NCBI GenBank assembly: GCA_963664825.1
Contig: OY761614.1
Coordinates: forward strand, 2,304,001-2,368,000
DNA from: an uncultured Holophaga sp.
GTDB taxonomy: Bacteria; Acidobacteriota; Holophagae; Holophagales; Holophagaceae
DNA: 64,000 nt
Direction of reading: 5' to 3'
Shown in pieces: positions 1 to 64,000 of the stretch. The notes beneath the pieces are model-generated. The model was not told the DNA's origin, ran no database searches, and saw only the letters and a program-made list of their open reading frames with translations. Numbering within the stretch: position 1 is the first letter of the stretch; each line of letters starts with the position of its first letter. A program made the translations under genes and the position numbers.

Positions 1-893
1 TCCCCGAGGCCAATGACGAGTTCGCCAAGGATATGGGCGACTACAAGGATCTGGCGGCCCTGCGGGCATTCGTGAAGAAGGACCTGGAGGAGGCCGCCGA
101 GCGCGATGCCCAGGCCCGCCTGCAGACCACCCTGCTCGATACCCTGCTCGACGCCGCCGCCTTCGAAGTGCCGGCCTCCATGGTGGCCCTCCAACTGGAC
201 GACTACTGCAATGAATTCGCCCATCATGTCTCCCGCCAGGGCGTCGATCCCAAGAAGGTCAATTGGGGCGCCTATCGCCAGAGCCGCATGAACGAGGCCG
301 AGCGCGCGGTCCGCAGCGGCTACCTCCTGCAGACCATCGGCAATACGGAAGACATTCAGGTGGCCGATGAGGAGATCGACGCCGAAATCCATCGGCTGAT
401 GGAAGAGCATCAGGTCCAGCAGGCCTTCGAGCCCTTCAAGGCCGATCTCGAGAAGCGCGGCGCCACTACCGAACTCAAGGGCCGGGTCCGCACGGAGAAG
501 ATCTTCGATAGGCTTTTGTCCACCGCCACCGTCACCGAGGAACTCCTGGACAAGGAGGCCTTCCTGGCCCTCTCCGAGCTGGAGCGCAAGCGTGAGGCGG
601 GCCTGCCCGTGGCTCGTTTCGATGCCGGCGGCATGGAGGGAGGCGAGTTGGAGGATCAGGCCGGTGGCGATCCCGATGCCGTGAAGGCCGCCGAAGAAGA
701 GGCGCTCGAAGCCCCCAAGGTCGTTGAAGCTGCCGAAGAGAAGCCCAAGAAGGCCGTCAAGGCGACGGAAGCTGTCCCAGAGAAGCCTAAGAAGGCCCCC
801 AAGAAGGCCGAAGCCGCCGATGAAAAGCCGAAGAAGGCTCCCAAGAAAACGGCGACTGCCGAAGAGAAGCCCAAGAAGGCCCCCAAGAAGTAG
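1..893 (+). CDS. tig: Trigger factor, C-terminal part (5' end outside window), with Lys/Ala/Pro-rich tail
   Basis: NDEFAKDMG..DLAALR and FEVPASMV motifs typical of the trigger factor C-domain; frame open from the window edge. Confidence 0.85.
   Translation, partial: PEANDEFAKDMGDYKDLAALRAFVKKDLEEAAERDAQARLQTTLLDTLLDAAAFEVPASMVALQLDDYCNEFAHHVSRQGVDPKKVNWGAYRQSRMNEAERAVRSGYLLQTIGNTEDIQVADEEIDAEIHRLMEEHQVQQAFEPFKADLEKRGATTELKGRVRTEKIFDRLLSTATVTEELLDKEAFLALSELERKREAGLPVARFDAGGMEGGELEDQAGGDPDAVKAAEEEALEAPKVVEAAEEKPKKAVKATEAVPEKPKKAPKKAEAADEKPKKAPKKTATAEEKPKKAPKK
738..890 (+). repeat. 42-bp (14-aa) tandem repeat EKPKKA(P/V)K, about 3.6 copies, in the tig tail
   Basis: EKPKKAVKATEAVP / EKPKKAPKKAEAAD / EKPKKAPKKTATAE / EKPKKAPKK. 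Confidence 0.9.
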
Positions 894-906
894 ACGTTTC
901 GGAAAC

Positions 907-940
907 ACGGGAAAGGCGCCTTCGGGCGCCTTTCCCGTTT
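907..940 (+). terminator. Intrinsic terminator after tig
   Basis: 14-bp stem acgggaaaggcgcc-TTCG-ggcgcctttcccgt with a short T tail. Confidence 0.8.
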
Positions 941-967
941 CGGGCACACTGATGCAAGGGAGATTCC

Positions 968-1501
968 ATGGCAGAACGCGCCCGCATTGGCATTCTCACG
1001 GTCTCGGACCGGGCCTCGACCGGAGCCTACGAGGACCTGAGCGGACCCGCCATCCGGGAGACGCTTCAGGCTTTCCTGAATAGCGAATGGGAAGCGCGCC
1101 CTCGCCTGGTGCCCGATGAGGGGCCGCTCATCGAGGCCGCCCTCCGGGAACTCTGCGATGTGGAGCGTTGTTGCCTCGTGCTCACCACGGGGGGCACGGG
1201 TCCAGCGCCCCGGGACGTAACCCCCGAAGCCACGGAGGCCGTGTGCCAAAAACTGATGCCGGGCTTCGGCGAACAGATGCGGAGCGCCTCCCTTCGCTTC
1301 GTGCCCACCGCCATCCTGTCCCGTCAGACCGCCGGCATCCGCGGTTCGAGCCTCATCATCAACCTGCCCGGCAAGCCCAAGTCCATCCGGGAATGCCTGG
1401 AGGCGGTCTTCCCTGCGGTCCCATACTGTGTGGATCTCATCGGAGGTCCCCGCCTGGAGACCGATGAAACCGTGATCCGGGCCTTTCGGCCCCGTTCCTG
1501 A
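968..1501 (+). CDS. mog: Molybdopterin adenylyltransferase
   Basis: TVSDRAS, TTGGTGPAPRDVTPEAT, NLPGKPKSI motifs. Confidence 0.95.
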   Translation: MAERARIGILTVSDRASTGAYEDLSGPAIRETLQAFLNSEWEARPRLVPDEGPLIEAALRELCDVERCCLVLTTGGTGPAPRDVTPEATEAVCQKLMPGFGEQMRSASLRFVPTAILSRQTAGIRGSSLIINLPGKPKSIRECLEAVFPAVPYCVDLIGGPRLETDETVIRAFRPRS

Positions 1502-1518
1502 AACCCCAGGAGGTCCCG

Positions 1519-1941
1519 ATGCCCCAGACCTACGCCAACCACCATCGCTTCGATCCCTGGTACCACTTCGTGGCCTTTCCCCTGCTGCTCCTGGCCTTCC
1601 TGGGAGCCTGCCTCCATGTCTTTCGCCAGCATGGGGCCGATGTGTGGGAACTCTTCCTCACCTTCGGCGTTCTCGTGCTCTTCCTGCGGGTTCGCATCTA
1701 TTCCTTGCGGGTGCAGGACCGGGTCATCCGCCTGGAGGAGACCCTGCGCATGAGGGCCCTCCTGCCGGCTGAAGGGCAGGGGCGCCTCCGGGAGCTGACG
1801 CCCAGCCAGTTCGTGGCGCTGCGCTTCGCTTCCGACGCGGAACTGCCGGCCCTCGTCCAGGTCGCCCTGGACGAGCGGCTCAGCGGCGAGGCCATCAAGC
1901 GGCGCATCGGCGTCTGGCGGGAAGACACGTTCAGGGTCTGA
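1519..1941 (+). CDS. Small membrane protein (DUF6526-like)
   Basis: QTYANH N-terminus, two TM segments, QDRVIRLEE and QFVALRFASDAEL motifs; RBS ggagg. Confidence 0.7.
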   Translation: MPQTYANHHRFDPWYHFVAFPLLLLAFLGACLHVFRQHGADVWELFLTFGVLVLFLRVRIYSLRVQDRVIRLEETLRMRALLPAEGQGRLRELTPSQFVALRFASDAELPALVQVALDERLSGEAIKRRIGVWREDTFRV

Positions 1942-1979
1942 TGGCTCGGTTTCCTGCATTCCGGATCGGGGAAACTGCC

Positions 1980-2067
1980 GAACCACAGAGGGCACAGAGA
2001 AAAGAACATGTTCCGCTTCTGTTTTCCTCTGCGCTCTCTCTTTTCTTCTCCGCGATCTCTGCGGTTC
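1980..2067. repeat. Family B palindromic element, copy 1
   Basis: Arms gaaccacagagggcacagagaaaaga and tcttctccgcgatctctgcggttc are imperfect reverse complements. Confidence 0.75.
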
Positions 2068-2079
2068 AGCTTCTTGTCG

Positions 2080-3057
2080 GTGCGGGTCCCCGTCACGGGC
2101 GAAGGGCTCTCCGGGGAGGTGACACTGGATGTCCAGTACCAGCCCTGCACGGAAGGGGAGGGGGGGAGCTGCTTCCCTCCCACCAACCGCACGCTCAAAG
2201 TGAAGGCCTCTGAGATTCCCGCCGCCACGGCGGCAGGAATCTCAGGAATAAAACCCGAAAAAAAGCCTGATTCCGCATCTTTGCAGGTGGATGCGCCTGC
2301 GCCGGAAGCATCGTCGGCGCCTGTGGCAGTTCCCACGGCCGAGGCGGCAAAGGCGCCCGTTCCAGAGGCTCCCCACCAGGGCCTCCTCCTGGCCCTGCTC
2401 CTGGTCTTCCTGGCGGGCATGGGCGCCAGCCTCACACCCTGCGTCTATCCCATGATCCCCATCACCATGGCCATCATCGGGGCCAAGGGCGGCGGCAAGG
2501 CCAAGGGCTTCGCGCTCTCGCTCATGCTGGTGCTGGGTATGGCCGTCACCTACACGACACTGGGTGTCGTGGCCGCCAAGAGCGGCGCGGCCTTCGGCGC
2601 CTTCGCCCTCCTGCTCCTGATCCTGATCCTGGGCCTGCTACTGGGCATCCGGGCCGTCGAGAACTTCCTGAACCTCCCGCTCCTGCCCCGGGGCGGCGCG
2701 ACAGTGGCTGTCGAAGCGGGTCCCAAGGCCTGGATGGAACAGGATCTGGAAGGGGCTCTTAAGAAGGCCAAGGCCGAGCACAAACTCGTGCTGGTGGACG
2801 TCTACGCGGAGTGGTGCGCCCAGTGCAAGGAGTTGGACGAGAAGACCTGGCCGGACGCGGAGGTGAAGGCCTGGATCGCCAAGAATGCCATCGCCATCCG
2901 CATCGATACCGATAAGCAGCGTCCCGATCTGGCCAAGAAGTTGGAAATCCGCAGCTACCCCAGCGTCATCCTGCTGGACGGGGAGGGCAGGGAAGTGGGC
3001 CGCAGCCTGGGATTCCAGAAACCCCAGAACATGCTGGTCTTCCTCGCCGCCCGCTGA
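2080..3057 (+). pseudogene. dsbD: DsbD/CcdA-thioredoxin protein remnant (5' truncated, internal TM deletion)
   Basis: End of N-domain YQPC..SCFPP, first TM cysteine LTPCVYPMIPIT, C-terminal WCAQC; no signal peptide or plausible start; second TM cysteine and most helices absent. Confidence 0.65.
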
Positions 3058-3102
3058 AACGGCCCATTTTCTCGCAACGTCTTCCACACTTCCGGAATCC
3101 CC

Positions 3103-4071
3103 ATGCCACCTGCCCATCACCGCCTCCTCATCATCGGCACCGGCCCCGCCGGGTACACAGCCGCCATCTACGCCAGCCGCGCGGGGCTTGCTCCCGTGAT
3201 CTTCGAGGGCATCCAGCCCGGCGGCCAGCTCACCATCACCACCGAGATCGAGAACTTCCCAGGATTCCGCCAGGGCATCCCCGGCCCCGAACTCATGGAT
3301 GAGATGCGCGAGCAGGCCCTGCGCTTCGGGGCCGATATTAAGGCCGAGACCGTGACCTCCGTAAATCTCAGCGCCAGGCCCTTCCGCGTTGGAACAGACC
3401 AGGGCGAATATACGGCGGACGCCGTGATCATCGCCACGGGGGCTTCGGCCAAGTGGCTGGGGATTGGCAAAGACCAGGAACTCAGCCGCAGCGGCGGCGG
3501 GGTCTCGGCCTGCGCCACCTGTGACGGGTTCTTCTTCAGAGGCAAGGAAATCGCCGTGGTGGGCGGGGGCGACACGGCCCTGGAAGAGGCCACCTACCTC
3601 ACGCGCTTCGCCAGCAAGGTGAACCTCATCCACCGCCGGGACGCCTTCCGCGCCTCCAAGGCCATGCAGGAGCGCACGCTGGCCAATCCCAAGGTGGCCA
3701 TGCACTGGAACAAGGTGGTGGCCGAGATCCTTACCCACCGGGTGACGACGCCCATGGGCGATGAGGTGGAGAAGATCCGGGCCCTGGTGCTGGAGGACAC
3801 CGTGGACGGCAGCCGTGCGGAACTGCCCCTGGACGGGCTTTTCGTGGCCATCGGCCATCAGCCCAACACGGAGCTCGTCAAGGGCCAGTTGCCCCTGGAT
3901 GCCGCGGGCTACCTGATGGTGGAGAAGGGCTCCACGCATACGGCCATTCCCGGCGTTTTCGCCGCGGGCGACGTGGCGGACCACACCTACCGCCAGGCCA
4001 TCACCGCCGCCGCCAGCGGCTGCATGGCCGCCGTCGATGCCGAACGCTGGCTGGCCGAAACCGAAGCCTGA
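3103..4071 (+). CDS. trxB: Thioredoxin-disulfide reductase
   Basis: GTGPAG, CATCDG, GGGDTA, GDVAD..YRQA motifs. Confidence 0.97.
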   Translation: MPPAHHRLLIIGTGPAGYTAAIYASRAGLAPVIFEGIQPGGQLTITTEIENFPGFRQGIPGPELMDEMREQALRFGADIKAETVTSVNLSARPFRVGTDQGEYTADAVIIATGASAKWLGIGKDQELSRSGGGVSACATCDGFFFRGKEIAVVGGGDTALEEATYLTRFASKVNLIHRRDAFRASKAMQERTLANPKVAMHWNKVVAEILTHRVTTPMGDEVEKIRALVLEDTVDGSRAELPLDGLFVAIGHQPNTELVKGQLPLDAAGYLMVEKGSTHTAIPGVFAAGDVADHTYRQAITAAASGCMAAVDAERWLAETEA

Positions 4072-4122
4072 ACAGGAACCCAACCCCTGCTTCGACCTCC
4101 GAAGCCCATTTTGCGAGCAGAC

Positions 4123-4441
4123 ATGTCCCACCTGAAAGTCCTCACAGCCGCCGAATTCCCCCTCGCCATCGCCACGGGATCAGTCCTGGTGGATTTCGGC
4201 GCACCCTTGGTGCGGCCCCTGCAAGGTCCTCGAACCCCTCCTTGTCGCCCTCGGCGATGAACTGGCGGGGAGGCTCTCCGTCCTGAAGGTGGATATCGAT
4301 GCCACCCCGGAGTTGGTAGGGGACCTGGGTGTCATGTCCGTGCCCACGCTGATGCTCTTCAAGGATGCCCAGAAGCTCGCCAGTCGCACGGGAGCCCAAT
4401 CCGCCAAGCAGCTCCTGGAATTCGTTCAGCCCGCCCTCTGA
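4123..4441 (+). pseudogene. trxA: Thioredoxin with +1 frameshift just before WCGPC
   Basis: ATG 4123 gives MSHLKVLT..VLVDFGAP; after one extra base WCGPCKVL..VMSVPTLMLFKD..TGA 4441; 319 nt = 3n+1. Confidence 0.85.
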
Positions 4442-4553
4442 GCCACGGAAACCACATCCATTACCGCATCGTGGGCGATTGCATTGCGAAGCTCCTTTAT
4501 CATGGACTCTGTCTGAATGAGGAAATGCGGGAACGCGTGGAGGGCGTACATCA

Positions 4554-4820
4554 ATGAGGCGATGGGTCGCAACGGTTTTCCTGCTGCTGATCGCGTTTTA
4601 TGTCGGCGCATCGCACTGCGACCGCTGCTCTGAAACCCCAGGCGAGGAGGGGCAGGTCTGTCATCTCATGTGCAGTGATGGCTGCGCGACGGCACCGATC
4701 CCGATGGCCCCCACTCCTCCGCCTCCCGATCCCCTGCCCAAGGCCGTCTACGAAGAGACGGTGGATTGTCCCATCCTGAATCTCGACCTCGAACCGGAGA
4801 AGACGCCCCCTCGGTCCTGA
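4554..4820 (+). CDS. Small exported Cys/His/Pro-rich protein heading the metal-efflux operon
   Basis: Signal-like N-terminus; HCDRC and CHLMCSDGC motifs. Confidence 0.6.
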   Translation: MRRWVATVFLLLIAFYVGASHCDRCSETPGEEGQVCHLMCSDGCATAPIPMAPTPPPPDPLPKAVYEETVDCPILNLDLEPEKTPPRS

Positions 4821-4887
4821 CGTGACCGTCGGCCGAAGATCTGGCCCATGTCTGGGCCTGCCTTTTCCTATCAGATTCGAGGACCTC

Positions 4888-6072
4888 ATGAGACCCATGA
4901 TCTGCGGGGCTATGCCCTGCCTGTTGGCTATACAGGTAGCGGCTCAAACGCCCCTGACTTATCCCGATATTCAATCCAAAGCTCGCTCGACCCCAGAACA
5001 ATGGCGCACGGATGCATTGCTTGCGGAGCGGCACCTCCAGTTTCAGGAAAGCCGTGGCTTTCTGCGGGAAGGGCCCACCGTTTCCCTGTCGGCAGGACCG
5101 CGTCGGATTCCCGGAGCCCCTGGGACCACTGACAAGGGCTTCGATGTGGATCTGCCCCTCTTCCTCTCTCCTCGGGTGCGGGCAGAACTGGAATCCAGCC
5201 TTGGGAGAGCACACCCCTTGCTGAAGGAATCCGCCAGCCGAGAGAGCGCTCTTCGGTTGCGAACGGCCTACCTGGATGCTTGGCTGGCTGCACGAATGCT
5301 CGCACTTCGAGAAACGGATCTCGCGACCGTGGAGGAATGGCTCCAGGCGGCCAAGGCCCGCTTTGAAGCCGGGGCCGATCCGGCTTTCCAGGTTTCCCTG
5401 GTGGAAGGCGAGCGCCTCAAGGTGCAGCAAGACCTCGACGATGCTCGCAGTCAGGTTGCCCGCACCTGGGGGGCTCTCGTCGCGCTGGCCGACGTTGCAA
5501 CGACCCCCATTCCTCTCGCCGATCCCGGTGTGGTCCCATCGTTCCCCCAGGGGGATCTCCTCAAGCGCTTGCAGGAGGGCCCGCTCCGCAAGGCTTTGTT
5601 GGCCCAGGTGGAATTGGAGGAACGCAGCCTCCGCTTAAAGGAAGCCCAGTCTCTGAACCGCTGGAGCCTTCGGGGAAGCTATGCCCAGGAAGGCGAGGAG
5701 AAGGTCACTCGCTTCGGATTGGCCGTGCGCTTACCGCGTCCCGGTGAACGCGCGGCCATTCGCCGCAGCACCGAGACCCAGGTTCGTGCCCTCCAGGGTG
5801 AGGCCCGTCAGGCCTTGGCTGAACTGGATGCCCGTGCTCAGGGAGCCGTTTCGCGATTCCAAAAGGCCGATTCCGTTTCCATCGTTCCAGATTTCACCCA
5901 AGCCATTGCCGCTGTGGGCTTGCGTCTTCAGGAGGGGCGTGAACGCCCGTCTGAGGCTCTCCCCATCCGTCGCCAGCTCCTGGAGGCCCAGATGGCCTCG
6001 CTCCGGCGCCTCCACACCCAACACCTGCTTTCCGCCGATCTCCTGGCCCTGCTCCCTGAGGTGAACCGATGA
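4888..6072 (+). CDS. TolC/CzcC-family outer membrane efflux protein
   Basis: Helical OEP-like repeats (ARFEAG, RLQEG); ATG 4888 with gagg RBS; ATGA overlap with the adaptor gene. Confidence 0.75.
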   Translation: MRPMICGAMPCLLAIQVAAQTPLTYPDIQSKARSTPEQWRTDALLAERHLQFQESRGFLREGPTVSLSAGPRRIPGAPGTTDKGFDVDLPLFLSPRVRAELESSLGRAHPLLKESASRESALRLRTAYLDAWLAARMLALRETDLATVEEWLQAAKARFEAGADPAFQVSLVEGERLKVQQDLDDARSQVARTWGALVALADVATTPIPLADPGVVPSFPQGDLLKRLQEGPLRKALLAQVELEERSLRLKEAQSLNRWSLRGSYAQEGEEKVTRFGLAVRLPRPGERAAIRRSTETQVRALQGEARQALAELDARAQGAVSRFQKADSVSIVPDFTQAIAAVGLRLQEGRERPSEALPIRRQLLEAQMASLRRLHTQHLLSADLLALLPEVNR

Positions 6073-7211
6073 ACCGCATGATGATGAGCCTTCCCCTTGC
6101 TCTGGTGCTCCTGGCCGGGGTCGGCTGCTCGAAGAAATCCGCCGCCAATAGTGAAACCGAAAAGCACGAACCTGGGCATGAGGCCGGAGAAACGGAGGGG
6201 GACCGCATCCCGTTGGAAGGCATCCGGGGTCTGCGCCTGATGAAGGTGCCTGAGCCCCGCACAGAAAGTCGCTGGGTCCCGGGCGAAGCCATCGGGGACG
6301 AGGCGGCCCAGGCCCTGCTCAGCAGCCCCGTGAAGGGCATCATCAGCCAGATCCAAGTTGCCCCGGGGCAGGCCCGGACGGCGGGCGCGACCCTCGCGCT
6401 CATCCAGAGTCCTGAACTCGCCCATCTCAAGGCGCAGTGGATTGCCGCAAAGGCCAAGCTGAATCGCACTCAGGCGGACTTGGCCCGTGAAGAGCGGCTC
6501 TTCCAGGCGGGTGCTGGAGCTCGGCGTGATCTGGAATCGGTGCGCAGCGAAGCCGATACCGCGAAGGCCGAGGAGGAAGCCGCTCGCCTGGGGCTGGAGG
6601 CCGTGGGTCTCAAGCCCGGAAGCGCCGGGGCGAGCTTTGCCTTGAAGGCTCCGGCCAGCGGGTCGGTGGTGGCCTGGAAAGTTCAGCGAGGTCAGGGCGT
6701 GGAGGCCGGTCAGGAATTGGGGAGTTTTCAGGCGGCCCGAGCGAGGGTGGTGCGTCTCGAACTGTCCCAACCCGGTCCCATGGGATGGGACCCCGGCACC
6801 AAGAACGAGATTCGTCAGGCCAATGGCAGGACCTGGAAGGCCTGCCTGGAGGGCACTCCCTCCACCCTCACGACGGACACTCGGCGACTCAGTTATCGGC
6901 TCCGCTTGCTTGGAAGCTCCTTGCCCATCCCTGGGACCTCGGTGGAAGTGAAGGTGCCCCTGGAAAAGGGAGTCTACCTGCCGCAGGCCGCCCTCCAACA
7001 GGTGGAGGGACGTTGGGGCGTGTTCGTGGTTGAGCAGGAACACGCCTCCTTCCGACCCGTGAGGCGCGGAACCGAAGTGAAGGACGAAGTCTCGGTGCTG
7101 GGTGGATTGAAGCCCGGCGACACCGTGGTGGCTGAGGGGGCCTACCTCCTGAAAGCCTATCAGCAGAAGCGAACCCAGCCGGAAGGAGAGGAGGAAGGTC
7201 ATGGCCATTGA
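6069..7211 (+). CDS. RND periplasmic adaptor (CzcB/CusB-like lipoprotein)
   Basis: Lipobox AGVGC, SPVKGII, LKAPASG, GLKPGDTVVAEGAYLL, C-terminal GHGH. Confidence 0.9.
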   Translation: MNRMMMSLPLALVLLAGVGCSKKSAANSETEKHEPGHEAGETEGDRIPLEGIRGLRLMKVPEPRTESRWVPGEAIGDEAAQALLSSPVKGIISQIQVAPGQARTAGATLALIQSPELAHLKAQWIAAKAKLNRTQADLAREERLFQAGAGARRDLESVRSEADTAKAEEEAARLGLEAVGLKPGSAGASFALKAPASGSVVAWKVQRGQGVEAGQELGSFQAARARVVRLELSQPGPMGWDPGTKNEIRQANGRTWKACLEGTPSTLTTDTRRLSYRLRLLGSSLPIPGTSVEVKVPLEKGVYLPQAALQQVEGRWGVFVVEQEHASFRPVRRGTEVKDEVSVLGGLKPGDTVVAEGAYLLKAYQQKRTQPEGEEEGHGH

Positions 7212-10200
7212 TCCGAACCTTCCAAACGGGTCCGAAATTCCTGTCGGTCCCACGATGCCGCATGGGCCCTCCGCGGCCTACGTGCCCCAACACCGGACGC
7301 CAATCCGCCGCTGGTTCGACTGGTTGCTTCCTCGCAAGGGTTGGGTTTTCGCCATCAGCATCGCGTGGTGCCTTGCGGGGGTATTCACCTTCCTCAGCCT
7401 CAAGCGGGATCTCTTCCCGGACATGAGCCTGCCGATCCTCTCGGTCCTCATCCAGAGCCCGGGCCGAGCCACGCCGGAGCTGGAACTCTCCGTCGCCCAG
7501 CCCACGGAGCAGGCTCTTGGAGGCATGCCTGGCGTCAAGCGCGTGAACACGGTGGTGCTGCCGGAATTGGTGCAGGTGGTCGTCACGTTTGAAGGGGATA
7601 CCGACCCATGGCGGGCTCGGCAACTCGTGGCCGAGCGCCTTTCCGGAGTGGTTGGGAGCTTTCCTTCGGGCACTCGCCCCCCCCTCATGAGCAGTGCTTC
7701 CGGGCGTCTCCACGAACTGATGGAGATCGTCTTGGAAGGCGAGAAGGTGGATCCCATGAGGCTGCGGGATCACACCGACCAGGTGCTGGCACCCCGGCTC
7801 CAGGCCGTGCCGGGAGTCGCTCGCGTGGAGCGGTTGGGCGGCCAGGAGCGATCCCTTCAAATCACCCTCATTCCGGAAAAGGTGCGGAATCTCGGCGTCG
7901 GTCTCGACCGCGTGATGGCTGCCCTGGAACAGAGTCACCAGGACTTGGCGGTTGGTGTGCTGGAGATCCAGGACAAGGGGTGGTACATGTCCGTGGGCAA
8001 CCTGGCCGCAACCCCGGGAGAGGTTCGCCAGCTTCCCGTGCAGGCCGCCAAGGGCATCGTCACCCTCGGCGAAATCGCGGAAATTCGGGAGGCTCCCGCC
8101 TTTCGACGCGGCTTGGCCCGCCACAATGGTCACGAGGATGTCAGCCTTCGCATCGTGAAACAGCCCACCGCCGCCACCCTGGATGTGGCCGAAGGGGTTC
8201 GCGCTGCCGTTGCCGAACTCCAGAAGGGCCTTCCCGAAGGCATGCGCCTGGAGGTGATCTACGACCAGGGCCGCCTTGTCACGAGTGCCCTGGACGGAGT
8301 GACGCTGGCACTGTTGGTGGGCGGCATCTTCGTGGCGATCGTTCTGGTCGTCTTGCTCGGGAACCTTCGGGGGGCCGCACTGGTCTTGGTGGTGCTGCCG
8401 CTGGCGACCTTTGGAGCCGCGATCCCGTTGCATTTTGCGGGGCTCGGCCTCAATGCCATGACCCTCGGTGGCCTCGCCATCTCCGTGGGGCTCCTGGTGG
8501 ATGCCAGCGTGATCATGGTTGAGAATCTTGCTCACCGATTGCATGAACATCAGGAACACGTTGAACCACGGCGGGTGGCCCTCACCCGGGCCGCCGCCGA
8601 GGTGTCCACTCCCATCCTCATCGCGGTGCTGGTGATCCTGGCGGTCTTCATCCCTCTGCTCTCCATGGGGGGCATCGCGGGCAAGCTCTACGCCCCTCTG
8701 GCGATGGCCGTGGCATCAAGCATGACCATCAGCCTCATCCTCACCTTCACCCTCGTGCCTGCCCTGGTGGAGCGATTCCTGCCCCCGGGCACTTCCCTGG
8801 AGGAACCCCGTTTCGTCACGGCCCTCAAGCGGGTCTATCAGCCTGCCCTGGACTGGGCGCTGCACCACGGTCCCTTGGTGTGCGTGGTGGCCATGGCACT
8901 CACGATTCCAAGCATCTGGCTGGCCATGCGGCTTGGGACCAACTTCCTGCCCACCCTGGACGAGCGGGCCTTCATGCTCCTCTCCAAGGTGCCTGCGGAA
9001 AGCAGCCTGGAAGCGGTGGATCAGGCCAATATTCACCTGGATTCCCGGTTGAAGGCCATCCCCGGCGTGCAATCCGTCTATCGACGCAGCGGACGCGCCG
9101 ATGTGACCGAGGATCCCTGTCCCATCACGGACAGCGAGATCATGGTGATTCTCAATCCCGATGCGGATGAACGCGCCGTGGGGAAGAAAGTGCTGGAGGC
9201 CGCCGAGGTTATGCCCTTCCCCGTGGAAGTGAACACTCCCATGCAGGAGCGCATCGCCGAGGGCATTGGTGGCACGCCCGCGGATATCCAGGTGAAACTC
9301 TTCAACCGCAACCTGGAGGCTATTCGAGGGGTGTTGCCGGAGCTGCGGGAACACCTGTCGAAACTGGAAGGCGTGCGCAGTGTCACCACGGATACGCCCG
9401 ACCCCATGCCTCGTTGGCGAGCGATCCTCGACGAGGAGGCCCTCCGTCGCCTTGGGGTTCCGCGCACACTGGTCGCCAAGACCCTCCAGTCCGCGCTTCA
9501 GGGTCTGGAATCCGAGATCCGCTTCGATGGCCCCCAGCGCATCGAGCGGATCGTGCGCTTTCCCAACGATGGTCGCGTGAGTCCAGAGACCCTGAAGGAT
9601 ACGCCGCTGATCCTGGAGGATGGCCGAGCCTTGAGCCTGGGACAGGTGATTCGCTTCGTGGAGGCCTATACGCCGACGCTGGTGCGCCGCGAATCCGCCC
9701 AACGCCGCATCGGACTCAATATCCGCACCACAGGCGATCTTGGCAGAACCGCCAAGCGCATTGAAAAGGCCATGGAGGGGCTGAAGCTTCCCGAGGGCAC
9801 TTCCGTTCAACTGGGCGGAAAGATCGAGGAAGCACGCGAGACTCAGCGGCGCCTCGGCATCGCCATCGCGGCGGCCCTGTCGCTAGTGGTGGGGCTTCTC
9901 TACCTTGCACTCCAGCGTTGGAAGGAAGTCTTCGTCGTCGTCGCCACCTTGCCGGATGCCTTTGCCGGAGCCCTCTTCGCGCTGTGGCTGGCCGGAGAGA
10001 CCTGGAACATCAGTTCCATCGTGGGCATGATCGGGCTCTTTGGGGTGGCGGTGCAGAACAGTCTGGTGCTGATCACCCAGGCCAAGGACGCGATGAAGAA
10101 GGGGGTTCCTTTCGAGACCGCCCTTCGGGAAGCCAGTCTCGGTCGTGTGCGTCCCAAGCTCATGACCGCAGGGGCCGCCATCCTCGGCCTGATGCCCATG

Positions 10201-10365
10201 CTCTTCGGCTTTGGCGGCTCTGAACTGGAACGCCCCCTCGCCATCGCGATGGTGGGCGGGCTCATCACGAGCACGCTGTTCACGCTGCTCGCGCTGCCCA
10301 GCTTCTATGCCTGGGTCGCTAAGCCCAAAGGCGATGGATCCCCTCTTGAGGAGGGAAAGCAATAG
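7201..10365 (+). CDS. Heavy-metal efflux RND permease (CusA/CzcA family)
   Basis: DLFPD, GLLVDASVIMVEN, RVRPKLMT, PLAIAMVGGL motifs; 1054 aa. Confidence 0.92.
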   Translation: MAIDPNLPNGSEIPVGPTMPHGPSAAYVPQHRTPIRRWFDWLLPRKGWVFAISIAWCLAGVFTFLSLKRDLFPDMSLPILSVLIQSPGRATPELELSVAQPTEQALGGMPGVKRVNTVVLPELVQVVVTFEGDTDPWRARQLVAERLSGVVGSFPSGTRPPLMSSASGRLHELMEIVLEGEKVDPMRLRDHTDQVLAPRLQAVPGVARVERLGGQERSLQITLIPEKVRNLGVGLDRVMAALEQSHQDLAVGVLEIQDKGWYMSVGNLAATPGEVRQLPVQAAKGIVTLGEIAEIREAPAFRRGLARHNGHEDVSLRIVKQPTAATLDVAEGVRAAVAELQKGLPEGMRLEVIYDQGRLVTSALDGVTLALLVGGIFVAIVLVVLLGNLRGAALVLVVLPLATFGAAIPLHFAGLGLNAMTLGGLAISVGLLVDASVIMVENLAHRLHEHQEHVEPRRVALTRAAAEVSTPILIAVLVILAVFIPLLSMGGIAGKLYAPLAMAVASSMTISLILTFTLVPALVERFLPPGTSLEEPRFVTALKRVYQPALDWALHHGPLVCVVAMALTIPSIWLAMRLGTNFLPTLDERAFMLLSKVPAESSLEAVDQANIHLDSRLKAIPGVQSVYRRSGRADVTEDPCPITDSEIMVILNPDADERAVGKKVLEAAEVMPFPVEVNTPMQERIAEGIGGTPADIQVKLFNRNLEAIRGVLPELREHLSKLEGVRSVTTDTPDPMPRWRAILDEEALRRLGVPRTLVAKTLQSALQGLESEIRFDGPQRIERIVRFPNDGRVSPETLKDTPLILEDGRALSLGQVIRFVEAYTPTLVRRESAQRRIGLNIRTTGDLGRTAKRIEKAMEGLKLPEGTSVQLGGKIEEARETQRRLGIAIAAALSLVVGLLYLALQRWKEVFVVVATLPDAFAGALFALWLAGETWNISSIVGMIGLFGVAVQNSLVLITQAKDAMKKGVPFETALREASLGRVRPKLMTAGAAILGLMPMLFGFGGSELERPLAIAMVGGLITSTLFTLLALPSFYAWVAKPKGDGSPLEEGKQ

Positions 10366-10472
10366 CCTCCACGCACTCCCGTGATAGGGGAATGCTGTTC
10401 CGTGAACGCTGAGCGGCATTCCCCGATGTACAGCCAGAGATGGCGGATGCGATTTCTGGTTCAGCTTTTCCC

Positions 10473-11027
10473 TTAGGCCCCAGCTGCTCTGTCCCGGTAC
10501 CCGCGCCAGGCCAGCCAGGAACAGCATAGGAAGATCCCCAACCAGGCCAGATGGCGCATGGTGGCGGCGTAGGCCAGGTCCTTGGCCAGCACGCCCCAGG
10601 CTCCGAAGAGGGCCGCCCAATCGTGCTCGCCGCCGCCGGCCAGGGGCAGCACCTGCTCCCGGGCATCGGCCATGTAGCGGGCGATATTGAAGCCGTTCTG
10701 GAAGAACCACACGCCCGAGAGGGCCGCGCCCAGGGGCTGGCGCTTGTACCAGCAGGAGCCCGCCACCAGGGCGGGGACCAGGAGCTGCATGAGGGTGCCG
10801 CCCAGGATATGCAGGGTTTCCCCGAAGGGGCTGAAGAGCGGATGGCCCGCCTCATGGAAGACCAGATTGAGGCTATCGAGCACCGGGATCCAACCGTCGG
10901 CGCTCCTCAGGTAGATCAGGAGTGCCAGGGCCACGGCGCCCAGCGCCGTGAACAGGCCGGGCAGGGTCACCTTCTCCCAGGGGCTTTCCCAAACTTCCCG
11001 GAGATGCTCGAGTCCGTCGGTGATCAT
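10473..11027 (-). CDS. Membrane protein with HExxH motif (M50-like)
   Basis: LVFHEAGH..HDW with several TM helices; start uncertain. Confidence 0.65.
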   Translation of the reverse strand: MITDGLEHLREVWESPWEKVTLPGLFTALGAVALALLIYLRSADGWIPVLDSLNLVFHEAGHPLFSPFGETLHILGGTLMQLLVPALVAGSCWYKRQPLGAALSGVWFFQNGFNIARYMADAREQVLPLAGGGEHDWAALFGAWGVLAKDLAYAATMRHLAWLGIFLCCSWLAWRGYRDRAAGA

Positions 11028-11088
11028 CGGGATCCATCTCACCATGAATGGGGAAACCCTGCTCGCAGAACCGCTATCCTGAGCAGGC

Positions 11089-12015
11089 ATGAGCTTCGGA
11101 CCCTTCCATTCCCGACGGACTCCCGCCCCTTGGCGGATACCCCTCCTATTGTTCATTCTCCTGGTGGCCGTGGCCTTTCAGCATTGGTACGGGAGCCTCC
11201 CGTTCCGGCCCCTGACCTACCGGATCGGAACGGTGGATCCGCGTTTCGGGATGAGCCGGGAGGCCTTCTCGGAGGCCGTAGGCCAGGCGGTTTCCCTCTG
11301 GAGGCGGGCGGTGCCCCGGGAACTCTTCCGGGAGGCCCCTGAGGGCATCCTGGAGATCAATCTGGTCTACGACTACCGCCAGGAAGCTGCGGAGCGCCTG
11401 AAGGCCCTGAGCTTGAGGCTCGATGACACCCAGGGCAGCTTCGAGAGCCTGAAGGTCCGCTTCCAGGCCCTCAAGGAGGAATCGGACCAGAAGGGGGCCG
11501 CCCTGGCCCAGGGCTTCAGCGCCTACAACGCCCGGGTCAGCGCCTTCAATGCCCAGAGCGAGGCCGCGCGGCGCAACCCCGTCAGCGAGGGGGCCTTCCG
11601 GCGCCTGGAGGCCGAGCGCCTTGAGCTCGCCGAGGCGAAGGCGCAGCTGGGGCTCCGCCAGGAGGAACTGAAGGCACTCTCCCAGGACCTCAATAGCCTG
11701 GTGGTGGTCCTCAATGAATTCGCCGCGAACCATAATCTGGATCTGGTGGACTATCGCCGGACCGGAGATAGCCTGGGGCCGGAGTTCTCTGAGGGGGAAT
11801 ACGTCCAGACCGGTGGGCGCCGCACCATCACCATCTACCACTTCCCCGGCCCGGATGGATTGGTGCGGGTGCTGGCCCATGAATTGGGGCATGCCAAGGG
11901 CCTGGGGCACCTGGAAAATCCCCAGGCCGTCATGCACCGGCTCCTGCGGACCCAATCCCTGGAACTGACCCCCGAGGATATCCAGGCCATGCGTGTGAAG
12001 GCCGGTGTGCGCTAG
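11089..12015 (+). CDS. Matrixin (M10) family Zn metalloprotease with coiled-coil insert
   Basis: HELGHAKGLGH plus Met-turn AVM; N-terminal anchor. Confidence 0.85.
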   Translation: MSFGPFHSRRTPAPWRIPLLLFILLVAVAFQHWYGSLPFRPLTYRIGTVDPRFGMSREAFSEAVGQAVSLWRRAVPRELFREAPEGILEINLVYDYRQEAAERLKALSLRLDDTQGSFESLKVRFQALKEESDQKGAALAQGFSAYNARVSAFNAQSEAARRNPVSEGAFRRLEAERLELAEAKAQLGLRQEELKALSQDLNSLVVVLNEFAANHNLDLVDYRRTGDSLGPEFSEGEYVQTGGRRTITIYHFPGPDGLVRVLAHELGHAKGLGHLENPQAVMHRLLRTQSLELTPEDIQAMRVKAGVR

Positions 12016-13143
12016 CTAGAGGCCCGGGATCTCCAGCACGAATACGCTGCCCTTGGGCTGGTTGTCTTCCACCCAGATGCGCCCCTGGTGGGCCTCGGCC
12101 ACCAACTGACAGAAGGTGAGGCCCAGGCCTGAGCTGGAGCGAGTCTGGGCTTCCTCGTCCAGGCGCACGAATTTGCCGAAGACCATCTCCCGCAGGTGCT
12201 CTGGGATGCCTCGGCCCTCGTCCCGCACCTCCAGGCGCACGCTATTTTCCGCGGCTCGGGCTTCGATATGCGTGTGGCTGCCCAGGGGGGAATACTTCAG
12301 GGCGTTGTCGACGAGGTTCAAGAGGAGGCGGCGCAGGAAATCGGGATCGGCTTCCACCTCCAGGTCCGGGGGGCAGTGCCAGGCCAGGGCATGACCCCGG
12401 CGATGGGCCTGGGTCTCCACTTCCTGGAGCAGATGGGGGATCCAGGTGCCCAGGCTGATGCGGGTCTTGTGAAGTTCCAGCCCCATCTGTTCGGCGCGCC
12501 CGATATCCAGGATGTTCTGGATCATCCGGCCCATGTAGTGGGCCGTCTCCCGGAGGCGGAGCAGCTGGTTCTGGGTGGAGGGGACGTTGCCGCTCTGGTC
12601 GCTCAGGAGCTCCAGGCCCAGCTGGATGGTCGACAGGGGGTTCTTCAGATCGTGCACGATGAATTCGAAGAGATGTTCCCGCTGCTTCTGGAGATCAATG
12701 AGGGTATCCCGCTCGGCCTGGATTTCCGACTGAAGGCGTTTGAGGCGCATGAGGCTGCGGATTCGGACGATGAGTTCGGCGGCCAGGACCGGTTTCCGGA
12801 GGAAGTCATCCCCCTTGGCCCGGAAGGCATCGGCGTGGATCTCCGGCCGTTCGTCGGCCGTGAGGAAGATGATGGGCAGCAGGTCGCCGCCGGGCAGGGC
12901 CCGAATGCGGCGGCAGGTTTCCAGGCCATCCATCCCGGGCATGAGGATATCCAGCAGCACCAGATCGGGCTGATAGGTGTACAGAAGCTGGAGGGCTTCC
13001 TCTCCGCTGGAGGCCGCTTCCATCTGGTAGTGACCGCGCTCCAGCATGGCGCGGAGGCTCCTGCGTGCCATGGCGTCGTCATCGACCACCAGGATGCGGG
13101 CTCCGTGGTCGGCTCGGCGAATCAAGATTGGTTCACTATCCAT
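12016..13143 (-). CDS. Hybrid REC-histidine kinase
   Basis: ILVVDD/LDILMP receiver; HDLKNPL, NLVDNALKY, DEGRGI, GLGL. Confidence 0.93.
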   Translation of the reverse strand: MDSEPILIRRADHGARILVVDDDAMARRSLRAMLERGHYQMEAASSGEEALQLLYTYQPDLVLLDILMPGMDGLETCRRIRALPGGDLLPIIFLTADERPEIHADAFRAKGDDFLRKPVLAAELIVRIRSLMRLKRLQSEIQAERDTLIDLQKQREHLFEFIVHDLKNPLSTIQLGLELLSDQSGNVPSTQNQLLRLRETAHYMGRMIQNILDIGRAEQMGLELHKTRISLGTWIPHLLQEVETQAHRRGHALAWHCPPDLEVEADPDFLRRLLLNLVDNALKYSPLGSHTHIEARAAENSVRLEVRDEGRGIPEHLREMVFGKFVRLDEEAQTRSSSGLGLTFCQLVAEAHQGRIWVEDNQPKGSVFVLEIPGL

Positions 13144-13273
13144 TTCGGCCCATGGTGAAAACTCTCCAAAGCCTCCCCGAGGCGCTCCTATTTTGCAAGG
13201 ATGTCAGAGGAAAAGAATTCCTTGATGATCGCGGAGGGATCGCTCGGAGTCCAGGTACCAGTTCTCCCCAGCA

Positions 13274-13939
13274 TCACCTGTGCTGTCGGTGGCGCTCCAC
13301 GATCCAGGCCACGACCTCATCGAGGGTCATGGCGCTGGAATCCAGCTCCACGGCGCTCTCGGCCCTTCGCAGGGGGGCCACGGCGCGGGTGGAATCGGCA
13401 TGATCCCGCTGCTGCTGATCGGCCAAGATCTCCTCCAGGGTCAGGGGCGAACCCTTGGATTGCAGCTCCAGGAAGCGCCGCTGGGCCCGGGTCTCGGCGC
13501 TGGCGGTGAGAAATATCTTGCAGCAGGCCTGGGGAAAGACCACGGTGCCGATATCCCGGCCATCCACCACCCAGCTTCCGCTGGCGCCGATGGCCCGCTG
13601 TTGATCCACCAGGACCTCGCGCACCCGGGCGTTGGCGCTCACGGGCGTCACGAGCTTGGTCACCTCCGGAGTGCGGATGGCCTCGCTCACGTCTTCTCCA
13701 TTGAGCAGCTCGCGGGCGCCCAGCTGCTGGATGTGGAGGGCGCCCAGCACGCGTTCCAGGCCCTTGGAATCCGAGGGCTTCACCTGGGCCCGGTGCAGCG
13801 CCAGGGCCGTGGCCCGGTACATCGCCCCCGTATCCAGGTAGGACCAGCCCAGCTCCTGGGCCACCCGCCGGGCAGCTGTGGATTTCCCGACGCCACTGGG
13901 GCCGTCGAGGGCGATGAGGGAGAGCGGAGCAGGCGTCAT
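13274..13939 (-). CDS. cmk: Cytidylate kinase
   Basis: DGPSGVGKST, LDTGAMYR, DGRDIGTVV. Confidence 0.97.
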   Translation of the reverse strand: MTPAPLSLIALDGPSGVGKSTAARRVAQELGWSYLDTGAMYRATALALHRAQVKPSDSKGLERVLGALHIQQLGARELLNGEDVSEAIRTPEVTKLVTPVSANARVREVLVDQQRAIGASGSWVVDGRDIGTVVFPQACCKIFLTASAETRAQRRFLELQSKGSPLTLEEILADQQQRDHADSTRAVAPLRRAESAVELDSSAMTLDEVVAWIVERHRQHR

Positions 13940-14172
13940 GGTGGGTCCAGTCTAAGGCGAAGGCTTGAGCATCCGGGTGGGAGAGCCTGGAGAGAAGCGA
14001 GGGGGTCAGCCGCGATTGGGCGGTCCCGAGAACTTCGGGGCTCCTCTCAAATGTACAACGATTCAGGCCGAAGATGGCCCAGGCATTAGGTTTCCTGATC
14101 TGGAGCGGGACCCCTGACGCGGATGTTTTTTCCGAGAAAGCCATGCGGGAAGGGCTATCCTGGCGGGAGGAG

Positions 14173-15360
14173 ATGCCCATGCTCATCGAGGAAAAGATCC
14201 GCCAGGCTGGCGCGCTGCTGAAGGAATTCCACCTGGATTGCTGGATCACCTTCACCCGGGAGACGGAGATCAATGGAGACCCCGTGCTGGCCTTCCTCAG
14301 CCCCGGGGATCTCACCTGGCATTCCAGCTTCATCATCACGGCCGACGGCCGCTCCCGGGCCATCGTGGGGCGCTACGATCGCGCCGCCATCGAAGAAATG
14401 GGCGTCTACGACGAGGTCTACGATTTCGTCACGGGCTTCAAGGAACCCTTCCAGCAGGTGATGAAGGCTCTCGCGCCCAGGACCATCGGCGTGAACTTCT
14501 CCGAGGGCAGCGAGATCTGCGATGGCCTCACCCACGGGATGTATCTCACCCTCCAGAAGACCCTCGGGGAGATCGGCTTGGGGGACCGCCTGGTCTCGGC
14601 CGAACCCGTGGTCTCGGCCCTGCGGGAGCGCAAATCGCCGGGGGAACTGGCCTCCATCCGCCAAGCCATCCGGGAGGCCCAGGAGATCTTCGCCCTGGTC
14701 CAGGGCTTCATCACCGTGGGGCGCAGCGAGAAGGAGATCGGCGCATTCATGAGGGCCGAGGTGCGCCGCCGGGGCCTGGGCTTTGCCTGGGGCGAGGATC
14801 ATTGCCCTTCCGTCTTCACCGGCCCGGATACGGCGGAGGCCCATTACGGCCCCACGGACCGCCGGGTGGAGCCCGGACACCTCGTCACCATGGACTTCGG
14901 TGTGAAGGTCGACGGCTACTGCTCGGATCTCCAGCGCACCTACTATGTGGCGCGCCCCGGCGAGACGGCCGCCCCGGAGGCCGTCCAGCGCGGTTTCCGG
15001 GTGTTGCGCCAGGCCGTGGAAGCCGCCAAGGCCGCCGTGAAGGCCGGTGGGCGCGGTCTGGATGTGGACGCCGCCGCCCGCAGGACGATTGTCGAGGCTG
15101 GCTATGAAGACTTTCCCTTCGGACTGGGCCATCAGGTGGGGCGCTTTCCCCACGATGGCACGGCCCTCTTCGGCCCTGCCTGGGAGAAATACGCGCAAAA
15201 GCCCTTCCGCCCCCTGGAACCCGGCATGGTCTTCACCCTGGAACCTCGCCTCACCGTGCCCGGCCACGGCATCGTCTCCCTGGAGGAGATGATCGTCGTC
15301 ACCGCCCAGGGCGCCGATTGGCTGAGCACGCCTCAGACCGAACTGCCCGTGCTGAACTGA
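14173..15360 (+). CDS. Xaa-Pro peptidase (M24 family)
   Basis: DFG..GYCSDLQRT, GLGHQVG, FTLEP, LEEM; RBS ggagga. Confidence 0.9.
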   Translation: MPMLIEEKIRQAGALLKEFHLDCWITFTRETEINGDPVLAFLSPGDLTWHSSFIITADGRSRAIVGRYDRAAIEEMGVYDEVYDFVTGFKEPFQQVMKALAPRTIGVNFSEGSEICDGLTHGMYLTLQKTLGEIGLGDRLVSAEPVVSALRERKSPGELASIRQAIREAQEIFALVQGFITVGRSEKEIGAFMRAEVRRRGLGFAWGEDHCPSVFTGPDTAEAHYGPTDRRVEPGHLVTMDFGVKVDGYCSDLQRTYYVARPGETAAPEAVQRGFRVLRQAVEAAKAAVKAGGRGLDVDAAARRTIVEAGYEDFPFGLGHQVGRFPHDGTALFGPAWEKYAQKPFRPLEPGMVFTLEPRLTVPGHGIVSLEEMIVVTAQGADWLSTPQTELPVLN

Positions 15361-15733
15361 GGCGCTGGGCCGCCCTTTCCACCGTGCTCCTGAGGATGCC
15401 ACGGTGGAAGGGCTGGACCGGGAGGAAGTAGAGACGCCCCCAGCGGTTATGGAAGAGCACCAACTTCTCTCCCGGCGCATAGCGGAATTCGGGTGCGAGC
15501 GTCTTGGCTGGGTCCGGCATGGCTCCGCCGAGGCCAAACACGCTCACCAAGCGGTTCCGCAGCTTCAGGAGCAGGAGCGCCCAGGGTGGACTCGTCGTGA
15601 AGATCGTCTGGGCCAGCTGATCGAGGGTGTATTCGCCCTCAGGCTGGAACTCCACACGGAAGCAATCCACGTAGCCCGGCGAACGCGGCAGGCCCTTCAG
15701 GATGATTGAATCCTTCGGTACCGCGTGCTGCAT
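15299..15733 (-). pseudogene. DUF2867-like protein with apparent internal deletion
   Basis: YVDCF, PPWALLLLKLRNRLV and FHNRWGRLYFLPVQPFH present; usual central segment appears missing near 15460; 3' end overlaps the peptidase. Confidence 0.55.
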
Positions 15734-15855
15734 GGATACGTGAACCATGTGTCGCCTCCGTGCTCTGCAAGGCTCCCATGGCTGCACCCCTTGGGGTGGG
15801 GTTGCGACAGGATGGGGTCGAGCTGGATGCGCGAGGTTGCGCAGCCAGAGAGGCG

Positions 15856-16074
15856 ATCAGCGTGCATCTGCGTTCATCATTGTTCAAAAAAATTCAACTC
15901 TGATGCACGCCGATGAACGCCGATAGAAGCCCTGAGACTGAGCTCTCGGCACCTCCTGTTGGGGGCGGTTGTCCCGTTCCTACACCGTGATGACCACGAT
16001 CTCCGGATCCACTTCGGCCTTGAGGATGCCCTCGATGGCCACCAGTGTTCCCGTGAGGCCTGCGGGGCAGGTGG
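15856..16074. repeat. Left direct repeat: family A palindrome plus duplicated nfu 3' end
   Basis: Near-identical to 17368-17577; hairpin arms 15856-15884 and 15896-15924. Confidence 0.95.
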
Positions 16075-16083
16075 GCCAAGATG

Positions 16084-17190
16084 TCATCCAGCAACCTCAG
16101 ACTCTTGAGCGCCGGCCTTGGATGTCACGTAAAGCATCACTGCCGCCTGAAGTCTGTCTACGTGCTTGTAAATATCATCCAGATCTGTGATGTAGATCCG
16201 CTCTTCCTGGTGACCGGCCTCGAAGATCCCAATGGACTTCTTCTTGGGCGAGTTGAAGTAGAACCGGCAAATGGGTTTCCGGTTGTTGTCGTCGAAAAGG
16301 ACAGCGCAGTAGCTCTTTGCATCGCGCATGACCACACGCTTAGCCGGAACCAATTCACGGAGGATGGCTCGAACAATGTAAAAGGCCTCCATTTCCTCGG
16401 CGGTGGTTACGATTCCATCGTCAAGGTCTCCATCTGTAGCATCCTGGGGAGTGGAGGCAACTTCAACTTCCTCGGGGTTGGCGGCCATGGCGGCTTTGAG
16501 GCGGTCTTGGATCCGTTCTGCAACCAATTGAGTGAAGGCCCTGCGCACGAGGTTGGAAAATTGGTCCCGGACCTGCTGTGTGAATTTCCCGGAGTAGACG
16601 CGACTCGCGATGACTTTTACGAAATCTTCGGAAGGGGTGTTCAATTGAACACTGAGCACCTTCTGGATTTCCTTTAGGTATTTGAGGTCACTGGCGGTGG
16701 ATAGGATCTTAGGAAGGTCGAATGCTTCCTTGGCGAACTTCCGGAGTTCCTCAATATTCTGATCGTCCCAGTCCAGAAGATCGAATTCGAAAAACGGTTT
16801 GTCGTCCATCTTGTTCGTTTGGTCCAAATCCGTATAGAACTGATAGACAAGGCCGTTGGTGAGGATGCCGAACCGCGCTTCGGTGACGCTGAAATACCGG
16901 AATAACTGGGCTGCATGATTGATGTTCAGATCGGCACCGACCTTCTTGCATTCAAAGATCATGATGGGCTTGCCGTCCCGCATGATGGCATAGTCCACCT
17001 TCTCACCTTTCTTGGTTCCCACATCTGCAACGAGTTCCGGGGTGACTTCGCGGGGATCGAAGACGTTGTAGCCCAAGGCATGGATGAAAGGCATCACCAT
17101 GGCTGTCTTGGTGGCCTCCTCCGTTTGGATGGCCTCGCGATGCAAGGCGACACGCGAAGCGAGCGAACGAATGGCGTCGGTAAATTCCAT
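16084..17190 (-). CDS. Stand-alone HsdR N-terminal-like PD-(D/E)XK nuclease (COG4748-like)
   Basis: TEEATK..PFIHALGY, KVDYAI, IFECK, QLFRYF, ILTNG; RBS aggagg. Confidence 0.85.
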   Translation of the reverse strand: MEFTDAIRSLASRVALHREAIQTEEATKTAMVMPFIHALGYNVFDPREVTPELVADVGTKKGEKVDYAIMRDGKPIMIFECKKVGADLNINHAAQLFRYFSVTEARFGILTNGLVYQFYTDLDQTNKMDDKPFFEFDLLDWDDQNIEELRKFAKEAFDLPKILSTASDLKYLKEIQKVLSVQLNTPSEDFVKVIASRVYSGKFTQQVRDQFSNLVRRAFTQLVAERIQDRLKAAMAANPEEVEVASTPQDATDGDLDDGIVTTAEEMEAFYIVRAILRELVPAKRVVMRDAKSYCAVLFDDNNRKPICRFYFNSPKKKSIGIFEAGHQEERIYITDLDDIYKHVDRLQAAVMLYVTSKAGAQESEVAG

Positions 17191-17367
17191 GTACCCTCCT
17201 GGTCTTGAACTTACCGTTCATTATGTCCTAATCGCTGGATCTGCGCCTAAATGTTTCTCGATTGGCGACCCAGGCCACAGAAACCCCTCTTGGGGGCATG
17301 AAACCCCAAAAAACAAAAATTCCCATCACAAGTGGTGCAGTGAGATGTAGGGCTATGGGGAAGTCGC

Positions 17368-17577
17368 ATCAGCGTGCATCTGCGTTCATCATTGTTCAAA
17401 AAAATTCAACTCTGATGCACTCCGATAGAAGCCCTGAGACTGAGCTCTCGAAGGTTCCTGCTGGGGGCGGTTGTCCCGTTCCCTACACCGTGATGACCAC
17501 GATCTCCGGATCCACTTCGGCCTTGAGGATGCCCTCGATGGCCACCAGTGTGCCCGTGAGGCCCGCGGGGCAGGTGG
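17368..17577. repeat. Right direct repeat: family A palindrome plus native nfu 3' end
   Basis: Matches 15856-16074 but lacks one 10-mer unit in the hairpin arm. Confidence 0.95.
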
Positions 17578-18043
17578 TGCAGGCGCCCTGGTAGCGGATC
17601 ATCACCTGTTTCTCGTGGCGGCCGACGATCTCCAAACCTCCGCCATCGGCGGCCAGGGCGGGGAGGATCTGGATGGTGAGGACCTTGCGGACTTTCTCCA
17701 GGAACTCGTCATTGGGATCGCACTGGATGGAGGGGGGACCGGCCTTCTCTCTCCCCGCGGAGGGAGCCGTACCCAGGCCCTCGGCGGCGCGGATGGGGGG
17801 CGCTAGTTTGGGCAGCAGTTCGCTCCAGCCGATGTCGTCGTCCTTGGTGATGGTGAGAAACCTGTCCTGCATGAAGACCGATACGACGTGGCCCACGGCA
17901 AAGAGGGCCTTGGCCAGGGGATCGGCCTCGGCGATGGTGGCGTCGGGGAAGCTCTTGGGAAACCCCAGGGCCACCGGTTGGCGCAGCACGAACTTCACCG
18001 CGTTGGGATTGGGCGTGTATTCGATCTCGGCGATCTTGGGCAT
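17483..18043 (-). CDS. NifU/Nfu-type Fe-S carrier (Nfu_N plus NifU domain)
   Basis: TPNPNAVKF; LAADGG..YQGACTTCP. Confidence 0.9.
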   Translation of the reverse strand: MPKIAEIEYTPNPNAVKFVLRQPVALGFPKSFPDATIAEADPLAKALFAVGHVVSVFMQDRFLTITKDDDIGWSELLPKLAPPIRAAEGLGTAPSAGREKAGPPSIQCDPNDEFLEKVRKVLTIQILPALAADGGGLEIVGRHEKQVMIRYQGACTTCPAGLTGTLVAIEGILKAEVDPEIVVITV

Positions 18044-18086
18044 GGAGAACCTCTGATACCAAGTTGCAGTCAATAAAGATGAAAAC

Positions 18087-18193
18087 TCACCACGGAGGCA
18101 CGAAGGGCACGGAGATGATTTTGAATCGCCACGAGAGGCTTCACCCGTTTTCCTCTGGAATCATTCTCCGTGGACTCAGTGCCTCCGCGGTGA
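18087..18193. repeat. Family B palindromic element, copy 2 (between sufU and nfu)
   Basis: About 34-bp arms tcaccacggaggcacgaagggcacggagatgatt / aatcattctccgtggactcagtgcctccgcggtga. Confidence 0.85.
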
Positions 18194-18240
18194 ATCTGTT
18201 CTGCTGTACGCGAAACAGCCTGAATCCGGGGGTTAGCTGG

Positions 18241-18690
18241 CTATTCCGTCGAGACGCCATCCTGGCCTTCCAGGGCGCTGTGCAGGGTGGCCCAGGGGAG
18301 GACGGCGCATTTCACGCGGCTGGGGAGATCCTTCACACCCTGGAAGAGCGTGAGCTTGCCCAGGATGTGCGGATCAGTGGCGAGGTCCAGCTTGCCGCGG
18401 ATCATCTCCCGGAACTGTTCCACCATCTGCTGGGCCTCCTCCACCGTCTTGCCCTTGACGTTGACGGTCATCAGCGAGCTGGAGGCCTGGGAGATGGCAC
18501 ATCCATGCCCCTGGAACTTGAGGTCCTGGACGATGCCCTCCTCCACCACCACCGTGATCTCGATATCGTCGCCGCAGAGGGGATTGAGGCCGTGGGCGTG
18601 GTGGGTGCAGCCTTCCAGGGCCCCGAAGTTCCGGGGCTTCTTGTTGTGCTCCAGGATCACCTGCTGGTAGAGCTCGCGGGGGTCAGTCAT
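18241..18690 (-). CDS. sufU: SUF system NifU-like protein
   Basis: LYQQVILEH, NPLCGD, GCAISQAS, RVKCA. Confidence 0.93.
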   Translation of the reverse strand: MTDPRELYQQVILEHNKKPRNFGALEGCTHHAHGLNPLCGDDIEITVVVEEGIVQDLKFQGHGCAISQASSSLMTVNVKGKTVEEAQQMVEQFREMIRGKLDLATDPHILGKLTLFQGVKDLPSRVKCAVLPWATLHSALEGQDGVSTE

Positions 18691-19919
18691 TCGAAGATTT
18701 CCTTCACTTTCAGGATACCCCTCACCAGGGCGTCCACATCCTCCCGGGTGTTGAAGTAGGTGAGGGAGGCGCGGGTGGTGGCGGGGATGCCCATGCGCTG
18801 CATGACGGGTTGGGCGCAGTGGTGGCCGGCCCGCACGACGACGCCTTCGCTATCCAGGATGCTGCCCACGTCGTGGGGATGGATGCCGTCGAGCACGAAG
18901 GAGAGGACGCTGGCCTTATCCCGGGCCGTGCCGATGATGCGCAGGCCGGGGATGGCCTCGAGGCGCTCCGTGGCGTAGGCCAGCAGCTCCTGCTCGTAGG
19001 TGTTGATGCGATCCAGGCCGAGGGCCTGGAGGTAGTCCAGCGCCGCGCCCATTCCGATGGCTTGGGTGATGGCGGGAGTGCCGGCTTCGAATTTGCCCGG
19101 CAGACCGATGTAGGTGGTCTTCTCCCAGCTCACCGAGAGGATCATGCTGCCGCCTCCCTGCCAGGGGGGCATCTTCTCCAGCAGCTCTTTTTTTCCGTAG
19201 AGCACGCCGATTCCCGTGGGGCCGCTGAGCTTGTGGCCGCTGAAGGCGTAGAAGTCCGCGTCCAGATCCCGCACGTCCACCTTCAGGTGAGGCACGGCCT
19301 GGGCCCCGTCCACCAGCACGGGCACTCCCTTGGCATGGGCTCTGGCGATGATCTCCTTGACGGGGTTGATGGTGCCCAGGACATTGGAGACCTGCACCAG
19401 GCCCAGGAGCTTTGTGCGGTGTGTCAGGAGTGAATCCAGGTCCTCCAGGATCAGTTCCCCCGCATCGTTCATGGGGATGACGCGGAGCCTGGCGCCCCGT
19501 TCCTCGGCCAGCATTTGCCAGGGGACGATATTGGCGTGGTGTTCCATGGCCGAGAGCAGGATCTCGTCGCCTTCACCGACGTGGCCCCGGCCGAAGGTCT
19601 GGGCCACCAGATTGATGGCCTCCGTCGTGCCCCGGGTCCAGATGATCTCCTGGGTGGAAGCGGCATTCAGGAAGGCCCGCACCTTCTCCCGGGCCTCCTC
19701 GAAGCGGTCCGTGGCCTCCTGGCTGAGGGTGGACACTCCGCGATGAACATTCGTGTGTTCCAGGCGCTGGTAGTGATCCATGCGTGCGATCACCGGCAGG
19801 GGCACCTGGCCGCTCACGGCGCTATCCAGGTAGACCATGGGCTGGCCGTGGAAGGGGGTCGTCAGGAGGGGAAAGTCCTGGCGGAGCTTTTGGACATCGA
19901 GATCGGAAGGAGTCGGCAT
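18687..19919 (-). CDS. sufS: Cysteine desulfurase, group II
   Basis: SGHK PLP lysine, RAGHHCAQP. Confidence 0.95.
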   Translation of the reverse strand: MPTPSDLDVQKLRQDFPLLTTPFHGQPMVYLDSAVSGQVPLPVIARMDHYQRLEHTNVHRGVSTLSQEATDRFEEAREKVRAFLNAASTQEIIWTRGTTEAINLVAQTFGRGHVGEGDEILLSAMEHHANIVPWQMLAEERGARLRVIPMNDAGELILEDLDSLLTHRTKLLGLVQVSNVLGTINPVKEIIARAHAKGVPVLVDGAQAVPHLKVDVRDLDADFYAFSGHKLSGPTGIGVLYGKKELLEKMPPWQGGGSMILSVSWEKTTYIGLPGKFEAGTPAITQAIGMGAALDYLQALGLDRINTYEQELLAYATERLEAIPGLRIIGTARDKASVLSFVLDGIHPHDVGSILDSEGVVVRAGHHCAQPVMQRMGIPATTRASLTYFNTREDVDALVRGILKVKEIFE

Positions 19920-19937
19920 GGTGGGGGCCAAGAAAGA

Positions 19938-19979
19938 TGAACCGCAGAGGGCGCAGAGGAGAAAAATAAGAGCGCAGAG
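19938..19979. repeat. Family B half element between sufD and sufS
   Basis: tgaaccgcagagggcgcagaggagaaaaataagagcgcagag resembles the reverse complement of 2027-2068. Confidence 0.7.
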
Positions 19980-19997
19980 AAGAACGTGGTTCGGTTC

Positions 19998-21280
19998 TTA
20001 TTGCATATCCAGATTCGAGGCGTTCGTGTGGGCCATGACGGCTTTCCGGAGCTGGCGGCGGAGGCTGGGCACAGGGATGGGGGCCAGGAGATCGGCCGCG
20101 AAGGCGTAGGTGAGCAGGTTCCTGGCCATCTCTAGGGGGAGGCCGCGGCTCTGGAGATAGAAGATCTCTTCGGGATCGAGCTGGCCGATGGCGGCGCCAT
20201 GGGCGCATTTCACATCGTCGGCAAAGATCTCCAGCTCGGGTTTGGCATCCACCCGGGCCGATTCGGAGAGCAGGAGGCTCCGGGCCTGCTGCTGGGCATC
20301 GGTCTGCTGGGCGCCGGGATGGACATAGATCTTCCCGTTGAAGATGGCCCTGGAATGGCCATCCACGATGGTCTTCTGGAGCTGGCGGGCGGTGCAGCGG
20401 GGCACCCTGTGATCGATGCGCGAATGGGTGTCGGCCACCTGGTCCCCATCCAGCAGGGCCAGACCGTTCAATTCCAGTTCGGCGCCCTCCTCGGCCATGA
20501 GGATGCTGGGTGCCTGGCGGCTGAGGCGCGCCCCCAGGCTGAGAGTGCGGCAGACGTAGCTGGCTTGTCCGTCCACCCGGGCCGCCAGGGTGGAGAAATG
20601 GATGGCCTCCCGGGATTCCCGCTGGACGCGCTCATGGGTGAGGGTCGCGTGCCCGAAGAGCCGCACTTCGGTGACGGCGTTGGTGAAGTACTGGCCGCGC
20701 CCCAGGTACTCTTCGATCACCTGAGCCTCGGCGCCATGCTCCAGCACCACCAGCAGCCGGGGCAGGGAGCAAGTGGCCTGGGGGCCCTCCTGGTGGGAAA
20801 CGAACACCACATGCAGGGGGGCCTCCACCCGCACCTGCTTGGGCACGAAGAGGTAGGCGCCATCATTGAAGCGGGCATGGTTGAGATTGGCGAAGACATC
20901 ACTCTTCTCGGGTGTGGCCAGCGTGCCGAGGCCTCCGGCGGCTTCGGAAGCGCTGGCCAGGTGCAGCATGCGGACGCCCGGGGGCAGGGCGGTGGTATTG
21001 CTGAGGTGGGGCGCGAAGTGTCCGTTCACGAAGACCAGGCGGGAACCCCGGGCCTCGGGCAGGATGCATTCGGCGATATCCAGGTCGATGGCCTTCCCGG
21101 GCACGAGGTCCATGGCCCGGAGGCGTTTCAGGTCCAGATACTTCCAGTCCTCATCCTTCTGAGTGGGCAGTGCCTGGCTCTCCAGGCGCGCTTCCGCGGC
21201 CTGGCGGAGGGAATTCCATCCCTCGGGACGGGGCGCCGCCAGCAGATCCGGAAGCAGGCTGCATTCCGCGAGGGTTGCCA

Positions 21281-21281
<1 letters not shown>
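19998..21281 (-). CDS. sufD: Fe-S assembly protein SufD
   Basis: EDWKY, FNGKIYV, KPELEIFADDVKCAHGA, FYLQSRG. Confidence 0.95.
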
Positions 21282-22057
<776 letters not shown>

Positions 22058-22072
22058 TGTGAACTCCGATGA

Positions 22073-23512
22073 TTAACCGACCGAACCTTCGAGTTTGAGG
22101 GAGAGTAGCCGGGTGGCTTCCACGGCGAATTCCATGGGGAGTTCGCGGAAGACATCCTTGCAAAATCCGTTGATGATCATGGAAATGGCGTCCTCGGCGG
22201 GGATGCCTCGCTGCTGGAAGTAGAAGAGCTGCTCTTCGCCGATCTTCGACGTGGTAGCCTCGTGCTCCACCTTGGCCGACCTGTTCTGAACCTCGATGTA
22301 GGGGAAGGTATTGGCGCTGCACTTCTGGCCGATGAGCATGGAATCGCACTGGCTGAAGTTGCGCGCCCCTTCTGCCTTGGGGGTGACGCGCACCAGGCCA
22401 CGGTAACTATTGGAACTGCTGCCGGCGCTGATGCCCTTGCTGATGATGGTGCTCTTGGTATTGCGCCCGATGTGGATCATCTTGGTGCCGGTATCGGCCT
22501 GCTGCATGTGATTGGTGAGGGCCACGCTGTAGAATTCCCCGATGCTGCCCTCCCCCAGCAGCACGCAGCCCGGGTATTTCCAGGTGATGGCGCTGCCCGT
22601 CTCCACCTGTGTCCAGCTGATCTTGCTGCGGGTGCCCTTGCAGAGTCCGCGCTTGGTCACGAAGTTGAAGATGCCGCCCACGCCATCCTTGTCGCCCGCG
22701 TACCAGTTCTGCACGGTGCTGTACTTGATGCTGGCCTCATCGAGGGCCACCAGTTCCACCACGGCGGCGTGGAGCTGGTTGGTATCGAACTGGGGTGCGG
22801 TGCAGCCCTCCAGATAACTGACGCTGGCGCCTTCTTCGGCCACGATGAGTGTCCGTTCGAACTGGCCCGATTCCTTGTTGTTGATGCGGAAGTAGGTGCT
22901 GAGATCCATGGGGCATTTCACGCCCTTGGGGATGAAGACGAAGGAGCCGTCGGTGAAGACCGCGCTATTGAGGGTCGCATAGAAGTTGTCGGTGTAGGGC
23001 ACGACGCTACTCAAATACTGCTTCACGAGCTCGGGATGAGTGCGCACGGCCTCGCTGAGGGAGCAGAAGATGATGCCCAATTCCCCCAGGCGCTCCTTGT
23101 AGGTGGTCGTCACCGAGACACTATCGAAGACCACGTCCACCGCCACGCCGGCCAGGGCCTTTCGCTCATCCATGGGCACGCCCAGCTTCTCGAAGGTGCG
23201 CAGCAGCTCGGGGTCCACCTCGTCCAGGCTCTGATACTTGGCTTCCTTGGGCTTGGGGGCGCTGTAGTAGACGATCTTCTGGAAATCGGGCCTCTCGTAG
23301 TGCACATTGGCCCAGGTGGGCTCTTCGAGGGTGAGCCAATGGCGGTAGGCCTTCAGCCGGTAATCCAGCAGCCATTGGGGCTCGCCCTTCTTGGCGCTGA
23401 TGAGGCGGATGGTGTCCTCGGAGAGGCCTGGCGGGGCCGATTCCGATTCGATGTCGGTCACGAAGCCGTACTTGTATTCCTGGCTGGTGACCTGTTGAAG
23501 AGGCGAGCTCAT
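22073..23512 (-). CDS. sufB: Fe-S assembly scaffold SufB
   Basis: [34 protein letters not shown]. Confidence 0.98.
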
Positions 23513-23569
23513 GGGTTCTCCCGGCCTGTTTCGCGGGTGAAGGCTCCGCGTTCGATTCCTAGCTTCTCC

Positions 23570-23594
23570 AATTCAGACCAAATTTGTCAACTTT
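23570..23594 (-). promoter_or_regulatory. Putative IscR/Rrf2-type operator overlapping a TTGACA -35 box upstream of sufB
   Basis: Minus strand AAAGTTGACAAATTTGGTCTGAATT has a GAC-N7-GTC core like IscR type-1 sites; no clear -10 box. Confidence 0.45.
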
Positions 23595-23655
23595 ATGTGT
23601 TCCCCTGGAATCCGCGGGAGATGGCTTGTGACGGAAGTCCGGGGCGGGACGTGCC

Positions 23656-25500
23656 TCAGGCGCGCTTCCCCAGTTCCAGGATGAGCCCCTCAATCTTCTT
23701 CTTAATCAGGCTCACTTGGTCTTCGGGCAGGTCTCCCGGGTCGGCATGGAGGCCGTCCTGGAGGACCAGCAGGGCCTCCTCCCGCTCGTCGATGGCGGCC
23801 AGGGCCGTCCCCAGCTGAAAATGGTTGATGAGGGTGGGCTCGGTTTTGAGGATCGGATCGAGCAACTCCACCACTTCGGCGGGGCGCTTCAGGTCGAGGA
23901 GATACTGGCCCAGGAGCGTGCGGACCCGCCCTTCCTGGCCCGGAAGGGGCTTGGCGTGGAGGCGCCGGACCTCGATGAGATCATCCTCGGTGATCTTGGC
24001 GGACATGAGACGGTAGGCCTGTCGGATGATGACGGCCTCCCAGGCCCCGCTGCTCTTGGGGTGAGCCTGGAGGAAGCCTTCCAGGCTCTTCATTACGCCG
24101 GATTCGTCCTCTTTTTCCATGAAGTAGTCGATGGCCAGACGCAGGGCCTGGAAACACAGGCGGGGATGGCGGGCGGAGGTGGCGAAGGCTTGTACCGCCT
24201 TCAGGTGCCCTGCGGGGTCTCGGTGCCAGGCGATCTGCAGCTCCACCCAATCGGTGCGTTCGGTCTTGTCCTTGCGGCGGGCCTTCTTCAGGGCGGCTTC
24301 GGCTTCGCCGGGATTGCCGTCCTTGAGCCAACCTTCGGCGTCATCCAGGAGGAAGCGGCTCTCGGCCTTGCCTCCCCGGGCGGAACGGAGTTGGGCCGGG
24401 CTTTCCGCATCGAGCAGGAGGAGCAGCTCGGAGTCGCCGGGGTTCTGGTGCAGCAACTCTTCGAGAATGGTGAAGGCCTTGGCGCGTTCTCCGGCCAGGA
24501 TGTAGCCCTCGGCCAGCAGCTCCCGCACCATCAGGTCGCCGGGCATGAAGGTGGAGGCCTCCTTGAGGGCCTGGATGGCCTTGGCCGATTCCCCCCGGGC
24601 GATGAAGACCTCGCCCAGCAGGCTGAGGGTCTCGCCATCCCGCTGGAGGGTGAGGGCCTCCTGGGCCGCTTCCATGGCGCCCTGGAGATCCTCTTCGTCC
24701 AACAAGAGCTCACAGAGTTGGATGCGGGGCTCGGATTCATCCGGTCGGAGTTCCGAGGCGGTGCGCAGGGCCGCGATGGCGCCATCGGCATGATCAGGGA
24801 GGTCCCTCAGGAGCTTGGCCATCAGGAGCCAGGCCTCGTAGTGGCGGGGGCTCAGGGCCACTACCTTGCGGACCAGGTCCTCGGCTTCGTCGAATTCCTG
24901 GACGACCTCCTTCAGGGCCGCCACGGTGAAGAGCAGTTCGTAGTTCTTGGGATCCAGGGGCACGGCCTGGGAGAGGCGCTGGGCGGCCTCGGGCAGCTGG
25001 GCGTTCTCCAGGAAGGCGGCGGTCTCCAGCAGGGCCCGACGCAGCTGGGAGACAGACTTGGGCTTGGAGATGGGAAGGATGCGGGCGCGGTAGCGGGTGA
25101 AGAGTTCCCGGGCCCCGATGAGCTGGAGGTTCTCCTCCACCAGTTCCTCCCAGCGCTGGGAAAAGGCCTGGCCATCGATCCGTCCCTTGGATTCCAATTC
25201 CTGGACCAGGGACATGAGGCCATTGCGAAGCATGACTTCGGAGCGTTCCAGGCGCCCCAGTTGATCCGAGACCGTCTCCAGATAGGTCTCCACCCGGCGC
25301 AGGTTCTCCTCCAGGCCCGTGATCCGTTCCAGGAGATGCTCGTCGAGATCCTCGTGTTCCTCGGCCTCCTCGTCTTCCTCCCAGCCTTGATCGCCGCTGA
25401 CGATGAGGAGGCGGTTGCCGCATTTGCGACAACTCTCCCGATCCCCGGGGTTCCAGGTGAAGCAATTCTGACAATAGGTACCTGGGATTTCGGTGGCCAT
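23656..25500 (-). CDS. Zn-ribbon / coiled-coil / TPR protein
   Basis: CQNC..CRKC, acidic stretch, coiled coil, multiple TPR-like repeats. Confidence 0.8.
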   Translation of the reverse strand: MATEIPGTYCQNCFTWNPGDRESCRKCGNRLLIVSGDQGWEEDEEAEEHEDLDEHLLERITGLEENLRRVETYLETVSDQLGRLERSEVMLRNGLMSLVQELESKGRIDGQAFSQRWEELVEENLQLIGARELFTRYRARILPISKPKSVSQLRRALLETAAFLENAQLPEAAQRLSQAVPLDPKNYELLFTVAALKEVVQEFDEAEDLVRKVVALSPRHYEAWLLMAKLLRDLPDHADGAIAALRTASELRPDESEPRIQLCELLLDEEDLQGAMEAAQEALTLQRDGETLSLLGEVFIARGESAKAIQALKEASTFMPGDLMVRELLAEGYILAGERAKAFTILEELLHQNPGDSELLLLLDAESPAQLRSARGGKAESRFLLDDAEGWLKDGNPGEAEAALKKARRKDKTERTDWVELQIAWHRDPAGHLKAVQAFATSARHPRLCFQALRLAIDYFMEKEDESGVMKSLEGFLQAHPKSSGAWEAVIIRQAYRLMSAKITEDDLIEVRRLHAKPLPGQEGRVRTLLGQYLLDLKRPAEVVELLDPILKTEPTLINHFQLGTALAAIDEREEALLVLQDGLHADPGDLPEDQVSLIKKKIEGLILELGKRA

Positions 25501-25566
25501 GCCAACAGGATAGCCTTGGCTGGCTCCGAATTGGGAACCCCGTCGGCCTGATATCCTGGGAGCACG

Positions 25567-26082
25567 ATGAGCGGAAACGAAAAACGACAGGAAGCCATGG
25601 AACTGGTCGGCAAGGCCTACCAGCACCACATGAAGGGGGAGCTGGACAAGGCCCTCGAACTCTACAATCGCAGCCTCGAGGTCTTCCCCACGGCGGAGGC
25701 CTATACCTTCCGCGGTTGGGCTAAATCTTTGCGCCAGGACTACGACGGAGCCATCGCCGATTGCCACTTGGCCATCGATCTGGATCCGGAATTCGGGAAC
25801 CCCTATAACGATATCGGCGCCTATTTCGTGGAACTGGGCCAGCCCGAGGATGCCATCCCCTGGCTGCGCATGGCGCTCAAGGCCCAGCGCTACGAGAGCT
25901 ACTGCTTCCCCCATTACAATTTGGGGCGGGTCTACGAAGGCCTGGAAAAGCTGGAACAGGCCCTGGAATGCTATCGGAAGGCCCTGGATGAGAATGCCGG
26001 ATATGTCCCGGCGGTCCGGGCCATCGAAAGGGTCCAGGAGAAGCTGGAAGTGCGCCAGGGCATCTCTGGAGGGGAAAAGTGA
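25567..26082 (+). CDS. Tetratricopeptide repeat protein
   Basis: AEAYTFRG, PYNDIG, HYNLGRVY. Confidence 0.85.
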   Translation: MSGNEKRQEAMELVGKAYQHHMKGELDKALELYNRSLEVFPTAEAYTFRGWAKSLRQDYDGAIADCHLAIDLDPEFGNPYNDIGAYFVELGQPEDAIPWLRMALKAQRYESYCFPHYNLGRVYEGLEKLEQALECYRKALDENAGYVPAVRAIERVQEKLEVRQGISGGEK

Positions 26083-26903
26083 CCCGTTTCGTGATCGCCC
26101 ATAGTCCGGATTCCGACGATGCCTACATGATGGCCCCCCTGGCGCTGGGCTGGATGGAGGGGGACCCGGACCGGGCGGCCTTCCAGTTCGAATTCGTGCG
26201 CAAGGATATCGAGACCCTCAATGCCGAGGCCCTGGAAGGCCGCTACGATGTCACGGCCATCAGCTTCGGCGCCTATCCCGCGCTGAAGGCGCAGTACGAC
26301 CTGCTGAGTGCGGGCAGCAGCATTCAGGAGGGCACGGGGCCCCTGGTGGTCTCCAAGGCCACGCTTGCACCCTCGGATCTGGCCGGCCTCACCTTGGCCA
26401 TTCCCGGCCTGCGCACCAGCGCCTACCTGTCCCTGCGCCGCTGGGCCGAGACCCTGGGCTTCGAACCCCGGGTGGAGCTGCTGCCCTTCGACGAGATCAT
26501 GCCCGCCGTTGCGGAGGGCCGCTTCCCGGCCGGGCTCCTCATCCACGAGAGCCAGCTCATGTACCGGGAGTGCGGATTGAATCTGGTGGTTGATCTGGGC
26601 GCCTGGTGGAAGGAGGCCTTCGATCTACCCCTTCCCATGGGAGGCAATGCCATCCGGCGGGACCTGCCTGCTGAATTGAAGGAAAAGTTCGCCCGCGTGA
26701 TGCGCAAGAGCGTGGTGATGGCTCGCCAGCGGCATTGGGAGAGCGTGGATTACTCCCAATCCTTCGGCCGGGGCATGGACCGGGACATGATCAACCGCTA
26801 TGTGCAGGGCTGGGTCAACGATTTCACGGAGGATCCGGGCCCCCGGGGCCGGGAGGCCGTGGCCAAGCTCCTGGGCCTTGAGCCTGCCTGGATCCAGGGC
26901 TGA
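26079..26903 (+). CDS. mqnD: 1,4-dihydroxy-6-naphthoate synthase (MqnA/MqnD family, futalosine pathway)
   Basis: HSPDSDD, DIETLN, GLLIHE, DLGAWW..LPLPMG. Confidence 0.8.
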   Translation: MTRFVIAHSPDSDDAYMMAPLALGWMEGDPDRAAFQFEFVRKDIETLNAEALEGRYDVTAISFGAYPALKAQYDLLSAGSSIQEGTGPLVVSKATLAPSDLAGLTLAIPGLRTSAYLSLRRWAETLGFEPRVELLPFDEIMPAVAEGRFPAGLLIHESQLMYRECGLNLVVDLGAWWKEAFDLPLPMGGNAIRRDLPAELKEKFARVMRKSVVMARQRHWESVDYSQSFGRGMDRDMINRYVQGWVNDFTEDPGPRGREAVAKLLGLEPAWIQG

Positions 26904-27074
26904 GATCGGCCCGCCCTGGGTTTGGATGAATGGACTCCAGGAACCTCCTCCGGAATTCCGGATCGATACCGGTAGGCCCCGGCGCTCGTGTAAAATCAAG
27001 CTAGGCTCCAGAGGGGCGTGCGCTGCCTCCGAGCCGGAACCGCTGTTCCAGGCGGATAAACAAGGAGTCCTTTG

Positions 27075-29819
27075 ATGTCCCAGTGTCTTGCCTCGAATCC
27101 GAACGATTCCCACCTCCTCGACCCTTGGCACGGATTTCATCGGGAAGCTCTTGCGCGCATGGAGGTCCTCGAGACCGCGTTGGAAGCCTCGGATTGGGCC
27201 CTGGTGGAGCAAGGCTGCCGCTGGATCCAGGAGATGCTGCGCTCCCACCACGAGGCAGAGGAACGGGATGTCTTCCCCCTGCTGGAAGAATTGGGCACCG
27301 AATCCCTCCAGGAGCAGCTCCTGGAGGAGCATGGGGAGATGGGGGCACTGGATCAGAGGATCCTCGCGGCCCTTCAGGCCGCTGAATTCGAGGCCGTTCC
27401 GGGCCCGGCCCGCCGCCTTTTGGCGCTGCTCCGCCAGCATATCGAGACCGAGGAGGGGCTCCTGCTGCCCCTGCTCAAGGGCCGCTCCCCTTGGCCTACC
27501 GATGAAGAGACGGAAGAGGGCTACCTCATCCTCAAGAAGGAGCTGGTGGCTCCCGAGACCTGGTCCTTCATCGTGCAGGCGCCCATGATTGCCCGGGGCC
27601 GCAAACCGGGGCAGTTCATCATGGTGGCCCCCTTCGAGAAGAGTGAGCGGGTGCCTCTCACCCTGGTCAATGGGGACGCCCGCAAGGGTTGGATCCGCTT
27701 CGTGGTGATGGAAGTGGGAGCCACGACCCGGGCCATGGGCAAGCTCTCCGCCGGGGATCGTCTCTACGCCGTGGCCGGTCCCATGGGCCAGCCCACCGAA
27801 CTGGTGGAAGCGGGCACCGTCGTCTTGGTGGCCGGAGGCTACGGAGCCGGCGCCGTGCTCACGGCCGCGGAAGTGCTCCACGCTCGCGGCCAGCGCGTGC
27901 TCAGCATCCTGGGGGGCCGGAGCCGGGAGCGGGTGCTGCTCACCGAGGAATTGGGGGCCGTCTCCTCTGAACTCGTCATCACCACCGATGACGGTTCCTG
28001 GGGCCGCAAGGGCATGGTGACGGAGGCCCTGAAGGATATCCTGGCTCGCGAAAAGGTCGCCGAGGTCATCGCCGTGGGCCCCATGCCCATGATGCAGGCG
28101 GTGGCCGAACTGACCCGGCCCAGCGGCATCTTCACCCTCGTGAGTCTCAACGCGCTCATGGTGGACGGCACAGGCATGTGCGGCGGATGCCGTGTGAAGG
28201 TGGGCGGCGAATTTAAGTTCGCCTGCTTCGATGGTCCCGATTTCGACGGCCACAAGGTGGACTTCCAGATGCTGCGCATGCGGCAGAACTGGTACCAGGA
28301 AGACGAGAAGGGGGCCGACCATGCCTGTCGCGTGGGCAGGAACACGGCGGCGCCCCTGACGGATGCGGATCTGCCTGTCATCGAGCCCGTGGCCGATTTC
28401 GACTGGAAGACCGCCGATCTGCCTTCCCTCAAGGCCCCCCAGCGCATGAAGATCCCCCGCCAGGAGATGGCCTGCCAGGAACCCGGCCAGCGCATCACCA
28501 ATTTCGGCGAGGTCTCCCTGGGCTTCAGCGCCGAGCAGGCCCGCCTGGAAGCCGCGCGCTGCCTCCAGTGCAAGAAGCCGGGATGCATCGGGGGATGTCC
28601 CGTGGGCATCGATATTCCGGCCTTCATCAAGCAGATCGAAGCGGGTCGTCCCCAGGAGGCCGGCCTGATCCTCAAGCGCTATTCGGCTCTTCCTGCGGTG
28701 TGTGGCCGCGTCTGCCCCCAGGAGAAGCAGTGCGAGGCGCATTGCGTGGTGGGCCTCAAGGGCGAGGCCGTTTCCATCGGGCGCCTGGAGCGCTTCGCCT
28801 CCGATAGCCTGCGGGAGGGCGGCGCCAAGGCTCCGGACGTGGCACCTGCCACGGGCAAGAGGGTGGCCATCGTGGGGGCAGGTCCGGCGGGCCTGGCCAC
28901 GGCGGGGGAACTCATCCAGAAGGGCCACGATGTGACGGTCTTCGATGGCCTCCACAAACCCGGCGGCGTGCTGCTCTATGGCATCCCCGAGTTCCGTCTC
29001 CCCAATTCCATCGTGGATTTCGAAGTGCAGGCTCTGCGGAATCTGGGCGTGAAGTTCGTGCTCAATACCCTCATCGGACGGGCCATGACCCTGGAGGAAC
29101 TGCGCCAGGAATTCGACGCCGTCTTCCTGGGCACCGGCGCCGGACTGCCCCGGATGCTGGGCATCCCCGGCGAGGAATTGAAGGGCGTCTACACGGCCAA
29201 CGAGTTCCTGACCCGGGTGAACCTCATGCGGGCCGATCTCTTCCCGGAATTCGGTACGCCCATCACGGTGGGCAAGCACGTGGTGGTGGTGGGCTGCGGC
29301 AATACGGCCATGGACGCCGCCCGCTGTTCGAAGCGCCTGGGGGCAGATGTCACGGTGGTCTATCGCCGCTCCGTGAAGGAGAGCACGGCCCGGAAGGAAG
29401 AACTGCAACACGCCATGGAGGAGGGCATCACCTTCCGCTGGCTGACGACGCCTCTGGAGGCGCGCGGCAGTGAGCAGGGTTGGGTCACGGAAGCCGAGTG
29501 CGCCCTCATGGAGCTCACGGAGCCCGGCCCCGATGGCCGCCGCGGCGTGCGCGACACGGGCAAGCGCGAGGTGCTGCCCTGCGAGACGCTGATCATCGCC
29601 CTGGGCTGCGCCGTGAACCCGCTCATCGCCCAGACGGAAGAGGACCTCAAGACCCTGCGGGGGGGCGTCGTAAAGGTGGACGAATCCACCGGCGAGACCA
29701 CCGTGGAAGGCGTCTACGCGGGGGGCGATGTCATCACCGGCGGCGCCACCGTGATCCTGGCCATGGGCCAGGGCCACCGCGCCGCCGAGGCCATCCACGC
29801 CCGGCTCATGGAGGCCTGA
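27075..29819 (+). CDS. Hemerythrin-domain + NfnA(SudB)-like + NfnB(GltD/SudA)-like fusion oxidoreductase
   Basis: H/HHxxEE/EH/HxxxEE; PGQF, ERVPLT, DGTGMCGGCR..CFDGP; RCLQC..CP, CGRVCPQEKQCE, GAGPAG, GNTAMD; RBS aaggag. Confidence 0.9.
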   Translation: MSQCLASNPNDSHLLDPWHGFHREALARMEVLETALEASDWALVEQGCRWIQEMLRSHHEAEERDVFPLLEELGTESLQEQLLEEHGEMGALDQRILAALQAAEFEAVPGPARRLLALLRQHIETEEGLLLPLLKGRSPWPTDEETEEGYLILKKELVAPETWSFIVQAPMIARGRKPGQFIMVAPFEKSERVPLTLVNGDARKGWIRFVVMEVGATTRAMGKLSAGDRLYAVAGPMGQPTELVEAGTVVLVAGGYGAGAVLTAAEVLHARGQRVLSILGGRSRERVLLTEELGAVSSELVITTDDGSWGRKGMVTEALKDILAREKVAEVIAVGPMPMMQAVAELTRPSGIFTLVSLNALMVDGTGMCGGCRVKVGGEFKFACFDGPDFDGHKVDFQMLRMRQNWYQEDEKGADHACRVGRNTAAPLTDADLPVIEPVADFDWKTADLPSLKAPQRMKIPRQEMACQEPGQRITNFGEVSLGFSAEQARLEAARCLQCKKPGCIGGCPVGIDIPAFIKQIEAGRPQEAGLILKRYSALPAVCGRVCPQEKQCEAHCVVGLKGEAVSIGRLERFASDSLREGGAKAPDVAPATGKRVAIVGAGPAGLATAGELIQKGHDVTVFDGLHKPGGVLLYGIPEFRLPNSIVDFEVQALRNLGVKFVLNTLIGRAMTLEELRQEFDAVFLGTGAGLPRMLGIPGEELKGVYTANEFLTRVNLMRADLFPEFGTPITVGKHVVVVGCGNTAMDAARCSKRLGADVTVVYRRSVKESTARKEELQHAMEEGITFRWLTTPLEARGSEQGWVTEAECALMELTEPGPDGRRGVRDTGKREVLPCETLIIALGCAVNPLIAQTEEDLKTLRGGVVKVDESTGETTVEGVYAGGDVITGGATVILAMGQGHRAAEAIHARLMEA

Positions 29820-29837
29820 ACCTTTAAGGAACCTCTT

Positions 29838-29881
29838 TCAGACAGCGGCTCGCCTCCTGGGCGAGCCGCTGTCTGAGCTTT
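29838..29881 (+). terminator. Terminator hairpin
   Basis: 17-bp perfect stem tcagacagcggctcgcc / ggcgagccgctgtctga. Confidence 0.75.
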
Positions 29882-29975
29882 GCGGAAGGGACTAAGCGGG
29901 GCCCTCTGGCCTCCGTAATCCATCTCGAAGGCGGTCAGGCAACCCCGCCCCCCCAACCCCTTCCTGGAGGCTTCC

Positions 29976-30314
29976 ATGCGAGCCCTCGCCCTTCCTCTAT
30001 CCCTGGCCCTGGCCTTTGCCGTGCCCGCCGTGGCCCAACAGGCCCGGTTCCTCAAGGTCGATATCGTCCGTAAGGCTGGGAAGACGCACCACGCCAAGGA
30101 GGGTCCCCTCGAAGTCCATATGCGCCTGCCCCTCAACCTGGCCAAGAGCGTGTTGGAGATGGCTGGCGATAGCGAGATCAAGATCAACGGTGAATCCAAG
30201 AAGGGTCTCAAGCCCGACGCCCTGATCAAGCTGCTCGAAGGCTCGAAGTCCGGCGATCTCTTGTTGGAGATCACCACCAACGAGGGCGATCTGGTGAAGG
30301 TGGTCATCGAGTAG
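29976..30314 (+). CDS. Hypothetical secreted protein
   Basis: Signal peptide ending AVA-QQ; RBS ggagg; host-like codon usage. Confidence 0.75.
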   Translation: MRALALPLSLALAFAVPAVAQQARFLKVDIVRKAGKTHHAKEGPLEVHMRLPLNLAKSVLEMAGDSEIKINGESKKGLKPDALIKLLEGSKSGDLLLEITTNEGDLVKVVIE

Positions 30315-30333
30315 TCATTTCATCTTTTTCGGA

Positions 30334-30361
30334 GGGAGCGCCCCGCGGGGCGCTTCTTTTT
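30334..30361 (+). terminator. Intrinsic terminator
   Basis: gagcgccc-cgcg-gggcgctt followed by a T run. Confidence 0.65.
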
Positions 30362-30375
30362 GCCAAGATGGAGCC

Positions 30376-30448
30376 ATGGCCTTCGAATCCATCACCCCCA
30401 TCCGCGTTCGCTACGCCGAGACCGATGCCATGGGCATCGTGCACCACG
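30376..30448 (+). pseudogene. 5' remnant of a thioesterase paralog
   Basis: MAFESITPIRVRYAETDAMGIVHH; about 40 bp near-identical to 30575-30615. Confidence 0.75.
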
Positions 30449-30550
30449 GGGCCCCATCCGCGACCTCGAGCCGCAGGCGAAGGGGGAGCGGGAGGACAGC
30501 GCGGGGCGCTGTCCGATCTGGGGGTAGTCTATGTGGTGCGGATTGAAACC

Positions 30551-30946
30551 ATGGAAACGAAGACCGAGATTCGAGTTCGCTACGCTGAGACCGATGCCAT
30601 GGGCATCGTGCACCATGCCGTCTATCCCATCTGGATGGAGCTGGGCCGTTCCGATTTCCTGCGGGAACTGGGCCAGAGCTATGGCGAATGGGAAAGACAG
30701 GGCGTGATGATGAGTGTGGCGGAGCTGCAGGTGAAGTTCCGGTCCCCGGCGCGCTACGACGAGCTGGTGGAGGTGAGGACCCGGCTCCTGGAAGCCAATC
30801 GCCGGAAGATCACCTTCGCTTACACGATCTTCCGGGATGGCACGCGGCTGGTGGAGGGCCGCACGGTCCATGTGGTCACGGGCGCCGATGGCCGCGCCCG
30901 CACGCTGCCTGAGGAGATGCTGCGCTTCGTGGAAGGGGCGATCTAG
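30551..30946 (+). CDS. Acyl-CoA thioesterase (YbgC/4HBT hot-dog fold)
   Basis: RVRYAETDAMGIVHHAVY..ELGR. Confidence 0.9.
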   Translation: METKTEIRVRYAETDAMGIVHHAVYPIWMELGRSDFLRELGQSYGEWERQGVMMSVAELQVKFRSPARYDELVEVRTRLLEANRRKITFAYTIFRDGTRLVEGRTVHVVTGADGRARTLPEEMLRFVEGAI

Positions 30947-30975
30947 CCGGGCTTGGGAGGATCGCCACGGGTCAT

Positions 30976-31623
30976 TCAGGCATCGGGCCTATTCATTCCG
31001 CCGAAGAGGGCCATGGCCAGGATGGCCGAGAGGGCGTCCAGGAGCTGGCGTCGGTGTTCGGGGAAGGCGTCGGCCTGGAAGCTCTGGAAGCTCACCAGTC
31101 CGAAGGGGCGCTGGGGACCGTGCAAGGGCACGCCATACCAGCTCGAAGGGATGAGGCCCGAGCCCTTTTCCGCTTCCGTCAGGACATTGCCGAGGGCCAC
31201 GGCCTCCTCCAGTGTGCGCGTATACAGGGGCGCGTTGGATAGGATGGCCTGGCCCGTGAGCCCCGGCTTTTCCGAGAGACGACGGGAGGGATGTTTCCGG
31301 GGGCGTCCCCCCTCGTGGTAGAAAACGAAATTCAATTGGTCCTTCTCCCAGTCCACCAGGGCCACGAAGAAGGAAGCCAGATCGAAGGGATGAAAGACCA
31401 GGCGATGCATGGTTTCGGCGAGTTCAAGAGCGGACTTTCCGGGATCGAGTTGTTCAGCCGCCGAGAGCATCAGCTGCATATCCTGATCCAGATGCTGCAC
31501 CAGCTCCCGCAGATCCTGAACCTCGCTGCGCAGGGTGGTCGCCTCGAGTTCCAGGGCACTGGTCCGGACGCGCTGCTCGGCCTCAGCTTCCCTCCTGGAT
31601 TTGCCGTGCTGGAAGAAGTTCAT
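30976..31623 (-). CDS. Coiled-coil plus GAF domain protein
   Basis: GLTGQAI, SWYGVPL, GLVSFQS..AF. Confidence 0.8.
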   Translation of the reverse strand: MNFFQHGKSRREAEAEQRVRTSALELEATTLRSEVQDLRELVQHLDQDMQLMLSAAEQLDPGKSALELAETMHRLVFHPFDLASFFVALVDWEKDQLNFVFYHEGGRPRKHPSRRLSEKPGLTGQAILSNAPLYTRTLEEAVALGNVLTEAEKGSGLIPSSWYGVPLHGPQRPFGLVSFQSFQADAFPEHRRQLLDALSAILAMALFGGMNRPDA

Positions 31624-31685
31624 GGGCACATTCCGGCTCGAGACTTGGGGACAAGGGCGATTGGTGATTGACTTGAGGCATGACG

Positions 31686-33137
31686 ATGACACGCCCCATC
31701 CATCTCTTCAACACCCTCACTCGGCGGGTGGAGCCCGTGGATCCTCTGAATCCCGGCGTGATCACCCTCTACACCTGTGGGCCCACGGTCTACAACTTCG
31801 CCCACATCGGCAACCTGCGGACCTTCCTGTTCCAGGATCTGCTCAAGCGCACCTTCCAGGCCGCGGGCTTCGAGGTGCGCCACTGCATGAACATCACGGA
31901 TGTGGAGGACAAGATCATCCGCGATAGCCAGAAGGATCTGCCCCTGGAGGCCGAGAATGCGGCCCGTCACGAGGCCATGAAGGCCCTCACGGGTCGCTAT
32001 ACCCAGGCCTTCTTCGACGATCTGGAGGCCGTGGCCATCCCTCAGTCCAGCTTCACCTTCCTGCCCCGGGCCACGGAATACATTCCCCAGATGATTGGGC
32101 TCATTGAGCGCCTGGAGGCCAAGGGCCTGGCCTACGCCCGGGAGGGCAGCGTCTACTTCCGCATCGCGGGCCTGCCCCAGTATGGGTGCCTGGCCCATCT
32201 GGATCGGGAGGGCATGCAGGTGGGCACTTCCGTGGATGCCGATGAATACGAGCGCGAATCCCTCAGTGATTTCGTGTTGTGGAAGGCCTTCAAGCCCGGC
32301 GAACCCTCCTGGGATTCCCCCTGGGGCCCCGGGCGACCGGGCTGGCACATCGAATGCTCGGCCATGGGCATGGAGCTCTTGGGTGAGCGCATCGATATCC
32401 ATAGCGGCGGCGTGGACCTGGTCTTTCCCCACCACGAGAACGAGATCGCCCAGAGCGAGGGTGCCACGGGCCACACCTGGGTCAACACCTGGGTCCACGG
32501 GGAATTCCTGCTGGTGGAAGGGGAGAAGATGTCCAAGTCCCTGGGGAATTTCTTCACCCTGCGGGATCTGGTGGAGAAGGGCATCGATCCCATCACCTTC
32601 CGCTATGCCATCCAGAGCAATCACTACCGCAGGCTCTACAACTTCAGCTTCGAGGGGCTCAAGGGCGCCAAGAACGCCCTCGATCGCCTGCGCACCTTCC
32701 GCACGCGCATGGAGGGCAACGGTGAAGCGTCCGGCGGGGGCGAGTGGAAGGAGGCCCTCGATCCCATCCGCCGCATCGCCGAGGCCCGGGAAGATTTCTG
32801 GTCGGCCATGTCCGCCGACCTCAATACGCCCGAGGCCCTGGCGGCCATCTTCACCCTGGTGAGCGATCTCAATGCCCAGGATGATCGTGCCGCCCTCACC
32901 CGCGAGGAACGGGATGCCGCCCTTCGCTTCCTGGACGAGACCAACGCCATCTTCGCGGGATGGCCCCACCAGGAGGCCAGCCTCGATGGGGACGTCGAGG
33001 CTCTCATCGAAGCCCGCAAGGCTGCCAAGGCCGCCCGGAACTGGGCCGAATCCGACCGGATCCGCGACGAGCTCAAGGCCATGGGCATCCTCCTGGAGGA
33101 CCGCAAGGACGGCAGCGTGGGCTGGAAGAAGGCCTGA
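31686..33137 (+). CDS. cysS: Cysteine--tRNA ligase
   Basis: CGPTVY, HIGN, GRPGWHIECSAM, KMSKS. Confidence 0.98.
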   Translation: MTRPIHLFNTLTRRVEPVDPLNPGVITLYTCGPTVYNFAHIGNLRTFLFQDLLKRTFQAAGFEVRHCMNITDVEDKIIRDSQKDLPLEAENAARHEAMKALTGRYTQAFFDDLEAVAIPQSSFTFLPRATEYIPQMIGLIERLEAKGLAYAREGSVYFRIAGLPQYGCLAHLDREGMQVGTSVDADEYERESLSDFVLWKAFKPGEPSWDSPWGPGRPGWHIECSAMGMELLGERIDIHSGGVDLVFPHHENEIAQSEGATGHTWVNTWVHGEFLLVEGEKMSKSLGNFFTLRDLVEKGIDPITFRYAIQSNHYRRLYNFSFEGLKGAKNALDRLRTFRTRMEGNGEASGGGEWKEALDPIRRIAEAREDFWSAMSADLNTPEALAAIFTLVSDLNAQDDRAALTREERDAALRFLDETNAIFAGWPHQEASLDGDVEALIEARKAAKAARNWAESDRIRDELKAMGILLEDRKDGSVGWKKA

Positions 33138-33167
33138 TATCCTGGCTTGATTCCCCAGGAGCACAAA

Positions 33168-33578
33168 ATGGTCGAGAACGAAAACCAGAAGAAGAGCAAA
33201 GTCTGGATGTACGTCGGGATCGGTTGCGCCGGTCTATTTCTGATTGTGTTGATTACAATTGTGGTCGGCTTCTTCTGGGTCAGGGCAAAAGTCGAACATG
33301 TCGGTGGCCCCCAGGCCATTGCTACCCAAATGATTTCCATGGGTGGAGGCATGATGGCCCTGCCCGCCCTGCCCGAGACCGAGCGGGAGGACGCCAAGAA
33401 GGTGCTCAATGATCTCCAGGCCAAGGCCAAGGACTTCACGCAAGCCGATGTCAAGGCACTGAGTGAAGCCATGGAGCGCCTCGGTAAGTCCCAAAAGGCG
33501 AACCCGGACCGCAAGCCCAGTGCCGATGATGCCCGCGCCTTTATCGCGGAGTGCAAACGCATCGGGGACGCGCACTGA
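33168..33578 (+). CDS. Hypothetical single-pass membrane protein
   Basis: Hydrophobic helix after KKSKVW; RBS aggag. Confidence 0.65.
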   Translation: MVENENQKKSKVWMYVGIGCAGLFLIVLITIVVGFFWVRAKVEHVGGPQAIATQMISMGGGMMALPALPETEREDAKKVLNDLQAKAKDFTQADVKALSEAMERLGKSQKANPDRKPSADDARAFIAECKRIGDAH

Positions 33579-33630
33579 GAGCTGAAAACGCGCGGTCCTG
33601 AGGTTCTCACAGGGCTTTCAAACAGCCCTC

Positions 33631-33663
33631 ACGCGGTGTCCGGGCGAAGCCCGGACACCGCGT
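33631..33663. terminator. Hairpin between convergent genes
   Basis: 15-bp perfect stem acgcggtgtccgggc-gaa-gcccggacaccgcgt. Confidence 0.7.
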
Positions 33664-33666
33664 CTG

Positions 33667-35712
33667 TTAATGCCCCTTGGCTTCCAGTGCCGTTCCCCGC
33701 ATGATTCGCCACCAGCCCAGCCCATAGGCGGTCTGATACCAGGAGAAAAGTGCCTTCGGATTGTCGGGGGGCTCGGCCTGGGGGCCGGAGGTGGGGAACA
33801 CCGTCGCGTGCGAACCCTTGAATTCCATCAGGAAGTCGGGGCCGATGAGGCGATCTGAACCGAGGCCCATGTGATGGCGGGGGCGCAGCAGATCCTCTCC
33901 CAGGCTGGGATAACGGAAGCCTTCGGGAGCACACAGATCGACCAGGGTCGGCGTGATATCCAAGTGCCCACCCGCCGGGTGGGAGGGCCGTGGCACGCCT
34001 GCCAGCACCTGGGGCCCGTGAAGCAGGAAGGGCACGGCGGAGCGCTCGTAGCAGCTGGGTCGTGCGGTCATGGAGCGGCGGGACCAATGGTCTCCCGTGA
34101 GCGCCACGAGGGTGTGGGGCAGTTTCGTCTCGACGGCGCGGATGAAGTTCCCCGCGCAGCGATCGGAGTACCAGAGATGGCCGAGGATCTTGCGGCTAAA
34201 GCCCCCGGCGGGATCAAAGCCCGTCCACGCGGGGATTTCCTTCATCGGGAAACCCTTGCGGTCGATGTCGACCTGGTAGGGCGGATGATTGCTGGTCGTG
34301 AGGATGACATTGAAGCTGGGTGCGTCATCGGTGACCTTGCCAAGGGCAAAGGAAAAGAGGTCCTCGTCGTCGACACCCCAGTCCTTGCCCTTGGGATTGC
34401 CGATGTGGCCACCTCCGAACACCTCGTCGAAGCCCTGAGAGGTGCAGAACTCGCCGATATGCTGCCAGCTCAAGTATCCAGAATAGAACACACGCGTGTG
34501 GTAGCCCAGTCGCTTGAAGATTGCGGCTGGTGAGGAAGAGAAGGGCTTCCGTGCGTTCGGACGGAAGGCCGTATAGACCCCCACGTCCGGTAGTCCTGTG
34601 AGAATGCCTGCCAGTGAGGCCATGGTGCCTGTGCCGATGGGCAGGAAGTCCTTGACCAGGATCCCCTCCGCTCCCAGGGCAGCCACTTGATCGGTGAGGT
34701 GCAAGGGGCGCCAATGCTCCATCAAGGGCCAGGCGTCATAACTCTCCATGATGATCAGGAAGACATGACGGGGAGGCCTCAGGGCGCCCGGGGCCGAATG
34801 CATCAGGTAATCGTCGATCTGGCTTCGACGTCCGATCTCGGGATAGGCCGCTGCCGCCGCGGCCACGAGATCCCCATCTGGAATGAACGCAGAGAGACCA
34901 TTGATGTTCTGCATATCCTTCCAGTTGCTATAGGCCTCGCTGAGGGCGTGGAAGGGGGTGGGGATCCAGGCGCTCAGGCAGGGATCTGCCACGACTGCGG
35001 CATCCCCCATCTGTAAGGGGCGGCTGGTCGCGCGGCCCCGGGCTCCGGTCACCACCAGGAAGGCGATGACTAGGCCCAGCGCCACCCGCAGGGGCAGAGG
35101 CCACCATCCGCGTCCCAGGCGGTCCTCGCCGAGGAGGGGGCGCTTCACGACCTTGAGGAGAAGCCACCCTCCCAGAAGGGTGATTCCAAGGGCGGCACCC
35201 AGATTGAACAGCGGATGATAGCTCGCCCAGATCGTGCCGAGGATGGCCCTCCGATCATCGTAGACCGCGCCGAAGAGGAAATGATTGAACTGGGCGTGGT
35301 ATTCCCGGAAGAAACCCACATCGATCGCCATCACCATGGCCGAAACCGCCAAAAAACACAGGCCAATCCCGGCCCGCAGGCGATCACCGGCTCGGCTCCA
35401 GTCCCGAAGACCGCATGTGATGGACATCAGGAGCGAAAAGATACAGCACTCGGTCACGATCTGCATATCGAAGCGGCCCCCTCGCAGCAGGGCATGTACC
35501 AGATCCCCGAGGCTCGTGGTCGGTCCCCAGGAACTGTGGAAGGCCAGCAGGATGCCGAGGCGCATCAGCCCAAGGAAGGCCACCAGTAGAAGCCAGAGGC
35601 TCAGATCCTTCTGGACCTGGATGAGGAACCGCAGCCATCCCGCGGGAGGCGTCTGTGTGACAGGGCTTCTTAAGGGGAGGCCGCTCTTGTTCTCTCTGAA
35701 AATTTGACTCAT
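33667..35712 (-). CDS. LTA-synthase/sulfatase-family membrane phosphotransferase
   Basis: N-terminal TM bundle; IIMES, TTSNHPPY, YSDRC, GDH, HLDITPTL. Confidence 0.85.
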   Translation of the reverse strand: MSQIFRENKSGLPLRSPVTQTPPAGWLRFLIQVQKDLSLWLLLVAFLGLMRLGILLAFHSSWGPTTSLGDLVHALLRGGRFDMQIVTECCIFSLLMSITCGLRDWSRAGDRLRAGIGLCFLAVSAMVMAIDVGFFREYHAQFNHFLFGAVYDDRRAILGTIWASYHPLFNLGAALGITLLGGWLLLKVVKRPLLGEDRLGRGWWPLPLRVALGLVIAFLVVTGARGRATSRPLQMGDAAVVADPCLSAWIPTPFHALSEAYSNWKDMQNINGLSAFIPDGDLVAAAAAAYPEIGRRSQIDDYLMHSAPGALRPPRHVFLIIMESYDAWPLMEHWRPLHLTDQVAALGAEGILVKDFLPIGTGTMASLAGILTGLPDVGVYTAFRPNARKPFSSSPAAIFKRLGYHTRVFYSGYLSWQHIGEFCTSQGFDEVFGGGHIGNPKGKDWGVDDEDLFSFALGKVTDDAPSFNVILTTSNHPPYQVDIDRKGFPMKEIPAWTGFDPAGGFSRKILGHLWYSDRCAGNFIRAVETKLPHTLVALTGDHWSRRSMTARPSCYERSAVPFLLHGPQVLAGVPRPSHPAGGHLDITPTLVDLCAPEGFRYPSLGEDLLRPRHHMGLGSDRLIGPDFLMEFKGSHATVFPTSGPQAEPPDNPKALFSWYQTAYGLGWWRIMRGTALEAKGH

Positions 35713-35773
35713 GAATGTGTTTCCATTCTCTCAAACTGGTAGCGGAACGGCTCCGTCCTTCAAAGGTTAACAA

Positions 35774-36850
35774 GTGAATATTCCCGCCGCACCTCATTCG
35801 ATCTGCCTTCTGCGCCTCTCGGCCCTGGGCGACGCCACCCATGCCGTGCCCCTGTTGCGTACGCTGCGCCGCGCTTGGCCCGAGGTTCCCATCACCTGGG
35901 TCCTCGGCAAGGGTGAAGCCAAGCTGCTTGAAGGCCTGGAGGATATTGAATTCATCGTCTTCGACAAGAATGCTGGATGGGCGGGTATCCGGGAGTTCCG
36001 TCACAAACTTGCGGGGCGGCGTTTCGAGGTGCTGCTCCAGATGCAACTCGCCCTTCGCGCCAACCTGCTCTCCAGCTTTATCTCCGCCCAGAGGCGCATT
36101 GGCTACGACCGAGCTCGCAGCAAGGAAGGCCACAGCCTCTTCATCAATGAACGGATCCCCCGTGGTGGGCATCACGTCCTGGATGTCTTTGGGAAATTTT
36201 GCGAACCCCTGGGCCTCAAGCAGGATCAGGTCGAATGGCGACTGCCTGTGCCGGTCCAGGCTCGGGAATGGGCTCAGGAACAGCTCCCCGGCGATCAACC
36301 GACCCTGCTTATCTCTCCGTGCTCCAGTCACGCCCTGCGGAATTGGGCTCCGGAGCGCTACGCTGCTGTTGCCGATCATGCCGCCTCAAGGGGATGGCGC
36401 ATCGCGCTCTGCGGCGGGCGCAGTGCCCTCGAACGGGCCGTTGGTGATGCGATCCTCGCGGCTGCGAAGGCGCCGATGATCGATCTGATCGCCAAGGACA
36501 CCCTGAAACAGCTCTTGGCCCTCCTGGAACGCGCGACGCTGGTGCTATCGCCCGATTCGGGTCCGACCCACATGGCCAATGCCATGGGCGCCAAGGTGCT
36601 GGGACTCTATGCCTGCACGGATCTGGAGCGCTGCGGCCCCTATTCGGATAGGCGCTATTCCATCGGCCACTACGAGGAAGCCGCTCGGCAATTCCTGGGC
36701 AAGTCCGCTCGAGAACTCCCCTGGGGCAAGCGCGTGGAATTCCCCGGCGTCATGGATCTCGTCACCGTGGAGGAGGTGATCGACCGCCTCGAGGCGTTCA
36801 GGGCGGAGCACCCCGACACTAATCTCTGCAACCCAGCATCTCCCTGGTGA
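35774..36850 (+). CDS. Glycosyltransferase family 9 (OpsX-like heptosyltransferase)
   Basis: LRLSALGD, RNW, DSGPTHMANA. Confidence 0.9.
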   Translation: MNIPAAPHSICLLRLSALGDATHAVPLLRTLRRAWPEVPITWVLGKGEAKLLEGLEDIEFIVFDKNAGWAGIREFRHKLAGRRFEVLLQMQLALRANLLSSFISAQRRIGYDRARSKEGHSLFINERIPRGGHHVLDVFGKFCEPLGLKQDQVEWRLPVPVQAREWAQEQLPGDQPTLLISPCSSHALRNWAPERYAAVADHAASRGWRIALCGGRSALERAVGDAILAAAKAPMIDLIAKDTLKQLLALLERATLVLSPDSGPTHMANAMGAKVLGLYACTDLERCGPYSDRRYSIGHYEEAARQFLGKSARELPWGKRVEFPGVMDLVTVEEVIDRLEAFRAEHPDTNLCNPASPW

Positions 36851-37553
36851 CGTCCTCCAACCGTGTCCGGAAACGGTGACAGCTTGGCATATCGATGCGT
36901 TTCGGATCTACGATCCCATCCCGTACCAAGTCCGCTACATCGTCGTATGTTTTATTTTGCTCTTCCAAAATTGCGTTGAGTTGAGACTTGGCGGAATTGG
37001 GGCTGTTGTCGTTTCCGGACAAGTCGGTTTCCAGTCCCTCGCACTGGACATAGGGATCGCGCTTTAAGGCGCAAAGGAGCCAAGCCTCACTCTTGGGCTG
37101 AGCGATCATGGGAACTCCTCTATCAAACCCCTCGGCCGAAAAACCATCCATCATCGAGTGCCATTTTGTATCGAAGAGGTTTCCCCTGGCGGACTGAGAC
37201 TCATCTGTGTCGTGGAACAGCACGGCGCAAACAGGACATTTGGGTCCCTCAAACTTCTTCGCCCTGCGTGCCATGGCGCGGGCATTTTTGAAGAAGTGAG
37301 CCGTTTCGTAGTCGCGTTTCTTGCCTCGGGAGAGTGTCATAGGGAGTTGTCGGCAATCATTCGCCAAGGCGCTTTCTGAGACGAAGTACATCGTTTGGCT
37401 TTCAATCACCGAAAATCCAGCCAGTGGTTCCACCAAGCGATCCACGATCCAGGCCATGGGACCTGGTAGGAAACCCGGTCCCTCGCAGGTGTCGGCATCT
37501 TGGGCGCAGATACCCATGTCCGTGCGACCCTCTCCCGAAACCAGAAAGATCAT
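36819..37553 (-). CDS. TOPRIM-like (DUF4276/RloB-like) partner of the ATPase
   Basis: VSGEGRTD, FHDTD, SEAWLL; ATGA overlap with the ATPase. Confidence 0.6.
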   Translation of the reverse strand: MIFLVSGEGRTDMGICAQDADTCEGPGFLPGPMAWIVDRLVEPLAGFSVIESQTMYFVSESALANDCRQLPMTLSRGKKRDYETAHFFKNARAMARRAKKFEGPKCPVCAVLFHDTDESQSARGNLFDTKWHSMMDGFSAEGFDRGVPMIAQPKSEAWLLCALKRDPYVQCEGLETDLSGNDNSPNSAKSQLNAILEEQNKTYDDVADLVRDGIVDPKRIDMPSCHRFRTRLEDVTREMLGCRD

Positions 37554-38734
37554 GGACGTCCCGACGCCTTCGTTCCCGAACCCAGACGGGTCACCATCTT
37601 TTCAAGGTCCGTATCCAAGAAGACCTCACCCGGCCCAAGGGCCCGGAGCTTGGAAAGAGTCTCTGGCTGCTCGAAGTAGCGGCAGGCATTTGTTCGCCCC
37701 TCAGGTGTGCGGTAAACGAGGAAGACGGATTTGCATGCCACAGTATCTTCCAGGAAATTGAGGAGCACGGGGCTGTGAGTGGTGACGAGAACCTGTTTGT
37801 GGCTAGAGTCGAGGCCCACCAGGAAATCCATCAATTTTCCGGCCAGGGCCGGGTTGATACCGTTCTCGATCTCGTCGAAGAGCAGAAATCGATGACTGCT
37901 TTCGGACTGAGCGAGGATGGCGAGAATCCTCAGTAAACCGTCGTTCACATGAGAGGCATCCACAGCTAGTCCGCTCCCATAGCGTTCCGTGATGCGCAGG
38001 TTTTTCCAGCCCGCCCGTAGCGTGTGGACCTGCCAGCTTTTTAAACTTGGAGAGAACTCTTGGAGCTTTGTCAGCAATGAATCGCGTTGCTCTGGCCCAA
38101 AGGAGCTCAGGAAGGCCGACAATTTTTCGCCGCCGACTCCAATGTCTTCAGCCTTTTTGGCGCGTCGTCGAAGTGATTGGGGGGAGAGCAACTCCAGGGA
38201 ACGCAGGCTAAGGAGTTGTGTCTTGACCTCGCCAATGCACCAATGGAAGTTGCCTAGCTTTAGGGCCGAAAGCACCGATCCATGATATTCAAAAGGTAGG
38301 GAAGCCAGGATGGTACGCTCTTCGGAAGCGGGGTCATGAAGGAGATCAAGGCGGCCCTCATCAAGTTTTAGGAGAATATTGCCCTCGCAGCTCACTTGCT
38401 CCCAGGTGCACTTGAGTTGGTTAACGTTGAACCGTGCCTTCCATTCAATAACAGGACCGCTGGTGGGGCGGAATCCGAGCGCGAAGACGATCACATGCTT
38501 CTTGACGCCGAGATTGCTAGTCAGCTCGTTTTTCTTCCAGTCTCTCGAGGCTAGCCATTCCTCCACTTTTCCGGTGGCCACATGGGCGATGAAGTCGAAA
38601 GCCTGGAGCACCGTTGATTTACCCGCCCCATTCAATCCGATCAGGCAAGTGAAGGGGCCCAATTCCTGCCCCGCCAAGGGGAGGTCGAAATCCACCAGAG
38701 ACTTGAAGTTCTCGATGTGGAAATACGTGATCAT
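37550..38734 (-). CDS. ABC-type (AAA_21-like) ATPase, putative defence
   Basis: IENFKS, GLNGAGKST, NDGLLR, LLFDEIENG, TTHSP; more AT-rich than flanks. Confidence 0.88.
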   Translation of the reverse strand: MITYFHIENFKSLVDFDLPLAGQELGPFTCLIGLNGAGKSTVLQAFDFIAHVATGKVEEWLASRDWKKNELTSNLGVKKHVIVFALGFRPTSGPVIEWKARFNVNQLKCTWEQVSCEGNILLKLDEGRLDLLHDPASEERTILASLPFEYHGSVLSALKLGNFHWCIGEVKTQLLSLRSLELLSPQSLRRRAKKAEDIGVGGEKLSAFLSSFGPEQRDSLLTKLQEFSPSLKSWQVHTLRAGWKNLRITERYGSGLAVDASHVNDGLLRILAILAQSESSHRFLLFDEIENGINPALAGKLMDFLVGLDSSHKQVLVTTHSPVLLNFLEDTVACKSVFLVYRTPEGRTNACRYFEQPETLSKLRALGPGEVFLDTDLEKMVTRLGSGTKASGRP

Positions 38735-38951
38735 GGCCAATTCCAAAGGGGGGATGTTAAGTCTGGGTTGATTGTGGATTAATTGTTTATGAATGGTTCC
38801 ACATGTTCAAAAAGAACAATCGAGTCTAGATATAGGGGGAGTTTAACTTGTGTAGCATGCGTTTTTCTAACACGCGATCGAAAAAAAATTGATTGGAGGG
38901 AATAGGTGTTTTGTGTCACGCATGGAACGACAGGGCTTTAACGTATCTCAA

Positions 38952-38990
38952 TTCACCGATGCGAATTCCTGTCCCCGTCTCCGTGGTGAA
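38952..38990. repeat. Degenerate family B element
   Basis: ttcacc...ctccgtggtgaa; shares the terminal ctccgtggtg with the 50621-50630 arm. Confidence 0.5.
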
Positions 38991-39001
38991 CCCTTTTGGC
39001 C

Positions 39002-39403
39002 TCAGCTCTTGGCGCCGTAGTCCTCGTAGGATTTCTCCTCGACGTAGGTGGAACCCAGGGCCAGGTTGATATCCTTCTTGACCCTGGAACGCTCGTCGTT
39101 CTCGAAGTAGACGGCCCGGGCCAGGCGGATGAATTCCGCGCCGAAGGCCTGCTGTTTTTCCTGGGTGCGGATATTGTCCTCGATGGACCAAAGGCGCTCA
39201 TTGACGGCCTTGAGGGCGGTTCGCAGTTCCCGGATGTCCTTTTGTGAGGCGGGATGGGCCGCCCAGGTGGCATTGAGCGCGTCGAGTTCCTTGCCCACAT
39301 TGGCCAGCTTGAGGGCATCGGTCATGCGTTCGGATTTGATTTCCAGGATCGCGATCTTGTCGAGCAGTTCGCCAAAGGAGACAGGTACCAGGATTTCGGA
39401 CAT
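39002..39403 (-). CDS. DUF6165-like protein
   Basis: VSFGELLDKIAILEIK, NERLWSIED, LARAVYFENDER, EEKSY. Confidence 0.8.
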   Translation of the reverse strand: MSEILVPVSFGELLDKIAILEIKSERMTDALKLANVGKELDALNATWAAHPASQKDIRELRTALKAVNERLWSIEDNIRTQEKQQAFGAEFIRLARAVYFENDERSRVKKDINLALGSTYVEEKSYEDYGAKS

Positions 39404-39646
39404 GCGGGACACTCCGTTCATCGATGCGGCAGTTTAGCGCGTTGAGGTGCATTCCCGCGAACTAGACGCGTTATCCGGCCTCACCTGGACAACTCTTCCC
39501 TTCGTCAGGGAGCAGGCGAACCTCTCTCTCATGGCGGAGAAATCGGTGAATACCCGCCATCCGCCGATTCCAAGGGCTCGCTCACCGATCGAGGCCTCGC
39601 CGGGGCGTTTCAGGGCATACCCTGGAGCCCTACCCGGAGGCCGCCC

Positions 39647-40570
39647 ATGCCAGAATCCCTCGATGCCTACCTGGAGGCCCTCAAGATGGCCCTGGCGGGG
39701 TGTGATCGCGCGCTGGTTCAGGACGCCCTCTTCGATGCCCGCCAGCGCATGAACCGCGAACTGGCCAGACTGTCCTGGGAGGAACCCCTGCTGTCGCCGG
39801 GGGAGGCTACGGCTAAGGCCCTCGCCAGTTTGGGCACACCCGAACATTCCGCGGAGACCTACCGTCAGCGGGAGCTGCTGGTGGCCGAGGCCTTGGGCTC
39901 CGCCCCTTCCCTGGTTTCCGAGACCGGGGAAGAGGGGGCGCCCTGGCCCAGTGCCTTCGGCGTCTTCGCCGATCCCAAGGCCTACACCTCCCTGCTCTAC
40001 CTGCTCCTCTCTCTGCCTGCGGGCATCTTCGTCTTCACCTGGGTGGTGACGGGGCTGAGCCTTTCCCTGGGCCTCCTGGTCCTGGTCATCGGATTTCCCC
40101 TCCTGATCTGTTTCCTGGGCTCCTGCCGGGCCCTGGGCCTGGCGGAGGGCCGTCTGGTGGAGGCCCTGCTGGATGTGCGCATGCCCCGCCGTCCGGCGAT
40201 CCTTCCGGAAGGCCGTCGCTGGACCGAGCACTTGGCCAATCTCTTCAAGGATGGCTACACCTGGACGAGCCTGGCCTATCTCCTGCTGCGCCTACCTTTC
40301 GGGGTCCTGTATTTCACGGCCATGGTGACGGCCTTCTCCCTTTCCCTGGCCTTGATGGCCACGCCCTTGATCCGGGTCTTCGGCGCCCACATCGAGGGTG
40401 ACTTCATCCTCTTGTGCACCCAATACGGCCCCGGGAACCTGCCGCCCATGTGGATGCTCCTGGGCCTTGGTGTCTTGGGATTCCTGGGCCTGCTCGGCTC
40501 CATGCACCTGACGTTGGTCCTGGGGCGCATCCAGGGCTGGCTGGCCCGAATGCTCCTGGTGAAGCGTTGA
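39647..40570 (+). CDS. Membrane sensor-domain protein (PF13796-like) with HAAS-like N-terminus
   Basis: YLEALK..LGTPE, then repeated YLLL TM pairs. Confidence 0.7.
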   Translation: MPESLDAYLEALKMALAGCDRALVQDALFDARQRMNRELARLSWEEPLLSPGEATAKALASLGTPEHSAETYRQRELLVAEALGSAPSLVSETGEEGAPWPSAFGVFADPKAYTSLLYLLLSLPAGIFVFTWVVTGLSLSLGLLVLVIGFPLLICFLGSCRALGLAEGRLVEALLDVRMPRRPAILPEGRRWTEHLANLFKDGYTWTSLAYLLLRLPFGVLYFTAMVTAFSLSLALMATPLIRVFGAHIEGDFILLCTQYGPGNLPPMWMLLGLGVLGFLGLLGSMHLTLVLGRIQGWLARMLLVKR

Positions 40571-40617
40571 ACTCTCCCACGCTTCCCCGAAAGGCCATTG
40601 GAGTCTAGGCTCAGTAC

Positions 40618-43134
40618 ATGGCCCGAAAAAACCACACCTTCATCCCCCAGAAGCCCCGTTCCCAGAAGGGCAGGGATTCCGATGCCAGACCTCCTCGGCG
40701 CGCCGAAGGAGCCCAGGCCTCCGCTCGGCCCGGTGAGACCTTCGAGGCCACCTTCCTCGGTCACCCGGAGGGCATCGGCGGGTTCCTCCGCCCCCTGGGC
40801 ATGAAGAAGGGCGCGGGCCTGGATCTCCTGGTGGATTGGCGGGATGCGCATAGCGCCATCCACGGCGACAAGGTGCTGGCGGAAGTCTCCGGGGAAACCC
40901 GGGATGGCCGTCTTCGGGGGCGCATCCTCAAGGTGCTGGCCCGTCCCGAAAATCCCATCCCCGCGCGCCTGCAGAAGCAGGACTGGGGCTGGCAGGCCGT
41001 GCCGTTGGAACCGCGCATGCAGCAGATCATCAGCGTGCTGCCCACGGACTTGGCCATCGACGGCGATCTCGTGACCGTGAAACTGGACCCCGATCCCACG
41101 CTTCAGCAGATGAAGGGCGTGGTGGTGGCGCGCCTGGGCCGCCCCACGGATCTCAAGATTGAGAATAAGCTCACGGCGGCCCTCTTCAATCTGCGCACGG
41201 AATTCCCCACGACCGTCATGGACGAGCTGGCGCCCTTTCCCACGGAAATCCCCGAGGAATGGTGCCAGGGGCGTGAGGCCGGAGCAGGAGCGGAGGCCCA
41301 CCAGACCGAAGGTTCGGCCCAAGGGGCGCGGCCAAAGGAGTGGCCGCGTGAGGACCTGCGCGAGCTGCTCACGGTCACGGTGGATCCGCCCACGGCCAAG
41401 GATTTCGATGACGCCATCAGCCTGGAAGTACTGCCCCCAGAAGAGGGCGGAGGCTGGATCCTGGGCGTCCATATCGCCGATGTGAGCCACTACGTGCGGG
41501 AGGGTGGGCCCCTGGACCAGGAGGCCAATACCCGGGGCACCTCCGTGTATTTCCCGGACGAATGCATTCCCATGCTGCCCGAGCGCCTTTCGGGCGAACT
41601 GTGCAGCCTGCGCGAAGGGGTGGACCGCCTCACCATGACGGCCTGGATGACCATCTCGCCGAGGCTCGAGGTGATCGAGACCCGCTTTTCCGAAAGCGTC
41701 ATCCGCAGCCGCAAGCGCCTCACCTACGATCAGGTGAAGACGGCCTGCCTGGATCTGGACAAGCGCTTCCGCCGGGAACTGGGCGATGAGATCTGCGAGA
41801 TGCTCGATCAGGCACTGGTCCTCTCGCGCCAGCTCACGACGGAGCGCCTGCATCGGGGCGCGCTGAACCTGGATAGTGATGAGACGGAGTTCGTCTTCGG
41901 CGAGGATGGCCTGCCCATCGATGCCCGGGAATACGTCCACCACGATGCCCATCACATGATCGAGGAGTTCATGCTGCTGGCCAACGAGGCCGTGGCCACC
42001 TTCTTCACTCGGCTCAAGATCCCCACCATCTATCGCGTTCACGACGAGCCCGATCCCCTGAAGCTGGAAGTCTTCAAGGAGATCGCCACCAGCCTCGGCC
42101 TGATGAGCCCCCACGATACGCCGACGCCGGAGATCCTCAACGCCCTGCTGGACAAGATCCGCGGCGGGCCCCTGGAGGCCATGCTCAATACCATGCTGGT
42201 GCGCTCCCTGAAGCGCGCCGAATACAACGTGGAGAATATCGGCCACTCGGGTCTGGCCCTGGACGACTACCTGCACTTCACCAGCCCCATCCGCCGCTAC
42301 CCCGATCTCATCGTCCATCGCTGGCTGCGGAAGATCCTCCGCAAGCAGCCCGTGCCCGATGGCCTGCAGGGACAGCTGGCCATCACGGCCAAGCAGTGCA
42401 CGGATACCGAGCAGACCGCGACGGAAGCCGAGCGCGAGAACGACAAGTGGAAGACCTGCCTGCTGATGAAGGCCAAGATCGGCCAGAAGTTCGAAGCCCG
42501 GATCCAGGGATTTTCCCTGAAGGTGGCCTTCGTGCGCTTGGACAGCCCCTTCGTGGAAGTGGGCGTGCCCCTGGGCGCCTTGGGCGGCAACTTCGTGGTC
42601 GATGAACACCGCACCCGGGTCACCGGCATGGGGGGCCAGATGGTCCTCCAGATCGGCGACGCGGTGAAGGTGGAGATCACGGGCGTGGACGAGGATCTGC
42701 GCCGGGTTTCGGCCTGGGTGGTGGAGGCCCAGGCCTCCGACGCCAAGGGCAAGCGCACGGTCTTCACCCCCAGTCTCGCGGGGCCCGCCACTCTGCGAGA
42801 GGCCGACTTCGTGCCCGAGAAGCGCGGTGTCAGGGCCGGCGGCCAGCACAGGCGCGAAGAGAGGCCTACGGGCAGATCCCCCAAGGGGGTCCGGGAGGCG
42901 GGCCAATCCTCGCGCCCCGGGGAACACTCTTCCCGGCCAACAGCCAAGGCCGCCCGGCCTGGGGACCGTCCTGCTCGGCCTACCCAGCATGCCGATGCCC
43001 CTTCGGGGGAACGCCCCTCTCGGCCCAAGCGGGCGGGGGAACGCTCGAGGCCCAATGCCAAATCCAAACGATCCAGCAATCGTCCCTCAAGGGCTCCCAA
43101 GGGTAGTGTGCGGGGAGCCGCCAAGAAGAAATAG
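40618..43134 (+). CDS. rnr: Ribonuclease R
   Basis: DPPTAKDFDDA, HIADVSHY, HFTSPIRRYPDL, S1 domain, basic tail. Confidence 0.93.
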   Translation: MARKNHTFIPQKPRSQKGRDSDARPPRRAEGAQASARPGETFEATFLGHPEGIGGFLRPLGMKKGAGLDLLVDWRDAHSAIHGDKVLAEVSGETRDGRLRGRILKVLARPENPIPARLQKQDWGWQAVPLEPRMQQIISVLPTDLAIDGDLVTVKLDPDPTLQQMKGVVVARLGRPTDLKIENKLTAALFNLRTEFPTTVMDELAPFPTEIPEEWCQGREAGAGAEAHQTEGSAQGARPKEWPREDLRELLTVTVDPPTAKDFDDAISLEVLPPEEGGGWILGVHIADVSHYVREGGPLDQEANTRGTSVYFPDECIPMLPERLSGELCSLREGVDRLTMTAWMTISPRLEVIETRFSESVIRSRKRLTYDQVKTACLDLDKRFRRELGDEICEMLDQALVLSRQLTTERLHRGALNLDSDETEFVFGEDGLPIDAREYVHHDAHHMIEEFMLLANEAVATFFTRLKIPTIYRVHDEPDPLKLEVFKEIATSLGLMSPHDTPTPEILNALLDKIRGGPLEAMLNTMLVRSLKRAEYNVENIGHSGLALDDYLHFTSPIRRYPDLIVHRWLRKILRKQPVPDGLQGQLAITAKQCTDTEQTATEAERENDKWKTCLLMKAKIGQKFEARIQGFSLKVAFVRLDSPFVEVGVPLGALGGNFVVDEHRTRVTGMGGQMVLQIGDAVKVEITGVDEDLRRVSAWVVEAQASDAKGKRTVFTPSLAGPATLREADFVPEKRGVRAGGQHRREERPTGRSPKGVREAGQSSRPGEHSSRPTAKAARPGDRPARPTQHADAPSGERPSRPKRAGERSRPNAKSKRSSNRPSRAPKGSVRGAAKKK

Positions 43135-43137
43135 GGC

Positions 43138-44532
43138 TCAGCCCTTTGGGAGAGCCGTCTGCAGGGTGTGTTGCAGTTCCCTCATGAGGTAGGGTTTCTG
43201 CAGGAATATCGGGGGATTGGGCCCCTGGAATTCCTGCAGAATCTCCTGTGCACTGTATCCGCTGCACAGGATGACGGGTACATCCGCTCGCAGGCTGCGC
43301 ATGCGCTGGAAGGCCTCGTGGCCGTCCATGCGGGGCATGGTGAGGTCCATGAGCACCAGGTCGAAGCTCTCCCGGTTTGCCTCGAACTTATTCAGGGCAT
43401 CCAGGCCATCTGTAGCCGTGATGACGGTGAGACCGAGCGCCTCGAGGATGGAGGCGGTGGCTTCCAGGATCGCGGGCTCGTCATCCACCAGCAGTGTCTT
43501 GCCATTGAAGCGTGAGGGTGCTTCGGCCTTGGCCTTTTGGGCAGCGGGTGCGAGCTCGGGGTGGGCAGGGAAGAAGAGCTGGAAACAGGAGCCCCGTCCC
43601 TCCTCCGTATCGATATGGATGCCGCCCCCGTGTGCCCGCAGGATCCCCAGCATGGCCGAAAGCCCCAGGCCGTGTCCGGTCTGTTTGGTCGTGAAGAAAG
43701 GATCGAAGATGTGCGTCAGGGTCTGGGGGCTCATGCCACAACCCGAATCGCTCACGGTTAGCACCACAAAAGGGCCCGGGTGAAGGGCCTGCAACGGAAT
43801 GGTCGAGGCGAGGCCGAACTCGTCCAGATCCTGGGCGTGCGTGGACAGAGTGATGGCACCCTGGGCGTCTCCGATGGCATCGGAGGCGTTGGTGACGAGG
43901 TTCATGACCACCTGCTGGATCTGGGCGACATCGGCTTCGATGGCCGGCAGGTTCGGGGCCAGATGAAAGTGCAGGGCGATCTTCTTGGAGATGGAGACCT
44001 GAAGCAGTTGAGTCGTTTCCCTGACCAGCTGGTTGAGGTCCTGGGGTGTGACCACGTACTGGCCCCGCCCGGAATAGGCGAGCATCTGCCGGGTGAGTTC
44101 GGAGGCCTTGAGGACCGTCTTCTCGATGTTCTCCAGACAGGGGAGGGCATTGGTTTCCCTGGGGAGTGCCTTCCTGGCGAGATCCAGGTTTCCGAGGATG
44201 GCGGTGAGCAGATTGTTGAAGTCGTGGGCGATGCCTCCGGCGAGGATCCCCAGGCTCTCCATCTTCTGGGCCTGGCGCAGGTGCGCCTCCGCCCGCTTGG
44301 CCGAGGCGATATCCCGGCTCACGAGGCCGTACAGCATGATGGCCGTGACGGCGACGAATCCCCAGCCCTTCAGGGTGGCCAGGCGCGTGAAGGTGGCTGG
44401 ATCCGTGGCGAACATCCCCAGGAGGGAGTCCGAGGCGATGATCCACAGCCCCGCGGTCAGGGCATAGATGACCGCAGTCCTCAGACCGGTATCATCCAGG
44501 AAACGGTGGGCAATGCGTTTCAGAAGGTCCAT
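43138..44532 (-). CDS. Membrane hybrid histidine kinase (HisKA-HATPase-REC)
   Basis: QKMESLG..HDFNN, NLVTNA, DPFFTTK, C-terminal receiver. Confidence 0.92.
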   Translation of the reverse strand: MDLLKRIAHRFLDDTGLRTAVIYALTAGLWIIASDSLLGMFATDPATFTRLATLKGWGFVAVTAIMLYGLVSRDIASAKRAEAHLRQAQKMESLGILAGGIAHDFNNLLTAILGNLDLARKALPRETNALPCLENIEKTVLKASELTRQMLAYSGRGQYVVTPQDLNQLVRETTQLLQVSISKKIALHFHLAPNLPAIEADVAQIQQVVMNLVTNASDAIGDAQGAITLSTHAQDLDEFGLASTIPLQALHPGPFVVLTVSDSGCGMSPQTLTHIFDPFFTTKQTGHGLGLSAMLGILRAHGGGIHIDTEEGRGSCFQLFFPAHPELAPAAQKAKAEAPSRFNGKTLLVDDEPAILEATASILEALGLTVITATDGLDALNKFEANRESFDLVLMDLTMPRMDGHEAFQRMRSLRADVPVILCSGYSAQEILQEFQGPNPPIFLQKPYLMRELQHTLQTALPKG

Positions 44533-44624
44533 ATGGATCTCAACAGAGGCCGGAAAGCATACCACTCAGGCTGCTTCCTCTCGTGGTGAGGAATGGCGGC
44601 CGCCTCTGCAGGGACCCCCGGGAC

Positions 44625-44903
44625 TCAGCGCCCCAGGCCCGCCAGGTCCTTGGCCAGGGCGCCGAGATCGGCCCGCCCCTCCACCAGGGCTGGGCCAGCC
44701 GTGCCGCCGCTGCCAGGCAGATCGACGCTCAGCACCGTGTGGTCGCGGGAGAGTTCCGCGGCCGTGGCCGACCAGACTTCCTTATTGCCGCCGAAGCCAT
44801 GGATGAGCATGATCCCGGGGCCCCTGCCGGCCTTGACGAAGGCGGGGGGTGCCCCCTGGAGGCTGAATACGGCGAGAAATAGGACCAGGGCCCGGATGCT
44901 CAT
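44625..44903 (-). pseudogene. Truncated alpha/beta hydrolase
   Basis: LIHGFGG..W, VDLPGSG; stops before the GxSxG nucleophile. Confidence 0.7.
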
Positions 44904-45014
44904 GAGATCCTCCTATTATCCCATTGGGCCTCCTAATATCCGTCATCCCGCGGGCCCGTCAACTTCGGCTAGGCCCTTCTTGGTCTGCTTTATCAGCCCC
45001 CCTGGTGATCCTCA

Positions 45015-45512
45015 ATGCCTGCGACTCCCGCCCTCCCCTCCATCTGCCTCGGCGTCGATCCCGGCTCCCTGGCCTGTGGTTGGGCGGTGGTCTCGCGCTT
45101 CGGTTCCCGCATGGAACTCCTGGCCTCGGGAGTCATCCGCAATCCCTCGGGGACCGACTTCGATCAGCGCATCCTCCGCATCCACCGGAAGCTCAGCGAG
45201 GTCATCGCGGAGCAGGCTCCCACCTTCATGGCCGTGGAATCGCCCTTCGTGGAGAAGAACGCGGCCACGGCCCTGAAGCTGGGCCAGATCCGGGGCGGGA
45301 TCCTTCTCACGGGGGCGCTCCATGGCTTGTCCGTGGGGGACTACAACCCCATGCAGGTGAAGAAGGCCGTCAGCGGCTATGGTTGGGCCGACAAGAACCA
45401 GGTGGGGAAGATGGTGCAGGTGCTCCTCAACCTCAAGGACCCCCTGCCTACCGACGCCGCCGACGCCGCCGCCGTGGCGATCGGACATTTGCTCGCGACC
45501 AGGAAGGGCTGA
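45015..45512 (+). CDS. ruvC: Holliday junction resolvase
   Basis: GVDPG, AVE, VKKAVSGYG.ADK, DAADAAAVA. Confidence 0.95.
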   Translation: MPATPALPSICLGVDPGSLACGWAVVSRFGSRMELLASGVIRNPSGTDFDQRILRIHRKLSEVIAEQAPTFMAVESPFVEKNAATALKLGQIRGGILLTGALHGLSVGDYNPMQVKKAVSGYGWADKNQVGKMVQVLLNLKDPLPTDAADAAAVAIGHLLATRKG

Positions 45513-45656
45513 ACGCCGATCGCCACTCCCGCCTATCGCAGGCTCCACCGGAGCCTGCTTCCTGGTCGCTTGGGCCTGGGGCCCCGCGTTCCCAGAGGCG
45601 GGACGATCGGGCATCTCCTAGCCACGCGGCGGGGCTGAAGAATCGCCACTTCCGCC

Positions 45657-47144
45657 TCAGATATCCTTCACGCCCCCCTGGGCCTTGGGTTTCTGGGGGA
45701 GGCGCTGATGGATGCCTTCGAGCTCATCCTGGCGGGCGCCCATGCTGGGGCGGGGAGGCGGGGGCGTCTTGGGCTTGGGGGGCGGGGGACTCTGATCCTT
45801 CTGCAGGGCCTGGAGATTGTGGACGGCCTCTTCGCGGCCCGGCTGCTCCTTCAGGAGGCGCTCCAGGAGGGACTGGGCCTCCGCGTTCTGGTCCAGGGCG
45901 TAGTGGGCCCGGGCCGCCAGCAACAGGGCGGGGCCCCGCCAATCGGGCACGGGGCGGGGCACGCCCTGGCCGGTGAGGGGCGCCAGGGCTTCTAGGGCCT
46001 CCTTGTATGCGCGGGTCTTCAGATCGATCTGGGCCGCCAGCAGGCGCTGATGGGGTGCGTGTCCGCTGGGTTTCCAGCGCCGGGCGGCCGGGAGATCGCC
46101 CCGGTCCAGGGCCGTCTGGGCAAGCCAGGCCTTCACTCCCTGGGGCAGGGGCCATTCGGCGCGCGCCGGGGAGGTCAGTGCCCCCGCCAGGAGCAGTCCC
46201 AGGATGGGGCGCCAGGCCCGCATGGGTTTACCCGCCGCCAGGAGCCAGAGCGCCAGGCCCAGCAGGGCCATCCACGCCCCCCATTCCGGGTGGGCCGGTT
46301 GTAGGCTGCGGGCCACGGGCAGGGGTTCCTTGCCTTGGGCGAGTCTGGCAAGGAAGCCCGCCAGGTCGTCCCCGGGGGCGAAGGCGCGGCCTCCAGAGCC
46401 CTCGGCGAGCTGCTTGAGGAATGCGGGCTGGGCGGTGCTGGTGGCGGGTTCCTTGCTGTCCTCGCTGGAAGACGCACCGGGCACGGCCTGGGGGCTCGGC
46501 TGGCCGAAGGCCACGGTGTAGAGGGGGAGCTTGGCCTTATTCAAAAAGCCCGTGGCTCGGGGCAGGGCATCGGCCTGGGTCTCCCAGGTCTCCTCCCCGT
46601 CGCTGAGGAGCAGGATCACCGCCGGGGCCTTTTTGTCGGCCTGGGCGGCGATCTGGGGCAGGCCGCGGCCCAGGCTGGTGCCGGGGCTGCCAATCTCCCC
46701 GGGGTCCACCGCCCGCAGCGCGTCCCGCAGGAGGGCCCGGTCTTCCCCCGGGGGCATCAGGGGGATGGTGTCCCCGGTGAGTAGATCCAGTCCGAAGCGC
46801 ACGCCCGGGATGGGCTGGCTCCACAGGTGATCCAGGGTCCCCAGGGCGGCCGCCCACCGCGTCCTGCCTCCGGCGTCCTGCACGAGCATGGAGCGGCTGG
46901 CGTCCACCACTACGTGGACCGTGAGGCGCGGCACTTCAGGCAGGCCGTAGCGGGGCTCCGCCAATCCCAGGGAGGCCCCCGCCAGCACCAGGGCCACGCC
47001 CAGGCCCTGCAGCAGGGGTTTCTGCCCCACCACGCTGACACCGATGCCCGGCCGCAGCTGAGCCCAGAAACCCAGCAGCAGCGCCAGCAGCGCCAGGGCC
47101 AGGCCCGGGAGCAGGAGGAGGGGATGGGAGAAGGTTTGGGTCAC
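45657..47144 (-). CDS. VWA plus TPR protein (BatB/BatC-like)
   Basis: MIDAS DASRSM, LSDGE, C-terminal TPR. Confidence 0.8.
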   Translation of the reverse strand: MTQTFSHPLLLLPGLALALLALLLGFWAQLRPGIGVSVVGQKPLLQGLGVALVLAGASLGLAEPRYGLPEVPRLTVHVVVDASRSMLVQDAGGRTRWAAALGTLDHLWSQPIPGVRFGLDLLTGDTIPLMPPGEDRALLRDALRAVDPGEIGSPGTSLGRGLPQIAAQADKKAPAVILLLSDGEETWETQADALPRATGFLNKAKLPLYTVAFGQPSPQAVPGASSSEDSKEPATSTAQPAFLKQLAEGSGGRAFAPGDDLAGFLARLAQGKEPLPVARSLQPAHPEWGAWMALLGLALWLLAAGKPMRAWRPILGLLLAGALTSPARAEWPLPQGVKAWLAQTALDRGDLPAARRWKPSGHAPHQRLLAAQIDLKTRAYKEALEALAPLTGQGVPRPVPDWRGPALLLAARAHYALDQNAEAQSLLERLLKEQPGREEAVHNLQALQKDQSPPPPKPKTPPPPRPSMGARQDELEGIHQRLPQKPKAQGGVKDI

Positions 47145-50100
47145 GGCTCACCCCAGGCCGCGTCCACGGCCCTGTCCAGCTCGGCTTCGAGCTTCTGGAT
47201 CTGGGCGTGCAGTTCCAGCATGGGCTCCCGGGTTTCGCGCCAGGCCTGGATCAGGTAGGCCCGGTCGCCCATGGTGGCGTCCTTCTGCTTCCTGCCCTGG
47301 CGCTTCAGGGCTTCGGCCAGCAGCGTGGTCTCATCCAGGGTCCAGAAATGCTCCAGGCCCTCGCCCAGGGGCGCGCAGCGCCAGGGCGCGTCCCTGCGCA
47401 GGAAACGCGTGAAAGCATGGCGATGGGCTTCGAAGGTGGTGGCCAGCCCACTCAGACGCTTCGCCAGTCCCGCCACATCCTGGGAATGGGGGGGAATATT
47501 TAGTTGCTCAATCGCGTAACGCTTCAGCCGAATACGACCGCCTTGGCTTGGATCTCCGAGGCTAGCGGCGATTGTTGAAATAGCCTGCCAGGCGTAGCGA
47601 GAGTTCAAGACCCCAAGCAGAAAATAATCGGCCTTGGGGATAGAGAATGTCGTATCTGCCTGGAAGTTGGACGAATCCATAGAGAACCGAGGCTCCATGG
47701 CCATGTCGGGCCACAACAATTTTTCACTTCCGAAAAATGGTTCGTACGCCTCCTGGGCCTGCTGCAACTCGAACCACGCCTGCTTTGTGGCGCGGTGATC
47801 TAATCCAACGTCTTCCATCTCGCCGGTGCGCTTGTTGAACTTCTTGAAACTTCGGAAGGGCTCCATATGGGCTGCCACGGCGGGGAAGCGATCGCGGAAG
47901 GCTTCTTCCGTGTAGCGGTTCTTCGGCGTGTAGATGAGGAAGCGGGGTTCGTCCTGGCGGATCGCCCAGCGGCGCACCTCGTCGCCGATGGCCAGGGGCT
48001 TGAGGAGTTGCCCGGCCTCGGGATTCCTTGCGGTGATGGCGTCCCGTTGGTCCTGATTGATCCAGAAGGCGTCGTTGAGACCCGTCTTGATGCCCCAGCA
48101 GATGGGCGTCTCGCCCAAATATTCCCGCAGGGATAGGCCCTTACTCTTCCGCGAGGCGAAGGCCGCGCCTCTGGCCTCGCTCACCAGCAGCCAGGCTTCT
48201 TCACTGAGTTGTGCGGGGAGCACGGATACGGCGTGGCGGGCCTCGAGGGTCTCCAGTTCCAGATCGCTGCCGGGCAGTTCCGTGATCTGTGTGAATCGCA
48301 GGGCGTTGTCTTGACCGGCGGGCTGTTTTTCCCCTACCAGGATCACGGGCATCACAGCCGCAGCCTCGAAGACGGGCAATTCGCCGAAATCCAGCAGCCG
48401 TTCCAGTCTCAGGTTTGATTTCAGATAGGCTCGGGAAGGGGCGCCGTACTTGGCCCTCAGCCACTTGTTGCTCACGATGATGCCGTAGCGCCCACCTTCC
48501 TTCAAGAGTTCCAGGCTGAGCTGGAAGAAATAGCAGTAGAGATCGGCGCGCTCCTCATGGACGGCGGCGAAGCGGTTTTTCAAACCCTCTTTCTGATCCT
48601 TGAAAAGTTCCATGCGGACATAGGGCGGATTTCCGATCACGGCGTCGAAGGCCACGCCGGGGAAGAGATCGTCCCAGTTTGAAGCCAGGCTGTCGGCGGT
48701 TTTCAGGCGATCGGATAGGTCCGAGAGCTTGCGGTCCTTGCGGACGGTTCCCAGCCACAGGGAGAGTTGGGCCAGCATGACGGCTTCGGGGTGCAGATCC
48801 ACGCCGAAGAAACAGCGTTCGAAGTTGAGGAGGTCCTGGAGTCGAGCCATAGCGCGCCTCCTGGGGGAGTCATGGGCCACCACCCGGAGACCGGGGAAGT
48901 CCTCGTGGACTGCGTCGCGGGTATCGGGCAGATGAGAGGCCAGGGCCAGGGCGCCGCGATAGTCGGGCTCCAGCAGTTCACGCAGCACTCGCAGGCCCAT
49001 GGCGAGAAAGGCCCCGCTACCGCAAGCGGGATCCAGGATGTGCAGACGGGAGACGCCGTCCCATAGGGAGTGGAAGGCTTCCAGGTCCCAATGGGCCTGG
49101 GCTTCCAAGTCCCCTTCGGGCCGGGGCCCATGGGTGGTGGTTGTTCGATCCATGGATTCGGTGCGACAGCGCGTTACCAGAGGCGCCAGTACCTGTCGAC
49201 AGATGTAGCGGGTCACCCAATCTGGGGTGTAGTAGATGCCGTGCTCGTGGCGAGTGTCCTGGTGGGTGGCTGCGGCTAGATCGAGATCGGCCAGGCTGGA
49301 TTCGAAGCAGTGGCCCAGGATGGACACCGGCAGTTCGGTGACGAAATCCTTGTCGGCCAGTTTCAGGAGTTCCCGAGCCAGATTCTCGGGCAACGCCATT
49401 CCTGATGAATCCACCACCGGATCTCTGCGAAACAGGCCCCCGTTGAAACCTGGGATGACCAGTTCGGTATCCCGGCCCACGAAGGCACTGCGGAACCCCT
49501 TGTCTAGGTGCTTGAACAGCTGCATCAGATTGCGGTGGACGGGCTTTTCTTCCAGACGGCTGAAGTGTTCGGAGAGTTCTACCAGAAGGCCCTCGGGCAA
49601 CAGGTGACGACTTTGGGCGAAGCCTGCGAACAGGGTGCGGTCCAGGAGCTTCTGAGCGGCTTGGAGGGCCTTGGTTGTGGCACTGGGATCGTCGGCGTCC
49701 TTCAGTAGGCGTTCGTAATGATTTCGGGCTTTATCGCGCAGGGTGCGGAACTCGGTATAGAAGGCCCGGGTGATCTTCTCCTGGTCCAAGGGGGCGGCCT
49801 GGATGAGATCCAGTAGCTTGGGACGTCCTCCGGCATGGTCTGGCAGCAGACGAGCGGGGCTTAGGAAGAAGAAGAGTTCCTTCAGGAGGTTGTCCTGGTC
49901 CTCGTGATTGAGGCGGTGGAACTCGAAGCGCCAGGCGCGGAGCTGGCGGGTTTCCCTGGCGTACAAACGGATTTCCTTGAAGTTGGAAACCAAAATGAAC
50001 TCAGCGTCGATGTGCTTGTCGGCGTAGGAAAACCCCTGCTGCACGGGAGACATGGCGTAGGGACCCTTGGGAGCCTTATCCAGATCTTCGTTGCCGTCCT

Positions 50101-50437
50101 TCAATTCGAGGACGGCGTAGGTGGCATTCTCGGCCTCCCGACCTCCGAAGCGGCCTATGGAAGCATCGGGACGATCCGCATCCAGTTCGGTCTTCTGCTC
50201 CTCGCGAAAATCGAAGACTTGATCGGTGGCCACGGCGCCATTGGGGCGGTAGCCCAGCCCGCGTTCGAACAGGAGATTCAGGAACTGGCTGCGGTTCTGC
50301 AGCTCCCTGAGCTTGCCTTGATAGTTCGAGAGCCGGTCCGCCCATTCCAGCGCGGCTTGCTTGAGTTCATCCGGTACCACGACTTCCTTGAGAAAGGCGG
50401 CGAGGCGGGAAGGTGGAATGAGGGGCGAAAGGGGCAT
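47141..50437 (-). CDS. Type IIG restriction-modification enzyme (Eco57I-like, fused REase and N6-MTase)
   Basis: RPD..ELK nuclease motif; YYTP, ILDPACGSGAF, GNPPY, DLYCYF; C-terminal TRD. Confidence 0.9.
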   Translation of the reverse strand: MPLSPLIPPSRLAAFLKEVVVPDELKQAALEWADRLSNYQGKLRELQNRSQFLNLLFERGLGYRPNGAVATDQVFDFREEQKTELDADRPDASIGRFGGREAENATYAVLELKDGNEDLDKAPKGPYAMSPVQQGFSYADKHIDAEFILVSNFKEIRLYARETRQLRAWRFEFHRLNHEDQDNLLKELFFFLSPARLLPDHAGGRPKLLDLIQAAPLDQEKITRAFYTEFRTLRDKARNHYERLLKDADDPSATTKALQAAQKLLDRTLFAGFAQSRHLLPEGLLVELSEHFSRLEEKPVHRNLMQLFKHLDKGFRSAFVGRDTELVIPGFNGGLFRRDPVVDSSGMALPENLARELLKLADKDFVTELPVSILGHCFESSLADLDLAAATHQDTRHEHGIYYTPDWVTRYICRQVLAPLVTRCRTESMDRTTTTHGPRPEGDLEAQAHWDLEAFHSLWDGVSRLHILDPACGSGAFLAMGLRVLRELLEPDYRGALALASHLPDTRDAVHEDFPGLRVVAHDSPRRRAMARLQDLLNFERCFFGVDLHPEAVMLAQLSLWLGTVRKDRKLSDLSDRLKTADSLASNWDDLFPGVAFDAVIGNPPYVRMELFKDQKEGLKNRFAAVHEERADLYCYFFQLSLELLKEGGRYGIIVSNKWLRAKYGAPSRAYLKSNLRLERLLDFGELPVFEAAAVMPVILVGEKQPAGQDNALRFTQITELPGSDLELETLEARHAVSVLPAQLSEEAWLLVSEARGAAFASRKSKGLSLREYLGETPICWGIKTGLNDAFWINQDQRDAITARNPEAGQLLKPLAIGDEVRRWAIRQDEPRFLIYTPKNRYTEEAFRDRFPAVAAHMEPFRSFKKFNKRTGEMEDVGLDHRATKQAWFELQQAQEAYEPFFGSEKLLWPDMAMEPRFSMDSSNFQADTTFSIPKADYFLLGVLNSRYAWQAISTIAASLGDPSQGGRIRLKRYAIEQLNIPPHSQDVAGLAKRLSGLATTFEAHRHAFTRFLRRDAPWRCAPLGEGLEHFWTLDETTLLAEALKRQGRKQKDATMGDRAYLIQAWRETREPMLELHAQIQKLEAELDRAVDAAWGEP

Positions 50438-50466
50438 GGGCTAAGGTTCCGATTTCAAAAGAGATT

Positions 50467-50630
50467 CACCACGGAGGGCAGGGAGAAAAACGGGAGAAGG
50501 CCAGAGGAGAAAGGAAAGGAGAGTGGGCTATCGGGGGGCTTGGGTTCAAGGTTTGAGTCGTTTTACCTGTTTTTGTTCTTTCTCTATGCTTGCTCCGCTT
50601 CTACTCCGTGTTCTCTGTGCCTCCGTGGTG
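50467..50630. repeat. Family B palindromic element directly upstream of the R-M gene
   Basis: caccacggagggcagggag ... ctctgtgcctccgtggtg arms; purine-rich left half, pyrimidine-rich right half. Confidence 0.8.
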
Positions 50631-50635
50631 GTTTT

Positions 50636-51592
50636 CTAACCCCTCACCCATTCTGGTCGCTTGCGGCCCCGCTTGCGGGCCAGATCGAGGGCCAGGGGCA
50701 GGGCCAGGAGGGCAGCGGCGGCCAGGAACCACGCGGCCAGGGGTTTGCCTTCGGAGGGTGCGTCCACGGGGAGGGCCGTCTTCTCGAGCTTATCGACGGC
50801 GGCTAGGGAGCGCTCGAGGCCCTGGGGGTCATCGGCGGCCAGGTATTCGCCGCCGGTGAGTAGCGCGATCTGGCGCAGGGCGTCGGGATCCGTATCCACC
50901 TTGAGCCGGGCGAAGCCGCCCCCATCGATGGGGTAGAGGCTTTCGCCCCCGGGCCTCCCGATGAGCATGGTGTGGATGCGGATGCCCTGGTTCTTGGCCT
51001 CCAGGGAGGCCTCTTGGCCTGTGACGCGGCCCCGGTTCTGGGCGCCATCCGTGAGCAGCAGGATCACCCGGCTGCGGGCGGGACTCTCGGAGAGGCGCCG
51101 CACGGCAGTCATCAGGGCGCTGCCCATGGCCGTGCCATCGTCCCGGCTATCGAGTTCCAGGCGTTCCAGCATGGTCCAGAGCCTCAGGTGATCGGCCGTG
51201 AGGGGACTGAGGGTGACGGGGTGGGCGCTGAAGAGCACAAGGGCGAAGCGGTCGTCGGGGCGCCCGGCGATGAAGGCCTTCAGCAGGCGGCGGGCGGCGC
51301 TCCAGCGGTCCTCCTTGCCATCGTCCAGGGCCTTCATGGAACTGGAACCGTCCAGCACCACGGCGAAATCCACCACCGGGGCCCGTCCCCGCACATGGGT
51401 CCGCCATTCGGGGCCGCTGGCTGCCAGCACCAGCAGGGCGGCCAGGAACACCGGGAGCACCCGGGCGGAGTGGCGCGCGAAGGAGGACGTGGGGCGTTCC
51501 TGGGGGATGCCCCAGCGATAGGGCGTGCGCAGCGTGGCCCAGATGGCGGGGATGAGAAAAAGCAACAGGTAGGGGTAGCGCAATTCAAACAT
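50636..51592 (-). CDS. VWA domain protein (BatA-like)
   Basis: DGSSSM, PLTADH, GTAMG, LLTDG. Confidence 0.88.
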   Translation of the reverse strand: MFELRYPYLLLFLIPAIWATLRTPYRWGIPQERPTSSFARHSARVLPVFLAALLVLAASGPEWRTHVRGRAPVVDFAVVLDGSSSMKALDDGKEDRWSAARRLLKAFIAGRPDDRFALVLFSAHPVTLSPLTADHLRLWTMLERLELDSRDDGTAMGSALMTAVRRLSESPARSRVILLLTDGAQNRGRVTGQEASLEAKNQGIRIHTMLIGRPGGESLYPIDGGGFARLKVDTDPDALRQIALLTGGEYLAADDPQGLERSLAAVDKLEKTALPVDAPSEGKPLAAWFLAAAALLALPLALDLARKRGRKRPEWVRG

Positions 51593-52340
51593 GCTTCCCC
51601 TCCAACGGCTTCAGCAGCTCGGCCAGGGGCGGGAAGGGGGGCTCCGTGCGGCCGAAGCGGGCGGCGTCCAGGCTCTGCGCCCAGGTGGCCCAGGCGTCCA
51701 GTTGGCGCAGGCGGAATTCCGCGGCGCTCCAGCTCCTGGCCTCTTCCCCGAAGCGCGCCGCCAGGAGATCCCGGCCCTGGGCATGGGCCCGGTCCAGTGT
51801 CTCTCTCTGACCATCTGCAGGGGGCCAGTGGTGGGCGAACACTCGGCGGCTTTGATGGAATGCCCGTTTGGCGCCATTCTTCCGCCAGCGGTGGACGATC
51901 CAGGCCGCCAGCAGGGCGGGGGGGATGAGCAGGAGGCAGGCCCAGGCCCAGGGAAAGGGCAGGTAGGGCAGGATATCGTCCTGACCGCCGCCCACGCCCA
52001 TCCAGGGGGCGCCGAAGGGCACGGTGCGGGGCACCCGGAGGCGCAGTTCCGGCGAGCTGCGCCCGTCGCCGAAGTCCATGGGGGGGATCACGGCCCCGCC
52101 CGCGCGGAGGGCCTGCACCGTGAGCTTCCAGCCCCGGCCATCGGCCAGGGGCTCCACGCTGCGCAGTTCCAGCGGTCCCAGTTTTTCTTCCGCCGGGCGG
52201 GGAAGTGGGGGCTTGGCGGGATCCTCCTCCCGCAGTTCCAGGATCGCCAATTCTCCGAAGGCGATCTCCTGGGGAGCCTTCCAGACAGGGGAGGCCGAGA
52301 GGGCCAGGGTGCCGACCAGGGAGAGGATCAGGTGTCGCAT
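51585..52340 (-). CDS. Bat-operon membrane-anchored hypothetical protein
   Basis: Signal peptide MRHLIL.., one TM; TAATG coupling to the DUF58 gene. Confidence 0.7.
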   Translation of the reverse strand: MRHLILSLVGTLALSASPVWKAPQEIAFGELAILELREEDPAKPPLPRPAEEKLGPLELRSVEPLADGRGWKLTVQALRAGGAVIPPMDFGDGRSSPELRLRVPRTVPFGAPWMGVGGGQDDILPYLPFPWAWACLLLIPPALLAAWIVHRWRKNGAKRAFHQSRRVFAHHWPPADGQRETLDRAHAQGRDLLAARFGEEARSWSAAEFRLRQLDAWATWAQSLDAARFGRTEPPFPPLAELLKPLEGKHV

Positions 52341-53104
52341 TAGGCCCCTCCTCCCTTGAGCCAGGCGCCCAGCTTCAGCACGGGATCGGCGCAGAGATCC
52401 CAGTTCTGGCGCTCCACGGTGCCCGGGAAACCGGGATCGGGCCAATTGGGGGCGTGGCGCTGATGGGGATTCTCCGGGCGGAACCACACGACCCGGTGGC
52501 GGGCGGCCAGGGGCTTCAACAGGGGAGCCAGGCCCTGGAGGCCAGCGCCATTGCTGAGGATCCAGAGGCGATGCCCCTTGCCGTGTTCGCCCCATCGCCC
52601 CAGGGCCTCCAGCCAACCCTCGGGCGTGGGGATGGAGGGGCCCCGCTCGGCGAGAGCCTCCAACACCTTCAAACCGGCCACACGGCCCCGCTTGGGGGCC
52701 AGGCGCAGGGCGGGCAGGCGGCCGTCCCCGGGCACCAAGAGGCCCAGGCGATCGTTTCCCGCATTGAGGGTAGCCATGGCCGCGCCCGCGATCTCCAGGG
52801 CCCAGCGCATGGGCGTCACGGGATCCCCCAGGAACATGGAGGGGGAGGGATCCACCACCAGCCACAGGATCAGTTCCCGGCTGGATTCGAAGCGCTTCAC
52901 GATGGGTTCCCCCACCCGGGCCGTCAGGGGCCAGTTGATGGTGCGGGGATCGTCTCCCGGCACGTAGGGCCGATTTTCCACGAAGGTGAGGCCCGAACCC
53001 TTGAGCTTGCTGGGGTGCAGCCCCTCCGTGCCCCCTGTCAGCACACGCCGCAGCCGCAGCGGCAGGCGCCGCAGGCGAGCGAGGAAGCGAGTGGGCAACG
53101 GCAT
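52340..53104 (-). CDS. DUF58 protein
   Basis: RPYVPGDDPRTINW, VVDPSPSM. Confidence 0.9.
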   Translation of the reverse strand: MPLPTRFLARLRRLPLRLRRVLTGGTEGLHPSKLKGSGLTFVENRPYVPGDDPRTINWPLTARVGEPIVKRFESSRELILWLVVDPSPSMFLGDPVTPMRWALEIAGAAMATLNAGNDRLGLLVPGDGRLPALRLAPKRGRVAGLKVLEALAERGPSIPTPEGWLEALGRWGEHGKGHRLWILSNGAGLQGLAPLLKPLAARHRVVWFRPENPHQRHAPNWPDPGFPGTVERQNWDLCADPVLKLGAWLKGGGA

Positions 53105-53111
53105 GGAGCTA

Positions 53112-54794
53112 TTATTCCGGCAAGTGCAGGTTCCCGAGGCCGGAAACGTAGCCGCCGATGGGGGTGCGGATCAGGGTGGAAAGAAACACCACGCCGCTGG
53201 CTTTCGAATCCAATTTCAGGGGCCAGGTGCGCACGCCCGGGGTGGGACCCTCTTGGTAGACAGTGCTATCGGGAAGGAGCGTGATCTTCACCTTGTCGCT
53301 GGCTGCCTTCAGCTCACGATCCTGGAGCTCCACCTGCACGGGCTCCTCTGTATCGTTGGAAATCTCGAAGCGCTCCCGGAGCGTCCATTGGGTTTCCTTG
53401 GTGAAGGTCCCCACCATTTCCTTCTTCGCGTCCAGGCGCTGGAGAGCGACCCGCACGCCACGGAAAGGGCCGAAACCGAGCTGCAAGGGCTTTCCGGGGG
53501 TGGGGATTTCCAGGCTGGCGAGGCCCACGCGCTGGGTGCCCGCGAAGTGTACGACAGGTGCGCCGGGGAAGAGGGGAATGCCGCTGGGCACGGTGAACCG
53601 AGCCACGCGGTAGACCGTCGGGTCCAGACGGGGCACTGTCACAAGCGCCAGGGTGGGATCCATCTCCCGGGAAAGCACCCGGAAACGATGGGGCTCGTTA
53701 TCCGCAGGAACTTCCTTGTCGCCCTCCATGGACCATGTGGCCGCAAGGCCCTGGGCTTCTTCCACGGGGCGGGCTTCCACTGGCGCGGCGTCTGCGATGA
53801 AGGAGTTCTGTGCGACCGCCGGCGCAGAGAGTTCAGACGAGGCCACGACTTCGACGACGGCGGATGCGGAGTTGGTTTTGGCACTGCCTCGGGACCGGGT
53901 GTAGGGGGGATTTTCGCTGTAGGTGACGTTCTGGGGACCGGCGAAGGCGGCCAGGGTGAGGCTTCGGCTGGCGCGGGTATTGGTGATTTCCAGGTGAACG
54001 CCGTTCCAGTCTTCACCACTGTTTTGGCGAATGGAGGCGAAAAGGATCAGTTCGACTTTCTTCCCATCCTGCGCAAGGCGAGCCTCGTAGGCGGGCTCCC
54101 ATCGGGCTTGACGGGTGCGATAAGTAAGTTCCACTTCCACGTCTCCCGCCTTGGGTGTGGAAATTTCCACAAGGGCGCGAGCAGGACTGGTCGTGCGTTC
54201 GGCGGCTCGCTGGTAAAGCTCCTGATCCATCCGGCTAGCCTCTCCCCTCAACTTCTCCAGTTCGTGCTCCCGCTTGCGATCCCGAGTCAGGATCTCGGCG
54301 AGGCGTGACTGGATGCCCTTGCTCAGCTCCACCACTGCCGCTGCGCCGGGCAGTGCGTAGGTCATGTGCCCGGAGAGTTCCTTGTCGTGGGCCGCCTGGA
54401 GGTTCTTCAGGAAGGAAAGCTCTTGGGTCAGGGCCTCGCCTTCGGCATCGAGGGCGTCCTGCCGGTCCCGGAGTTCCTCGCGTTCCCTCTTGAGGGTTTG
54501 GTATTCCGGCGTTTCCGTCACCTTGCGCACTTCCGAACCCATGCTCAGGTCGCCGAGACGGGAGCCCTGGGGGCCCTTGGCACTGACCCGCACGTCTTCC
54601 ATGCCCAGGCCCGCAGGCAGTTCCCTGAATAGCAACCGATGGACGCCGGGTGATGTGACATGGATCTTCCCCACCCGCGTCACCCAGGCCTCGTCGGGAT
54701 GGAGGCGCACACGCTGGATGGGCGCCGTGAGGGGCAGGGGCGCCTCGGCCAGGAGGCAGAGGGAGACAAGGGGAAACAGGGCGGAAATGTGCAT
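53112..54794 (-). CDS. DUF4140/DUF4139 (MuiA-like) protein
   Basis: Signal peptide, AWVTR, WEPAY, QNSGEDW, LFPG, LGFG. Confidence 0.85.
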   Translation of the reverse strand: MHISALFPLVSLCLLAEAPLPLTAPIQRVRLHPDEAWVTRVGKIHVTSPGVHRLLFRELPAGLGMEDVRVSAKGPQGSRLGDLSMGSEVRKVTETPEYQTLKREREELRDRQDALDAEGEALTQELSFLKNLQAAHDKELSGHMTYALPGAAAVVELSKGIQSRLAEILTRDRKREHELEKLRGEASRMDQELYQRAAERTTSPARALVEISTPKAGDVEVELTYRTRQARWEPAYEARLAQDGKKVELILFASIRQNSGEDWNGVHLEITNTRASRSLTLAAFAGPQNVTYSENPPYTRSRGSAKTNSASAVVEVVASSELSAPAVAQNSFIADAAPVEARPVEEAQGLAATWSMEGDKEVPADNEPHRFRVLSREMDPTLALVTVPRLDPTVYRVARFTVPSGIPLFPGAPVVHFAGTQRVGLASLEIPTPGKPLQLGFGPFRGVRVALQRLDAKKEMVGTFTKETQWTLRERFEISNDTEEPVQVELQDRELKAASDKVKITLLPDSTVYQEGPTPGVRTWPLKLDSKASGVVFLSTLIRTPIGGYVSGLGNLHLPE

Positions 54795-54845
54795 GGGATC
54801 TCACGAATGGGTTGTCCCAGTCTACCCTTGTCGGGAGGTACGACC

Positions 54846-55610
54846 ATGGGGAAGGGCGGGTACACATTCACAGTTCTGGCTCTGGCCCTGGGCCTGGCTG
54901 GTTGCCGCGCTCCATCCCCCCGTCCTCCCGCGTCCCATCTGCCTAGGGCGTCCTCGCCGGTGGCGCCCCTGCAGCGCTTCGGCTACACCATCCAGGCCGG
55001 GGCCTTCGCTCACGTGGAGAACGCGGCGCGTCTGGCTTCAAGGTTGCAGGGGCAGGGGCTGGAGGCCACCTACATGCCGACGCCTTCCGGGCTCTACCGG
55101 GTGCGCTTCGGGGATTTCAAGACCCGGGAGGCCGCCCGGCAAAGGGCCGAGGCCCTCAAGGCCTCCGGCATCATCGACGCCTTCTGGGTGGTTTCCCTCG
55201 AGGAACAGCCCGCCGCGCGCCTGGGCCGGGAGATCCCGGCCCTGCGCCGCAGCCTCCTGGAGACGGCCCGGAGCTTCCTGGGCGTGCCCTATCTGTGGGG
55301 GGGCAGCTCGGAGCAGGGCTTCGATTGCAGCGGCCTGGCCAAGGCCGTCTACCAGCTGAACGGGTTGCGCCTGCCCCGGTCCTCCCAGGACCAATGCGAT
55401 GCCGGGCGCCCCGTGGCGTTCCGGGAACTCCAGGTGGGGGATCTGGTCTTTTTCGCCATGAACGGCGGGAGCCGCGCCTCCCATGTGGGTGTCTACGCCG
55501 GGGACGGGACCTTCATCCACGCCCCCAAGCGCGGGCGGAAGGTTTGCGTGGAGAGCCTTTCGGCCAGCGGCTTCCGGGAGAGGTTCCTGGGCGGGCGGAG
55601 CTACGTCTGA
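54846..55610 (+). CDS. SPOR plus NlpC/P60 (C40) lipoprotein peptidoglycan hydrolase
   Basis: Lipobox LAGC, IQAGAF, PYLWGG, FDCSG, HVG, FIHA. Confidence 0.92.
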   Translation: MGKGGYTFTVLALALGLAGCRAPSPRPPASHLPRASSPVAPLQRFGYTIQAGAFAHVENAARLASRLQGQGLEATYMPTPSGLYRVRFGDFKTREAARQRAEALKASGIIDAFWVVSLEEQPAARLGREIPALRRSLLETARSFLGVPYLWGGSSEQGFDCSGLAKAVYQLNGLRLPRSSQDQCDAGRPVAFRELQVGDLVFFAMNGGSRASHVGVYAGDGTFIHAPKRGRKVCVESLSASGFRERFLGGRSYV

Positions 55611-55679
55611 GGACTTCCGAGTTTGAGCGCGAAAAATGGACAGCCGCTGGCAGAATAGGAGCATTCCTCCGGAGCCTCC

Positions 55680-56339
55680 ATGCTGCATGTCCATGTGCCC
55701 GATTCGCTCAAGCATTTCTGGAAACATATGCTCGCCACCTTCCTGGGACTCCTCATGGCCCTGGGCATGGAGAGCTGGCACCAGGAACACCACCGGAAGG
55801 CCGTGGCCCGCGAGGCCCTGGAATCGGTGCAGGCGGAGATCCGGAGCAACCTGGATTACCTGAAGCGGTTGGCTGATGACCAGCGGGACGCCCCCGAGCG
55901 CCTGCAGAAGGCCATCGGTCTGCTGGAGTCCCTCCAGGACGCCCGGGCGGCCCGCCGATCCTGGAAGCTTCCCGAGATCACACTGAACCTCCATCTCTCG
56001 CACAATTCGGGGGCCTTCCGGACCGCCGCCTGGAACATGGCCCTGGCCTCCCAGTCGGTCCAGCGCTTTCCCAAGGGAAAGGCGGAGTCCCTCACGGCCT
56101 TCTACGAGGACCTGAAGCGCTTCCAGGCCTTCCTGGACCAGCCCGCGGACTACTCGGCCAGCATCGCCATCGGGGATGTCACCTCGGCCGAGGATTTCGA
56201 GGCCCGCCTCAAGAGGCTGGACCCGGAGGATCTGCGCCAGCTCATCTGGAAGTTCCGGGAGCTCAGCGTGCGCTCCAATATCGGTTGCCAATGGGCCGAG
56301 GGGCTGGTCCTTGAGGCGGACAAGGTTTCCGCCCACTGA
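55680..56339 (+). CDS. Hypothetical membrane-anchored helical protein
   Basis: N-terminal TM then ESVQAEIRSN; RBS ggag. Confidence 0.65.
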   Translation: MLHVHVPDSLKHFWKHMLATFLGLLMALGMESWHQEHHRKAVAREALESVQAEIRSNLDYLKRLADDQRDAPERLQKAIGLLESLQDARAARRSWKLPEITLNLHLSHNSGAFRTAAWNMALASQSVQRFPKGKAESLTAFYEDLKRFQAFLDQPADYSASIAIGDVTSAEDFEARLKRLDPEDLRQLIWKFRELSVRSNIGCQWAEGLVLEADKVSAH

Positions 56340-56344
56340 ACAAA

Positions 56345-56372
56345 GCCGCGAGCGGGGTAGCCCGCTCACGGC
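56345..56372. terminator. Hairpin between convergent genes
   Basis: gccgcgagcggg-gtag-cccgctcacggc. Confidence 0.6.
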
Positions 56373-56394
56373 ATGCAGGGTTTGGAATCCGGGT

Positions 56395-56955
56395 TCAGAC
56401 CTTGGCTACTTCGGCAGCCTTCGCCTTGCCCTTCTTGAGATACTTCTCGAGGATGAGGCTGGCCTCGGCGGGGGAGACGGGGCCATAGACCTGATCGTCC
56501 ACCATGATGACGGGGGCCAGGCCGCAGGTGCCCAGGCAGCGGGTGCTCTCCAGGGAGAACATCATGTCCTTGGTGGTTTCGCCGAACTGGATGCCCAGCA
56601 CGTCCATGAGGCGCGCGCTGAGTTTATCGGCGCCCTTCACGTAGCAGGCTGTGCCCAGGCACACGTTGACGATGTGCTTGCCCCGAGGTTGCAGCCGGAA
56701 GTAGTGGTAGAAGGTGGCCACGCCCGTCACTTTCGCGAAGGGGATCTGGGCCAACTGGGCCACGGCATGCATCTGGTCGGGGCCCAGGTAGCCGAAGTGG
56801 CCCTGGACCAAGTGCAGGATGGCGATGAGCTGGCTCTCGGAATGCGTGCTCTTCGCGTTCTGCTCGATGTAGGCAATGATGTGCTCGGGCAGGAACTCCT
56901 GGCAGGCGGCCTTCACTTCCTCCCAGTTGTCGGTATTGGCGACGGCGTGGCTCAT
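56395..56955 (-). CDS. NuoE-like [2Fe-2S] hydrogenase subunit (HydC/HndA)
   Basis: VATFY, VCLGTAC, CLGTCGLAP. Confidence 0.93.
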   Translation of the reverse strand: MSHAVANTDNWEEVKAACQEFLPEHIIAYIEQNAKSTHSESQLIAILHLVQGHFGYLGPDQMHAVAQLAQIPFAKVTGVATFYHYFRLQPRGKHIVNVCLGTACYVKGADKLSARLMDVLGIQFGETTKDMMFSLESTRCLGTCGLAPVIMVDDQVYGPVSPAEASLILEKYLKKGKAKAAEVAKV

Positions 56956-58718
56956 CGGATCCCCCTCGGCATGCGGGCTTCGTAGTGGGTGTGCAGCAAC
57001 TGGTGGGCCTTCTCGCCATTGGGCTCGCCCAAAAATTCAGTGTAGAGGTGCTCGATGGCCGGGTTCTCGTGGGAGCGGCGCAGCTGCTTGCCGGCGTCGA
57101 TGTCGTAGAGGGCCTTGGCGCGGGTGCGGGCGGTCTCGGGATCCAGGGGATCATGATCCAGGGGCGGATAGGGCTGGCCCCCTCCCATGATGCAGCCGCC
57201 GGGGCAGGCCATGATCTCGATGAGGTGGTACTGCTTTTCGCCCTTCTTCACCGCATCGAGGATGTGCTTGGCATTGGTGAGGCCGTTGGAGACGGCGATA
57301 TTGATATCCATGCCATTGACCCGCAGGGTGGCTTCCTTCAGGCCCGTGACGCCTCGGACTTCCTCGAAGACCAGGGGACCCAGTTCCTCGCCGGTGAGCT
57401 TCACGACCGCCGTGCGCAGGGCGGCTTCCATCACGCCGCCGGTGGCGCCGAAGATATCGGCGGCGCCCGAGGAGATGCCCAGGGGCCGGTCGAATTCGCC
57501 GCTGGGCAGATCGTTGAAATCGATGCCGTAGGACTTGATCATCCAGGCCAGTTCGCGGGTGGTGAGCACGGCATCGGTGTAAGGTGTGCCATCGGCCATG
57601 GTGTGCTCGGGGCGGGCCGCTTCGAACTTCTTGGCCACGCAGGGCATGATGGCCACCACGTAGATGTCCTTGGGATCGATGCCCTTCTTCTCGGCGTAGT
57701 AGCTCTTGATGAGCGAACTCATCATCTGCATGGGGGACTTGCAGCTGGAACAGTTGGGGATCATCTCCGGGTAGAACTTCTCCAGGAAGTTCACCCAGCC
57801 TGGGCTGCAGCTGGTGAGCAGGGGCAGGTTCTCGCCCTTCTGAACCCGGTTGAGGAATTCCGTGGCCTCCTCGATGATGGTGAGGTCAGCGCTGAAGTTG
57901 GTATCGAAGACCTCGTCGAAGCCCATGCGGCGCAGGGCGGTCACCAGTTTGCCCGTCACGGGTGTGCCCATGGGCAGACCGAAGGCCTCCCCCAGGGTGG
58001 CGCGGATGGCGGGAGCCACCTGGACCACCACGTGTTTGACGTCCCGGGGCATGGCCAGGGCTGCCCAGACGCGCTCCGTGTGATCCTTTTCCAGGAAGGC
58101 GGCGGTGGGGCAGACGGCTACGCACTGGCCGCACTGGATGCAGACCGAATCATCCATGTTGCAGAGATTGGCCGGGCCCACGGCGGTATGGAAGCCGCGG
58201 CCGTGCTGGCTGAGGTTGGAGACGCCCTGCACCTCGGAGCACACGCGCACGCAGCGACCACAGAGGATGCACTTCTCGGGGGTGCGGATCACGCTCTGGC
58301 CCGAATCATCGATGGGGAAGTGCTTGCGCTCCCCGCTGAAGAGCCGCTCCCGGACGCCCAGGCGGTAGGCCTGCTTCTGCAGCTCGCAGTTGCCGTCCCG
58401 CTCGCAGGTCTGGCAATCCGTGGGGTGGTTGTCGAGCAACAGCTCGACGATGTCGCGCCGGGCCTGGCGGATCTCGGGACTATTGGTCTGGACCTCCATC
58501 CCCTCCCACACTTCCTGGGAACAGGCGGTGAGGAAGTGGTTGAAGCCCTTGACCTGGGTCACGCAGACGCGGCAGGCCCCCTCGATGCTGAGGTTGGGGT
58601 GGTAGCAGAGGCGGGGGATATTGATCCCGAGCTTTTCGGCCGCCTTGAGCAGGGTGGTTCCCGCGGGCACCTGGAGGGGTTCGCCGTCGATGGTGAGGTT
58701 GATCATCTTGTCGATCAT
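56952..58718 (-). CDS. [FeFe]-hydrogenase group A catalytic subunit (HydA/HndD)
   Basis: L1 TSCSPGW, L2 MPCVAKKFE, L3 EIMACPGGCIMGGGQP; N-terminal Fe-S domains; SHENP. Confidence 0.96.
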   Translation of the reverse strand: MIDKMINLTIDGEPLQVPAGTTLLKAAEKLGINIPRLCYHPNLSIEGACRVCVTQVKGFNHFLTACSQEVWEGMEVQTNSPEIRQARRDIVELLLDNHPTDCQTCERDGNCELQKQAYRLGVRERLFSGERKHFPIDDSGQSVIRTPEKCILCGRCVRVCSEVQGVSNLSQHGRGFHTAVGPANLCNMDDSVCIQCGQCVAVCPTAAFLEKDHTERVWAALAMPRDVKHVVVQVAPAIRATLGEAFGLPMGTPVTGKLVTALRRMGFDEVFDTNFSADLTIIEEATEFLNRVQKGENLPLLTSCSPGWVNFLEKFYPEMIPNCSSCKSPMQMMSSLIKSYYAEKKGIDPKDIYVVAIMPCVAKKFEAARPEHTMADGTPYTDAVLTTRELAWMIKSYGIDFNDLPSGEFDRPLGISSGAADIFGATGGVMEAALRTAVVKLTGEELGPLVFEEVRGVTGLKEATLRVNGMDINIAVSNGLTNAKHILDAVKKGEKQYHLIEIMACPGGCIMGGGQPYPPLDHDPLDPETARTRAKALYDIDAGKQLRRSHENPAIEHLYTEFLGEPNGEKAHQLLHTHYEARMPRGIR

Positions 58719-58756
58719 CGTTTCATTCCTGGGTTCGTGCTGCGTTGGGCCAAGGT

Positions 58757-60937
58757 TCACGCGCGCTCGACGGCGTCGAAGCGGCAGACTTCGAAGCACT
58801 GGCCGCATTTCACGCAGCGGTCCTGATCGATGACATGGGCTTCTTTGCGGGTGCCGTTGATGCACTCGACCGGGCAGTTGCGGGCGCACACGGTGCATCC
58901 GATGCAGGTCTCGGCGTTGATCTGATACTTGATGAGGGCCACACACTTCTTGGCCTTGCAGCGCTTGTCCACGATGTGCTCGAGGTATTCCTCCCTAAAG
59001 TGCTTGAGAGAGGAGAGCACCGGGTTGGGTGCGGCCCGGCCCAGGCCGCAGAGGCTGGTCTGCTGGCAGAGTTTGGCCAGGCGCTCCAGGCGATCGAGGT
59101 CGCCCATCTCGCCCTTGCCGGAGGTGATCTTCTGGAGGATCTCCAGCATGCGCGTGGTGCCTTCGCGGCAGGGCGTGCACTTGCCGCAGCTCTCCTCCTG
59201 GATGAAGGTGAGGTAGAACTTGGAGATATCGACCATGCAGTCCTCTTCGGAGAGCACGATCATGCCGCCGGAACCCATGATGGAACCGGCCTTGGCCAGG
59301 GGGCCGAAGTCCACTTCCATGTCGATCCACTTGGCGGGAATGAAGCCGCCGGCCGGGCCGCCGGTCTGGATGGCCTTGAGGGGCAGATCGTCCTGGACGC
59401 CGCCGCCGATATCGAAGACCACCTTGCGCAGGGAGGTGCCCAGGGGCACTTCCACCAGGCCCGTATGCTTGACCTTTCCGGCCAGGGCGAAGACCTTGGT
59501 CCCGCCGGATTCTTCCGTGCCGATGGAGGCGAACCAATCGCCGCCATAGTTGATGATGGGCGGGATATTGGCGAAGGTCTCCACGTTGTTGATGGAGGTG
59601 GGCTTGTCCCAGAGTCCGCGCACCACGGGGTAGGGAGGACGCACTTTCGGCTGGCCGCGCTCGCCCTCGATGGAGCGGATGAGGGCGGTTTCCTCGCCAC
59701 AGACGAAGGCACCGGCCCCCAGGCGGATCTCCAGATCGAAGCTCCAGCCCGAACCCATCACGTTTTCGCCCAGGATGCCCGCCTCGCGGCACTTGTTGAT
59801 GGCATTCTGGATCCGCTTGATGGCCAGCGGATACTCGGCGCGGATGTAGTAGAAGCCGCGGCAGGCGCCAATGGCGTAGGCGCCGATCATCATGCCTTCC
59901 ATGACGCCGAAGGGATCGGATTCCAGCATCCCGCGGTCCATGAAGGCGCCCGGATCACCCTCGTCGCCGTTGCAGATGATGTAGCGGGTCTTCTCGGGCT
60001 GCTGGCTGGCCATCTGCCACTTCTTGCCGGTGAGGAAGCCGCCACCTCCACGGCCTCGCAGCCGGGCCTTCAGCACCTCGTTGATGACCCATTCCGGGTC
60101 GCTCTTGCCGAGGCAGGTGGCCAGGGCCTTGAAGCCGCCGAACTTGACGTACTCGTCCAGGCTATCGGGGTCCAGGATGCCGCTATTGCGCATGGCCACG
60201 CGGCTCTGGCGATTGAAGAAGGAGACGTCCCCGTAGAGATCGAAGAACTCCTGGTAGATGGGCTTATCGGTCACCTTGAGGGCGGGTACTTCCTCGCCCT
60301 TGAGGACCTGTTTCTGGATGAGTTCCTCCAGGTCGGATTCGCTGCTGACCCGGTAGATGACCCGGAAGGGCCTCACCAGCACATGGACGTGTCCGCCGCG
60401 CTTGCCCTGGCAGGCGCCGAAGCAGCTGGCGCTGGTGATGCGGACCCTGTTCTCGGCGACACCGGCTTCCTGCAGCTTGCGCTGGAAGACCTCGCGGAAA
60501 TTGATCTGGGCCTCCACACCGCAGCGCTTGCCCTCGCAGAAGATGAACTCGATCTGCTGATCGGGGTCGATGGAGCCGTCCAGGATCTGCTCGGCCAGGG
60601 GCAGGCCCTTCTGGACATGGTTGGTGAAGATCTTGTGCACCACGTCCCGGTTGACGCGCTCGTATTTGACGGGCATCTTGCCGGGCACGCTGACGCCCAC
60701 GATGGGTTCCTTGCTGCACCGCCCCGTGCAGCCTGTGCGGTGGATGACCACATCCTCCCGACCCGAGGACTGGATGTGTTTGAGGAATTCGTCCATCACG
60801 TCCACGGCGCCAGCGGCGTTCTCGCAGGTGGCCGAACCGACCTGGATCACGATCTTGCCGGCGTCGCCGCGTTCGGAGAGCGCCTGGGCGGCCCTTTCCG
60901 TCAGCGCCTTGTAGAACTCAGTCACCTGGTTTGGCAT
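58757..60937 (-). CDS. NuoF-like NADH-binding subunit (HydB/HndC) with two N-terminal thioredoxin-like Fe-S domains
   Basis: GRGGGGF, DEGDPGAFMDR, CGEET, CGKCTPC, two C-terminal 4Fe-4S motifs. Confidence 0.93.
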   Translation of the reverse strand: MPNQVTEFYKALTERAAQALSERGDAGKIVIQVGSATCENAAGAVDVMDEFLKHIQSSGREDVVIHRTGCTGRCSKEPIVGVSVPGKMPVKYERVNRDVVHKIFTNHVQKGLPLAEQILDGSIDPDQQIEFIFCEGKRCGVEAQINFREVFQRKLQEAGVAENRVRITSASCFGACQGKRGGHVHVLVRPFRVIYRVSSESDLEELIQKQVLKGEEVPALKVTDKPIYQEFFDLYGDVSFFNRQSRVAMRNSGILDPDSLDEYVKFGGFKALATCLGKSDPEWVINEVLKARLRGRGGGGFLTGKKWQMASQQPEKTRYIICNGDEGDPGAFMDRGMLESDPFGVMEGMMIGAYAIGACRGFYYIRAEYPLAIKRIQNAINKCREAGILGENVMGSGWSFDLEIRLGAGAFVCGEETALIRSIEGERGQPKVRPPYPVVRGLWDKPTSINNVETFANIPPIINYGGDWFASIGTEESGGTKVFALAGKVKHTGLVEVPLGTSLRKVVFDIGGGVQDDLPLKAIQTGGPAGGFIPAKWIDMEVDFGPLAKAGSIMGSGGMIVLSEEDCMVDISKFYLTFIQEESCGKCTPCREGTTRMLEILQKITSGKGEMGDLDRLERLAKLCQQTSLCGLGRAAPNPVLSSLKHFREEYLEHIVDKRCKAKKCVALIKYQINAETCIGCTVCARNCPVECINGTRKEAHVIDQDRCVKCGQCFEVCRFDAVERA

Positions 60938-61205
60938 GTGGGCTCCATGGATTCTCGGGAGGAGACGGGCAGCGCCCGTGAGAGTTAAAAATGTATCGAT
61001 AGAAAAAGATCGATTATCGACGCACTCAATCGAGAAAAGTTGATCGATTAGGGTGCCCGTTGAAAGCAAGGTCGCTGCCTTGTGATTGACCGTCCGCTTT
61101 GGGTATTCGCTTGCTGTCTTGCTCAGATCCCTTGCTCAAGAGCGGGTCCTGAATTGCGGTAAATCGGCCACGGAATAAATGTATTCGGGATCCGTAGTGG
61201 CTGCG

Positions 61206-61220
61206 TTGATTTTAATCACA
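61206..61220. promoter_or_regulatory. FNR/CRP-like site upstream of the hydrogenase operon
   Basis: TTGAT-TTTA-ATCAC, one mismatch to TTGAT-N4-ATCAA. Confidence 0.45.
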
Positions 61221-61310
61221 TCAAGCGCCAACCGTGGGGAAGAGTCTTCTCGCGCTTACGACGTGGATCGCAATAGACTCCTCGGAAGCCCGTTTTTTCT
61301 AGATTTGACG

Positions 61311-61348
61311 AAGAAAAGCCCCCTTGGACAACACCTGTCCAAGGGGGC
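61311..61348 (-). terminator. Intrinsic terminator of the DUF4139 gene
   Basis: 13-bp stem gcccccttggaca / tgtccaagggggc followed by TTTTCTT on the minus strand. Confidence 0.85.
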
Positions 61349-61394
61349 CTCCAGAAGACGAATGGGCCAGTATTGCGAACTCGTCGCGACTACT

Positions 61395-62831
61395 CTACCA
61401 CTTGACCCGGACGCGATAGCTCAGCGTCGCGCTGCCCTCGGCGGGCACGTCCACCTTGAATTTGGCGGTGCCCGCGGCCTCCTTGGTGAAGGGATGGCTC
61501 TTCTCGATCATCTCCCAGTCGCCGGAAATGGGCTCCAGCACCGACACGGTGACGGCCTCCTTCTTGGCATTCTTCAATTCCACCTGGAAGGCCAGTTCCA
61601 CCACATTGCGCCAGGCCCCCTGTTTGCCCAGGCTCTTGTAGTCCGTCTGCTTGCGCCGGGCCGTGATATCGAAGGCGTCCCCCAGCTTGAGGCGCACCTT
61701 TTCATTCCTGGGCGTGTGGTCGATGGCATCCTCCCCCACGAACTGCGCCCGGCCCTCGCTGTCCCGTTTATAGACCCGCACCGTGCCCTTGGGCAGGGGC
61801 ATGCCCATGCGACTCTCGGTGCGGTTATCGAATTCCACGAAGACACCCACCTTCAGCTTGTCGCCCAGCTCCCCGTAGTTGCCCTGGTAGTAGTAGCTAT
61901 CGCCCTTGAGCAGGTATTCCTTGCGCACGGGCACGCCGGAGGCCGAGAGCAGGGCCACCTGCTTGGTCTGGTTCTCCTTGAGGGTGGTGGGGCGGTCCAG
62001 GGTGTAGAGGTGGTATTCGAAAAGGCTCTCCTCCTTCATCTGAGGGGCGGCATCGAAATCGACGACCTTGGCCCGGGTCGTCATTGTGGTGTTGGGCCGC
62101 CGAGTCTGGACGCGGTTCACATCCCCGGCCACCAGTTGCAGGGTGGCATTGGGATAGGCCGCGCCGCTTTGGTTGGTGAGGGTCACCCAGCCGCTGAGAT
62201 CCAGGGCCTTCTCGTCGGGCGAGAGATTGGCAACATAGTCGGCCTTCCAGGCCAGTCCCCCCGTGAGGTAGCTCAGCTCCAGCTTCTGCGCCTTCTCGGC
62301 CCCGCTATGGAGATCGACCACGAGGGTGGGCCGGGCCCGCAGGTTCTCGGGCACCTTGGGGTAGATAATGCGCCCCGGGATAGAGGTCTCGATGCGATCC
62401 GGGAACTGAAGGACGACGCCCTGGTTGGTGGCCAGCACCGTGGCGTCTTCCCGCACTTCCTTGGCACCGGCGCCCTCGGCGTTGGGCACGCTGCGCACGA
62501 GGGTCACCTTCTGTCCAACATACTTTTCCAGCAGCTTGGTGGGGGTGAGCAGATCGAAATCGAAATTCTGTTCCACTACCCAGAAATCCTTGGGGAGCGT
62601 GAGATTGCGCAGCAGGGCCGTCTCGGGCCGGATCTGGGCCGAAACCTCCTGGAAGGCCAGGGACAGATCACCCTTGGTGAGCCGTACCTCCCGCTGGTCC
62701 TTCACCAGGGCCAGGTTCTCGTTATAGATGGTGACGGCCAGCGACTGCTGATCCTTGAGAGTGGTGGTGATCTCTCTGGGGCTCTGGGCAGCGAGTGCGA
62801 AGGCAAAGGGGGCGAGAAGCAGGGCGCGCAT
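61395..62831 (-). CDS. DUF4139 domain secreted protein
   Basis: VTIYNENLALV, SYLTGGLAWKADY, EYHLY, IDHTP; RBS aaggag. Confidence 0.88.
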   Translation of the reverse strand: MRALLLAPFAFALAAQSPREITTTLKDQQSLAVTIYNENLALVKDQREVRLTKGDLSLAFQEVSAQIRPETALLRNLTLPKDFWVVEQNFDFDLLTPTKLLEKYVGQKVTLVRSVPNAEGAGAKEVREDATVLATNQGVVLQFPDRIETSIPGRIIYPKVPENLRARPTLVVDLHSGAEKAQKLELSYLTGGLAWKADYVANLSPDEKALDLSGWVTLTNQSGAAYPNATLQLVAGDVNRVQTRRPNTTMTTRAKVVDFDAAPQMKEESLFEYHLYTLDRPTTLKENQTKQVALLSASGVPVRKEYLLKGDSYYYQGNYGELGDKLKVGVFVEFDNRTESRMGMPLPKGTVRVYKRDSEGRAQFVGEDAIDHTPRNEKVRLKLGDAFDITARRKQTDYKSLGKQGAWRNVVELAFQVELKNAKKEAVTVSVLEPISGDWEMIEKSHPFTKEAAGTAKFKVDVPAEGSATLSYRVRVKW

Positions 62832-62864
62832 GGGGAACTCCTTGAGGGGGTGCATGGATAGTCT

Positions 62865-63215
62865 CTACAACTTGGGACGTACGCGATAGAACAGCGTTGC
62901 GCTTCCTTCGGCAGGGACCTCCACCTTGAATTTGATATTGCCACCGGCCTCCTTGGTGAAGGCGTGGCTTTTCCGGACCACTTCCCAACGCTCGCCGATG
63001 GGCTCCAATACGGAAACGCTGACAGGCTCCTGCTTGGCATTCTTTAGCTCCACCTCAAAGGCGACTTCCAACACCCAGCGCCAATCACCCTGATGACCGA
63101 GGCTCTTGAAATCCGTCTGCTTCCGGTGAGCCGTGATATCGAACGCGTTGCCCAGTTTCAGGCGCACCGATTCATTCCTGGGCGTGTGATCGATGGGATC
63201 CTCACCCAGGAATTG
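62865..63215 (-). pseudogene. 3' remnant of a diverged DUF4139 paralog
   Basis: Colinear with about 61395-61745 (QFLGEDPIDHTPRNE..YRVRPKL); 5' part missing. Confidence 0.85.
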
Positions 63216-63216
63216 T

Positions 63217-63558
63217 GGATGTGCCTACACCGTGGGCAACATCCTCGGCTGTGGCTTCCTGGAGAAGGTCTATGAGAATGCCCTTGCCCACGAGCTTCGC
63301 GCTTCGGGCCTGAAGGTTCAGCAGCAGTGGAGGATCCCAGTCCATTAAAGAGGTCTCCTTGTCGGAGACTACGCCGCGGATCTTCTCGTCGAGGACGCAC
63401 TGCTGGTTGAGCTGAAAGCTACCAAGGCACTGGATGAAATCCATTTCGCCCAATGCCTGAACTACCTCAAGGCCACTGGTCTTCAGGCCTGTCTTCTGAT
63501 CAACTTTGGAGCACCAAGAGTCGAAGTCCGTCGCATGGTGAACCACTTTGAAGGCTGA
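63217..63558 (+). pseudogene. GxxExxY protein, 5' truncated, in-frame TAA at 63346
   Basis: GCAYTVGNILGCGFLEKVYENAL..ADLLVED..VELK..QCLNYLK..LLINFG; absent from the ORF track. Confidence 0.92.
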
Positions 63559-63563
63559 ACCCC

Positions 63564-63791
63564 ATCGGCGTGCATCTGTGTTCATCATTGTTTCAAAAGC
63601 AATCAACTCTGATACAAGCGGATGAACGCCGATAGAAGCCGCAAAGGGATCATGGTAGAAGCCCTGGACGGCCTCTCCGAGAGGGACATCGGATGCGTCT
63701 GCACCGGCAGCAGCACCCTCAGAGGAATCCCATCTGCGTGCATCTGCGTTCATCATTGTTCAAAAAAAAATCAACTCTGATGCACTACGAT
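63564..63791. repeat. Two tandem family A palindromes (63564-63633 and 63732-63792)
   Basis: Same arms and A-rich spacer as the 15856 and 17368 copies. Confidence 0.92.
63622..63731 (+). pseudogene. Second GxxExxY remnant (N-terminus only) between inverted arms
   Basis: MNADRSRKGIMVEALDGLSERDIGCVCTGSSTLRG; the GC..T..L.G part aligns with GCAYTVGNILGCG. Confidence 0.55.
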
Positions 63792-63851
63792 ATCGGAAAT
63801 CCGCATCAATGCTGCTTTGCCGTATCCTGAAGCCCTCTTCCCGGAGTTCCC

Positions 63852-64000
63852 ATGTCCGTGCCCATGCTCGATCCCATGGCCTTGCGCGTGTTAGGGGCGC
63901 TGCTGGAGAAGCAGATGAGCACGCCGGAGTACTATCCACTCACCCTCAACGCGCTGGTGAACGCCTGCAATCAGAGCAGCAACCGGGACCCTGTGATGCG
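63852..64000 (+). CDS. YceH/DUF480 family protein (partial)
   Basis: [31 protein letters not shown]. Confidence 0.92.

Follow-up and report, generated by a model that had tools for sequence, protein, structure and literature searches.

A probable decayed tandem cluster of GxxExxY cassettes with inverted arrays of 10-nt words in an uncultured Holophaga genome

Introduction

Near the end of a 64,000-nucleotide stretch of DNA from an uncultured Holophaga sp. (hereafter the window), two broken GxxExxY reading frames lie between short inverted arms. Do such a gene and its arms form a unit, does the unit move, and is the protein the enzyme that moves it? The initial annotation, made from the sequence of the window, proposed that arm–ORF–arm is a mobile unit analogous to RAYT/REP or IS/MITE pairs, which decays to mini-elements and can carry cargo. 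The proteins concerned (PF13366/TIGR04256) form a large family, whose function is given as 'Unknown' in a census of PD-(D/E)XK nucleases (PMC3424549). Escherichia coli has no member of it. Literature searches returned no description of a unit composed of a GxxExxY gene and arms.

Structure of the locus

The features of the window that are discussed here are listed in table 1.

Table 1. Positions of the GxxExxY elements, their arms and related features in the window. A, left arm; A', right arm.
Feature	Position	Strand	Remarks
Hairpin copy A'-spacer-A	15856..15924	+	First part of direct repeat 15856-16074
Hairpin copy, A arm one 10-nt word shorter	17368..17426	+	First part of direct repeat 17368-17577
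Gene-less remnant of a different GxxExxY cassette family	19937..19997	-	GAACC left end and CTCTGCG-word right arm
Duplicated C-terminal fragment of the neighbouring DUF4139 gene	62865..63167	-	74/99 residues identical to residues 387-485 of 61395-62855
GxxExxY (PDDEXK_3) pseudogene, element 1	63214..63558	+	N-terminus truncated (profile from position 8); in-frame TAA 63346-63348
Right arm A' of element 1	63564..63592	+	ATCGGCGTGC ATCTGTGTTC ATCATTGTT, 10-nt words; outer end at 63592
A-rich spacer, 12 nt, between outer ends of elements 1 and 2	63593..63604	.	Loop of hairpin H1 (63564-63633)
Left arm A of element 2	63605..63633	+	AACTCTGAT ACAAGCGGAT GAACGCCGAT
Interior of element 2, 98 nt	63634..63731	+	ATG at 63652; rest of gene deleted
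GxxExxY N-terminus remnant in element 2	63667-63720	+	Residues 5-22 of relatives
Right arm A' of element 2	63732..63760	+
Second A-rich spacer	63761..63772	.
Partial left arm, third element	63773..63791	+	AACTCTGAT GCACTACGAT

The two halves of the reading frame of element 1 match PF13366 at profile positions 8–51 (E = 1.6e-12, 48.3 bits) and 54–117 (E = 1.2e-18, 68 bits), above the cut-off of 22 bits, and TIGR04256 with 48.2 and 71.5 bits, above the cut-off of 35. The TAA codon stands in place of the Y of the conserved HYDG. When the stop is read through, the pseudogene has GFLEKVY, ADLLVED and VELK, that is the GxxExxY motif and the D...E-x-K catalytic residues, in columns that are invariant or at least 90% conserved in two protein alignments (A1, with 21 sequences, and A3). 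It is 66% identical (71/108) to the nearest intact congener gene. As the initial annotation had described, its stop codon (63556–63558) lies 5 nt before the right arm.

The second GxxExxY N-terminus read in element 2 is genuine: translation of 63652–63735 has 10/18 identities with a congener protein at matching residues 5–22 (BLASTP, E = 2e-5 in a single comparison), and a tblastn search of the element with 108 GxxExxY proteins gives E = 6.7e-5. Pfam and NCBIfam have no match to the interior of the element at E ≤ 1. Both copies are broken, as had been noted, element 1 by the TAA and the missing N-terminus and element 2 by retaining about 18 alignable codons; the latter, internally deleted between two arms, is an instance of the proposed decay to mini-elements. 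No recognisable sequence follows the partial left arm. What the window retains, then, is a truncated gene, an internally deleted element and a stump of an arm.

This cluster sits between the DUF4139 gene and another protein gene, and not in helix 25 or 45 of 23S rRNA; an Rfam search of 63100–64000 gave no match. The duplicated DUF4139 fragment, adjoining the truncated end of the pseudogene, marks a rearrangement scar. Among the public runs listed for this DNA none is of RNA. Contigs from four public runs on 62000–64000 are short fragments that end at the repeats, none of them joining across the element.

Arms and hairpins of the window family

The arms consist of two or three 10-nt units of the form ATCNGCGTKC or GATGMACGCN. 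Those that enclose the first spacer are 29 nt each and 72% complementary, and 63557–63616 is repeated directly at 63725–63784 with 87% identity. The 23-mer arm, with up to three mismatches, occurs four times in the window and in none of 100 shuffled sequences; the 13-mer left-arm word pair, with up to two mismatches, occurs 18 times (shuffle mean 2.17, maximum 6). The genome as a whole holds about 10 full copies of the family and four or five partial ones. Nine other relatives also have it, and a control search with the reversed pattern gave no hits; among the matches listed, none of the copies in these nine relatives is beside a GxxExxY gene.

Most gene-less units of this genome are inverse, that is A'-spacer-A with the outer ends facing each other, an orientation that a simple cassette model does not predict. 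We have considered two origins for them, as circle junctions or as facing ends of tandem elements that have lost their interiors. The motif AGAAGCC(CTG), which follows three of the hairpins, is similar to the sequence with which the gene region of element 2 begins.

Two such hairpins, 46 kb from the cluster, lie on both sides of an HSDR_N nuclease gene, and it was on this basis that the unit had been said to carry cargo. The hairpins are real, and they are the first 60–70 nt of a longer direct repeat (200/209 aligned columns identical), the second copy of which extends into the 3' end of a nifU-like gene (17483–18073, minus strand). A 210-bp duplication, which includes this nifU 3' end, lies on either side of the HSDR_N gene. 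In the congeners G006 and G007 the nifU 3' end is likewise duplicated, with different cargo and without hairpins; it is a hotspot that operates without hairpins in relatives. The cargo claim is unsupported, because the hairpins belong to a nifU duplication that is seen without them in relatives. At 19937–19997, where the window keeps only a gene-less remnant, the congeners G004 and G006 have an intact cassette.

It is extremely improbable that we are dealing with a purely local artefact, namely a terminator-like hairpin duplicated in tandem next to a dead gene. Such an origin would suit the broken state of both copies, the segmental duplication behind the distant hairpin pair and the moderate folding of hairpin H2 (−5.7 kcal/mol, z = −1.0). 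Two other hairpins of the family fold at −15 and −16.2 kcal/mol (z = −4.1 and −2.6). A local artefact is already contradicted by the other copies in this genome, by the occurrence of the family in nine relatives with zero reversed-pattern hits and by its match to the arms of one protein clade in other phyla.

Recurrence of the arm–gene–arm unit across phyla

The broad sample of relatives was collected with a six-sequence clade alignment (A2) as query and so covers one clade only. It comprises 580 confirmed relatives, from which 80 loci of at least 10 phyla were fetched, at 56–69% protein identity. Both flanks are available for 73 of them. The strongest inverted repeat that the upstream flank forms with the downstream one exceeds the maximum of 500 random positions of the Holophaga genome in 60/73 loci and their 99th percentile in 66/73; measured against mismatched upstream/downstream pairs of the same set, 25/73 exceed the 99th percentile. 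Among congener loci, 22/26 have bracketing repeats above the random maximum.

Nearly all arms of the clade are composed of GATGAAC-type words with a 10-nt period. At least two GAT[GA][ACG]AC words are found within 300 nt of flank in 64/80 loci and at least three in 53/80, compared with 30/2000 and 4/2000 random stretches of the Holophaga genome. Judged by the words, 44 of the 80 loci have the canonical orientation, two the inverse one and 34 are unclear. The left arm commonly contains or precedes the ATG, in agreement with the start codon that the initial annotation placed in it, and the right arm begins just past the stop. At the variable word positions the two arms are systematically non-complementary.

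Other GxxExxY clades of the same genus have other words (GACACAAAG, CACGGAG, CGCGAATG, GCCAAG and GCGAAGG). Two or more GATGAAC-type words accompany 7/11 loci whose protein is at least 49% identical to the reference and 1/17 below 49%. Arm–ORF–arm is a recurrent unit of the clade, and the enrichment of inverted arms beside its genes and their co-variation with the protein, both anticipated initially, are found. Gene and arms travel together across phyla, and the word patterns indicate that the arms follow the protein clade and not the host.

The structure of a clade protein is predicted by AlphaFold with a pLDDT of 95.3. The folds closest to it are those of Cas4, of lambda-exonuclease-like proteins and of Hjc resolvases; Foldseek retrieves 4ic1 (E = 7e-4) and the similarly sized Hjc structure 2wcw (TM 0.46–0.48), and a sequence-profile search of the PDB returned only 2f8l (E = 0.0026). 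Conservation is complete or at least 90% at residues E28, D67, E77 and K79. On account of the confident model, the nuclease-like nearest folds and these conserved residues, the intact clade protein is likely an active enzyme.

Presence, absence and copy number

For breaks of synteny the sample is small: one of six hairpin regions has both flanks together in relatives, compared with seven distinct sites (14/27 loci) among the congener cassette loci set against this genome. None of these seven sites, at which both flanks are together, holds the gene here; four are clean empties, two have a lone arm and one has about 2 kb between the flanks. The presence/absence polymorphism expected of a mobile unit is therefore observed. 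At the site of the window cluster itself, both gene and hairpin are missing from G004 and the hairpin from G001; G005 has one hairpin on its own. Target-site duplications are unreadable between empty and filled sites, the intergenic flanks being too diverged.

The CCACGGATGAAC arm family yields 36, 34, 32, 27, 16, 9, 8, 1 and 0 hits in nine congeners and none with the reversed control. An L018-type gene is found in only 2/5 genomes with at least 16 hits, three of these five assemblies being 76–93% complete. In G007, one gene-bearing pair is present among the 36 arm hits; the interiors of 11 gene-less pairs are mutually unrelated, and such pairs are preceded by A-rich and followed by T-rich DNA. 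A tblastn search of 16 G007 arm loci for gene remnants, with the 108 GxxExxY proteins, gave weak matches only (E of 0.001 or worse), mostly from arm-encoded peptides.

These gene-less pairs could be explained by word arrays that are an independent REP-like family, into which GxxExxY inserts as a homing-type invader cutting the palindrome centres; they would then be targets and not derivatives. We regard this as rather unlikely. The excess of gene-less over gene-bearing pairs and their unrelated interiors are in its favour, and the co-variation of word and protein is equally expected of a protein that recognises its target. Against it, the four clean empties of the Holophaga genome contain no palindrome at all, so that arms and gene came or went together; element 2 is a gene-derived mini-element; and an arm of about 30 nt offers very little homology for repair-mediated copying.

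Within the genus, many of the cassette genes, most of them intact, recur at orthologous sites in several species. They are single-copy per clade and genome, with no recent intragenomic copy of a gene-bearing cassette seen, and by analogy this looks more like the persistence of RAYT genes than like IS-like hopping. Co-directional genes flank the cassettes, and the intergenic gaps are tiny. All of this, and the composition of the G007 pairs, which recalls bidirectional terminators, would fit a persistent or domesticated host nuclease (e.g. of repair, recombination or defence) whose arms act as operators or as RNA stems. A precedent exists in ORF-bearing 23S rRNA intervening sequences, the stem of which is cut by RNase III (PMC4990558). 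Since so many cassettes are at orthologous sites, the polymorphisms could all be losses, as this explanation supposes. We nevertheless find it unlikely. The clade and its arms extend over at least 10 phyla at 56–69% identity, yet same-site orthologues within the genus fall to 57% protein identity with flanks at 84–87%, and this speaks for transfer or turnover; the number of arm copies ranges from 0 in one congener to 36 in another; and systematic mismatches at the variable word positions are odd for a plain RNA stem.

It is more improbable still that another enzyme (an IS transposase, an integrase or a host hairpin pathway) mobilises the arms with GxxExxY as a passenger. Arm families do persist in genomes in which no cognate gene was detected, and in G016 a GxxExxY cassette is demonstrably the passenger of an IS5-like element. 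This genome has 49 PF13366 matches, including some 28 N-terminal fragments and two full copies inside that element. We rejected them as an amplified mini-element, for it is the IS5-like element that carries the cassette, mostly internally deleted; they are the only amplified GxxExxY sequence seen and are not usable as evidence of cassette mobility. A known transposase as mover had been named as the outcome that would count against the proposal. No Y1/RAYT gene (Y1_Tnp, PF01797) is found in the Holophaga genome at E ≤ 0.01, the control search being positive in 6/14 reference genomes, and for the 60/73 armed loci no transposase was noted in the 700-nt flanks, based on arm positions only. A foreign enzyme would also leave the co-variation of the words with the GxxExxY clade unexplained. 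Among plasmid and phage records no vehicle for the cassettes was identified: 7/72,556 plasmid records match at E ≤ 1e-10, all at less than 60% identity and all typed as non-mobilizable, and 0/50,697 phage records match.

Proposed mode of action

We consider it reasonably probable that the locus represents a tandem cluster of GxxExxY cassettes in decay, the nuclease of which recognises its own words and cuts the arms or their hairpin, the unit then being moved by host repair. A cassette is a gene for a PD-(D/E)XK nuclease of about 120 residues between inverted arrays of two to four phased 10-nt words, in this clade GATGAAC(G/A)C(N), with the left arm at the ATG or immediately in front of it and the right arm directly behind the stop. 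With one word per helical turn, the words would be presented on one face of the DNA. Bound there, the nuclease may cut the arms or their vicinity, or a hairpin or cruciform into which they can fold, and host repair or recombination would then insert, delete or copy the unit; this mode of movement is what we infer for the cassettes. Gene-less arm pairs would be internally deleted relics like element 2, or copies acted on in trans. Of the mobile unit first proposed, the arm–ORF–arm structure, the polymorphism and the mini-element stand and the cargo does not. Nor is any present activity supported in this genome, which has no intact cognate gene: on this reading the system is dead here, because the only cognate-clade gene beside these arms is broken, and the approximately 14 hairpin loci are fossils.

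A broader reading, which we put forward tentatively and hold to be a possibility short of probable, is that prokaryotes harbour an undescribed class of selfish DNA whose enzymes are the GxxExxY proteins, minimal PD-(D/E)XK nucleases that read the phased 10-nt words, with arms mismatched at fixed positions as an orientation mark, and that their cutting seeds gene-less pairs and drives deletions, duplications and breaks of synteny. The left arm would read outer–variable–GAAC and the right arm outer–GAAC–variable, and the folded strand would thus be marked for orientation like attC or REP hairpins. Were this so, a very large orphan protein family would gain a function, and if the enzyme also moves the unit, a transposition-like system would exist on a restriction-endonuclease fold alone; gene-less pairs would then account for many intergenic palindromes that lack an explanation in Acidobacteriota, Planctomycetota, Cyanobacteria and further phyla. 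The link between clade and words makes it testable that the protein reads its own arms, and offers cognate pairs of protein and DNA from cultured relatives. Among the loci fetched are those of Holophaga foetida DSM 6591, which has canonical arms, and of Geothrix paludis SG195. For genome annotation, the arms flag sites of insertion, deletion and rearrangement.

Comparison with known systems

In the published descriptions cited here, REPIN/RAYT systems have a single-copy gene with inverted palindromic repeats, many dispersed gene-less pairs, largely vertical inheritance at a fixed site and a clade-specific repeat (PMC3116915, PMC3337134, 10.1101/2022.05.22.493013, PMC3733652). The cassettes share the single-copy gene with flanking inverted repeats, the more numerous gene-less pairs in intergenic DNA, the largely vertical inheritance at a fixed site and the clade-specific repeats, and in this genome the two inverted repeats form dispersed hairpins (about 10 full ones) as in REPINs. 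They differ in the fold of the protein, which is PD-(D/E)XK and not the HUH Y1 fold of RAYT (TnpA-REP), and in the unrelated interiors of the gene-less pairs, unlike REPIN copies. REP sequences are described as 20–40 bp long, one end bearing an unpaired tag, GTAG or CGTC (PMC3733652), whereas the arms are arrays of phased 10-nt words with no such tag seen by eye at either end.

IS/MITE pairs resemble the cassettes in that one gene lies between terminal inverted repeats and that an internally deleted derivative exists, here element 2. However, the only ORF between the arms is GxxExxY, with no DDE or other known transposase, and multiple identical gene-bearing copies are lacking. The cassettes also resemble 23S rRNA intervening sequences in having about 430 nt, one small ORF enclosed by terminal inverted repeats that pair into a long stem, and a sporadic distribution suggesting transfer; the helix-45 element of Coxiella burnetii is described as 428 nt with an S23p ORF and a 28-bp terminal stem cut by RNase III (PMC4990558). 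In contrast to these, the cassettes are intergenic and not in rRNA, the ORF codes for a nuclease and not a four-helix bundle, and the arms are word arrays with systematic mismatches.

With Hjc, the Cas4 core and lambda exonuclease the protein shares the fold with catalytic E, D and E-x-K residues, but there is no detectable sequence relationship and no iron–sulfur cluster motif. In integron attC cassettes, an ORF is followed by an imperfect inverted repeat with unpaired positions that mark the strand, and the cassettes are tandem with variable central parts. Comparable features may be seen in the GxxExxY cassettes, the difference being that here the arms bracket the ORF on both sides.

Remnants of a GxxExxY cassette in the window

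Frame 1 of 63151–63800 encodes part of a GxxExxY protein, starting near residue 8 and ending with the stop codon at 63556–63558, with a single in-frame TAA (63346–63348) standing for the Y of the conserved HYDG. In profile searches, PF13366 (E 1.6e-12 and 1.2e-18) and TIGR04256 each recognise both halves of this pseudogene above the curated cut-offs. Read through with the stop as X, the product shares 71 of 108 residues (66%) with that of the nearest intact congener gene. Its 5' end is truncated where it meets a second copy of the C-terminal part of the DUF4139 gene next door. The arms and spacers that follow are listed in the table; the arm 23-mer occurs four times in the window and never in shuffled sequences.

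The interior of the second element gave no match in HMM searches with Pfam and NCBIfam profiles (E<=1). The peptide that it encodes, starting at the ATG at 63652, aligns with residues 5–22 of a congener protein (10/18 identical; E 2e-5 in one comparison, 6.7e-5 in a multi-protein search of arm loci). The initial annotation, which described 63217–63791 as a pseudogene with arms, spacers and a second N-terminus, is right in every particular. The layout of the pseudogene with its right arm, and that of the two-armed second element, agrees with the canonical orientation, and the window contains fossils of a gene-plus-arms cassette.

Arms, duplications and hairpins in the window and in related genomes (window coordinates unless a genome is named).
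Feature	Location	Content	Remarks
DUF4139 C-terminal duplicate	62865–63167		74/99 residues identical to parent gene
Right arm, element 1	63564–63592	ATCGGCGTGC ATCTGTGTTC ATCATTGTT	5 bases past pseudogene stop
A-rich spacer	between 63592 and 63605		12 nt
Left arm, element 2	63605–63633	AACTCTGAT ACAAGCGGAT GAACGCCGAT	
Element 2 interior	between 63633 and 63732		98 nt
Right arm, element 2	63732–63760		second spacer follows
Partial left arm, third	63773–63791		after second spacer
Lone right arm	19937–19997 (-)	CTCTGCG words, GAACC left end	other cassette family
nifU 3'-end duplication	15856–17577	HSDR_N gene	with hairpins
nifU 3'-end duplication	G006:C163:16310–17606	small ORF	without hairpin
nifU 3'-end duplication	G007:C1:1206199–1207845	AT-rich methyltransferase-like gene	without hairpin
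nifU 3'-end duplication	G008:C5:21485–25926		
nifU hairpin	window		exactly at duplication boundary
Hairpin	G000, 243.8 kb		flanks 2–5 kb apart in relatives
Hairpin	G000, 367.5 kb		flanks 198 kb apart in G007, on separate contigs elsewhere
Hairpin	G000, 789.7 kb		only one flank conserved
Hairpin pair	G000, 887–889 kb		enclosed DNA non-syntenic in five congeners

Armed cassettes in the genus and across phyla

PF13366 matches are present in 31 of 41 related genomes, and eight congeners yielded 27 full-length GxxExxY genes. Both flanks were available for 26 loci (25 congener genes and the intact gene of the window's own genome, G000). The inverted repeat between upstream and downstream flanks exceeds the maximum of 500 random positions in 22 of them, the exceptions being L005, L016, L020 and the G000 gene. 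The arms are phased word arrays that vary with the protein clade (GACACAAAG, CACGGAG, CGCGAATG, GCCAAG, GCGAAGG, GGATGAAC and others), and in congener loci the left arm often contains the start codon. Words of the GATGAAC type accompany the nearest relatives of the window's protein (62–70% identical to the reference protein L011): at least two are found at 7/11 congener loci with at least 49% identity to the reference versus 1/17 below, equal to about 5/7 versus 1/12 distinct sites since the loci include same-site orthologues. The arm words track the protein, not the host.

A six-sequence alignment of the clade recovered 580 confirmed relatives. The best 80 of these (56–69% identity) come from Acidobacteriota, Planctomycetota, delta- and alphaproteobacteria, Cyanobacteria, Verrucomicrobiota, Chloroflexota, Actinomycetota, NC10 and others. 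Among the 73 loci with two flanks, the inverted repeat lies above all 500 random controls in 60 and above the 99th percentile in 66. When the control consists of upstream and downstream flanks taken from different loci of this set, 25/73 exceed the 99th percentile and 43/73 the 95th; this is a harsh control because arms of different loci resemble one another. The upstream arms read almost uniformly AACC(G/A)C.GATGAAC(G/A)C.GATGAAC..., with the reverse complement directly past the stop. At least two GAT[GA][ACG]AC words lie within the 300 nt flank at 64/80 loci (30/2000 random stretches), and word orientation is canonical, with left-arm sense words upstream, at 44 of the 80, inverse at two and unclear at 34.

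The predicted structure of the clade protein, from a 60-sequence alignment, has a mean pLDDT of 95.3. Its Foldseek neighbours are PD-(D/E)XK nucleases: Cas4 SSO0001 (E 7e-4), enzymes resembling lambda exonuclease, and Hjc resolvases, which are about as large; a sequence search for related solved structures found no relative. Residues E28, D67, E77 and K79 vary little or not at all in the alignments, which makes an active nuclease likely. Plasmids seldom carry the family (7 of 72,556 records, E<=1e-10), and the same threshold gave no match among 50,697 phage records. The PF13366 entry of a PD-(D/E)XK census gives the function as "Unknown", with "multiple transfers" (PMC3424549), and one paper mentions "GxxExxY" in passing as a gene neighbour. 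Searches of literature outside subscription journals on GxxExxY families, PD-(D/E)XK nucleases with inverted repeats, REPIN/RAYT, IVS and arm strings gave no account of the link between gene and arms.

Gain, loss and mobility

Fourteen of the 27 congener loci have both flanks together in G000, at seven sites, none of which holds a GxxExxY gene: four are clean empty sites with short intergenic DNA, two retain a lone right arm and one contains about 2 kb of DNA. At the site of the lone right arm of the window (table), G004 and G006 carry an intact GxxExxY cassette. The site of the tandem elements themselves consists in G004 of 146 nt that lack both gene and hairpin, in G001 of a small ORF without hairpin, in G005 of the same small ORF accompanied by one isolated hairpin of the window's family, and in G002 of 1.7 kb of other DNA.

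The window's arm pattern occurs in 10 of 41 genomes (16 matches in G000, nine in G004, four in G006; none with the reversed control), and none of the arm matches in the nine other genomes adjoins one of the GxxExxY matches listed. A second arm family, CCACGGATGAAC, has 36, 34, 32, 27, 16, 9, 8, 1 and 0 matches in nine congeners. One of its pairs in G007 surrounds the GxxExxY gene of locus L018; the 11 others inspected are gene-less and lie in short intergenic gaps, with mutually unrelated interiors of 20–150 nt in which searches with GxxExxY proteins found no convincing gene remnant. The L018-type gene (at least 96% identity) turned up in G007 and G008 alone, although G001, G006 and G005, whose assemblies are 76–93% complete, carry 16–32 arm matches.

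Against simple mobility count the single copy of GxxExxY genes per clade, the sharing of orthologous sites by two to four species, and the restriction of amplified copies to G016, another relative, inside an IS5-like element. The position of the window's arm family away from listed GxxExxY matches in other genomes, the narrow distribution of the L018-type gene and the unrelated interiors of the gene-less G007 pairs point the same way. Same-site genes have also diverged beyond their flanks (L003/L019, 57% protein and 64% nucleotide identity versus 84–87% in the flanks; L022/L026, 79% versus 89–95%), which suggests fast evolution or in-place replacement. The initial annotation had read the arm–ORF–arm unit as a mobile element able to carry cargo, a reading that finds partial support. 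The existence of the cassette, its clade-specific words and its gain and loss are well supported; the cargo is not, and how the cassette spreads is something we infer.

The IS5-like element on G016:C1 (e.g. L028–L034, L188, L189) holds a complete armed cassette behind the transposase gene; most of its approximately 30 copies are internally deleted, retaining 54 N-terminal codons. At L187 (G007:C1:1204428–1204455), a left arm of the CCACGGATGAAC family stands alone beside a host gene that it abuts, and the ATG in the last word of the arm appears to act as that gene's start codon.

Duplication at the 3' end of nifU

Hairpins at 15856 and 17368 open a direct repeat (15856–16074 and 17368–17577; 200/209 aligned columns identical) that extends into the 3' end of a nifU-like gene (17483–18073); the insert encodes a 368-residue HSDR_N protein. 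The two copies of the hairpin differ by exactly one 10-nt word, absent from one of them (15885–15924 versus 17397–17426), and the arms therefore change in whole-word steps. The nifU 3' end is likewise duplicated in G006, G007 and G008, the duplicated stretch measuring about 190–210 nt in the four congeners including G000. Cargo carriage by the arms around the HSDR_N gene is unsupported, as G006 and G007 have the same duplication with other inserts and without hairpins. These comparisons mark the nifU 3' end as a hotspot of integration or duplication, and the hairpin was duplicated because it is located there.

Structure and location of the hairpins

In 11 distinct G007 pairs (L171–L186), the variable word positions, four per pair, agree in 9/44 cases (11/48 with one pair counted twice, versus 22.7 ± 3.5 for shuffled words), and the remaining arm positions in 245/252. 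The arms are non-complementary in register, the left reading outer-variable-GAAC and the right outer-GAAC-variable. The G000 hairpins of the window's family follow the same rule: the right arm has G then T, the reverse complement of the left arm T then G. The rule speaks for a putative oriented recognition signal, and against a plain stem, as the feature under selection.

The genome G000 (a single contig of 3.47 Mb, 63.7% G+C, with the window at C1:2304001–2368000) contains about 10 full and four to five partial hairpins, according to a profile of nine copies, with four full ones inside the window. Every full hairpin runs right arm–spacer–left arm. The loop region, CATCATTGTT-A-rich-AACTCTGATG, is conserved among copies; the DNA outside the arms is unrelated. 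The reversed order, with about 20 nt between the arms, occurs at two loci (1911.2 and 1945.8 kb). Single-stranded DNA folding is moderate (-15 and -16.2 kcal/mol; z -4.1 and -2.6; truncated second hairpin -5.7 kcal/mol, z -1.0), and an Rfam search of the hairpin region gave no match. Two further GxxExxY genes are present: an intact one, after which comes a hairpin built of GCGAAG-type words, and a frameshifted one between inverted CAGTGAGAAC-type arrays. Since these adjoin other words, the broken gene of the window is the sole G000 GxxExxY gene beside ATCNGCGTKC arms.

In this small sample, the gene-less G000 hairpins (L141–L144) occur at synteny breaks relative to the congeners (table), and among the hairpin regions compared both flanks are found together only at the site of the tandem elements. 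The lone G000 copy of the CCACGGATGAAC family (L141:848–1075, 887.2–887.5 kb) is a gene-less pair whose arms enclose about 150 nt; it adjoins a hairpin of the window's family, and 30 nt of this copy are repeated many times in five congeners.
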